From Octopus vulgaris (taxonomy: Eukaryota), in the NCBI GenBank assembly GCA_951406725.2, contig OX597815.1, positions 53,196,001 to 53,260,000 on the forward strand: a stretch of DNA of 64,000 nucleotides, written 5' to 3'. Shown piece by piece: positions 1 to 64,000 of this stretch; the stretch's first letter is position 1, and every line of letters starts with the position of its first letter. Under the pieces are notes generated by a model. The model was given only the letters and a program-made list of their open reading frames with translations, was not told where the DNA came from and did no database searches. Made by a program: the position numbers and the translations under genes.

Positions 1-902
1 ACAGCAAGTACAGAAAACACAGATTTTATGAATAAAGAAAAGTGAAAATGTGCGGGTAATCTTCAATCTTTTTTTTTCAAGAATCAATGTGTGTTAAGTA
101 TAAAAGGATGCTCTGTATAGCGTCAATTGCGGTCCTTTCTATACATTTAGCTACAACTTTTCTATTCTCGTATATTTTTCACACCAGAAAATAAATTTAG
201 TATTCGCCATAAGCTATTCATGTATGTAAACTGTTTTTCTACTCAGTTGTTAAATTTTCATTTTTTAAGTATAGTAACTGATGTATTGGGTTTATTCTCA
301 ATTAAGTTTTAAATCTCATTTATTCAGTTTGTGAGCTAACACATTCATCCCAACACAGTACACTATTGTACATGCACTACAGTCGCTTTTGTTAATTCGC
401 AAATGCATTTTTCCTTCACCCATAAAATTAGCTATCATTCTACAATTTATAATTGCATTACTTTTCTTCGTTATTTTTCATCTACCAACTTTAATCAAAG
501 ATTTATTTTAAGGAAATTGAGAAAACAAAATAAAATAAAAACAAGAAAATCGTTTTGCAAAGTGTGAGTTTTAATACTGCTTTCATTAGTGTGGCATTCG
601 TGTTAAAAATGATAGATCCAACTCAGTTCGCGAGCGTTGTTAGCAATACTGTGACATCTTGGCTAATCAGCTTGTGATCGATGGAGTCAGTGTACAAAGC
701 TGACGGTTTCAGATCCCTTGACTCAATAAATTTAAGATATATTGACATAAATTCAATTACAAAGACGACCCTCGACACTCTCTCCTGGGAAATTTCTAAG
801 TGCTGAAATTAAACGATAAGACTTACAGAATTGACTCAATGTCACCATAGTGGTTGTCGACATCCTCCCCCTCCCCCACACTATCATCATCACTGCCATT
901 AA

Positions 903-959
<57 letters not shown>

Positions 960-1444
960 CATCATCATTATCTTTACTAAATATGCTGTTCTTGTTTTTG
1001 TTTTCGGTTAGTCAATTGGCCTGTCAAACCTACCTTGCGCTCTACAGATTGGCCGACGGCTGAGGCGTAATGAAGACAATAGACAGTTTCACTGTTAGAA
1101 TGTGGAAAAGTAGTTGTAAGCAAATCCCCTTTCCCCACAAACACCCAGGAACCCTATTTCGGTTTTCTTCTCTTCCTTTACCATTTTGGCACGTGGTTCG
1201 ACTGTAAAGCACGCGGCTTGTCTCCGGGAAACGAAGACGGTGAACAAGTCGGGAATCAAGCAGAATTTCACCAAAGTTTTGATTAATTTAGCCTTTTTCT
1301 CACTGATGGTTTAATGGTTACAAGACTATAGTCACCTTTCTCCTCACAACCCCTTACACATCTTCCAGATCGCTTCATTTTCATCGAGTATTTGCACTTT
1401 CCAAAAGTTATGGCGACCTGAGCGTGCTCTTAATCAGCTCTTAT

Positions 1445-1483
<39 letters not shown>

Positions 1484-1786
1484 CCTCTCTCTCTTTCTGC
1501 TTCTCTTCTCTTTCTCCTTCCTTTCTTCGCTTTCCTCTTCCTTTTCCAGCCTGCTATTTGATTTACCTCAACCGCTCCCAAAATCCAAGTATGGTGGACA
1601 CGTGCATATTGCATACAGTATAATACTAATCGACGTTTTAGTGCATGGACACAAACAAACAAAAATTTTCCCAATCTTTTTTTTGTTTTTTATGTAACCT
1701 CTTAACTCAAGTCGATTTCTGTGTGAGTATGCATGTGCATATGTGAAAACACGTGTGTCACCTTATGCTTAACTTTGCCCGCAACG

Positions 1787-1835
<49 letters not shown>

Positions 1836-1955
1836 ATGCTTCATAAGTGTCTTTCTGTGCGTGTGTGTGTGTATACACATATAAAATGCATTAAGTACTT
1901 TTTCTCTCGTTCTATAGTATTAATGAACATACACACACATATATACATATATATA

Positions 1956-1991
<36 letters not shown>

Positions 1992-3029
1992 CATACATAC
2001 ATACATACATACATACATACATACATACATACATACATACATGCATATGTACGTGTGTATGTATGTATAGGAGATTTATTTCCAAGGGTTGCAGTTTTAT
2101 CGTTCACGTGTATTTCTTTCTAGGACACATTTGTTTGTCAAGAGGGACATAAAAATGTCATTACTGTTGACAAACAAAACAAATCAACAAAACAGTATAA
2201 TTATTTGGAATAACATTGAAAAACTAAACGAAAAATAAGGAAAATATGGTAAAAAATAGAGAGAAGGGGAATGAGAAAGAAAGAGAGAAAATGGGGAGGG
2301 CAGGTGAGGTGGTGAAATTATCAGTTATCTTGACTGTTTATCGCCAATGTTATAACACAATCAGTGATAATAAGGTTATGGCACACATCCTGCATTGGAT
2401 ATTGTAGAAGCATGAGCAATGTAAGTATGTTGATAGAAAATTAAAAATTGGCATAGAGAAATAAGACGGAGAAACAGATACTGTTGTTGTTTAACCCTTC
2501 TTCTGTCCTCGTGATGCACACTATTTTTAATGAAATGCATTTCACCCATGTGTAACCCATCTTCTTTGTGTGATGGGGACTATATAAGCCAGTCTTTAAT
2601 TTCTTGTAACTTGGGTGTTACTATTGGTGGGGCGATTTGGCTGTTAATTCTAGCAGGTCGGGTCACTGCATAGAGGTTCAATTGTTCATGAAAGTGACAA
2701 TTTTAATTAGTTGACACTGAAGTCCTTCTATGAGCTGAGGTTATGTTTTGAACATTCAGTCTGTATCTATGCTGCGAGTATTTCGATTTCCATCCTGTCT
2801 CTAGTATTTATGTCCTAGCGGTTTGGGATATGAAAAAAGTAAATGGTGATGTTAACGGTCAAAATAGAGAGAGATATGATTAAATATTAAAACATTTTTG
2901 AAAGAAATGGTAAAAGATTTGTTAGAATAATCTCAAATATTTAGTCTGGTGCACTAATTCTTCTACGAGTAGAAGTGTCAGTTATTAGTATGTAAGAAAG
3001 AACTGTTTCTTTTTTCTTTTGTAACTTAC

Positions 3030-3135
3030 CTGATTGGTTGTGTTGGATGCTGAGTGTGAATATGTTGACCAAGCATCACTTGTGCTTGATCCTGCAGGTT
3101 TTCTACTTGGTGGGGATCCTTTAAACCTCGGGTAT
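3030..3135 (-). CDS. NR2E3: NR2E3/PNR internal exon, LBD ([36 protein letters not shown])
   Basis: Hand translation; not in the ORF track. Acceptor ttttctgttttcaaag|, donor |gtaagt, 106 nt, phase 1 in and phase 2 out. Matches human NR2E3 [25 protein letters not shown]...PSQPVR as recalled. Confidence 0.95.
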
Positions 3136-3504
3136 CTTTGAAAACAGAAAAGAAGAGCACAATGATAAACTATTTAAAGATAACTTAATACAAAATAACA
3201 ATTTATAACTTTGACATAAAGATGTCCCTTTAAAGTAGGGGTGCACTGATTTAGTCGGTCCCACTAACAGACTGGTATTTCTTTTATGTTTTCCAAGAGA
3301 AAAAATAAAACAGGTTGAGTGTTAAACTCGGACAGTAAATAGGCGTAGCAGAATAGTCAAGTATTCTACCAATTCTAAAGTCCATTGAATTTTCTCAAAT
3401 ATTAGATGCATATTAGACAAAAATTATCTACAGAAATGGCTACAACGTTAGTTTAATTTGGAGGATAAGACATAATCCTAACATTTGAGAAACATAAATG
3501 ATAT

Positions 3505-4085
3505 TCTTCTCTACTCTGGGAATAAAGCCCGAAATTTTTGGGAAGGGGGTTAGTCGATTAGATCGACCTCAGTACGCAATTGGTGCTTAATTTATCGATC
3601 CCGAAAGGATGAAAGGCAAAGTCCAAAGTCAACCTCGGCGGAATTTGGACTCAGAACGTAAAGACAGACGAAATACCTATTTCTTTACTACCCACAAGGG
3701 GCTAAACACAGAGGGGACAAACAAGGACTGACAAACGGATTAAGTCGATTTCATCGACCCCAGTGCTTAACTTAACTTAATTTATCGACCCCGAAAGAAT
3801 GAAAGGCAATTATATAAATATACAACTAAACAATACGTATAAATATGCGGAAAATATTTGAAAATATTCTTTTCTACTCAAGGCACAAGGCCCGAAATTT
3901 GGGGGGAGGGAGGAGGGGCCAGACGATTAGACCGACCAGTACGCAACTTGTGCTAATTTATCGACCCCGAAAGAATGAAAGGTTAAGTCGACCTCGGCGG
4001 AATTTGAACTCAGAACGTAACGGCAGACGAAATACGGCTACGCATTTCGCCTGGCGTGCTAACGTTTCTGCCAGCTCGCCGCATT
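3505..4085 (-). mobile_element. Compound tRNA-derived SINE cluster
   Basis: Repeated core tttatcgaccccgaaaggatgaaaggcaaagtcgacctcggcggaatttgaactc. Reverse B-box (gagttcaaattcc) and A-box (gctggcagaa); same family recurs at 30293, 56538, 58895, 63335. Confidence 0.85.
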
Positions 4086-5999
4086 GAAGAATAAGTAATA
4101 CTATTTCAACAATAGTATTTCGGGTAAGAGAAAGGAAATTTTATCAACTGAGAACCGATATAAAATCGAATCTTCGAAGCTTAGAATATTGCTAGTTAAT
4201 GTAATTAAAACCATAACCTAATTTGACACCGCATCCTGTCCCATAACTACCTTTACTGAAGACCGAACATTCAGGCCAATACAACACCCCTCTCTTTCTC
4301 ACACTTATTTATGGGTCTCCAGAAAAGTTAATGAACGCCGCTCCCACTCGATAAATTCATAACAATAACAAATACTCTTAATTTCGCTGTCTTAAATCAT
4401 CTATCTAAATATCGTTAATTAGAGACCGTCAACATAAATATAAACGATACGAGTATTTAATTATTTAAAGTTCAAAGCATATGAAGAATGGCTTCAGGAT
4501 ATTCTTAGAATATCCCTTAAACTCTTCTTTTTCGTTTACGTATTTGGTTTGGAAGATTCTTGACGTGAACATGCGTGTTGAAGCAAATAATGTTATACAT
4601 GGATATGGTCATTTTCCCCCCAATTAAACACACGCACTATTTATATGAGCATCACTTAAGTTTTATTCGTATTGCTTTTAGTTTATACGTTTGTCAAGGT
4701 ACTTTCGTCACACATTCTGTGGGACGAAAGAACTTTTACAGACGTGTGTATAATTTGTTAAAAATAAAAAAGAGAACATCCCCAAGTATAACAATATCTT
4801 CTTTAGCAGATTCGCCAGAAGTCGTCACATCGTAAGTAATCACAGACAACACTTCACAGTGTATGAATTAATAAATATATTTAAATGTTAACCAATACAT
4901 AGCATGTGTGCTTATTAAAGATGTCTTTGTTTATAACCTGTAGAATATAGCCCATAATTACTACGTTCATTCTCAATATTTGCTAATAATAAGCGTTAAC
5001 AGTTTAATCGAAATATTCCTTGAATATTCGAAAACGAAAGCGAAATCATTCGGGTCCTGGGCAAACTATTTCTCTATAAATTGAGTTCTTAATAGCTTTA
5101 GAAAAAGTTAGAGAGGAAGGGAGTGCGAAAAAAAAAAGTACAAAGTGGAAACGATGTGCGCGTGCGCGAGTTCGCATGTGATTGTAGATTCAGAATAAAA
5201 ATGTGCAAAGAAACACAAAATTAGATCAGGTGATTTATCAAAAAGGCTTTAAACAAAAATGGTGAAGACCAATGAGCAATCTTAATCAAACACATAGCAA
5301 GAGTTTTGCAATGTCTTGCATGGTAATGAATTTCTCCTTTCTTTTGCAGTCTAAGTAATAGTTTCTACAGCTTAGTTGAGAGATAGGAAATCTTAAGAAA
5401 AATAGAAAGTGCAAAGATAAATAGATACAGCAGACATACACATTCATACTTATATATATATATATATATGAATGTACATATGTACACACACACACAAATG
5501 TACATACATCATACATATATATGTGCGTGTGTGTGCGTGTGTGAGTGTATGTGTGTGTATACTGTAGTGATAATTGCATAGAATGTACTTAGAAAAAGAG
5601 AGAGAATCAAAAAGTCCCAAAATAAATTGAAATGATCGCAACAAGCATGATACTCTCTCTCTCTCTCTCTCTCTCTAACACACACACATATACGGAAAAT
5701 AGGCTGGCTAGAGAGAGAGAGAGATAGAGAACTATGTAGAATTCGATCAGAAATCGTTTTTCATTTTCCTTTGTAAAAAGAATTCCACTTCCTTCCGTTT
5801 GATTTTCTTAAGGCGAAAGCAAAAGAAAGCAAGGAAGAAAACGCAAACCGCCAACAAACAAACAAACTTTCGATTAATGGTCTTTCAGAAACTTTACGTC
5901 TTTTGTTTTATTAACTTTCTCCTGTATTTCGAACTTCAGTTTCGCTTATTTTACTGGTTGTCTTCTTATTTTATTTATTCTTATTATTTCTTCCATCCT

Positions 6000-6067
<68 letters not shown>

Positions 6068-6130
6068 TATATATATACGCATATATATATATGTATATAT
6101 AAATATATATGTATATGTATATATATATAT

Positions 6131-6208
<78 letters not shown>

Positions 6209-6471
6209 ACATCGTTTCGTTTTTTTTTTTCTTTTTTCATTTTCTTAATTATTTTCTGTCTTAATTCAATAGATTTTTACCGAATATTTTCTTTCTTTCG
6301 TTCTTTCTTTCTTTTCCTTTAAAAGAGTTTGCTGTAATTTATTTATAAATTTTTTCTACTTGCGGCAAGCCCTGTATTTTCACATGAAAGCAGTGTGATC
6401 GTGTTAAATTGAATGTATTTGCAGTGTTAGCTTCTTTCCTGCGTTTTTAAATCTATCTATCTATCTGCCTC

Positions 6472-6608
<137 letters not shown>

Positions 6609-6976
6609 TTCCCTCTCTGTGTCTGTCTATTGAGCTGTCGTCTATCTAGCAGTCTATAGGTCGATAGGTCTGTCTGTGTACCTGTCTGTCTGTTTGTTTG
6701 TGTATCTGTCAACCAATCTATGCATCCGTTTATTTAGCTATTGTTTCACGTTTATTTTTCCAGACCTGCAGCTTTTTTCTTTCGTTCCTTTTCTCAATGT
6801 TTCATTCTTTCATTATTCCTTTCTTTGCTTTCCCTCTACTTTTCATGTATTTTCCCCATTTTTCCTTCTCATTTTCCTTCGCGCAGAGATTAATGACTAC
6901 ATGGTGAGATAGGTAGGTAGGTAGATAAGTATGTTGATAGCCAGCTAGACAGACAGACAGATAGATAGATAGACAA

Positions 6977-7019
<43 letters not shown>

Positions 7020-7064
7020 AACAGATAGACTGATAGACAGACAGAAAGACAGACAGACAGACAT

Positions 7065-7129
<65 letters not shown>

Positions 7130-7448
7130 AGAATACATAGGTATTTTCCTGGATTTGTGTTCGGAAGACATCCTGCATATCATTTACATTGGGAAGGCAA
7201 ACTGTTCAACCGAGAATATAATGAATATACTGAAAAGTATGAAACCTAATTGCTATACAAGGAGCATACGTAAATTAAGACCAACACATATCATAGTAAA
7301 CATATAAATTTTGATATATATTATACTGAAGCATGAATTTCATAGGATGACTCTATCGTATCGAAATCTTCATCGAATGGTAATGTAGCAAACACTGGTA
7401 TGAAAAAAAGCACGATTCTAAATACACATTGATTCTTGTATGTGTGTG

Positions 7449-7511
<63 letters not shown>

Positions 7512-7552
7512 GTGTGGTGTAGTGTTTTATTGAAGCTGAAAACATCATATAT

Positions 7553-7588
7553 TGTTACTCAGAGTTTCACACAACCGATCATCAGACA
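7553..7588 (-). ncRNA. Minimal type I hammerhead-like motif
   Basis: Minus strand ugu-CUGAUGA-ucgguugugu-GAAAC-ucuga-GUA-aca. Canonical core, 3-bp stem I, near-palindromic stem III, poor stem II. Confidence 0.55.
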
Positions 7589-7952
7589 GCTATACATATG
7601 GATACACACACATATTGCTTTCTTTTATGTATTTTATAATTCTCCTCACAGTGATTTCGCCCCCTGCCTCTTGTGTTTATCAGCTAAAACCAGCACCACC
7701 GTCCTGCTCTCATGGAAACTATGCGCTATTGTAAATAAATGTCTGGACGCATTTTACATGCCAACATTCTATCTACTCGTTTTTTTGACGTTGACAACTC
7801 AAACATACTCTTTCTCTCTCCTTCTCTCACCCTCTTGCTCTCTCTCTCTCTATATATATATATTTTTTTCTCTCCCTTTCTCACATACACACGCGCAAAT
7901 ACACTTGCATGCACTCACACATACACCCACACACACACACACAAACTCACAC

Positions 7953-7998
<46 letters not shown>

Positions 7999-10743
7999 TT
8001 ATATGTATATATCTATATATATACGCACACAATAACTCATGCATACTCTACCACTGTCTCTTCCTCACATAGACAGAGAGAGAGAGAGAGATTGACTGTG
8101 TTTATCCATGCAAAATAATGAATGTTTGAACATTGTGTTCATATTTCGAAATTCTGGGAAATAAAACAACCGCAAGAAATCAAGAGAACATTCTAAAGAA
8201 AAATGTAAAGTATTAAAAAAAAAGTGGGGAAATTGAAATGTGGATGAAGAATTGAGAAATTTTAATCGTAATGATATTAATTTTCAGCCAATCATTAGAC
8301 AATCTGTCAAAATTTAAAAATATAAATAATTAGCAAAAAACAAGTTCGAAAATATATATAAAAACAATAAAGGAAAATCAAAGGAGCAAACCAATTTTAT
8401 CATCCAAATTACAAATCAAATTTACTCGCCATCTTTATATAGAATTCGTCTCTGTTAATGCTGCCAAATATTTATTCATTTATTTTGATTAAGCAAGCAC
8501 AAAGTAGGTTTTTAGAATGGAGACATAGCTCTTGCTGGTGTTTAAGTATAGCTCTAAGTTGATTCTGATCGAGTAAACCTATGACCATGGCTCTCCAGCC
8601 ACGACAGTCCTATTATTTAATATGTCGGGGACAAATTTATCTAATCTGTCCTTCGTTATTTAATCGGTGGTATGCGGTTTGTGGAAAATGCTGTTGTTAT
8701 GTCCTAAGAGTTTGAGCAACCGTACCATGCTCCATTGGTACCTGGTTATAATGTAGCCCTAATATGTCACAGGTACCTAATACTTTAAGTTTGATTCGAC
8801 TTATACTAAGTGGTTTGTCGAGTGAAGTGTAATCAATTTTATTGGTAGAAATTCTTGTCCTGTACTTATTTTACGGTCACATTGTAATAGGACACATTGT
8901 AACAGGACACAAATACCATAAGCCATTTTTAGTAAAACACTCTGCAGATTGTCAACTCGTCGAATTCATTTAACATTTTAACTGCAAAATTAAATTTCAT
9001 GGTTATTCTAGTAATGATGTTAGATATTTAACAAAAATAGAATTGGTATTTTCTGCATAGTCATGTTACCTCGATAAATGTGACATATCTCAACAGAAAA
9101 TAGCTTCAAACATGAAATTCCTCAACAAAAAATAGATTTGTATTTAAGAACTGGGTACTGAAATCTTGAATGGATATGTCTGCGTTCCGTAGTGACTGAT
9201 TAAGGTGAGTGGTTGGCAGAATCGGTTCAGTACTTGCTTTTTACTTACGACCGCTTACGCACTGGTTTTAAAACATGCTGTGATCGACTAACTGTTACCG
9301 TGTTTAAAGGACTAATAATGCTGTGAAATCATTTAAAACGTTAAATTTTGTGGTCAATTTAATCATCAGCTAATCCCTTCCCATAAACTTTTTGGCTGTT
9401 AACTTACCTTGCATGCTAAATCCCACTAAGATTTTTGATTACACAGCGAAGCAATTAAACTTGGCTTGTACTCCACACATCCTTAGAGAAGAAAATTAAG
9501 GTCATGGCATAACAAGGTGCTTGAAAGTGCTTCATATTAAGTGGCACAGCTAATTTGAGAAAGGTGATGCAAAATTAAGTAAAGTGGGAGATAATCTATT
9601 TGGTTGAGTAATTTTCACAACGGGTTTCGAATATAATAATTTTATATTTCAGAAACGAAGCTGATAATGTTCTTATATCTATTATATAATCTATTACTAT
9701 ATTGATTATTTCTACTCTAGGCACAAAGCCTTGAAAATTTTTGGGAGAAGGGAGCTGGTCGATTACGTCGACCCCAGTGCGTAACTAATACTTATTTCAT
9801 CGACCCTTATTATTATGTTAACGAAATGCGAATGTAAGTACTATTTTAGAAATTGAAGAAATTTTAATAGTACAGAATAAAATATAAAATTGTTACACTA
9901 TACTTTAGCCCGAGCAAAATTTCAGTTATTAGCACTGGTTAGAATTAAAGAAAGGCCATATTTTCATATTGAGTTCAAATCTCGTCGTGGTCAACCTTGT
10001 CTTGCATTCTTTCAAGAGAATAGAAATAACGTGCCAGTCAAGTGTACTGAAGTCGACATGATATCTTCTACAGTCTTAAAATTTTAAATGAGACATGCAT
10101 AATCTCAATGTAGCGTTATAAAATTATGTCCCTTTACTTGTTAGATTCAAAATTCTGAACGGTTCGCTTTTCCTTTCATCTCTCGATTAAAGTGCAAGTA
10201 ATTTACTACATCTTATTCAATCGACTCGTGCACTGCATAATACTCATTCCTTACAAATTAGGACATTCTGAGAATATTTTGAAATAGAGAATAACAATTT
10301 TGAAAAATTATTAATATAATAAGAACAAGGAATTTGAATGCGAGTATAATATTTGGGTTAGGAGAAGGAAAAAAGGTATTTAGAAAATGTATAAAAATAA
10401 AAGAATAAAGCGGATTGCATTCCAATTGTTTCTTGAGGGGGCAAAGTGGAATGGCTGACTGAATTGCAGAAATTTCATTTTTTTTTTCAAGAATCATTCA
10501 ATTTCACGTAGTTTGGTTTTAATAGACGAGTAAAAAATGCCAATTACTAATCTTTAATTTGTACAATGGACAGAGTTGAAATACAAGCGAGTGTATGTAT
10601 GCATGTATGTATGTATGTATGTATGTATGTATGTATGTATGTATGTATGTATGTATGTATGTATGTATGTATGTATGTATGTAGCTGTCCGTGTATGTGA
10701 GTATATAGGTGTGTGTATATATATATGTATATATATAAATGTA

Positions 10744-10793
<50 letters not shown>

Positions 10794-10821
10794 TATATAT
10801 ATATAAGAGAGAGAGGATAGA

Positions 10822-10858
<37 letters not shown>

Positions 10859-11088
10859 TACTTGCATAGCGAGTGACTTGATCTGAGATCGTGTGCTGGA
10901 ACGAAAACAATTGCAGCGTGGAAGGTGTTTATAAGCCATTTAACACACAAAACCGTTAGATTCACTTCAACATTTAAATTTAATTTGTCAAAATATTTTC
11001 GTCGCTTTGAGAGCGCGACCTGTTCACTGACAAAGCTACGTGCTGCATCTGAGAAAGTAACAGTTATTTCATGATATATATGTACGTA

Positions 11089-11127
<39 letters not shown>

Positions 11128-11354
11128 TTGTCTCTCTCACCACCGTCTAACGGTGAATGGATACAACGTCTTAGATACATATATGCACATATAACCTTAT
11201 ACATATATACAAGTACACACAATCATATAGACACTTACACATACTCACAAATATACGTATGATCATAAGAGTATACACACATATACGCTCATCCATCTTT
11301 ACACACATACACACATATACACACACATACGTAACGAAAATGCATATATATATA

Positions 11355-11565
11355 CTCTTTAATCTTTTACTTGTTTCAGTCATTTGACTGCGGCCATGCT
11401 GGAGCACCGCCTTTAGTCGAGTAAATCGACCCCAGGACTTATTCTTTGTAAACCTAGTACTTATTCTATCGCTCTTTTTTGCCGAACCGCTAAGTTACGG
11501 GGACGTAAACACACCAGTATCGGTTGTCAAGCGACGTTGGGGGGACAAACACAGACACACAAGCA
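11355..11565 (-). mobile_element. SINE 3' fragment
   Basis: cttttacttgtttcagtcatttgactgcggccatgctggagcacc...; same family at 14470, 19345, 26845, 34660, 38820. Confidence 0.8.
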
Positions 11566-12325
11566 TATACACATACACATACATATAAATATATATAAAT
11601 ATATGTTTTATTTATTATTTTGTTATTATATGATGAAATGCCACGCATCCTCTTCCAAGTAAGTTTATCTTAATAATTATGATGCGCACGCTTAACCTTA
11701 CTGTCTCTATTTTTCTAACCTTACTGTCCCCCTCTCGCTCATTCTTCATTCTTTCTGGTTTTCTCTACGATTCTCTCCCTTTCACCGTTCCCTTTCTCTC
11801 ACTCCTCCTCCTCCTTTCTTATGCCGTTGTTCTCACGCGTTCAAAATAATTATCCTTTCGTTTGGCTTAAAAGCCCTTAAAGTTCGTATTACTGTTATTC
11901 TACGTGTCCTGTCGTTTACTGTTTTTATTTTTATTTGTATTTTTGCTGTCTTGTATTGTTTTTATTGTCCTGTTTTTGTTACCACTTTTACCCCTCCGCA
12001 AAAAATCTCAAAGTTTATTTAATTTGCTTTACGGGAAGGACCGTTTCACCGAAGTCGTGTCTCGCCTTTACCTTCAAAACACGGAGTAGACGAAAGGGAG
12101 GCGGCTGAAGAAGGGGAGTTTTCCTTGTGTTGTATATCGTGTACCCTGTTTTTTTGGTTGTTTAAAAAAATGTCCGCTTCCATGGTTCTGTTCTTATGTT
12201 TTCGTTTCTCATTGTGTTCGACGTTTTTTTTTGTGTCCTTTACCCATATATGCATGTATATATACATATAGATGTAGGTACGTACATATATGTATGTATA
12301 TATGCATATGATTTATTTATTATTT

Positions 12326-12360
<35 letters not shown>

Positions 12361-12362
<2 letters not shown>

Positions 12363-12469
12363 GGTGTCCACAAAGTCTGGGTACATGGGGATTAACACAT
12401 ATTTCTTATATTTAATTCTTTATGTTATGATTTTATTTACTCCATGTACCCAGACTTTGTGGACACCCT
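12361..12469. mobile_element. Tc1/mariner-type MITE (~110 bp)
   Basis: 28-bp perfect TIRs agggtgtccacaaagtctgggtacatgg / ccatgtacccagactttgtggacaccct next to a TA tract. Confidence 0.85.
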
Positions 12470-13645
12470 CTCTCTCTCTCTCTATATATATATATGTGTG
12501 TGTGTGTGTGTTTTCATTGTTGCCAGCTGAGTGGACCAGAATAACGTGAAACGAAGCGTTCTGGTCAAGAGCAGGGCTTATCGGTCGATGTAGGAATGGA
12601 AACCACAATCTTACGACCATGAGTGCAAGATTCTAACCACTAAGCCACACACATATACGGACCGTTTGTCTTGCCTCTTTATCCAGATCTGTGGACTGAC
12701 TTTCTTTGTAGCTTCGGTGATGTTATGTTTGTTTTTTCCTTCTTTGCTACATTAGTATTTCCGACTCCAGTCAGATTATTACAGAGCAAACACTTACAAG
12801 ACCCCGGCAGCCTCCATGCATTGACTGGGAAAGTGCCAACTAGCCATTTTTCGGTGTGTTCAGATCCCACATTAGTCTTCTTGCGTAGTAGATGCAATCC
12901 GTCAATCGATTTACTGCCAATCGGTTTGGGGTGCCTCAAGCAGAATATACTTTGTTGCAAAATTTCTGGCCTGGACTCAAGTTTAAGGATACCTCAATGT
13001 GATCGCAGAGCAATGTGAAATGGAGTGTTTTGCTTAGAACACAACGAACTGCTCGACCTGTGAATCGAAACCACGATCTCACAATCGTGAGTACAACACT
13101 CTAGCCACTAGGGAACACGATAGAGCTTGATTTAATGATTGATAGTTATTTCTTGGTAACATTGCGATCACATACTTATTCCTCCCTTGCCTCATAAATC
13201 CGATGTTGTTTACAATTTTAGTCTACGATGTTGTATACCATTCTAATAAAACCATTATTGTACAAATCATGGTGTCTCTAACAAATGCCGAGTATTTTTT
13301 TAAGAATACAAACGCGTCACACAATAGTGAATCGTTGAATATGCTTCTACTTTATTCCTGGTAATAATGTCAATTAAGTCCATCACCAGACTTTCTAATA
13401 TGCAGCTAGGACCACTTAGGCTAAAACAGAAAACATTTTTTTTTCATTATTTTATGATTGGCTGCAGACGAAGTTTGTTAATATTTAGGCAGGCGTCAAA
13501 TTTAAACACAACATAAATACCCTCTCCCTCACAAGACACACACAAATGCATACATAGGCACATATATATTCCTGTTCATAAACATGTTTGCATACATAAA
13601 TACATACAAACATACATACACAGACACACACAGACACACACATAA

Positions 13646-13688
<43 letters not shown>

Positions 13689-13718
13689 CATACATAAACA
13701 CACACACAGATATATCTG

Positions 13719-13773
<55 letters not shown>

Positions 13774-13829
13774 AGTGTGTGTGTATAAATGAGTATATTT
13801 ACATGTGTATATATGTATATATACACATA

Positions 13830-13861
<32 letters not shown>

Positions 13862-13916
13862 CATATATATATATACACACATATATATACATATATATGT
13901 ATATATACATATATAT

Positions 13917-13979
<63 letters not shown>

Positions 13980-14037
13980 GATGGATATGCATAGATGCAT
14001 TTCTATATCTATATATTTATGTATATGCATATATCTT

Positions 14038-14455
14038 TTTTCCTGGGGCTAAACATTAGTAACATTGTCCTGTGTAGGGCTGCCACTTTTTGCTGGTAAA
14101 TAAACTTTTCTGTTCGGTACTTTTACTGCTTATCTCTCGCTCAGAGATTTCAAACTAGATATTTTTTTCTTTACGAGATCAGCGACTGTGTGTCACTTTA
14201 AAAGGTATGAGCAAGTCGAATAAGCCCCCATCACTAGCCTGTTATTGTCTCACACCGAAGACGGGAAGCAACTCAGAAACCTAAGTCTGTGAGTATCACG
14301 AAGGCTAGAGATGGGAGCGATAACTCCCGTTGTTCATACTATATGTACACAAACTGTGTGTCGGCAGCCAGTTGAAAAACATGTTTCCCTGGGGGCTAAA
14401 CAGTGGTAACATCGTCTTGTGTAGGACTACCACATTTTGTTGGTAAATAAACTTT
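14038..14455 (+). mobile_element. Retrozyme-like element: ~70-bp direct repeats 347 nt apart enclosing a hammerhead
   Basis: ggggctaaac...ggtaaataaacttt at 14045-14108 and 14392-14455 (8 mismatches in 64 bp); hammerhead at 14249-14293. Confidence 0.7.
14249..14293 (+). ncRNA. Type I hammerhead ribozyme (U4C variant)
   Basis: cucaca-CCGAAGA-cgggaagcaacuca-GAAAC-cuaa-GUC-ugugag. Perfect 6-bp stem I extended by cuagccu/aggcuag and cccauc/gauggg. Confidence 0.75.
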
Positions 14456-14469
14456 ACTATATATCTATT

Positions 14470-14960
<491 letters not shown>

Positions 14961-14961
14961 C

Positions 14962-15034
<73 letters not shown>

Positions 15035-15060
15035 GTATGTATGTATGCTTTTATATATAC

Positions 15061-15130
<70 letters not shown>

Positions 15131-15803
15131 GTAAGTATGCTTTTATATATACACATATATAAACAGAGATACATAAACATACATAAAATATCTATTAATG
15201 CGCAAGAGAGAGGGAGAAGAAATAGCTAAGTTCTCATTTCAGCAAAATAGTAGGAAGTAACATATCGACTCTAGACATCATTAATTTCTGTGTTTGTAAT
15301 GACCCACCAGAAAGAATTAATGATATCAAATAAAAGTAAATACTGAAAAAAGAAGTATGAAAATGGCGTTAACACGCGGTTAGTTGTGATTTGATACACT
15401 GTACCAAGTTGGCTGAATAATACACCAAGGAGACGCTCAGAGTAATTGTGTCTTCAGTTTTATTTATATATTTTATAGAATATCACATAAGGTCTACCCA
15501 CTGCTTCTCTGGGTTTTCTCTTTACCTACACCAAGTTGTCTCTGCCTTCCTCCCTCCCTTCATTCCTTCGTCAAAGACTTTTATAGGCGTTCTCTCACTT
15601 TATTCCTGCGTACTATAACTCTAATTGTATAAATCTGAATCATCGCTTAACATATAACTAGATCGATCAATATCATTCTTACCATATAATTGCTCCACAT
15701 TTTCACACAGACATACACACACAGAGACACATACACAAAAACCGTAACTTTCTCTCCCTTGATACACAAACACATAACACACATGGTGCACGTATATGTA
15801 TGA

Positions 15804-15847
<44 letters not shown>

Positions 15848-15869
15848 TTATATACATATATATATATAT

Positions 15870-15924
<55 letters not shown>

Positions 15925-17527
15925 TATATATATATATGTATATATATATACGCATATATATACATATATATGAATATATGTGTGTGTGTGTATATATGTA
16001 TGCATGTATTTACGCATATATGATTATATCTGTCCATGCAATTACGTGTGTATGTCTCTTTATATGGCGCTCTATCTATTTACCTCTCATATACTCATTC
16101 ATTCCTGACTATCAGCCAATCCTCGTCTATTTCCTCACGACTCATACTCTTTTCGCTCTTCACGTTACTACAGATTATAAAACGCACACATACACACGTA
16201 CGTACACACGCGCGCGCGCACACACTCTCTCTCTTTCTCTCTCTCTCTCTCCCGCTCTCTCTTCCCACAAATATATACACGCCTTCATATACACACTGAC
16301 ATACAAGACAGACACAAATATTTATGCACATAGCGAATTTTAAACATATAGCCATTGAGACGCATTCATATACATTCACAACTACACACGTACACTCATA
16401 AACATAGAAAATCAATAAAATAGTAGTTTGAACGGAAATTGTCTCGTTTAATTTCTTCTCATCCTCCTCTCTCTCCTTTCTCTCGTCTCTGCTCTCTCCT
16501 ATATCATTTACTCATTTTATATATCTTTGATTGTTTCTCTTTGTTTCTTTCTTACTTATCGCTTTATTTTTGTAATTAATATTCATCTGACTTTCCATGT
16601 GTGTGTGTGTGTGTGTGTGCGTGTGTTCCTTCTTTTCATTCTTACTCTTTCTCTATGACCCCGTCCTCTCCTTTACACACATACAACCGGTAGTTTCAAC
16701 ACACCTCCATCTATATTTAATTATCTCCCCTTAGTTAACTCATATTCTCTTTCTTCCACAATCTCATTTATTCTATTAGTTTACAGCACAATGATTCAGG
16801 AAACTACAAGACATACTAGAGATTATTTGACAGATTCCGAAAACTGCACCGCCACACCGCACACATGAGCTCGTCTCTAATTTAAAGGAGCAATGGAATT
16901 TGGCGGAAAAATTTAGGAATTTGGCATGATGCATTTTGGTGTGTCTCAATGTCTCTCAGGATTGGTTGGTATTCTCAACACTCCGCCCAGTTTAACATTA
17001 TCAGCTGTTCTTTAGGAGCCTTAAAGTGACAGTTACGACGATAAACTTCTCACTTTAATCTAGAATTTAGGAGCTTCTGACTTTCAGCAGTAGTCTTAAA
17101 ACACCGCCCAGTTTAACACCGCCACTTAAGTTTGGATACCTTTGTTTGTGTGTGATAGGCCTTAACACACCTCAGTTTAACACAACCACCCGGCTTTTGG
17201 GTGCCGTTAAGACATTTCAATTTTGTGAAAATTCAAACAGCCTCTTGTTCCTACCTCACTCAGCGTTTATTATATTTCCTTACAGACATAAACTGTAAGT
17301 TGGAAACAGAAGCATCAACATGGTTCTACTACTGATAATAAATTAATAATTCATTCTTAAAGAATTTAAATCTACAATATAACAGTCACCGTTTCATCAT
17401 CAGTCAGTACGAAAGACAGAGAGGGAGAGGTAGAGAAAGAGAGATGGCGATGAAGAAAGAAATGGAAAGAGAAATGGTGAGAGACGGAGAGAGAAGGGGA
17501 GGAGAGAGAGGGAAAGAGAGTGAGTGG

Positions 17528-17561
<34 letters not shown>

Positions 17562-18383
17562 AACTGAAATGTAATTGTTCGACCTGCGAGAAATAGCGAC
17601 ACATCACCTTCATTTTACAAGTTAAAGATGAAGTCAGGCTTTGGAAGAGAGTCCTTCTGGCTGTACGTTGTCTAAAAACAAAAGAAAGAGAGAGAGAGAG
17701 CGAGAGGGGGGAGAGAAAGACGGAGTGAGTGAGAGAGAAAAAAGAAAAACGAGAGAGGGAGAGAGAGAAACAAGGAAAGAAAAGGGAAAGGGGGAGAGAG
17801 ACAGAATGGGTGAGGGAGATAGAAAGTGAGAGAGAGGGAGAAAGAATAGCTCTAGGCTACAGCGTCTTTAATTGTAAGTCTTCGATTTAGATTGAGCTGT
17901 CGATCAATAACATTACACATTTCTAATATGGAAAGATCTGTTGGTACCCTGACATATAACAAACGTAAATTAGACTGCGCAGTGAGCCATCATAGAAAAT
18001 TTAATATCTAAGTTATTCTAATGATTGTATGAATGGTTTAATATAGACAGTTTTAGCTGCAATCCAAATATAATGATTCCGTTTCCTAAGACATTCACAC
18101 TCTAAATTTCATTGACAAAGAATGCTAAGATGATATGGCGTTCATGCCAATACCAATTCAAAAGAACCGTAAAATATAAGAACATTGTATATAAATGCAT
18201 GAATAAATCCATGCAGAATATATACAAAGGTATATATAAATGCATAAGTATATATGCATATATGTGTGTGTATATATCTATACATATACATACTGATATG
18301 TGCACGTCTGTGTGCATATTTATATGTGTATGTATATCTTTAAATATGCATATGTGTATGTATATAATTATCAGGGTATCTGC

Positions 18384-18416
<33 letters not shown>

Positions 18417-18424
<8 letters not shown>

Positions 18425-18739
18425 TATTGGTGAATTGAAGAAATGGAGCTGAACGAAGATTGCACAGAAATCGTTTTATTTCATTCTACACGTGTTTCGA
18501 AAGGCACAATTTACCAAAATCCGATTGAATAATGAGACCATATTGTGTCTTTCTCTTCAGGAAGAAATAGGAAATCCGTTGGAAAAAACAAAAACAGAAC
18601 AGAGGCGGAGCAAAACAAATCGAACTAGGCTCCTAATTTTGGTAAATTGTGCCTTTCGAAACACGTGTAGAATGAAATAAAACGATTTCTGTGCAATCTT
18701 CGTTCAGCTCCATTTCTTCAATTCACCAATAATATTTTA
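18417..18739. repeat. Perfect 104-bp inverted repeat with 115-bp spacer (part of an element running to ~18889, between TA tracts)
   Basis: 18417-18520 is the exact reverse complement of 18636-18739 by visual comparison. Confidence 0.95.
18477..18569 (-). ncRNA. Type I hammerhead ribozyme, intact core
   Basis: uauuuc-uuc-CUGAAGA-gaaagacacaau...auugugccuuuc-GAAAC-acgu-GUA-gaa-u-gaaaua. Stem II 11/12 bp, stem I 3+6 bp, palindromic stem III loop. Confidence 0.8.
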
Positions 18740-19213
18740 ATTTCAATTATCCGCACCAACGCACGGTTGCAACACCATATGGTTGTACCTCCAACCGTGC
18801 TGTCTTCTGCTGTGATTTTTGCTACCAAGGTATCGGTTAAACTTTTGATTAATCTGCTACAAGATTATTCATCTTTCTATTTCACATAATATATATATAT
18901 ATATATATATATAACAAACTACAAAGTCAGTGATCAACACTGCAGTAGTGGATGACTTTTTTTTTAATAGTTCAGTGGTTTTAATCCAATACCAATGGTT
19001 TTATGTGAAAAGATTTACACTTATTCAATCGCAGGCAGAATAATTGCAAATATAATCGCTTCAAACCATTGCTGTCGTATTAACATTACTCAACTATCTT
19101 ACTGTGTGCCTCTCTGTATATGTATATATTCAGTATATTCAAATAGTTATATTAATATATGCATGCACAAACGCACACACTGACACACGTACACACACAC
19201 ACAAACAAACAAA

Positions 19214-19251
<38 letters not shown>

Positions 19252-19344
19252 ACCGTATCCTTGTGTATGTTATTATATGTATACACATAAACACTAAAAC
19301 AATGTGCACCACTCATACACATATATTTATACTTACATATATAA

Positions 19345-19790
19345 AGTGATCCAAGTTCGATTCCTTGCCGAGGCACCAATAGGTGCATGAATGACACTAC
19401 GGTAAGAAGCTTGCTTCCTAACCAGATGGTTCAGGGTTCAATCCCATAGCGTGGCACCTTGGGCAAGTGTCGTCTACTCTAGCCTCGGGCTGACCTAAGC
19501 CTTGTGAGCGGATTTAATAGACGGAAACTGAAAGAAGCCCGTCGTATATTTTTATTATATATATATGCATGTATATATGTATTTCTGTGTCTGGGTTTGT
19601 GTGTCCCGCAATACCGTCGCTTGACAACCGTTGTTGGTGTGTTTACGCCCCTGTAACATAGAGGCTCGGAAAAATAATCTGATAGAATAAGCACTAGGCT
19701 TACAAAGAAGTCCTGGGTCGATTTGTTCGAGTAAAGGTGGTGCTGCAGCATAGCTGCAGTCAAATGACTGGAACAAGTAAAAGAATAAAA
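19345..19790 (+). mobile_element. tRNA-derived SINE
   Basis: ggtaagaagcttgcttcctaacc...gggttcaatccc head, then family body ending gcagtcaaatgactggaacaagtaaaagaataaaag. Confidence 0.85.
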
Positions 19791-20824
19791 GAATACAGAC
19801 ACACACTCACACATGCAGGTTGTTTTATAAATTCATATTACCTGTTGTAATTACATGATATATAAAAAATTATATATTGTTTGTCATATTTTATTTTTAT
19901 GTATTCCAATATTTTATTTCTTAATTCGTTTTAATTATCAACAACATCTCCGGATTGTCCGAGTGCTTAAAACTATGGACGGGTTGTTTTGTTACGGTTA
20001 TATCTGCAGATATTGTATAGCTAGCACTGACTTCTGTTGCAACAAAATAATGTTTACATCTGACGTCTCGGTAACGAAATTTCGTAGCAAAGATCCGTGC
20101 TGGCTATAAGTTCTATAGAATATATGTAGAAATAACCTTGACACAATAATGTAAGGGGCACTGCTGACGCAATAGAACGTGGTGCTGACTTATGAAAGCA
20201 TTTAGTATACCTTATAATATATTGCGCTTGCATAACGAAGTACCACGTATCTGAAGATATTTAATATGTACGGGATTGTATTTCTGAGGTGTTTCAGTCA
20301 GCGAAGGTTGCGGTGTTAAGGGAGGTGATGAACGCTGTGGAGCGATGGGGAAAATCTGTGATGAGGAAGTGTGAGATATGACGAAAGGATAGAAAGTGCG
20401 AGATGCGGCCTATTTTAAGAGTTAATCTATGCTCAAATGGTGTGTTTGCTAACCGATTTGGTTTAATGGTAAGGAGAATCAAGGATTATGCAAAGTTAAG
20501 CATACCTCTGATTTTGTGTTAAAATAAGAAGGCATGGGTGGCTAAAAGCCGTTTCGAAAAAATAAAAGTTTTACAAATAGTGTCTTTCCTGCTCTCGAAA
20601 GGTACAGTCCAGACATTATATTTCTAATAAAGCGTCATACCTTTTAGACAATACTTTAAGTAACACTATACACTATCAACTTAAATGGGATTTCTGATAG
20701 TGTGGACGTAGAATGTATTCTCTAGAAAGCAACCTCTTTGTTCCAGCCAATGAATTCAGAGGTGATAACTAACTTCAAGGCATATTTGGAAACTTCCACA
20801 TAACTTATGAAAGCAATTGATTTA

Positions 20825-21871
20825 GTCTCCATCGACTAACAAATGGTAGTCTGAAGGAGCAAGGTTAGGAGAGTAAGGTGGATGAGGAATTTTTTTCCAA
20901 CCAAGCTCTTCGATTTTCTGAGATATGATCTTTGCAGTGTGGGGTCGCGCATTGCCCTATTGAAACATCACTCCCTTTCGATTCATTAAAGCGGGTCTTT
21001 TTTTTTTCAAAGCTTGGTTCAAACGCTCTAATTGCTGACAGCAGACTTGAACATTGATTGTTGCATTAGCTGGTAACAATTCAAAGTGAATTACTCCTTT
21101 GCAATCCCACCAGATAGAGAGAACCGTTTCCCCATAAAGTTCCCTTCTCAGTTGTGGTTGAGCTTATTTTCTTTTTATCAAGCCACTGTTTACGACGTTT
21201 AAACATTTCGATAGAAGATCCATTTTCCGTCACCAGTCACAAGTCTATCCAAAATGGGTGAAACGAGTTCGCGAAAATGGAGTGAAGAGCAGATGTCAAC
21301 TCGGGATTTGCGGTTGCTTTCGGACAATTCATGAAGCACCCATTTTCCAAGTTTAGGAACCTTTCCAAGTTGTTGAAGATGACGATGAACAGTTGTATGT
21401 TTTGAACTAAGCTTTATTGCCAATTCTTCAACTGATAATGCTGGATTTTCTTCAATTAGTGCCTCAAGGAGCTTATCATCAAACTCAACTGGACGACCTG
21501 TTAGATCCATATCTTCAAGGCTGAAATCTCCACTTCTGAATTTTGCAAGCCATCTTCTGCAAGTTCTTTCATTCAAGCATTCTTTCCCATAAACTGAGTG
21601 TGTTTCGAGTCGCTTCGGCTGCAGAGTTTCTTTTTTTGTACTCATAAAGCATTATGTGCTTTAAATGCTCTTTGGATACTTCCATGTTAGAAAGGGTTTT
21701 AATCAAAGAAAGTTTAATTCTATTATTCTGTAAAATAATATTTACTTAAGCTAAATGTGCTCAAATGCGTAAAAATAATTTTTAATTCCATTAGACATTC
21801 TAAAATACTATTAAATTTCATTCAATTTTAAAAAAGGCAAAATCGGACAGAACTTATGGAATGACCTGATA
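20825..21871 (-). mobile_element. Decayed mariner transposon, 3'-truncated
   Basis: ORF 21199..21645 has RFRSGDFSLED...GRP-like HTH, WVLHEL (WVPHEL) and LVTGDGKWIFY. Downstream HPPYSPNLAPSDYHL near 20845-20890; one TIR (tatcaggtcattccataagttctgtccg) at the right end. Confidence 0.9.
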
Positions 21872-22469
21872 TTATAAGTATATACATGTATGCTTCAGAG
21901 ATGCAGCATTTGTTGTCTGTAGCGTTCTTGATGCTTTTCTATTGCTCGCTGCAGTGTATTTCTTGCAGAATATATTTAAATTTCTCAACAGCATAAGTCA
22001 AGACTTGAGAATCTTGGAACCACTGTCATAGGTTGGATCATGTTTTGTGATGATTCAGACATTGCTCGCCTCTAGGTTTTATGGAACATCACCACCAAGT
22101 GTAGTGTAGGCGAAAATAAGTGGGATTTTCTGGTCGTTCGACGGCTGCCTCCTCTTATGCAGTGCCCTCAGTCTCCAGGAGCTGGAGTCTTCGTATTGAT
22201 ATATTGATGTATATATCTCTCATAGTGAAGACTTGTGAAAGGGAGACAATATATCTTCATAAGAAAGATAAAAGAAGTGCAAAATACAATGTAAATAAAT
22301 TCGAATGTTTGTAAGTATGTGTGTGTGTATGTATGTATGTATGTATGTATGCATGTATGTATGTATGTATGCATGTATGTATGTATGTATTAATGTATGT
22401 ATGTATGTATGTATTAATGTATGTGCTTCGTTTTATGTATGTATTCTCATGCATATCGCTGCATGTCTC

Positions 22470-23155
22470 ATATATACTTAAATGATAAACTTCTGGAAAG
22501 TTTTACAGATTTCTTATAGTTCCAGTGATGGCTTTGATGTGTAGTCACCGATTCAGCTTTCTCCTTTCTGGATTGGTACTTAGGCAGTGTTACATATCCC
22601 AGCACTCCAATAATTACAGTTATAAATCTGAACTTGTAATCTGGCAAGAGTCACTATATATTTCTCAATAGTTCAGCATAGGAATTTTCTTTTTCGTTGA
22701 ACTTGAACTTTATGTTAACATCAACTGAGCAGCTGGTTTTCGCAGCTGTACACTGTTTCTATTCTCTGTCCCAAATCATTGCGTTAGGTCTGGTATGTTT
22801 ACATTTTATTGAGGTTTTCACTGGGACCTTCCACCAGTATTCCTTCTTATTATGAGTGGCTACGGCTTCCAACATATTGTGGGTTTCTATTTCTTTGGCT
22901 TCAGGGTTATCTTTCAGGCGGATGTTATCATATAGGGTCCTAGCTACAACCTCATATCTCATCGATAGATAATATCGTGATGACATTCTTACACAACTGC
23001 TTATGATGTGGGTGATAACTTCGGTGTTAACTCCACATCGGTTGTCACATTTTATAACTGCATCGGTTGTCACATTTTACTGCTTTTCCTGCGTCACTTT
23101 TCTTGTCGCGCATCAGGTATTTGGTTGGTATTTCCTGTTCCTGGATAGCAAGCTC
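22470..23155 (-). mobile_element. 3' fragment of an RLE-type (R4/Dong-like) non-LTR retrotransposon
   Basis: ORF 22759..23073 has C..C....E.ITHIISSC zinc knuckle, MRYEVVA (RHD-like) and HTRPNAMIWD (RPD-like nuclease motif), all degenerate. Confidence 0.7.
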
Positions 23156-23186
<31 letters not shown>

Positions 23187-23464
23187 TGTATGTATGTATG
23201 TATGTATGTATGTATGTATGTATGTATGTATGTATGAGAGCGCGCACCTGTGTGTATGTGTGTGTGCGCGCAAATATGTACGTTAATAGGTGTAGGCTTA
23301 ATTTGTGGAATATTTTATCCACCTTTCAGTTTGTTTACGTATGCAGAGACAAATGTACGCATATATATTTAGCTACATGTTTATATATGCTGTTTGCATG
23401 TGTGTGTATATAAGTTTCTGTGTACACATGTACACACACTCATGCACATACGTATATGAATATG

Positions 23465-23510
<46 letters not shown>

Positions 23511-24259
23511 GAAAATAAGATGTATGTATGCGTGTGGGTATGTATTATATTTATTAAAGCCTACATGCATGTGTGTGTGTAAATTGTATAAGCATTTCAT
23601 TCTATGTGGGGTCGTGCACAATTTCGGTGCAGTTTCTAATTTGGTATTGAATAGAGTGTGCAGGAAAAAACACTGTCAGTTAAAGACTGTTTTTAGAAAG
23701 TTGATTTCCCTTAAGTAACTTGAAAAGCATTCAGTTTATTTTTCTCTCTGTTCGGTCATTAGCTTATTCATTTCACCACACTCATACAAACATACTCACA
23801 CACTAATACATACAGACATACAGAATAAATGCGTACACCCTCTACAACAGACACGCATAGATAACGATGAATACAAGGTTTTCTTTAAGTAACCTCACTC
23901 ACCTTTTTATCTAAACTCACCTCACAATGTTCGATTCGATTTCTATTACTCTGCCTCGTCCATCATATTGAACACGATAAATAAGGATGGTTCGTGTATC
24001 ATAAGAAATGTACACGCACTTACACACATAGTCAAACATACACATATATATATGTGCATATGTTTATACACACATATATAAATACAGACAAAGAATCGCA
24101 AACACATGCAGGTAAAAAATGTAAGCATAGGTATACCTTTTTTCATCTACATGAAAGCTAATATCGACATGAAGTAGGTTTTTCTGTAGATACTTCACAA
24201 CTAATTAAGAATTGGTGTGGGTAATGCTGCAAACCCAAAATGTACCATTATAAATATGT

Positions 24260-24296
<37 letters not shown>

Positions 24297-25040
24297 AAAT
24301 CACTTATTTTACATACAACCTGCGTTGCATGGTATTCTCTTCATCCACTGTCGATTGGAGATCATTACAATTTCGGCACCTTCCCACAGTATCACTTTTT
24401 CCAGAATTACCGAGCAGCATTTATGATCTCATTAACTGTTTGCCTTTTTTTCCAGTCTGTACTCCCATTCCAGTGCAGTTTGTATTCCCGTTATCAATGC
24501 AATCACCATACAAAACCCTTATCATAACATATATACAAGTACTAAAACACACATATACATGTATAAGCTCGTATTGATACACATAGATATACGTATTCTA
24601 AAAATATACTTATACATACATACACTTTCACATTCACATACACACGCGTTCTTAAATCCGAGCACACATATATCGTTATATCGATATGCAAACTGAATCA
24701 TGCACAAATACATACACCCATGTATATAAGATTGATAGTGTATATAAGATTAATAAGAGCAGAGAACAGATGAAGTTAATAGCCTAATTAATGTTTAGTA
24801 TTCTAGATATAATATCTCATCTCAGAAATATAGAAATATATCTTTACACCTGAGGATTTATTAAATGTAGACGTTGCAATGAACCGAATTAACTTAATTT
24901 GCACTTATGACAGACACAAGTTGCCTTCAGTTATAATATTCCCAGACATTTTAATTGGTGACTGAATATAGAAAGTGCTATGTGGCGATATAAAATAGTA
25001 TCGTTTCACAAAGAATTAATCACTGCTATACATAGTGTGT

Positions 25041-25122
<82 letters not shown>

Positions 25123-25907
25123 ATATTGTTGGTGTTGTCGAGGATGGCGCAATTGTTCCTGCTGCTGGTTTTGTGGTTTTTGGACACATAATTAGTAATT
25201 GAAAGGAGAAAAAGATAATAGCTGCTTCGGGTTTATGAAAGTGAAGTACTAACTTTGTAATTAATGTATTTAAATGATGATCAGTTTAGAGATGACTATC
25301 ACTAAGCTTGATTGCTATCTAACTAACTTAGAAATGTATATAATGGCAGAATAATATCCAGACTGCTGAACACAACGATTAAGCAATGATGAGGTCTATC
25401 GTTCCAAATGACTCTTGCATGGCAGTGAAATGTAAAATGTTGGCTGCCCTAACTAAATAACAAAGAGCTCCGTTAGAATGATGATCAATGAGGAATGACA
25501 AATATCGAAGTTAATCAGACCGCATTATCATTTGGGAGCCAACTTCTTTCAAGTCAATTTTACATTGTTTATAGCCATTCCATTTTGGCTTACTGCCGAG
25601 AATATTTGACTGATCAATTAATCACTCTCTTTCTTCTTCACATATAAACATTCGTATGCATACATACAAACATACAAATTTACATACATATATACAAACA
25701 TACATAAATACATACAAACACATAACACAACAGGTGAAAATGACGCATATTTGCTTATTTAACCTTTTACTTCCCAATATTCAAACACACATCATGCAAT
25801 ATCTAAATCTATACACACACACAAACACACAAGCGCGCGCACGCACGCACACACACACACAACAAACAATAGAGACGGGAAATGGAATACACGGGTAACT
25901 GTATTGC

Positions 25908-26011
25908 TCACAACGCTCGTTTCGAAATATCCTGCATCGATCCCTAGAGGGTGGGTATCTATACAATTAGTTATGCTCCAACCTTCGATGCAGAAGCGTC
26001 TCGTCGGGTGA
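25908..26011 (-). ncRNA. Type I hammerhead-like motif (U4C variant, long stem II)
   Basis: ucac-CCGACGA-ga..cugcaucga...ucgaugcag..uc-GAAAC-gagc-GUU-guga. Confidence 0.65.
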
Positions 26012-26112
26012 CGTAATAAGAATTACTTCGTTCAATGAACTCTGTTTCATTCAGATTTAATACAGCATGTTGTAAGTCTCCGTAGGTTAAGGCTCTTGAG
26101 CGGGAATGACGA

Positions 26113-26190
26113 CAGATAATTAAGTAGCAAAGTTTTATATATATATACTAGCAGATAATTAAGTAGCAAAGTTTTATATATATATACTAG
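26113..26190 (+). repeat. Exact 39-bp tandem duplication
   Basis: cagataattaagtagcaaagttttatatatatatactag occurs twice, followed by cag. Confidence 0.95.
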
Positions 26191-26572
26191 CAGTATAGCT
26201 CAGCGTTGCTCGGGATTGTTTTCTTTTCGACCCTTTAGAATTGGAATTTTTAAAAGCAAAGATTTTGCATTATGTAGCTTGCTATTCTCTTTAAGTGAAC
26301 ATTTTTCTGGTTGAAATACACCGAAAAATGGCGACACAGCAGTCAAAAAATCGTAAAAAATAGAGATTTTCAAACAAAAAACGCAACATTTTGAAGTAAA
26401 TAATTTTAGGTGTTAACATGGTCCAATTCGAATTTTTTCTTCTACGGAAGGAAGAGCAAGCCTTCTATCATACTCTCAATTTTGGTCAACTTGCGCCGCA
26501 CGGTCTCGGAGGAGATAGTGTTAGTTGAAGGCTGCCAAACCTGCCATACACAGACAACTTCAGCTTTATATA
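26185..26572 (+). mobile_element. Non-autonomous Helitron/Helentron-like element
   Basis: Starts tactagcagtatagctcagcgttgctcggg (terminal CTAG plus short hairpin), ends acagacaacttcagctttatata; no TIRs. Confidence 0.55.
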
Positions 26573-26844
26573 TATATATATATATATGAGGACGTCACCA
26601 CTGTGCAAGCAACATGAAGTACGAAAACAAATGAGATAGCTACGCAAACAACGAGAGAAAAAATTGGAAAACAGGACATGTAACACAAAGAACGATCCTT
26701 CATCAGTTGTCGGCTGTCTGTCTACTCTTCATTTCAAGCATACAACGACAATATGAGTCTTGAAAGACAGTTACTCCCATAAATTCGAAAATAAATTTGG
26801 GGATTTATGGAGTGTCGAAGTTGGAAATATATATATATACATAC

Positions 26845-27255
26845 ATTCTGTTATTCATTTACCTGCTTTAGTCATTTGACTGCGGTCATACTGGAGCACT
26901 GCCTTTATCGAACAAATCGACCGCAGGACTTATTCTCTGTAAGCCTAGTACTTATTCTATCGGTCTCTTCCGAACCACTATGTTACAAGGAAAGAAGCAC
27001 ACCAACATCGGTTGTCAAGCGATAGTGAGGTGAGGAGGGCAAATACAGACACCAAACACAAACACCCACCCACACACACACATATTACGACGGGTTTCTT
27101 TCAGTTTCCATCTACCACATCATCCACTCTTAGAATGGTTTGGCCGGCCCGAGGCTATAGTAGAAGACACTTGCCCAAGGTGTCACGCAATGGAGTGAAT
27201 CCGGAACTATGTGGTTGGAAAGCAAGCTTCTTATCATACAGCTACGCCTGCGCCC
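26845..27255 (-). mobile_element. tRNA-derived SINE
   Basis: Colinear with the 14470-14960 copy. Confidence 0.85.
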
Positions 27256-27465
27256 GAAAATTTATGGAGATAACTAAAAAGTAATGGAATAGCGTTGCCA
27301 ACACCGCTAGGACACATTGTAAACATATAAACCTTTAATATACTTGTCAATATATTATGGTTGCATAACAAAATACGGTGCCTATAACAGCAATTAAAAT
27401 CTACGTTCCCGTTGCAAGGAACGTATTTAGTATATATATTTATGTTTGTGCATGTGTGTGTGCGC

Positions 27466-27525
<60 letters not shown>

Positions 27526-27739
27526 GTGCGGTGTGTGTTTGCGTGTGTATATACATAGTGGCTGCCCCCTCGTTATCGAGTATGGCCATTGTACGAAGCT
27601 TAATCAATGTTGTTATCGTGCAATGCCTGTGCAAGAAGATTTTTAAAGTGAGGAAAGGCTGTGCACTAAGTCAATCCCACTCACTAAGCAACACCAGCCA
27701 TAATCCGAAAAGAAGAACAAGTCAACACCATTGGTAACC

Positions 27740-28110
27740 ACTGAGCCGCAAGTTTTATGTCGGAGTTATCCCAGTTATCTGAGTTACCTTCTCCTAGAAG
27801 GATGCCCTAACAAAAGCTAGGAGTCCTTCATTCCCAATGGTTTAACCGCGCGATCGGGTATTCAGTCCGATTATTTCTATGTGACCGCGCATGATACAGC
27901 CTTAAGGCATTTATTGGATGGCCGTTGACTCTCAAGAGTTCCTCCGCCCTTTGACGGGTTTTGTTTTTCATCCCGCAGGGTGTCCAATAAACACCCTCCT
28001 CACCAAGCAAGCTTGGTGGGGTTGCCGGTTTAGTCGCCGACGACACAACCATGCAACAGGTTGTACTGGGTTACATGTTACCAGTAGCACTCAAAAGTGA
28101 CCTGACAGAG
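27740..28110 (-). mobile_element. Probable 5' UTR fragment of an RTE-type non-LTR element
   Basis: GC-richer, hairpin-rich block containing ttaccttctcctagaaggatgcc, resembling RTE 5' ends from memory; no ORF. Confidence 0.45.
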
Positions 28111-28156
28111 GTGTATATACATACATACATGCATACATACATACATACATACATAC

Positions 28157-28196
<40 letters not shown>

Positions 28197-29229
28197 GCAA
28201 TCGTGATAATCGCCTCTTTATTTAAAGTATATAACTTTGATAGTTATTTGTAACTGGTGGGGGTGGGTCATTTTTGATTTGCTGTATACTTTAGCATATC
28301 ACTTCTTCGTTTCTTTATATAACACTTACATTAATGAAGAAAATCTATAATCATTTTTCAAATATTATTTATTAACTTAGGTACAATGTTACACATACTG
28401 ATACACACACATACGCACACACACATATATGCACGACATGCTTCTTTTAGTTTCCGTCTGCCAAATCCACTGACAAGGATTTGATTGGCCCGAAGTTATA
28501 GTAGAAGGCACTTGCAAAAGTTTCCACGTAGTAACAGTGAACCTGGAACCATGTCATAATTCTTACCACACAGCCACGCTTGTGGCACACAAGTACACAT
28601 GTATGTGCACAACACACACGCGCATACCCCCCAAAACACGCACATGAATGTGTTTATGTTTGCCGGGAGGGAGGAGGGCGTTAGAAGGATTGCTTGACCA
28701 AGTTATAGAAAGAAAGCCATACGTTGCAGCTTTACAATATGCTTTACAATGTGCATCACTCATTTTCTACATTATATTGTTTCATCATCCTAGGGTTCAT
28801 ATTTTGGCGTGTAAGAACCTATTCAAATCTTGAAAAGACAACAACAAATTATTTCAGAACATGGCTCTTCTCGTGTGTCGAGACACCATTAGATCCATTC
28901 CTTAGCCAGTGTATTTTGCTTACTTGGAAAATATTTGCGAGAACAAAACCCTCAAAATATTTCTGTTCAAAAATTCTATGATAACTTCGCCTTACTCAAA
29001 TATCATTCTGAAGCGATATCTTAGCAATCTTTTCTTATGCTCTTTCATTATCTTTCAGTAAAGTTATATTGAAGATGAAATGTAAAAGTACATTAAACAA
29101 GAAAAATGAATTTAAGAGACATTCCGTAAGCTTTTTATAATTGATATCGCATAATTTTCGTAATAAATTAGTGTGATCTTGTATGGATATGTATATATGT
29201 CAGTGTATGTATGTGTATATATATATATA

Positions 29230-29260
<31 letters not shown>

Positions 29261-29426
29261 ATATATATATGTATGTGTATGTGTATGTGTATATATATAT
29301 ATTTATATGTATGTGTATGTATATATATATATATATATATATACACTCACAAACATATATATACGCATACATACATATATATATATACACACACATACAT
29401 ATCAATATATGTATATTATATTTATA

Positions 29427-29457
<31 letters not shown>

Positions 29458-29852
29458 GTCGGTATATCAGATTTCTGTCAATAAAGATTATTTTGAAAAT
29501 ATTTTGAAAATAGCTGAAGACACTGATACACTGTTTCTGCTTTTATCTTTTATATTTTCTTACTTTGATACACACACATATATTTACATAAATATAAACA
29601 CACACACACCTACACACATACACACAAACTCACATTCACATAGATATACACATACATACACACACACACACACGCGGATTCAAACAAAGATGCAAAACTA
29701 GACGTTTCTGTTCACAATATTTGCAGATAAACAAATATTACAACAAAGATATCTTGAGATTTTTGTGTGTTATTAAATTTTAATAGAATTTTCAAGATTG
29801 ATTTCTGTTACATTCCTAAAACACCCACATACTGCGTACGTACCTACCTACA

Positions 29853-29941
<89 letters not shown>

Positions 29942-29983
29942 CTATAACAATGATGATGATGATGATGATGATAATAACAACAA

Positions 29984-30078
<95 letters not shown>

Positions 30079-30292
30079 GTTTTATCTTCGATGTCAGTAT
30101 CTAAGCTGGACGCTGTTTCTTATTCGTATTATATGGAATACAGTTAGTTCACCTTCAACGTATCTAAACTTCAGGACCTCACTACACACTTCCGTATACG
30201 CACTCACTTTATTTTATTAAACTATTCAACTCATTGATAACATTATACTGAAATAAAATGACTCATTTTGCATCAATGTTTTCAAATACTAT

Positions 30293-30510
30293 TGCGGTGA
30301 GCTGGCAGAAACGTTAGCACACCGGGCGAAATGCTTAGCGGTATTTCGTCTGCCGTTACGTTCTGAGTTCAAATTCCGCCGAGGTCGACTTAACCTTTCA
30401 TTCTTTCGGGGTCGATAAATTAGCACAATTTGCGTACTGGTCGTACTAATCGTCTGGCCCCTCCTCCCTCCCCCCAAATTTCGGGCCTTGTGCCTTGAGT
30501 AGAAAAGAAT
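30293..30510 (+). mobile_element. tRNA-derived SINE
   Basis: gcggtgagctggcagaaacgttagc A-box head and gagttcaaattcc B-box. Confidence 0.9.
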
Positions 30511-30569
30511 ATTTTCAAATATTTTCCGCATATTTATACGTATTGTTTAGTTGTATATTTATATAATTG

Positions 30570-30909
30570 TCTGAGAGGCCCCCTTCGGTCACGACACAGA
30601 CCATGGGATTGCACCTAGAAAGTTACCCTCTCAGACACAAGTCCGAGCAAGGCTGTTTATGGAAGACCAGCAGTCGCCCATGCATACCAGCCTTCCCTCT
30701 CCACGCCACCAGTATTATCCAAGGGAAAGGCAAAGGCCGATACACCTTGGCACCTGTGACGTCGCAACTCATTTCTACAGCTGAGTTAACTGGAACAACG
30801 TGAAATAAAGTGTCTTGCTCAAGAACACAACACGCAGCCCGGTCCGGGATTCGAGCTCACAACCTCACGATCGTAAGCTCGACGCTCTAACCACTGAGAC
30901 ATGCGCCTT
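30570..30909 (-). mobile_element. Full-length tRNA-derived SINE, third family
   Basis: Minus-strand head aaggcgcatgtctcagtggttagagcg...gagctcgaatcccggaccggg; fragments of the same family at 12520-12650 and 12960-13110. Confidence 0.85.
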
Positions 30910-31067
30910 GTCTATATATATATATATATATGTAAACAGTAAAAATAATTACAGACATGGACAAGAACATGAAACACCACAGAGACGACACAAGAACCAC
31001 AGGACGGGACATTCGAAGCCCTCAGTCATCAGTCAAGAACCAGATCATCTTAGCAATTTCGGCTGAT

Positions 31068-31164
<97 letters not shown>

Positions 31165-31260
31165 GGGAAGCTTTATGAAAATAGACAAAAGACGAAGGCA
31201 GGTGGAAAACAAACAAACAATTGTATTAGTATGGCGCTCAGGAAATATAAATAAAACAAG

Positions 31261-31298
31261 TCTTTAACGTTTCGAGCCTACGCTCTTCAACAGAAAGA
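31261..31298 (-). ncRNA. Minimal hammerhead-like variant within a ~150-bp repeat (31165-31320)
   Basis: ucuuu-CUGUUGA-A-GAGC-guag-GCUC-GAAAC-GUU-aaaga. Confidence 0.6.
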
Positions 31299-31320
31299 TA
31301 CACAGAGAGAAAAAAACACA

Positions 31321-31377
<57 letters not shown>

Positions 31378-31604
31378 CATACATACATATGTATATATAC
31401 GTATGTATGTATATATACATTCATACATATGTATCTATATGTATATATATACACAGATATCACGTATGTGTTTATATACATATCTACATAGATACATTTA
31501 TCTATATATATATTTATACATACCTACCTATATATATATATTCACATATATATATATATATACATATATACATACATACATAGACATCTGTTTGTATATA
31601 TATA

Positions 31605-31638
<34 letters not shown>

Positions 31639-32255
31639 TTTTTGTATTTATAGGAGTACACATATGTACCTTTATAAAGAAAAGTTAGAGTTATAACAAG
31701 GAGGATAACAAACTAGAGTAGTTATAATGCTATTTTACATACCTATTTGAATTTACACAAACAGGAACTCTGATTTCTATATAAGCATATGTGTACATAC
31801 ATACGTACATACATACATACATACATACATACATACATACTCACATACATACATACATACATACATACTCACATACATACATACATAATACATACATACG
31901 TACATACATACATACATACATACATACATACATACATACATACATACTCACACTCACACACTCACACACGCAAATACACATCTATATTTATTTGTACACC
32001 TATTTTGGTAATGTTTCTTATATTTCGATTGAGACTATAAAAAATATTTTCATTGCAATTCATCTTTTTTTGTTAAAACACTTGTTTATTCTCCTAATGC
32101 CTATTCGCTCTCTCTCTAATGCGCGCACACGGCCACACACACACACACATATATGTATATATATATACGTATATATGCATATATAAAAATATATATGTAT
32201 ATGCAGATATATATATATACATACATACATGCATACATACATACATACATACATC

Positions 32256-32289
<34 letters not shown>

Positions 32290-32588
32290 CGCCACTCAGA
32301 CTTGCGCACACACAATCATTTACAATCTCACACATATAATACACCTATATGGCTTTAAATTGTTTTTTCTTTTTGCTTAAAAATATTTCTCATAATCACT
32401 AGGAATCTTTATTAATTTACTTATTTGTTTATCCATTTATTTTGTTTATTCGTCTTTCATCAATATTTGAAAATAATGTTACTTGTCCTTAAAAATAATA
32501 CTTCTCTCTTAAGCACACAAAAGTAAGTCACATATGCATATATACATGTGTTTCTATATAAATATATCTATATCTGTCTCTCTGTCTC

Positions 32589-32711
<123 letters not shown>

Positions 32712-34317
32712 GTATATATATGCATATATATATATACATGTACATCATATACACATTTTTGTATCTGAGTCGCTTTCTTTGTATCTGTCTATTTTATCAA
32801 TTGTCACTAACTTACTAAATAATCGGTCAGCGCAGTTCATAGATAAACGTTTTCAAGAACAGCAGACGAATATAAAGAGGAGATACTGTCGAAGAAAGAA
32901 TAACAATAGCAACAACAACGACAACAACAGCAATAATGAAACGAATATGATTATAGTGATGCTCATGATGATAGTGATGATGATGATGATGATGATGATT
33001 TCTAACTTAGGCTATGATAATAACAATAACAAAACTGCATTTGTGTTTTTGCATTTAAAAAATGTCAGGAAAATTTGTATTAAAATATTCAATAACTGCA
33101 TTATTTATTAAGCTCTGATTGTTAAGAGAAAGAGAAAGAAAAAATTCACTTGTATGTTGAATAAAAATTGAAGAACTGAACAAAAGGAAAACACACACAT
33201 ATACGCATGCATACATACATACATACATACACATATGTTGAATAAAAATTGTAGAACTGAACAAAAGGTAAACACATACCTATACGCATACATACATACA
33301 TACATACATACATACATACAAACATACATACATACATACATACATACATACATACATACATACATACATACATACATACATACATACATACATACATACA
33401 TACATACGTACGTACGTATGTATGTATACTGCTAACGATATTGTTGTTTTGGATACATGTGATGATCGTTGTAGTGACGGTAGTACCAAGCTGTTAAGAA
33501 GTTTTTATTTTGAGTAAAGAAAATATAAAGCAAAACGAAAGGCAAAGAAGAAAAGGAGAAAGATAGCCAGGTAGGTTAGTAGGTAGGTAAGTAGGTTGGT
33601 AGGTAGGTAGGTAGGTAGGTAGGTAGGTATGTATGTATGTATGTATGTAGGTAGGTAGGTAGGTAGGTAGGTAGGTAGGTAGGTAGGTAGGTAGGTAGGT
33701 AGGTAGGTAGGTAGGTAGGTAGGTAGGTAGGTAGGGTTTACATTGATTAAGTGAGGGAGAAGTCAGAGCTATTGTAGAGATGGATTGCAGAGGTATGGTA
33801 TACCTATGTAGAGATATTGTAGCATTTCCTTAAACATAACAGCGATTATTATAGCGATGCATTCGATATATACATTAGATATACATATATTACAGTGCTT
33901 CTTCATGCGTAGCAATGATTATGTAGAGCTGGTTTGGATAGATAAATTATGTGTGGAGATATTACACAGTTCTCATATACGTAACTATTGAATATTTTAC
34001 TGCAAACTGATAGATATACCGAATAAATATTGTAGAAATGCTTTGTATAGATAAATTATATGTAGAGATATTGTGCAGGTGGTTTGAACATACTTTGTTG
34101 TTTATAGGCGCAAGCATGACTTGTGTGGTTCATAAGCACGTTTTGTAACCATGTGATTTTGGGTTCAGTCCCACGGTGCAGTACCTTAAGCAAGTAAGTG
34201 TATTCTATGTTAGCCTCGGGCTGATCAGCAGCATATGAATTTGGTAGACGGAAACACACACACACACACGACGTAATAAGAGACTATGTAAAAGACACGG
34301 GAATAAAAAAATTATGA

Positions 34318-34398
34318 AGTTACGACGAAGCTATAAGGTAATACACGAGCACTCAACTATGATTGCATTGCATCTTATAGCAGAAACAACGGTAAGCT
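34318..34398 (+). ncRNA. Degenerate hammerhead-like motif
   Basis: aguu-ACGACGA-a-gcuauaag...cuuauagc-a-GAAAC-aacg-GUA-agcu, inside a 12-bp inverted repeat (34272-34283 / 34441-34452). Confidence 0.5.
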
Positions 34399-34598
34399 AA
34401 TGAAGTTCCTTTCATCATGTCCTGCTCCCTTATCGTATAATCTCTTATTACGCACTGTGCTCGACTGACGTTTTTCTCTGAAGCATACGTATATTGAGTT
34501 CTAACACCAGGTTATTAATATCGCTTTACTGAAGCGAACTGAAGCGAAATGATGTGTGTGTTCGAGTGCGTGCGTGCGTGTGTGAGTATGTATGTGTA

Positions 34599-34646
<48 letters not shown>

Positions 34647-36406
34647 TGTGAATTTTGGTGTGTGTGCGCCTTTGTGTCTACATTAGCCCACAACACTGCT
34701 GAACAATCGGCGTTGGTTGATAAACATAGCAGTCCGGCAAAAATGACCGAGAGAAAAATTACCAGACTTTGTGAAAAATAAATAGTGGGACTGACTGCAG
34801 TCCTGTTGGCGCACTTCAAGGCGGTGCTCCTGCAGGGCTGCAGTCTAATGACTGAAACAAGTAAAAGATATGACAACAGATATAAATTACATAATTTATG
34901 CAGACATTTCTTTTTGAGATAAATTATTTGTAGAGGTGTCGCCCTGTTTGCATAGAAAGAGCAACGATCTTGTAGAGCAACGATCTTGTACAGTTAAATT
35001 GTACGACTAAATATTGGAGAATTTCCCTCGAGGTGATATTGTAGAGATGGTGCGCCCAGACAAATTAAATATAAACGCATTGCTGAGTTTGCATATACAT
35101 AGCAACGATAAGCAAATTACGTTAAAGTGGTTTAAATAGATAAATTACAACTCAAAGGTGTTTGAACAGCTAAATTTCGTGTAGAAATATTGTAGAGGTT
35201 TTAATTAAATTATATTTTGCGATATTGCATAAAGCAATTCAGGCTTAATTATGTGTAGCAACGTTGCTGTAGAGATAGTTTCAACTGATAGATTATATGT
35301 CGAGATAGTGTAGACATAAATAACTAATAAACTAAAAGACAAATTAATCATTGTAAATAGTTTTTCTAAGTGATAGAACTAGAATTAAACAAAGCCTACT
35401 CAGGAACCTGTAAGTGATCACTGAAGGTGCAAGAAGTAGCAGCCAAATCTCCTACAATTACATCTTACTGCTTTAAAGAACGGAGATAGCACGTTGAAAG
35501 AGGGAATATTTAATACATCTAATAGGATGAGATGACAACGATTGGAATGCCTCCAACAGCTGTATGATGAACCTGAACGTTTATATAATTACTCAGATGC
35601 AAGAAATAACAGCTAAATCTCCTTTAAATTGCACCTTAACTTCTAAAAGGAATAACGTACTAGAACACAATGGAAAGTGTGATCTTGGATACATCAATAC
35701 TTCAAAGAAAAAAAATCAGATTTAGTGGTTGTGGTTGAAATGTCATTAATCATTGGTCCTGCACAGTACATTGAATGAACATGCAGAGCTCTCGCTTTGC
35801 TTCGTTGTGAGTTTAATATCTTAACCTGTAAGTTTGGTGGTAAATAAATTTAAGCTGACATGCATGTGAAAACGAAGGAGACGCGGATAAAATGAAATTA
35901 AACAGAGTGGAAGGCGGGGCATCGAAAATGTGCACATAGCAGAGTGAGTAGTTATGATAGAAAAAAGACGCTGTTCTTTAATTTGCATTTGGTTTATTTC
36001 TACTTGAGACATATCTTTTATAGTACTTCTGGAAACGTTTGTGTGTATGTATATTCACATGTATTTGTGCATGTGTATGGATATGAAAATGATGGTTATT
36101 ATTTGTATTTCACTTGAGATACACCTCCTAGAATATATGGGTATAGTTAAAAAAAAAAAACTCTGTTGCTTCGTTACATATTAATAAAAATATAGAGATT
36201 CTTATATTTTGAGCTCTATTTGCCATATTTGTATCACCAAACCTACACACACGCACACACATATATATGTGCGCACGCGCGTGTATGTTTGTATATATGC
36301 ATATATACATATATATATTTATATATATATATATAGAGAGAGAGATACATATATATGTGTGTGTGTGTGTTCGTTGTATGTATGTGAGTTTATACAAATA
36401 TATGTC

Positions 36407-36459
<53 letters not shown>

Positions 36460-36628
36460 GTATGTATATATATATGTATATATATATGTGTGTGTGTGTG
36501 TGTACATATGCATGTATGTATTTATGTATGTATGTATGTATGTCTGTGCATACATATATACATGTGTGTCCTTGCCTGTATGTGTATTTATCAAGATGTG
36601 TTTATGTATATTCATGGACATCAGAAAG

Positions 36629-36671
<43 letters not shown>

Positions 36672-37175
36672 GAGTGAAAGTGAGTGAGAGATAAAGAGAA
36701 TGACGAGTTTTTTTTTTCAACGATGAGGTGTGCAAGCCTCGTGACTGCCGTCAGATGCCACTGCATGTCATCAAATCTTATTATCAATGGCGCAAGTAAT
36801 TTCCGACAGGAACAGGGACGGTGAACGATTAATAAACTCAACTAGCCACATCAGTTAGTGGGTGTTAAAGAAGGAGAAGAAAAATAACAAAAACACACAC
36901 ACACACACGCACATCAACAAATAGAAAAAAAAAACGGAGAGAAGAAAAGAAGTAAACACACAAATATAGAAGAGAAAAGAGATATTTTGTTACTGCCGGC
37001 GGCTTAAGATCCTATCTAAAATGCTATCTTCCACCCCTGCACCACCAAGCAACACAGAATATCAATAGACCGAGGTAAAAAGTTTGTGTTTTCTACACAT
37101 CCCACTTGTCCGACTTAATTTCCGTCACCTACCTAGTTTCTTTCCTTTTTCTTTTATTCCTTCGTTTATTTAATA

Positions 37176-37245
<70 letters not shown>

Positions 37246-37269
37246 TAGTTATATATATAACAACAGTTA

Positions 37270-37339
<70 letters not shown>

Positions 37340-38237
37340 GGTGACTTAATAAATATAACTGGCATTTCAAACATGACAATTGTTCGCACTTGTTGTTGAC
37401 AATGGCTATAATGATGATGATGATGATGATGATGCAGATCATGACGATGATGATTACGATGAGTCATATCATACTTAACGTTTATGTATTCAAACCTCTG
37501 TTCACTTCCAGTACACATTTTACTGTAGATTTTAACCTGTAGTAATTCATACTGTGCATGTGCCACATTAATCCCACCACTCCAGGAGAACCACCCTAGA
37601 TCTTACGTTGAGATTTTCTCCTCTGATACATTTATAAAAACATTAATAACGTTTTACGTCTTTGGGATTGGAAGCAAATTGCTCCTGAAATGTAAGCTCA
37701 AATCTGATATGTAATGTGATACTAACATCTTGAGATGTGGTGCTTTGTCTTAAAAACTGCAAGAGTGAAAATGCGACTCTTTTAAGACACATTGAATGTT
37801 GTCAACGAACGTATCACTTTGATGACCCCTCGGGACTTTCCTATTGTCAGTCCTATGAGAATATGTGATATCGTTTGAAGAATATCATCAGAACCAACAT
37901 TTTAGTGTTAATGGATTAAATTTCCTGTTGATTAAAAATTCAATAGTTATTTCTTTTTCGTTTTTCTTTCTTTCTGTATTCATTTTTGCACAAATGGCTG
38001 TTAAACAGGGTCAACTCTACAAAGTTCAGGGACCATTTGAAACATTTTTGCTAGATCCTCTGGTGATAACTGCGGTTTGCAAATTGGAAAGCAAGAACAG
38101 AAATGTAAACAATCAAAAGAGTCTAACCTGAATTGAATTTCTTTTATCTCGTTCTATTATGTCAAATATAAACTCGTCTGTTTAAAAAATATTTAGTGGC
38201 AGCAGAGGCATTATTAATACCTAAAGGTAATATCTCT

Positions 38238-38587
38238 CCTCACTTAAACGTGGATGCTCTGTAAGAACAAACTATACTGCGGTAGTTACCCCAAGAGAAA
38301 CTCTCATATTGGCTTTTTGTGCAAACTGCACTCTTCATTTATATCACTAGTGGGGAGATAAATGTCCACCATCTCCAGCACCAAGACCACCAAATCACGT
38401 GATTTTGACCTTCTTTGGTCTTGTCAGTGATGAATGCTCGACCGCTATAGATAGCAGCGATTCCTCTCCCGCCCGCTAGTGATATAAGCAAATGTACATT
38501 TGCACCATAAGCCAATATGAGAGTTTCTCACATGGTATAAATACTGCACTATAGATTGTTGTAACTGAACATCCATGTTTAAGTAGG
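38238..38587. mobile_element. ~350-bp rod-like fold-back element with a hammerhead relic at its apex
   Basis: Nested arms acttaaacgtggatg/catccatgtttaagt, gagaaactctcatattggctt/aagccaatatgagagtttctc, ttatatcactag/ctagtgatataa. Confidence 0.85.
38388..38432 (-). ncRNA. Type I hammerhead relic (G8A, G12A)
   Basis: cauca-CUGACAA-GACC-aaagaa-GGUC-AAAA-ucacguga-UU-uggug. Confidence 0.7.
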
Positions 38588-38819
38588 GGTAAATTTTAGC
38601 TCGTCTGAATCGAAGTTGGTTGACAGATTTATAAGAATTCTCAATTCTTATAAATCGATACAGATAAGTTTAGTGCACTCTATAAAAATGAAGAAACTCA
38701 TGTATTTTCTGCTGTATATTTTCTTGTGCTTAGTGACTATTTGATCAATAAATGTAGACCGGTAGAGATTGGGAATTTATGGCGTTAACGTCTCAAGGAT
38801 GTCATATATCTTTTACCTT

Positions 38820-39180
38820 TTTAATCTTTTGTTTCAGTCATTGGACAGCGGCCATGCTGGGGTACCGTCTTAAGTTGTACTTCTTTTTCAAATCTGAAAC
38901 TTATTCTATTCGTCTCTTTTGGAGAAACGCAAGACTACAGGGATGTAAACAAAACAATACTGGTTGTCAAATGGTGTTGGTAGTGGGGATAAACGCAAAT
39001 ACACTGAAACACACACACATGCGCGCACACACACACATACGAGGCGCTTCTACACAATTTCTGTTAATCAAATTTATTCAAAAAGCATTGGTCTGTCCGG
39101 ATCTAAAGTAGAAGACAATAGCCCAAGGTGCTGCGAACTAGAACTGAACTCGAAATGATGTGGTTGCAAATAGAGCGTCC
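38820..39180 (-). mobile_element. Diverged SINE
   Basis: Colinear with the 14470 and 26845 copies. Confidence 0.75.
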
Positions 39181-39608
39181 AAATCATTGATAGTTTTAGC
39201 TGATAGTTTTTATATTTCATATTGCGCGAAAATTTCTCCGAAGAACTAGCTCGTTGTCTTCATACTATTTTATAGGTTAAATATATCATTACCAATTTAT
39301 ATCATGGCTATATTAAAATGGCTATATCAAAATGTGTTATTTGGTGAACAACAAGTTTTAACTACCAATCAAAAGAAATATATGATTAAGATATAACATG
39401 TAAACTGAAGAAATAAACCTTTCAAAAAATAAGTATAAAACTTAACATATATTGAATATGTGAAATATTATGAATGTTTAGTTAAACTTCTTTTTGTTCT
39501 AATTTTAAATTCCGCAGGGATCGAGTTTTCCCTTCGTCCTACTTTCAAATAAGTGCCAATAAATAGTAGTTGTTGACTGTGTGACTTCTAATATTGAAAA
39601 ACCTATCC

Positions 39609-39668
<60 letters not shown>

Positions 39669-40445
39669 TTATATTGATAGATTAATCAAAAGAAAAGTTA
39701 ATTGCATGTGTATGCTATCTGCCATGATTTTATAGATTTGAATGAAGATGATATGAGGAAAGAGCTGTCAGCTGCACCAAACCAGATACTGCACAGTGTC
39801 TAGTCTCTACTAGTTTCTATTATAATTTTTTTTTTTTTAATCCAGGACATTCTCATGACCATTGCCAACAACATCGACAACAACAAAATGACAAGAACAG
39901 CATCAACACCAATAAAAGAACAACCAAATGGTTGCTAAACATATATTATAACCCGGTCAGTGAGCCATGGATGAGGACAGAAACGTAAATCAGAATGTGT
40001 GCTTCATCCAGATACGACGAATGATCCTGTTTAATATTTATCAAGTTAAAATTGCATCAAAAGCACACTTGTGTTCCATGTCAGTGATAATTCCTATTTA
40101 ATCTAGATTATCGACACACTGCGCTCTAATGGAATTAACCAGTCTGTTGGTTTTGTTACCATCAGTGAAATATCGAATTTACTGCCTACTTGCAACTGAT
40201 ACAGTAGATAAGTGTGAACACTGAATGAGAATGAAAAACAAAAATAAATGTAAAAATAAATTGATAAATCAATATCAATATATTTGACGTGGTTGTATGG
40301 GGCAGAGACTTCCATGTACGATAAAACCTTTTCTACTCTCAACACGAATTATTACTCATTGTAATAATATCCATGTATATATGAATTCCCTCCCTAACTA
40401 CAAAACCATTGTTTTAATTTATGTGTGGATATGATATATGATATA

Positions 40446-40574
<129 letters not shown>

Positions 40575-40653
40575 CACGCACACATGTATACTCATCATGT
40601 TAAACCGTTAATACTTTTCTCTCTCTCTCTCTCATTTTTTCTCTCTCTCATCC

Positions 40654-40689
40654 CTTTCTGTCGAAGAGTGCAGGCTCGAAGCGTCAAAG
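40654..40689 (+). ncRNA. Minimal hammerhead-like variant, same family as 31261
   Basis: cuuu-CUGUCGA-A-GAGU-gcag-GCUC-GAAGC-GUC-aaag; flanks to ~40780 align with the reverse complement of 31165-31260. Confidence 0.55.
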
Positions 40690-40781
40690 ACTTTTCCATT
40701 CTTTCCGAGCGTCAATCTAATACACTGCTTGTTGTTCCCGCACCTGTCTTTCTCTTTTATGTTCTGTACATTTGAACCACG

Positions 40782-40817
<36 letters not shown>

Positions 40818-42361
40818 ACACACACACACACACACTGACAGATAGATAGAAAAAATAAATAGATAGATAAATAAATAGATAGATAATAGGTAGAGATTAA
40901 AGGTATAAACAACTGGTATAAGGTCTTTGTAACATTTATATATTTGAACATGAGGGTAGAATTATTACAGGAGTATAGATCACAAGAGTTTGATAAATGA
41001 TCAGCTGGGGAATGTTCATAAGGGTTAAGATATATGCTACAGTCATACAGTAAGTTCGAATTCTTGCTACTAGGTAAAGATCGTCATCGTAGACAGAATC
41101 CAAAGATGGATGAGAAGAAAGGAGGAAGGAAGAACGTGTGCGAATAGTCTCTTACAGCTGTTTCAAGAACAGATGCGCAGGTGGTACATTCCCTGCAAAC
41201 GATTGGCAGCCAATGTTTAAGCTGCGATCTATTCCATCGGACGATGGAATAGATCGCAACTATTTGCATAATGCACATTATAGCATCAATCAGACACTGA
41301 ACCTTTCCAACGGCTGCCATGATTTTATGAAGGTCTAACATTTTCCTTCTCAGTCATATTTATGCAACATCTTGATTTGATATTCTATATAACAACTTAT
41401 TCATCTATTATCTTTTTGTTTCATATATAAATGGTTATTGATATATATATATATATATATATAAATTGAGAGAGAGAGAGGGGATAAGAGAATGAGAGAG
41501 AGTGAGGGGAAGAAAGAGAGAGGGCAGACTGTGCATGTGCGTGTATGTATTTTTTACGGGCTTTACTGCACAATACCCGAGGAAAATAATGACAGCAATG
41601 TGTATTGAATAATGGAAACATAAGTGTTGCATTGTTTCACTTTGTGAAAATTTGAAATGCTGTTGCTTCAATTGTTTAAGGATGAAAATGTAATTAGAAA
41701 TATATTTATACACTAATATATACGTAACTGGTTATTATATATATTGAAAACATTCAAAAGCGTTTCGAAACAACGGTAAAAAAGAAAAGAGAATATGTTT
41801 CTATGAAATCTGCAATGTTACTTTAATTTTGTAATTTAATTTTGTAAAGATGAGAATGTCAGTTTATATGCATCATACATTTGTATATTTACATTTGTGT
41901 ACTCGTTCCTTAGCTGAATTGAAAGCATCGTGGAAAAGTGAAAGAGTACAGTACTAACACTACTTTCACATTTCACTGCTTTCAATATAAAAGAAATGAA
42001 ACAGTATGATTGAGAAACAAAGTTAGTAATTTAGGGGAACTGGTAATTCAATTGAAAGTCGCCTCTAGTACGTGATTGGTACTTTATTGTATCAACCCTG
42101 AAAGTCCGACAAGTAGATTTGACTCCGTGGGATTTGAACACAGAAGGCAAAGAAATTGTTATAATAATAATTTCTAAAATAGGCACTAGGCCTACCATGT
42201 TCATCAATATACATACATACACACGGACGCGCGCGCGCAGACATACATATACACAGACATATCATGTGTGTTTCTGTGTACATATATGTTGGTATGTGTA
42301 TATGTGTGCGTGTGTGAGGAGTATGTATATCTATATATATATATAAACATACATACATACA

Positions 42362-42957
42362 CACGAGCAAGGGACAGCAATCAATGCTCACTAGCTAACT
42401 GTCCAATCCGTGACACAGATTTATGCCAACGAGTAAATGTTGTGTATAGAATACAATGTAGCAAATGCAACAAGTTCTACATGGGTAGCACAATAAGACC
42501 GTTACATATTCGCATCAGAGAACTTCTGAACACGAGAACTTTCTCCTTCAGAAAACATCTAGACAGATGCCGGAACACCCGACAAAAACATTACAGTCAC
42601 AATTGAGGCCAATGAAAGAAATTTGGGTAGTCTAAGAATTAATGAAGTTATCCTCGTAGACAGACAAGGGCTCCAAATTAACAACAGGCTGGAGGTTGGC
42701 AATCAATATATTATTTAGCTACACACTTCTCATAAGGAATTCCGCAAGGAGCTTCGTGAGACCACTGCAGAGACGCTTCCGGAAAAAAATTCCAGTAACC
42801 GTTGGAAAACCGATTAAAGCAGTGACTCGATAAATTCCTAGCGATATCTGAAGAAGGAATTTTTATAGTCCGAAATATATTATATCTGACTATGGATAAT
42901 TAAATTACAGCAGTTATTATAGTCCGCTCTGCATTGTTGTACCATTCAAGACACGTT
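42362..42957 (+). mobile_element. Penelope-like element 3' fragment: GIY-YIG endonuclease plus pLTR
   Basis: NVVYRIQCSKCNKFYMGSTIRPLHIRIREL...SFRKHL; a frameshifted tail LRINEVILV...QINNRLE follows, then a hammerhead-bearing non-coding end. Confidence 0.88.
42843..42886 (+). ncRNA. Minimal type I hammerhead ribozyme in the Penelope pLTR
   Basis: gauau-CUGAAGA-a-gga...ucc-GAAA-uaua-UU-auauc; palindromic aauauauu stem III. Confidence 0.75.
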
Positions 42958-43123
42958 ATATATATATATCAAAGGTATTGGTATCTATAAGGCCTAAAAG
43001 GTTGCAGGTAAGCTAACTAAGTGATATGGGCAGACCGTAAGACTATATCTCTTTCTTTATAGATGTCCTGAAAACTCCTCACAGGCTTGGCTTTGTTATC
43101 TCTTTTTGTCTTATATATATATA

Positions 43124-43171
<48 letters not shown>

Positions 43172-43833
43172 CGCTGTCCAATGACTGAAACAAAAGAAGA
43201 AATAGCTATAACTCTTTGACTGCTATAACTCTTTGACTGAAGAAATAGCTATAATTCTTTGACTGCTATTTCTAAATTCGGTATGTGGTAAGGCAATTCG
43301 TTGCTAAACCCTTTATTGCTTAGTATTACTTAAATTTTCCTCGAATGAGGCTTTTACATGCCGAAGACTACTTGGTGTAATTGATAATTATTCCAAATTA
43401 ATTAATTTCACCCTTCATTATATATATATATATATATATATATAACGGTTTCATTCAGTTCACATTACTTGCATCATTTATAGTGGAATGTTCTGTAAAA
43501 AATAACTGAAACAAATGTCTTGGCCAATGGCAGTTAACATTACCCATTCAGTTAATACGTCTTAATTGCAAGTTTAATACTGAATGCATTAGATTTTAGT
43601 GGCTTACGGAAGATGTTAATAAATAATGAAATTAAGACAATGACTTTTGAACGATCTGATTTCGAGTGCAATAAATAAATATTTTTACCGCTCATTATAA
43701 CCACACCCATAAAGATAAGATTATGTTGTGAAGTTACATTTGAATATATATATATATAAAGAACTGTGAATTAAAAGAAATTATACGAAAATCAAATTCT
43801 AATGTGTAGGTATTGTAACATTTGTTATTTTAC

Positions 43834-44071
43834 CTGGCTTAAAGAGAACAATTGCTTTGAGACAAGCAAATTCGGCTGGATCTACCTGGATCGCTTTGAA
43901 ACGTGCAAGAATTTCCTGTAAGATTCGAACGTCCGCAATTGTCGACGTTTTACCATTGACTATCTGTGAAGGATCAGAGACTACAAACAATGGGGACGTT
44001 TCTAAAGGTAAAGACCATTGAATGGCGCAGAGTAGAAACAGTTCTGTCCATGCCTCTTCCAAAAGTATAAC
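43834..44071 (-). CDS. NR2E3: NR2E3/PNR internal exon, LBD (VILLEEAWTELFLLCAIQWSLPL...VDPAEFACLKAIVLFKP)
   Basis: Inside ORF 43799..44233. tgcag| acceptor, |gtaaaa donor, 238 nt, phase 0 in and phase 1 out. NR2E LBD signature. Confidence 0.96.
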
Positions 44072-44311
44072 CTGCAACGAGAAACATAAAGGTTGGTTAT
44101 ATCTAATCCTTGCAAATAAACAATAAAAAACAACAACAAAATAGCAATAACTGAAAAAGGCATTTCGAACGTTGGTAGAAGGGCAGGAGTTCCTACAAAA
44201 TTGACTATAACGACTTGATTTAAACGTCTTCACATTACGACTGACTAAACACTATTAAGCTTCATATAGAAACAATTTATAGTTAAATAAATGTTTTAGT
44301 AATGAAATAAT

Positions 44312-44346
<35 letters not shown>

Positions 44347-44846
44347 TTGCACACACCGTTAGATAACTAGAAATATAGATAAACAGTAGAACAATGCATA
44401 ATGTATACATACAATCTCAGCGGTGGTGCCCCAGCATGGCCGCAGCCTTCGGGCTAAAACATTTTTAAAGATTTAAGGATACTGTATATACAACACGCTT
44501 GAATATTGTGCATATGTATAAGTGTATGTACAAATAGATAAAACCGTTAAATGCAGTACTTTCTGCTGAAAATAGTTCAATCGAAGTGGGCTACTTTTCA
44601 TCGTGTGTGGTATTAAGGTCTGCTAAGAGTCTTGTAAAAACTTCTACGTACAAAGAGCTCCATTGCTATAGCGAAGTGACAATAAAAGAGCTGTTGATGA
44701 TTCTAGCATTGAACAATGTTTCTGAAACTATAAATTTCAGTCCTGAAAGATTAATATTTGTGATTTCTAAGGGTGGCGGGAGGGGGGGATCACATTAAAG
44801 TAGGAGGTTTGCTAGACGTAGTCTAGTCAAACAAAGCGAAACAAAC

Positions 44847-45091
44847 CTGATCCCGGAACGGGAGATTGGCAAATGATGGTAAATTTTTGGCCCATTTTAC
44901 TGCCATAAAGAGAAGTCTGGCTGAACATTCGTTTATGGTTTCTTGTTGGCTTGGATAGAGGGATGCTGCTTCTGGGTAGGTTGGTTGCTGTGAGGGCTGC
45001 TGTACAGGTGGTTCCGGTGGTGGAGGAGCATGTGTCACATGGTGTTCGGGTTGATGATCAACGCTAGTGACGTCAATGTTTTCTTCCTGAA
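44847..45091 (-). CDS. NR2E3: NR2E3/PNR internal exon, hinge to LBD ([10 protein letters not shown]...[26 protein letters not shown])
   Basis: Inside ORF 44823..45113. atttcag| acceptor keeps frame with the upstream phase-1 exon; |gtttgt donor; 245 nt. [15 protein letters not shown] is typical of NR2E. Confidence 0.94.
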
Positions 45092-46158
45092 CTGAAATAG
45101 CAAAAATAAACACACCTGAACTATATCACTGAAACTGACGTGCCGAAAGCATTTTAACACATTTTTATATCATGTGGAATATGTCAAGTACAAAATAAAG
45201 ACCATGTATAACATTTATGTCGTTATTTGCAAAAGGAGCAGTATTAGATTAAAATAGCAATCTATGTATTATTCTTAAGGTAAATAAAGTATTGAAAGGC
45301 AAACTTGCTGCGGTGTATGTCTAGAGATATTATTTCTTATGAAGATACTGTTTATAAAAACACAATATATTTTGGAGGGAAACGAAAATCGTCCTAGCAA
45401 TGGCTAGTGACAACACCATGTGCATTTCTGCCTCGTTAGGCGTTTTAAATAGCGTGTATTAACAGCCAACAACATACTTAGATCAAATTTCTCGTCACCA
45501 ATATAGAAGAAAACAGTGAATAATCATTCTCTGATATAGCGAATCGCCGCTCCGCTATTTACACCAGAAACACTATTAGATTTAAATAACCATCGATGTA
45601 TTATACCTAATATAAATACATTGTTTAAAGGCAAATTTACTGCGATATTTGTCCAGAAATAAAAATCTTTTATGGACGTAGTGTTTTGAGAGGAAAATCG
45701 TACATACAGTGAAGACGTCAGGTACAACAGTTACTTATTGTTAACTAAACTAAGCCCAGTTCTAAGGAGCGTTTCTATGATGAAACGTATCACTGTTGCG
45801 ATCATCCCATATTCTTTATATATCTAGTACCTTCGTTTTCAAAGACAGTAGGTCGTGATGTGCAGGATATCTGGTAGCTATTAGAGCGCCTCAAGTGATG
45901 TTTTAGAGATTTTCTCAATAGTTTGTATTTCAACTGTTTGTTCCATGTGCTAAGTGCATATTACAGCTTTTATTTTGATAGGATGTCGCATATTTCTTTT
46001 GTCAGAAACCTGCACTAAATTGTATGCATGCATGTATGTATTTATGTATTGTGTATATGTTATGCTATCGTCTATTTTTCCGTTTGTTGTCTGTTGTTGG
46101 ATTTCCACTTGTGTTCTTTCTGTTCTACCATTGATGTTTGTGTGTGTATATATATACA

Positions 46159-46212
<54 letters not shown>

Positions 46213-46214
46213 CA

Positions 46215-46288
<74 letters not shown>

Positions 46289-46893
46289 CATGTATGTATA
46301 TGATTATCGGTTATAGGCCTTTAATATTAGATGGTCGCATCAATAAGATGAATGTAAATGCAGAACCTATGCTAGATTCGAGATGAACTCTGAGTTTAAA
46401 AAATATACACGGATGCGCACGCACATTAACATATATTCAAATATTAGACTAAGGTCACTGTCGATCATTTTTTTAGTTAAACATATATCTGAATGTGTAA
46501 TTTTCTTGTCCAATGTGTAAACTCAGTTATTTTGTGGAAGACTATAAGTCGCTCATGCATACAAGACTTCTGTTTCCATGCCAACAATGCTGGCCAAGGG
46601 TTAAGAACAACATATCTTGGCACCATTGTTGTTAGCGGCTGTGCCGTTCGAACACAGAAAACCGGAGCAGATACTGCAAACCATTTCAATCTAAGCGAGA
46701 AGCAAAGCTCCTTTGGAAAGTAAGACAACACCAACTGGATAGTTACGTATGTATGACACTATGCGTGTATCTGCGCGTGTATCCTGGTCTGTATCCCCAT
46801 ATTCGTGTAGTTATATATGTATATATGTATCTGCATATGCATGTCTAGAAGAATGCATTTTATTCACAGCATGTGCACATCATTATATTTTGA

Positions 46894-46950
<57 letters not shown>

Positions 46951-47383
46951 GCCAGTATTTCTATACGCATGTATTTGTACATGTTACGGAGTTTACTTAT
47001 TTATACAGTTTTATAAATGGCATGTGACTGTTCTAACTTAATTAGTTTTATGAATCTCGGCTTCTCAAGAAAAGTTATGCTCTAGTTAATAATTACATTA
47101 AAAAAACCCACCAAAACATTACAGGCAGAAATCTAAAATTTTAGCCTGGCTGGAATATTTACCGATTTCTCAAGTTCTACATAGATTTCTTAATCTTTAT
47201 CTCTAACATTATGTTAACAACTATTGGACAACTGATTTTCCTTCTGTTTCTTTTTCTTAGTCCCAGATACCTAGCCTATATGTATACATTGTATGTGTGA
47301 ATATATGTGTATGCATGCATGCATGTATATATGTGTATGTATGCATGTATGTATATATGTGTGTATGTACGTATATATGTATA

Positions 47384-47436
<53 letters not shown>

Positions 47437-47734
47437 GTATATATATATTTACACATGTATGTGTGTATATATATATGTATGTATGATTGTATATACATTT
47501 ATGTATATGGGTGCATGTAGATATGCATGTAAATGCACGTACACATGTTATATATGAATGCGTATGTGTATAAATACATGTATGCTTGTACGTTAGCCAG
47601 CATGTTTGTATGCATGTGTTTTATTTGTGTCAATATACGTCTGATAAAACGAGAAAGTGAGGCTGAAAGTTAGAGACAGGAGAGGGATAAAAAGAGATAG
47701 CGATGGATAGAGATAGACATAGATAAATAGATAG

Positions 47735-47787
<53 letters not shown>

Positions 47788-48413
47788 AAGAAAGAGAGGG
47801 TAAAAATGTGGGTTGGAGAGAGAAAGTGGGAGTTGGAAAGAGAAAGTGAAAGTTAGAGAGAGAAAAACACGGCGAGTGAGCGTGACTTGATTTACTTATT
47901 ATTTACACAGTTCTAAACGTCTTCAGGCAAGACGTAGAATAAGTCACGAAGCAGAAGAAAACTCATCATAGCGAAATACAAAGTTTATGCGCAAACTGTA
48001 CAACACCAGCAACAGTGATACGTTAGTAATAACAGCAACTGCAAGATGCAGTAGTAGCAATAATAGTTGTCATGTCGAAGGCGAATATTTAATACATTGT
48101 TTTTGTTGCTGTTGTTATAGTCTCTCGACGTAAAATCGTCAATACCAACAAATTTCACGCTTGTTGATTTAACAACTATTCAGTATCTGACATAATGTTT
48201 CAGCCGTTGCAGAATCTTCCATTATACACATTGCTGCTGTTGGTGTTTAGTGGGTTGAACTATTTGGGGAGGGCGTGGTAGTATTTGTGATGGTGGTGGT
48301 GATAAATGTAAGAGTGACTATGTTGTGCTAGGTTTGGTAGTGGTCGTAGTTATGGTAGGAATGGAATTGGTGGTGGAAGTTTTACTGGTAGCAGACACGA
48401 TACTGGTATCTCT

Positions 48414-48498
<85 letters not shown>

Positions 48499-48562
48499 AA
48501 TCTATGTATGTATGTATGTATGTATGTATCTATCTATCTATCTATCAATCTATCTATCTATC

Positions 48563-50494
48563 AAGACGCTAATCAATTTGGATCAATCGAAAGCTTTCGA
48601 TAGGGTAGACCATCGATACTTGGAGGCTGTCCTCAGAGCGGCTGGTTTCGGTCCCGCCTTTCGCGGCTGGATAGCCGCTTTGTACGGAGGCATCTGTTCG
48701 GTAATTCGCGTAAATGAACATCTATCGAAACCTTTCGACATTGCACGTTCTTTCCGTCAGGGATGCCCCCTCTCGTCGCTTCTCTACGTATTGACTCTCG
48801 AGCCATTATTGTGGAAGCTGAGGGGCATCCCGCGAGAATTGGGATGCGGGACGAGCGTGTCTGCATACGCGGACGACGTCACCGTCATAATGTCTAGCCA
48901 CGAGCACATCAAGCAGGTCAGCGAGGCACTGAAAGACTACGAAGCAGTGACAGGGGCGAAAATCAACCGGGAAAATTCAGTGGGCTTGCGACTCGGCACC
49001 TGGAGAAGCAAGCCCATGCCGTCCACCAGCGCTTCCGTCGTGGGACGCTGGACCGACGGTCCGGTTGAGTTGCTCGGGGTCTGGTTTGGTTCGGGCCTCC
49101 AAATGGAGAAGAACTGGAACGAGATAACGTATAGGGTGGTCACTCTCGCAGGCAATGGGCCGAGAGGAAACTGTCCTTAAAAGGTCGGGCGGAGGTGGCG
49201 AACTCGTACATCGCGTCCGTCATCTACTACTGCCTGACCGTCGTGCCTTGTCCCGACCCTACCATCACCAAACTAGAACGCATTCTCTTTCGCTTCTTGT
49301 GGAAAGGATGGGTCCCGATGGTCAGGCGATCCATTTGCTGTCAACACCCGTTAAAAGGAGGACTGGGCATGCCCTGGTTGATGATGCGCAGACACGCGCT
49401 GAGACTGCGACATCTCAGGCTCTACTTAGACGACGGTAAACAGGTGTAGTCGCCGTTTGTGAGGCACGCTTTCCCGCAACTCGTCTCCATGACCGAACTG
49501 CAGTCGTGGATCAAAAAGAGGCCGAGAAAGGGCGAATGTCACAGCGAGTGTCGCGTTGCTCTCAAGCAACTATGCCGTCCCGGGTCGACCTTGAGTGACT
49601 TCAACACAACCCAAGCCTGTTCAAGACGACTTTCGAGCCAGGGCCCATGGACAACTTCCAGAGATCCCTGGCCTGGCAGTGCTACCGAGAAGCGCTACCC
49701 GTTCGGGATAAGCTCTACAGACACGTCCGACCAACCCGAGATGCGGTCAGAGCGACGAAACCGTTCTGAACGCACTCGTGCAGTGTCCAACAATTTCCGA
49801 TCTGTGGGCCTATGTCGAACAACTGCTGTCACGTGTGGGACGAGTTGGTTTATCAGCCGAGTCTATCGTCAATATTGTCACGCCTCCTTCCTTCAAACAG
49901 GAAGGAAGAGCTATTTTCATCATCCTTGTGGCTATGGCGAAAGAATGTATCTGGTGGACGCGTCTCAAAGGATTGGAAACAAACACTTTCTTCTCTGGTC
50001 AATCTCTCATCAACTTCTTCAAGTATCACTTGAAAAGGAAAGTGAGAGTAGAGAGGCAAGTTTTGTCTAGCGAATGTTTTAAAAAAAGATGGGTGAATGT
50101 AGCAAGGATGGCACGTATGAATGACGAAGCCACCTTGAGCATAATCCTATGAACCCGGAAATTTAAAACAGAGGGTTTGCAAACAAATGTGGTAACATGT
50201 AACAATATTGACCGAGGTTACCGTGGTCTTTTCCGTAGGCTTTTCTTCCCACAGATAAACCTTATCTGCTTCCCCCTTTACACCTTACATCATGACACTG
50301 TGATACACGATCCCTATTGATCGTTTTTTTCTTTTGTTTCTTTTCCTTTTTCTCTTCTTCTCTCCTTTCCCTTTTACGATCCCTTCTGATCGAAAACCTA
50401 CCCCACCTTTTTTTTTTCTTTCCCCAAAAAAGAAAAGCTCTACTTTGTAATCTGCCCCGTCTAAGTGCAGCCCTGTGTGGCTAATAAAGAAACA
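48563..50494 (+). mobile_element. 5'-truncated L1/Tx1-clade LINE (RT plus zf-RVT), frameshifted
   Basis: LINLDQSKAFDRVDHRYL, RQGCPLS, SAYADDV, KGGLGMP, ETVLNALVQCP; ends aataaagaaac; flanked on both sides by (TATC)n. Confidence 0.92.
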
Positions 50495-50587
<93 letters not shown>

Positions 50588-50697
50588 GCCTGTCTGTCTG
50601 GACTGACAGAGGGTTAGGTAGACAGAAATAAAGGTAGAGGATGATGCACGGTTAGATAATCTCTATATATCCATTTATCTATTTTCTAACAACCCAC

Positions 50698-50767
<70 letters not shown>

Positions 50768-51659
50768 GTCTATCTATCTATCTATCTATCTATCTTTCCT
50801 TCTTTATTTCTTTCAAATACATGTAGGTGTGTATACAAGTATGCATGCATGTTTGTATGTATTTATGTAATAATGTAGATCGTCTGGACGCCATACCGAC
50901 GGCACATGAAAACAGACATGCATAGGGCTTATAATAAGCATCAGATGGAAATCTTTATCACCTAATGCAGAAGTGCAGGAAAGGGCGAGCTGTCTCAGTA
51001 CGGAAGTTCGCCTCTTGAATTATGATATGCAATAGGTTGTTCATGTCCTCTCTTTTGGAGATTTCAGGCGCCCGAAGCAATTATTCTGTAAGGAATTAGC
51101 TTTCAGTGAGCGTACCCAGCACATAAAAGAAATTCGTTTCATAACTTCACAAAAGATAACAGTTACTTCTTGGAAGTTAACACTATTGTTGAGAATATAT
51201 TACACTGAACAGTAGTAAATCGTGGTTTATATCAAGAAAGTACAGTTTGCTGCTCAAGAAAATTCGAATTGCCCTTCAAATAAGGAAATGTAATACTCGA
51301 AAAATGCAGTTTGTTGAAGTTCTATAAGGTAAAGATTCGCAAGGTACTCATATTTGCATTGTAATCACATTAAACTGTTAAAAGTCGGTTTTCAGTTATG
51401 AAAGGTCGCCTCTCAGTAGAGCAAGGAAGTTTATTTGCTCACCAATCCAACAGCACCACTGCGAAACTGCTATGCTTTATGTCCATAGGTACGCTCATCT
51501 AGTGGTGGGTTGAAAATCCATTTTAAAGATACACACTAAAGCGGAGACACTATGCATGAAGTTCTTAACTATAGTTGTCACAAGAAAATTTAAGATAAAC
51601 TCAGGTAGTCGATGGCGGAAATGCTATCTTACCTGTCGTTGTACTCGGACATTTTGTTG

Positions 51660-51696
<37 letters not shown>

Positions 51697-51848
51697 CATG
51701 TGTGTATATAAATTGTGCAAGTATATCTATATATATACTTGCATAATTTATACACACACACGCACACACATATATACATTTATAAATATACATACACACA
51801 CATACATACATACATATATACATACATACACACACACACATACGCGTG

Positions 51849-51886
<38 letters not shown>

Positions 51887-52014
51887 GTCTACTTTGATAG
51901 TTTTCGACCAGTATTGGCCCAGGCAATGTCTTGTTTAGTAGCACCGCCTGAGGAAGTCATTCAAAACAGGATTCGGACTACATGGCCCGCTCAAGTAGAG
52001 AGACATATCCGGAT

Positions 52015-52915
52015 GTAGGAGGTTTATTCTAGATTTCTTGCAAGAATTTGTCCAAATGCTTCTTGCACTTCATGGGGTCTGTTCCTGCTTTGATGCGTTT
52101 TCGTGTAATGTTAGGGCGGGGCTAATTGAGGTGAAATAATTGTGTCGTATTGTTGTTACGAGATGCGAGTGGGATTTATGTTGTGGTCGGGTAGCACGGG
52201 ACCCAAGCCTTGGGTGTATCTTAAACGTGGCTGATGGAATATCTTCCATATGCAGATGATGTAATGCTCACGGCGACTAGGAGAGAATAAAGCTTGGGCT
52301 TTCTAGACGACCCCAATAATCAAGGCCTGTCATGCCAACTATCTTTTTTGTAATTGATCTTTGAGGTGCTCCAACTTTCATGATACTTTGTTTCGTGTGG
52401 GGAGACCACAATGGACAACAATATTCAAGGTGCGTTCGGGCGAAAGTGGAGAAGAGAAGAATAATGGTGTGGATATCTCTCGACTGGTAAATTCTGAGAA
52501 TCCAGGAACATATTCTGCGGGTCATATCAACTTTGCTGTTTATATAAGCCGCCCAGCTAATGTTATTGTCCACAATTACTCCCAAATCTCTGATGTTATT
52601 GGATGTTATAGGAGTTTCACCTCAAGGAAGGGAGTATGGGAGTTTCAGAGTGTCCTCTTTTCCGAAGTGGATTAATTCAAATTTGTCCTCGTTCAGCAGC
52701 GTATTGTTCTCTTCCGCCCATTGGGTGACAGCCAGTAGGTCTGACTGAAGGCATGTCCGGTCACCCGCTTCATTGATGACCTTCTGGAGTTTGGAATCAC
52801 CTGTAAAAATTATGTTGCAGTGCTTGATGATGTCAGTAATGTCGTTAATGTAGATGATGAAAAGAAGTGGGCCCAACACAGTGCCTTGTGGAACACCATT
52901 ACTGACTTTGGCTGG
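52015..52915 (-). mobile_element. CR1/L2-group LINE RT fragment, decayed
   Basis: GVPQGTVLGPLLFIIYINDI, FTGDSKL (FADD-derived), ARTHLEYCCPLWSPH. Confidence 0.88.
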
Positions 52916-53191
52916 CCTTCATATATATATATATATATACATATAAGTCGAAACAATTTGTTAGCCTATTACGTTTTTTTTAAATACTTGTCTATGCTAT
53001 ATAATATTATGATGTATTATATTCATAGTGTATCATATAATATTATATTATAGATAAATTATTGGATTGTCAATAGTATCTCTCAATTTAATTTATCTTT
53101 GTAATTGCATTATACCAGTATTCAACTGACGTGCCAGTGAATTGGATGTTTAACACACCCTTTGAAGGATTTCTTTTCCTCAGTTTGTTAC

Positions 53192-53243
<52 letters not shown>

Positions 53244-53278
53244 ATTTGATTTGGATGTATTTCTCCATTTTCTTATTT

Positions 53279-53325
<47 letters not shown>

Positions 53326-53417
53326 TAGGGAAAGAGAGGGAAAGAGAAAGAAAGAGAGTGGAGAGGGAGGGAAAAAGAGATAGAGAAAGAATGAGAGAAG
53401 TAAAATTTTGTACTGAC

Positions 53418-53618
53418 CTCCATCATCCGGTTCCAGCTTGGCGCATGTCTCTGCAGACATTAGGCTTGCCATAAATCGGTGGTTAGCTCCCGGACTAAAA
53501 GCTGGATGAGTCGCTGAAACTGTTGCACTGTTTGCTGTTAAGGCGTGATCGATCTCCGATTCAATTTGATCGTGTCGAACTTGAGCCGTGTTTCGTGGCT
53601 GACGCTCATTTTGGACGG
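53418..53618 (-). CDS. NR2E3: NR2E3/PNR internal exon, T-box/hinge (AVQNERQPRNTAQVR...[19 protein letters not shown])
   Basis: Hand translation. ctcag| acceptor, |gtcagt donor, 201 nt, phase 1/1. AVQNERQPR and [16 protein letters not shown] separate NR2E3 from NR2E1/tailless (AVQHERGPR). Confidence 0.95.
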
Positions 53619-54440
53619 CTGAGTATAGAAAAACTAGTAAAAATTAGTCATTTGGTTAAAAATTATTAAGTTTTTTATATCACAAATGCTTCATGGGTAC
53701 AAAGCCAGAAATTATAAGGAGAGGATTATACTTAATTATATCGAACATAATTATATCATAAAAGGGAGATTTCAAATCGGCACTATTTGAACAAAGAACG
53801 TAAAGCACTGGAAAAAATAACGCCAGGCCTTTTATCCGACTGTATAACTTTCATGTATCTTCCAAAAACGTCAGTGGTATAAGTGTAGATCAAATTCATT
53901 ATAGAAACGAACCAGCATTTACATCATACCCGCTGAATAAACACCTATGCCTATTTTTGCCTATCACTATTATGGCCTTTGAGGTCTTCGAATCATGATA
54001 CTAAGGCTCTAAGCTTGACAGTGTAATTAACGTAATCAGGAGTTGCTTTTTTTCATGAAAATGAAAATGAAAATATCCGTTCAATAAACTTTGCTTGCTT
54101 TCCAAGTCTGGCGAAATTGGTACGGACAATGATTAATCTGAACATGTATGCACACCTATATTCGTAGGGAAAATTTGGAAAACTGCCTGTTGTGTGGTCC
54201 TACTAATTGCAGCACACTGAACTCCGCTAATGTTACCCAGGACCAAGCGCGATTTCTTAAGCCTGTTACTCTCTGTTAGTTCGTTTAATATAGGTCTTTA
54301 CAAAATAATTTGGGAAAGCACAAGGTTAATATTTCTAAGGGAAGCACTTTGATCAAATAGATTGACATTCACCTGTATTTTGCGTGTAATTTTTTTCCTT
54401 GCTACAGATGTGACAGAAAGTAGTCAAACTTAGCACTTAA

Positions 54441-55693
54441 GAGGCTGAGTAAAAAGTAAGCAACGTTTTAAAATATATTTCAACAATGCGGTGGTGCCAG
54501 CGGTGGCACCATCTATGGTGCCCCAGCGTGGCCGCGGCCTTCGGGCTAAAACATTTTAAAGGATTTTAAGGATTTAATGCGGAAATTTTTATTCATCAAA
54601 GTAAGCACCATTACAATCAAAACATTTTTACCAGCGAGTTACAAGTTTGTTTATTCTGGTAACATAAAAATCTGGTGTTCTGGAGCTGATGAACTCTTTG
54701 AACATACTTTCAGCATAGATTTGACTTTAGAACTCCTTCTCTCGCAGGAAACCATCAAATTGCTTGAAAAAAAAGGGGTAGTCTGCTGAAGAACTTCGTA
54801 ACCGTGTTCCCTCAACTTCTGGCGCGTCATTAGTGAAACGTATAGTCGGGCATTGTCATGAAGAACGATTGGCTCTCATCTGTTGGCCAGTCTGGGACGA
54901 AGGAGTAGCAGTTTATCGTTCATTTTTCAATTTCATGGTAATATGTCTCCGGATAATAGTTTTTCCGTGTGCTAAGAAGTTATAGTAGATGAGTCTAGCA
55001 GTACACCACCAAACAGTCACCATAACCTTTTTTTTTAACGAGCTCGGGTTTAGGGAAGGTTTTCGGGGCCTCATTTTGGTCAAACCACTGCGAAGAACGT
55101 TTTTTTATTATTGTACAGAATCCACTTTTCATCGCAAGTTTCAAAACAGTCAAGAAATGGATCGGCCCCGTTACGGAAAAGAAGCGACGAGTAAATTTCA
55201 TATCTGCGCATTTTCTGATTTTTATTCAAATAATGTAGTACTCATTTGTCGAGCATTTTTGATTTTCTGATCGCATGCGAATGGTTGCAGGCTAACTTGA
55301 AGTTCGTTTACTAGTAGTCGAGTGGTTTTACGTTGATTTTTCTCAGTGACGGTCTTTAATTGACCGTCATCGATGACAGATGGGCATCCACTACGCTCAC
55401 GATGTTTAAGGCTCAGATCTCCACTGCAAATTCGTCTAAACCATTTTCTTTCTTTCTTTTTTTAAGTTGAATAGCAAAATTGCTCGAATATCGCACTTTG
55501 ACACTTCCATTTCAGATGATTGTGTCAACGGTGAAAACAAATATCAATGTTAATTTACTGATGAACCTGGGCAGGTCTATGTCTGTATAAGCAGACAATT
55601 TCACAAATTTTTTTTAAAATATTCAAAACTGCAAACATCCGGTACAAATCCTTTATCGTTCAAAACGTTGCTTACTTTTTACTTAATCTGATA
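54441..55693 (-). mobile_element. Decayed full-length mariner (~1.25 kb)
   Basis: 22-bp perfect TIR core agtaaaaagtaagcaacgtttt at 54448-54469 and 55662-55683; transposase relics WFDQNEAPKTFPKPEL, MVTVWW, LLHDNAR. Confidence 0.85.
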
Positions 55694-55743
55694 TACATAC
55701 ATACATACATGCATTCATACACACACACACATATATATGTATT

Positions 55744-55790
<47 letters not shown>

Positions 55791-55852
55791 CACCCCACAC
55801 AAACGCACACACATACTCAAACACACACACACACACACACACACACGCCCAG

Positions 55853-56196
55853 AAGAGAACACAAGTTGAATTTAAAGATATAGAACAGCTGTTTCGGCAG
55901 CAATTTTAGTTATTTCTAATTATTATTATTATTATTATTATTAATATTTTATGATTAGTTCTATTACTACAATTACATCATAAAAGAAAAAGGGACCGCT
56001 CTCATCAGGTAGGAGAAGAAAATTCAAAACGATTCGCTTTGACAAGCGTTATCAAAGCTTTGATAATGTTTCTTAAAGCGAATCGTTTTGAATTTTCTTT
56101 CACCTCTTGAAAACAGTTTCTTTATGTAATCATAATAAGGGAAAGATATTGCCGAAACAGTGGTTGTGAATCTTCAAACTCTACTAGTGTTCTTTT
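55853..56196. mobile_element. Fold-back element with two divergent hammerhead relics
   Basis: Centre atcaaag|ctttgat at 56057/56058, 25-bp perfect inner arms, diverged outer arms; a GAAAC-nnnn-GUU box in each arm. Confidence 0.75.
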
Positions 56197-56299
56197 ATGA
56201 AAACGCCGTGTCTGGAATAATCCCTGCTTTGGATCCATAACTTACATCCGATATATCTATCTATTGATAGAGATAGATAGATAAATAGATAGATAGATT

Positions 56300-56365
<66 letters not shown>

Positions 56366-56537
56366 GAGGCAGATAGATAGATAGATAGATAGATAGAAAG
56401 AAAGAAAGAAAGAAAAATAGATAGATAGATATATAGATAGATAGATAGAGATGTATTCCTACACATGCGCGTATATAACTATATGTATATATACTTGTAT
56501 CATATACATATACATATATGCTTGTATCATATACACA

Positions 56538-56712
56538 GTCTGCCGTTATGTTCTGGGTTCAAATTGCGCCGAGGTCGACTTTGCCTTTCATCCTTTCGGG
56601 GTCGATAAATTAAGTACCAGTTACGCACTGGAGTCGATGTAATCGACTTAATCTGTTTGTTTGTCCTTGTTTGTCCCCTCTGTGTTTAGCCCCTTGTGGG
56701 TTGTAAAGAAAT
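56538..56712 (+). mobile_element. SINE fragment
   Basis: gggttcaaattgcgccgaggtcgactttgcctttcatcctttcggggtcgataaat core. Confidence 0.85.
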
Positions 56713-56803
56713 ATATACTTGTATCATATGTCTACGCATGCGTGGGACTCAACTTAAAATACCTCGATTCTAATGAATCCTATGGTTGATTATACACACA
56801 TAC

Positions 56804-56919
<116 letters not shown>

Positions 56920-56936
56920 AACAACAACAGCAACAG

Positions 56937-57020
<84 letters not shown>

Positions 57021-57555
57021 GAGCTGTCCTGATGCAGTACCAGGCAGTGGCTCTCATGGCTTCTGATCTTAACTGATTGGAAGTGTTATGCACTTTGTTT
57101 TGTCTTGATATAAAAGATTGGCTACAACAAATATTTTGCTCAGTACCACAGATTTGCTTGTCAGTTGTTTGTCCATAACCAGTTGACCATGTCCCTTAGT
57201 GGCTGACGATATGTGCATCTCTGATCAAGAGCAGAAGTAGTGGGGGAGCACCATAGCCGTGTGTTGAAAGGAATTCTTGGAGGTTTGGATAATTCACCTT
57301 TGGAAATATGGGTGGTTCGTTCAACATCCTTAAACAATCATTCAGGCACCTTTTGAGCGGACTGGGCTACTCGACCAGAAGAAAATTCTGACTGGGCCTC
57401 ACCTGCAAGGTCATGCGCTGTTTATCTTGATATGGGATCACCGTGTCGCGCACATATGGTTATGATGCATGTGCTTGGTGTACCCTTATCAGACGGGTAG
57501 TCATGGTGGGTATACTGGGCTTCGTATATTTTACCCCATTGTCACTTTGATGGCA
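57021..57555. mobile_element. Unclassified interspersed element embedded between trinucleotide tracts
   Basis: Sharp-edged, GC-richer ~535-bp block between (AAT/AAC)n and (TTA/TTG)n; no recognisable ORF. Confidence 0.5.
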
Positions 57556-57578
57556 TTATTATTATTATTATTATTATT

Positions 57579-57617
<39 letters not shown>

Positions 57618-57642
57618 ATTGTTGTTGTTGTTGTTGTTGTTG

Positions 57643-57698
<56 letters not shown>

Positions 57699-57851
57699 TA
57701 TTCTTAATAGAATGGAAGGATAAAATCACGCTAATGATTATATCAGATAGTCAGTATGAAATAAAAAACTTTGTAGGTGATTTATATACTAAATTAATAA
57801 TTATATATATATACACACACACATGTATCCATTTACATTGTATGCATTGCA

Positions 57852-57964
<113 letters not shown>

Positions 57965-59699
57965 GGGTAAGGACTAGAGCTGATTAGTCACCAAGGTAAT
58001 AAGTAGCAGTGGATCAACTATCTTATCGATGGCTTAAGTAGACTGAATGAGATTATTGCTAGGGGTGCTAGGAATTGCCATGGCTTTACAGAGATCCAAG
58101 ATCGGCTGGATTACACAGGAAAGCTCTCACTGAAATGCTTTAAAGAATATTAAACATTAGCAGTGATAGTTGTTGAATTTTTGAGAGTAATCGTAGCAGT
58201 CATAGTAATGATAGAAAGTATATGGATCTATATCAAGTTTAACATGTTGGCTTCCCTTTAATGAGAGCAGGAAAAACTGAGTTACGAACGTTGCTGTATC
58301 TTCCAAACAGAGATCAATGCGATTCAATTTCACGCTGATAAGGCATTGACGTGGATTAAAAGATTCTAGTGGGATGGGCTCTGTTACCTTCCACATGTTC
58401 CCCTATGGTTTGGAGTTGACCTGTAACACGTAAACAAAATGACGTCTGGTCGAACATGTTTGTATTTGTTCGGCTCGATCATGATCCTCTGTAGCGTTCG
58501 AGAGGTCAACAATTCCTTATTCCGCTTAGTGCTTTAGGTCCGGTCGAAGAGGGGTTTTTGCTGGTGCACAACCAGCCATTGTATATACATTTCACTTCAG
58601 TTTTTAAAGAACAAGGAGGGAAATTTTATTGATGAAGACTTTACAGTGCCTCTATGTTCGTGCTCGCACCATTATATACTCGTGTAAGCATGTGTATATG
58701 TAGGTAAACACACATACACACACACGTGTATATATATATATTTATATATATATATATATAATATATAATATATGTATGTATGTATGTATATATATATATA
58801 TGTATATATATATGCATGTATATATATATATATATATATATGTTTTTAATACCTTTGTACACTGACATACATGCGTCATTATATATGCATATATAAGGTA
58901 GTGAGCAGGCAGAATCATTAGCACGATAGACAAAATGCTTAACGTCTGAGTTCAAATTTCGCCGAGCTCTGCTCAGCCTTTCACCCTCCGATGTTGATGA
59001 AATAAGCACCAGTCAACTAATGGCCTCGATATAATCGAATAGCCCCTTGCACCCGACCAAATATCCGGCCCTGTGCTTATAGCAGAAAAGATTAAATGTA
59101 CATTTATGAGTTGTTTTTGTGTATTTGTGCGTGTATTTATGTGTACTATATGTGCACATATGTGTGAAAAATATGTGTGTGTTTGACTAGATGTTTGTCT
59201 CTATACACGTTTGTGTATGCATATGTTTCAATGTGAAGAGTATATTTCTCCTATTGCTCCTGTATGTGTATATGTGCATGAGCAAGTGTGTTTTTTTTTT
59301 GCATGTGTTCGCAGACGTCTGCACGTTCCTCTTTAATCATGGTGTCTATTAAGAATATAACGTAAAATGGTGCATGCGCTTTTGAGTATTTTTGAAAGTG
59401 TCTAGGCGTGTATGAGAATATGATGCATGTGAAAAAAGAGCGTTCATTTCTATAGACCCCTACATATTTCTATATAGTTTTGGCGATTCTTACGAAAATA
59501 ATTTGTATGTGATACATACACTTATGAATATTTTAGTTGCTGCAGGAAAGAGAAATAATAGAATTTATATATGATTTGACACTTCCAATACATATTTGTA
59601 CACCCCCCACACACACATACGTATACTAATACGTAAATACATGTGAATGCATATATGTATATACATATATAAGTTTATATCTATTTATATTTATGTAAT

Positions 59700-61035
59700 T
59701 TAATTCAATTTCAATTCAATTCAGTTTTATTGGCTCAAAAAGCAAAAGCAAGGCCATGTAGGGGGATAGGGTGTTATGTACAAGGAGTGTGGTCATACAA
59801 AGAGTTCAGGCTATTTCTGGTCAAGAGAGACTTTGAACCGACCTGTCGTCGGCATCTTCACTATCTCGGCAGCTTAATCCACGGATCCGCAACCCGGACG
59901 GAGAAAGCCCCTTTCCTTCGATTGAGATGAAATCGTCGTAGATAGAGCTTTTCGGAGTGACCACGCAGCCTACGCTCTGGAGCAGGAGTGAAGAACATCT
60001 ATTTCGAGAGGTTACACTTTCCACTTATGATGTTGTGATCGAGAATGAGATCACCACGGCGTCGTCGTTTTTCGAGAGAATAAAGGTCGAGCGTCTTCAG
60101 CCTTTTTTCATAAGACAAATGCTTGAGACCAAGAACCATGCGGGTAGCCAGCTTCTGGACTCTTTCGAGATGATGTATGTCTTTGAGGAGATAAGGAGAA
60201 GAGGCTTGAATCCCGTACTCCAATATGGGTCTCACCAGCGTGGCATAGAGCGGTAGGAATATGGCTGCCGTGAGCATTCCGAATGACCGTCGAATCAAAA
60301 ACAGACCTCCGCGTGCTTTGTTGGCAGCATGGATGCACTGGGCCAAAGGCGAAAAGGAAGAATCCACCAAGATACCCAGGTCCTTTACTTGGTCGGTCTT
60401 CTCCAGCAGCAAACGACCCGGCTCGAAATCAAGTTGAGTTGCAGGAGAGGAGCCAACAGGCAGATGACAGCACTTTGACACGTTCAGACACAGGTCCCAT
60501 TCGTTTGACCATCTCCAAACTTGATCATCTATATTACTGCGAGGAGCGACCAGTTTGACGTCGTCGGCAAAGGGTGTGTTGCGTGAGGTCGTCGTGCAAG
60601 TCATTGATGAAGACTAAAAACAATAACGGCCCAAGTACTGAACCTTGAGGCACGCCACTGCTCGCACTAGAGACGTCGGACAGCGAGCCATTAACTTGGA
60701 CTTGGAAGGAGCGATCTGAGAGGAAGGCACCAACCCATCGTACAATATCCTGATGGAAACGATATGCTTGAAGCTTGACAAGTAATAGGTGGTGGTTAAC
60801 CGAGTCAAAAGCTTTGGCAAAGTCCAATAAAACGATGTCAACAGCATCACCATCATCCAGGATACGCGTCACCAATTCTTCCTTTACCAGTAAGTTGACA
60901 AGCATGATCTCTTCGGCACGAAGCCGTGTTGGGAATCAGAGATAGAGGCTGTGTCTTGGAGGTGGAGCAACATACTTTTCTTGAGGATGGTTTCGAACAT
61001 CTTGCTGATTATTGAAGTAAGGGAAACCGGTCGGT
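59700..61035 (-). mobile_element. 5'-truncated CR1-group LINE (RT to 3' tail)
   Basis: LDFAKAFDSVNH, SGVPQGSVLGPLLFLVFINDL, FADDVKL, LVRPILEY, LERVQKLATRMV; aataaa followed by a (gaatt)n tail. Confidence 0.92.
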
Positions 61036-62088
61036 ATGATTGAGCTTTATGGTTTTAGCTAGTGCTGAAGATCTCTAGAAAGTGTAAAGCTAAGTAACCA
61101 AGACACTCTATAGTAAGGAGAAACAAGGAGGAAAATAAGAAAGTTAAAGAAAGAGACAGGAAAAGAAAAATGTAGGAAGTACAAATCGTGTGAGTTATTA
61201 TCTCTGTTTAATGAAACGAACGGAGAATAAGATGAATGTAGATGTAGGAGAAATGTAGATATAATAACTGGGATGGTGAAAGGATGATATAACAAAAAAT
61301 AGATAAGATAAAACAGATAAAATAAAAGGATATTTAATTGGTGGAATTTTTCTTTACTTCAATCCAACAGGAATCATACTGTACTCTGCAGTATTATTGC
61401 AACTTTTGGAATCTTTGATTTACAGCTAAGAGGACGGAGCAACTCAGAAAATAGTTTTATTCATACTTTTTATGAAACAGGTACAACGCTGATGTTTGGC
61501 TGCTGGATAATAGACTTATATCAAAACAAAATGGAGACTGGCCAACGAAGAAGCCTGCACACAGCAAGAAATAATCACCATAATCTTCTTCAAATCATAT
61601 ATTGTTTTAAAAGCATGGCTACAGTGGACGTTCAATAAACAATATGTCAAAGAAGAAGAGACATTCATAACTAGGGCGTCTTTGATCGTTGTTACAACAA
61701 CGACAAAAATGTCTCCAATTATCTCATGAGAATTAACTATGAAGTCTCTACACATTTGCTTAACCTGTTAGAAATATCAGACGAATGTCTCTAAAATCGT
61801 ACGTATAAGAGAATTGAATAATGTTGTCATATATTGACTATGTCTGAAAAGAGTGGAAAGAAAGACAAAGGTAGAATAGAAAATAAAGACAAGGGTGAAA
61901 GAAAGGGACGGTTGGTAAATAAAATCAGAGGTAGAGTGGAAAAGTGTGAAGGCATGAGTAAGGCTTAGGTAACTAGATACGCAAAAACAAAATATGCAGC
62001 TCATTTGGGATATAGTTTTTAGAATAGAGCCCCATAACAACACTAAAATAAACGGTGGAAGAGCAGGAGAAAACAAGTAGTAGTAGTA

Positions 62089-62224
62089 GTAGTAGGAGGA
62101 GGAGGAGGAGGAGGAAGAAGAAGAAGAAGAAGAAGAAGAAGAAGAAGAAGAAGAAGAAGAAGAAGAAGAAGAAGAAGAAGAAGAAGAAGAAGAAGAAGAA
62201 GAAGAAGAAGAAGAAGAAGAAGAA
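62089..62224. repeat. (GGA)n(GAA)n purine microsatellite, representative of the many SSR tracts in the window
   Basis: Direct reading; (TA)n, (CA)n, (GA)n, (TATC)n, (TACA)n, (TAGG)n and (AAT)n tracts occur throughout. Confidence 0.95.
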
Positions 62225-63334
62225 GGATGGGCGTGGAAGAAGAATCACACCAACTTTACATATATGTATTTTATACACAAGAAGAATTAATATTTGTTAA
62301 GTGTTTCTGCTTGGCCATATTCCACATGTTGAACCAGTGAAAGAGTAGTAATGACATTCATACATATTCCCCAGAAACGATATGAAATGTCATCAAACTC
62401 CAACCATAAGTGGGCTGCAGATGACCGTCAGTGATAATTCATTTACTATAAATGAAATTTTCAGTAAGTAGTTTTTATTTCATGAGTTTGAATATAATTT
62501 AATGGTCATAAAATTAAATAGTTATAAAATTTGATGGTCATTGGATTAAATTTTACGGCCTTCACAGGAGAAGAAACAGAAGATATGTGGCCATAATACG
62601 AATACACTCCAGAAATCTCTACTTATCAATCCTTGAATTATTCTTTTAAGATCGATAAAATAGCGAAAAAACAGCGACTGGATTCCATATGACCGACTGT
62701 ATTCCTCCTCCAAATTTCTCCACGTTTATCACAAAGTAACCAGGCTCCACCACATATGGCACTACAGTAGTAACACTCCACTACCTCTGGCACAGAGCAA
62801 TCACAAATCCCCACCTTCGTCACGGATTAATCACATTTTTCCACCTTCGTCTCAAAATATGGTGGTGGATCTCCGTCGTTCAGCAGTGAAGATTTAATCG
62901 TTCGATCAATTAAATTACCTGCATATGAATTAGCAGGCAATTGGTTGAGTATTCCAGAGATGACTATGCTCTTAATCTAATCCTCAGATAGAATCAGTGT
63001 AATACTTTGTGTTCCTTTGAATTACAGGTACAATCCGTCAGAAGGGATTCTGTGTAGTCTGCGTCTGTCCAGTTTCACTCGTAAGGTTTGGGTTGACTTG
63101 AATCTATAGTAAAGAACAACTGCCAAAGATGCCATGAGGTGGGATCGAACCTGGTTTTCGTGATTACAAAGCGAACTTTACTGAGACCATCACGTTGGAC
63201 CCTGAAAGCCTTTACTCGTACATCTGTACAATTAGATTTGAGATATCGACTAAGCAAGCGACAAGAAGAGCATCCTATCTAACATGCATCAATTCCTGTT
63301 CTGGTGATTCTTTTTGACAAGCATTATTAAAATG

Positions 63335-63710
63335 GTGGCGAGCTGGCACAATCGTTTGCATGTCCAACAGAATGCTTAACGGCATTTTGTCCGTCTTCAT
63401 GCTCTGAGTTCAAATTCCGCCGAGATCGACTTTGTCTTTCATCTTTTTGGGATCAATAGAATAAGTACCAGGATCGACCTACCCCTCCCTTGAAATTGCT
63501 GACTTTGTGTCAAAGTTTGAAATCATTATTAAAATAAATGTACATAGGGCGGTGAGCTGGCAGAATCGTTTGCATTCCAGACAAAACGTTTTACGATATT
63601 CCATTCGTTTTTACGTTCTGATTTCAAATTCCACCGACGTCGACTTTGCTTTTCATCATTTCAGAGTCGATAATCGACTTACCCACTTTCCCGAAATTGC
63701 TGGCAATGTA
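63335..63710 (+). mobile_element. Two tandem diverged SINE copies
   Basis: ggcgagctggcacaatcg... and gcggtgagctggcagaatcg... heads, each with ttcaaattcc B-box. Confidence 0.8.
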
Positions 63711-64000
63711 CCATAGACATATTCACTACAAAGGTAATAACTTTTTTTTTTAAATTTTCGTCTTTAAAAAAAAAATTGAACATTCCTGTTTTCATCTTCG
63801 TCAAATTTTGTGCAACTTATTAAATTATTCATTTATTTATTTCGAAAAAATACTATTCAACATTTTAAAATTTTGTAAACTTTAAAATATAAGAATTAAA
63901 AAAAAGGAAAAACGGAGAATAATGTTAAATATGAGGCACCATCAGTCTTGAAATTTATCTATAATTAAATGAAATAAATATCTATGTACATATGATTATA

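What the first reader, a model, noticed from the sequence alone, without database searches (positions are those of the whole stretch)
18417..18739. Intact-core sense-strand hammerhead locked inside a perfect 104-bp inverted repeat
Seen: on the NR2E3 sense strand the core CUGAAGA (18560-18554), GAAA (18498-18495) and GUA (18489-18487) are canonical with good stems. The 3' half of the ribozyme lies in the left arm, and its exact complement (right arm) is transcribed first. Inference: the 104-bp hairpin should sequester the ribozyme, giving two mutually exclusive folds and a strong ADAR substrate in a lineage known for heavy A-to-I editing. Identical arms imply a young insertion or ongoing conversion. 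Inverted partial pLTRs are a known Penelope insertion product.
Basis: partly seen in the sequence, partly recalled or inferred. Interest (0 to 1): 0.75.

Follow-up and report, generated by a model that had tools for sequence, protein, structure and literature searches.

The report
Head-to-head stump of a Penelope retroelement
The hammerhead motif and the perfect 104-base mirror repeat are real, but they are the young, cut-short end of an abundant Penelope-type jumping gene that mostly inserts as two head-to-head pieces, so the predicted locking of the ribozyme is likely a by-product and not a switch.

Summary
In detail: a type I hammerhead (2-bp stem III, dimer type) lies on the sense strand of an NR2E3-like intron, and a perfect 104-bp inverted repeat covers its 3' half. 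The true unit is larger, 18417 to about 18891, between two (TA)n tracts. It is two 5'-truncated end pieces of a Penelope-like element (Hydra-like RT/GIY-YIG protein; an open 895-aa frame lies elsewhere in the genome) joined head-to-head.

This is the family's usual product. Of 99 tail-anchored copies, 72 have an inverted partner ending about 160 nt short and none has a tailed partner. Of 78 two-armed copies with a complete hammerhead, 59 are 'locked' in the same way. Identical arms reflect youth: one difference from the intact-frame copy, also seen at four other loci.

Folding predicts a 67 kcal/mol gap and capture before the cut site is made, so no two-state switch. Editing and cleavage are untested. 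Likely mechanism: reverse transcription primed from both broken DNA ends at two fixed RNA sites. The layout is published, and the scan found it before on other DNA. New member of a known kind.

The parts
18389..18418 (.). left (TA)n target tract
18417..18636 (-). short-ended arm: 5'-truncated pLTR copy (reference copy L043 positions 3280-3499), no tail, carries the complete hammerhead
18477..18569 (-). type I hammerhead motif; core 18560-18554, GAAA 18498-18495, predicted cut after 18487; 2-bp stem III with palindromic loop (dimer type)
18417..18520 (.). left arm of the 104-bp inverted repeat (the overlap of the two truncated copies, reference 3396-3499)
18636..18636 (.). head-to-head junction with a 1-nt microhomology
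18636..18891 (+). tailed arm: 5'-truncated pLTR copy (reference 3396 to about 3655-3661); holds only the 3' half of the hammerhead
18636..18739 (.). right arm of the inverted repeat
18740..18891 (+). one-sided tail of about 150-165 nt, with an internal hairpin (18761-18769 / 18792-18800)
18890..18913 (.). right (TA)n target tract
43799..44251 (-). open frame containing the upstream exon of the host NR2E3-like gene (ligand-binding domain)
3050..3130 (-). downstream LBD exon of the host gene (approximate bounds)
   Evidence: read by eye

Best explanation
This is one young, doubly truncated insertion of an abundant Penelope-like retroelement into a (TA)n tract, likely made when both ends of the cut DNA primed reverse transcription at two fixed sites about 160 nt apart in the element's RNA and the two short cDNAs were joined head-to-head. 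The 104-bp repeat is simply the stretch copied twice. The hammerhead belongs to the element's pLTR. In the host pre-mRNA it is predicted to be trapped in the duplex and so to stay silent, as a geometric by-product. Shown: family membership, architecture, youth, and the strict pairing of one tailed with one untailed end. Inferred: dual priming, a shared RNA template, microhomology joining, silence of the ribozyme.
For: Both pieces map at 99.5% to a natural copy with an open 895-aa RT/GIY-YIG-like frame and direct pLTRs. There are 656 exact tailed ends and 509 untailed ends on TA genome-wide. Of 99 tail-anchored copies, 72 have an inverted partner ending at 3495/3499 and 0 have a tailed partner; of 58 anchored at the short end, 40 have a tailed partner and 1 an untailed one; 97 of 105 partner ends abut TA. 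Of 103 pairs, 80 form a repeat of 20 bp or more, 58 of 100 bp or more, 20 have no overlap at all, and 58 join with 0-5 nt overlap. In 25 of 83 pairs both arms stop within 15 nt of each other (permutation mean 4.8; 0 of 20,000 reach 25). The two arms agree at 499 of 504 subfamily-diagnostic sites, 334.5 expected. Arm ends pile up at 3251-3270 (31 of 108, 5.5 expected), at an Inr-like motif with a DPE-like motif at +28 (consensus recalled), which fits sense-strand templates for both arms. The layout and two internal RT starts are published.
Against: RT and endonuclease identity rests on motifs read by eye against a published alignment; Pfam gave 0 families and the PDB search no RT match. 17 of 99 tail-anchored copies have no inverted partner. 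[quoted passage not shown] Self-priming on an antisense template followed by endonuclease trimming is not excluded. 11 rare variants are shared by both arms against 50 private to one arm, so some conversion is possible. This junction is unconfirmed by independent sequence.
Confidence: 0.85

Rival explanations
1. A functional RNA switch in the NR2E3 intron: duplex versus active ribozyme, toggled for example by A-to-I editing, that tunes pre-mRNA cleavage.
For: The motif is intact and on the sense strand; the arms hold 39 and 32 adenosines in a perfect duplex.
Against: Predicted gap of 67 kcal/mol and capture before the cut site is transcribed; the monomer does not favour stem III. A single metazoan minimal PLE hammerhead showed no detectable cleavage in vitro. 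The insertion is too young to show selection, and 59 of 78 comparable copies share the geometry.
Confidence: 0.04
2. Same element, but the inversion arises by fold-back self-priming of one (antisense) template, trimmed afterwards at two fixed sites by the endonuclease.
For: Proposed for head-to-head Penelope palindromes (PMC3846280); tail ascribed to endonuclease resolution (PMC8557442); near-symmetric junctions and short palindromes at junctions are common here.
Against: 20 of 103 pairs share no sequence, so one arm cannot be a copy of the other without extra trimming. Both arm types stop at the putative sense transcription start. In vitro a sense RNA is extended from both strands.
Confidence: 0.15
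3. The inverted arm at this locus is an assembly artefact.
For: No listed contig of four runs bridges 18636.
Against: Dozens of loci have the same layout with different junctions and arm-specific mutations; the arms are offset, not a mirror at one point; a private young insertion would also be missing from other individuals.
Confidence: 0.03
4. A composite non-autonomous element (MITE or retrozyme) that moves as the whole 475-bp unit.
For: 25 places match the 323-bp query nearly end to end, the window included.
Against: Each of those has a different junction; only the window had this one among the 30 loci mapped from that search.
Confidence: 0.03

Closest known systems
Insertion units of endonuclease-positive Penelope-like elements (PMC8557442 Fig. 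2; PMC3846280 Fig. 2)
   Same: 5' truncation, adjacent inverted truncated copy, head-to-head junction, tail at one end only, hammerhead in the pLTR, partial tandems in long copies.
   Different: The tail is about 160 nt here against 30-40 nt in the passages read; strict one-tailed/one-untailed pairing is counted here.
Hydra clade of C-terminal EN+ PLEs, incl. Hydra-1_Obim of Octopus bimaculoides (PMC8557442)
   Same: DKT motif, no CCHH, CxxC beside E and CxH after N, (TA)n target, canonical hammerhead; RT motifs line up by eye with Hydra rows.
   Different: RWL instead of RWK; the CxCX5C linker is replaced by a long Ser/Asn-rich stretch with one Cys; about 3.7 kb against under 3 kb; a different hammerhead sequence from Hydra-1_Obim, so a different family.
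Metazoan PLE hammerheads with short, palindromic helix III (PMC4209133)
   Same: Type I, 2-bp stem III with palindromic loop, long helix II, predicted dimer fold; dual motifs on opposite strands 100-700 bp apart already noted.
   Different: Stem II loop is long (31 nt); activity of this motif is untested.
PAc Poseidon element in vitro (PMC11167929)
   Same: Internal RT initiation at two sites that bound the tail; both DNA strands cut and extended; hammerhead cleavage not required.
   Different: Here both ends are AT-rich and resemble the TA target, and the two sites are coupled to opposite DNA ends; PAc showed no strand difference.

Membership tests
EN+ Penelope-like element insertion | Family encodes a single ORF with RT and GIY-YIG endonuclease between direct pLTRs | tested here: met
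   L043: 895-aa frame between direct pLTR copies; motifs matched by eye to the published alignment; Pfam and PDB searches gave no RT or EN hit
EN+ Penelope-like element insertion | Inverted 5'-truncated copy adjacent, head-to-head | tested here: met
   window; 72 of 99 copies
EN+ Penelope-like element insertion | Tail at one end only | tested here: met
   72 vs 0 and 40 vs 1; length about 160 nt, longer than the 30-40 nt described
EN+ Penelope-like element insertion | Hammerhead motif in the pLTR | tested here: met
EN+ Penelope-like element insertion | Target-site duplication | tested here: inconclusive
   both ends lie in (TA)n
Hydra clade | DKT motif in place of DKG | tested here: met
   VQSDKTRN in P0001
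Hydra clade | No CCHH in EN; CxxC and CxH beside conserved E and N | tested here: met
   read by eye in P0001
Hydra clade | RWK motif | tested here: inconclusive
   RWL at the equivalent place
Hydra clade | CxCX5C linker before EN | tested here: not met
   one Cys in a Ser/Asn-rich stretch; hence called Hydra-like, not filed as Hydra
Hydra clade | Placement in the RT phylogeny | not tested
   no reference proteins were held as usable sequences
Hydra clade | Insertion into (TA)n | tested here: met
   97 of 105 partner ends
Type I hammerhead ribozyme | Core C3-A9, G12-A15.1, UH and helices I-III | tested here: met
   core positions conserved in 198-202 of 202 hits
Type I hammerhead ribozyme | Compensatory changes in stems | tested here: inconclusive
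   family too young; three common variants break single stem pairs without compensation (column counts)
Type I hammerhead ribozyme | Self-cleavage | not testable with these tools
   needs in vitro assay or end-mapping
Non-LTR retrozyme | Tandem units each with a complete hammerhead | tested here: not met
   one complete motif and one inverted half (definition)

The most novel reading that the evidence does not exclude
One element RNA is copied twice, by two RT protomers primed on opposite DNA ends at sites about 160 nt apart. The folded but uncut hammerhead acts as a drop-off zone for the RT. The family therefore mass-produces short inverted repeats that lock its own ribozyme, sparing host pre-mRNAs and seeding hundreds of perfect dsRNA (ADAR) substrates in the genome.
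Probability: 0.3. Interest if true: 0.5.

Novelty: new member of a known kind. Interest (0 to 1): 0.2.

Why it matters
As a single locus it matters little: a young insertion deep in a 40-kb intron. As a family it is a good natural data set for open questions on Penelope-like elements. How tandem and inverted structures form is named as unresolved in PMC8557442, and so is the role of the hammerhead. Hundreds of young junctions show strictly coupled ends, shared stop points and no sharp stop at the ribozyme's cut site, which makes the dual-priming model directly testable in vitro.

Tried and rejected
1. In vivo hammerhead cleavage as the cause of truncation: not supported. In the unbiased sample, 25 of 195 arms end in 3411-3430 (9.9 expected, P 2e-5, window chosen after the fact). 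Genome-wide pattern counts in five 13-nt windows were 32 (3396-3408), 82 (3413-3425), 110 (3426-3438), 34 (3439-3451) and 15 (3456-3468). Divided by filter pass rates of 0.35, 0.36, 0.46, 0.25 and 0.28 these are about 93, 225, 239, 137 and 54. This is a broad hump over the 3' half of the motif, as high upstream of the cut site as downstream. My by-eye tally of the 100 rows listed of 110 (3 dropped as indels) shows no spike at 3430 (4 rows; 11 at 3429, 14 at 3431, 14 at 3437); a script on the 30 fetched loci agrees. Indel false positives, TA-joined arms and local palindromes bias these counts. Near-symmetric junctions numbered 23 at the cut site against 8 and 21 in two control windows.

2. Covariation of the stems: uninformative (the stem I pair table in that script was off by one and was not used).

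3. Read support: all 24 runs offered were contigs. No empty-site joint was among the 15 joints shown of 25, and no listed contig bridged the junction; neither result proves anything. A-to-I editing could not be examined; one putative RNA run laid on 100 bases showed no differences from 4 contigs.

4. Rfam, Pfam and PDB gave no hit for the motif or the protein; the protein atlas gave no answer.

5. A DNA transposon with 220-bp terminal repeats was my first reading; rejected because the 'terminal repeats' vary in length and lead into an RT frame.

6. Gene conversion as the cause of identical arms: not needed.

Full report
Observation. The inverted repeat is real: arms 18417-18520 and 18636-18739, 100% complementary, 115 nt apart. 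The hammerhead boxes are at the stated places on the minus strand. Stem I has 9 bp with a bulge, stem II 11 bp with one mismatch, and stem III 2 bp with a palindromic loop. A descriptor finds this one site in the window, against 0.01 per resampled window in 100 trials. The host gene is on the minus strand: the exon at 43799-44251 matches NR2E3 best and the following LBD exon lies near 3130-3050, so the site is inside an intron of about 40 kb. The species is not given; earlier scan notes on this genome call it octopus, which I did not test.

What it is. A search of the own genome gave 109 matches from 40 scored of 1589 candidates. Their flanks show that the element continues past 18739 to the TA tract at 18890. 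Longer copies lead into a protein frame; L043 holds an open 895-aa frame between two direct pLTR copies. With that natural copy as reference, the window holds an antisense piece 3280-3499 joined by a 1-nt microhomology to a sense piece 3396-3661. The 104-bp repeat is their overlap. The protein has DKT, RT motifs that line up by eye with the Hydra rows of Craig et al., a C-terminal GIY-YIG-like region without CCHH, and CxxC/CxH motifs. The CxCX5C linker is missing, so I call it Hydra-like. Pfam and PDB searches did not recognise it.

How typical. Exact patterns count 656 tailed ends and 509 untailed ends on TA. I fetched 99 of the first 100 listed tailed ends (the window itself left out; one mis-fetched locus replaced) and 58 of the first 100 listed untailed ends (the first 30 and the 28 on contig 3). 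Of the 99, 72 have an inverted partner ending at 3495/3499, none a tailed partner, 17 no partner, 4 another end, and 6 run off the locus. Of the 58, 40 have a tailed partner, 1 an untailed one, 4 none, 2 another end, and 11 run off. After dropping 12 loci seen from both sides, 103 pairs remain: 80 form a repeat of 20 bp or more, 58 of 100 bp or more, and 20 do not overlap. Of 78 with a complete hammerhead, 59 have the repeat over the cut site. The locked ribozyme is thus the default.

Age. Both arms differ from L043 at one base, which four other loci share. In 73 insertions the two arms differ at 0.6% of sites against 2.7% between insertions; 41 have no difference. Private variants are mostly on one arm (50) and less often on both (11). 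Youth explains the identity.

Mechanism. Shown: two fixed outer ends, strictly paired, both on TA, and variable inner ends joined with 0-5 nt overlap in 58 of 103 cases. Inferred: a double-strand cut in (TA)n, each end priming at one of two AT-rich sites about 160 nt apart, then joining of the two truncated cDNAs. A shared template is suggested by 25 of 83 pairs stopping within 15 nt of each other (permutation mean 4.8) and by 499 of 504 concordant diagnostic sites (334.5 expected), though the latter needs only a shared source copy. Arm ends pile up at 3251-3270 (31 of 108, 5.5 expected), where an Inr-like motif has a DPE-like motif 28 nt downstream (consensus recalled). This is likely the transcript start and favours sense templates. 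The rival, self-priming on an antisense template with later trimming, is less likely but not excluded.

The ribozyme in the host RNA. On the minus strand the complementary arm comes first. Equilibrium folding of growing transcripts gives the duplex a probability above 0.99 once 18505 is reached, before the cut site at 18487 is made. Forcing the hammerhead in the full context costs 67 kcal/mol. Alone, the monomer forms stem III with P about 0.03, while the dimer forms the extended helix. A single minimal PLE hammerhead was inactive in vitro, and the PAc one needed protein. So I predict a silent motif, not a switch. The duplex is a plausible ADAR substrate (recalled knowledge), untested: all runs were contigs.

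Does the hammerhead cut the template? Arm ends are in excess over the 3' half of the motif, but genome-wide counts are about as high just upstream of the cut site as just downstream (82 and 110 raw, about 225 and 239 corrected; flanking windows about 93, 137 and 54). There is no spike at the cut base (by-eye tally of 100 of 110 rows; script on 30). This fits RT drop-off at a folded, uncut motif or joining at local palindromes, and agrees with uncleaved RNA being the main substrate in vitro.

Assembly. No listed contig in four runs bridges the junction, and none of the 15 joints shown of 25 marks an empty site. Both are inconclusive. An artefact is unlikely given dozens of loci with the same layout and different junctions.

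Literature seen. PMC8557442: passages, section 11, and supplement rows. PMC11167929: parts 1-2 of 4. PMC3846280: passages. PMC4209133: part 1 of 4 and passages. bioRxiv 10.64898/2026.07.22.740005: part 1 of 5; its supplements were not seen. Five searches listed no title that counts coupled ends or reports a tail of this length, but I read only the five papers named and subscription journals are not covered. Earlier scan notes report the same layout and coupling in other families; these are unchecked AI notes and not support.

Verdict. Real, ordinary for its family, and of a described kind. Interest 0.2. The worthwhile residue is the family-level signature of coupled two-site priming with an unusually long tail.

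Noticed in passing
L043 3806-6505 (G000:C5, near 7.067-7.071 Mb): Copy with an open 895-aa frame and both pLTRs, 99.5% identical to the window's pieces: the family is young and possibly still active. A long Ser/Asn-rich stretch lies between RT and endonuclease, like the N-rich inserts described in Adineta Penelopes.
   Followed up: partly
reference 3257-3295 (just beyond window 18636 in longer copies): Pile-up of arm ends at an Inr-like motif with a DPE-like motif at +28: candidate internal promoter of the pLTR.
   Followed up: partly
L043 upstream pLTR tail and leader; window 18829-18842: A 12-14-nt stretch of the tail is complementary to the leader just before the start codon, so the tailed end lies inside a predicted stem-loop; the same stretch begins with a splice-donor-like AG|GTAT.
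   Followed up: partly
L031 (G000:C4:98565498-98570672): 5-kb insertion with arms overlapping by about 1.6 kb: a very long near-perfect inverted repeat of the same family.
   Followed up: no
window 3807-3930 and 30446-30569: Two copies of another repeat, identical over 124 bp, in opposite orientation 26.5 kb apart in the same intron: a possible long-range duplex.
   Followed up: no
window 38295-38315 and 38509-38529: 21-bp perfect inverted ends around a 235-bp unit: MITE-like.
   Followed up: no
window 42190-42606 (+): Fragment resembling a GIY-YIG endonuclease with CxxC (VYRIQCSKC..YMG) from another Penelope-like family; label recalled, not searched.
   Followed up: no
window 21199-21651 (-), 54550-55461: Mariner-like transposase remnants; label recalled, not searched.
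   Followed up: no
window 48392-50152 (+), 52277-52918 (-), 59999-60935 (-), 22759-23076 (-): Broken LINE-type reverse transcriptase fragments in the host gene's introns; labels recalled, not searched.
   Followed up: no
window 16969-17189: Short direct repeats (26-29 nt, spacing 121 and 64).
   Followed up: no
G000:C29:29148279, 29233602, 30260038: Three places with the same head-to-head junction, probably segmental duplicates of one insertion.
   Followed up: no
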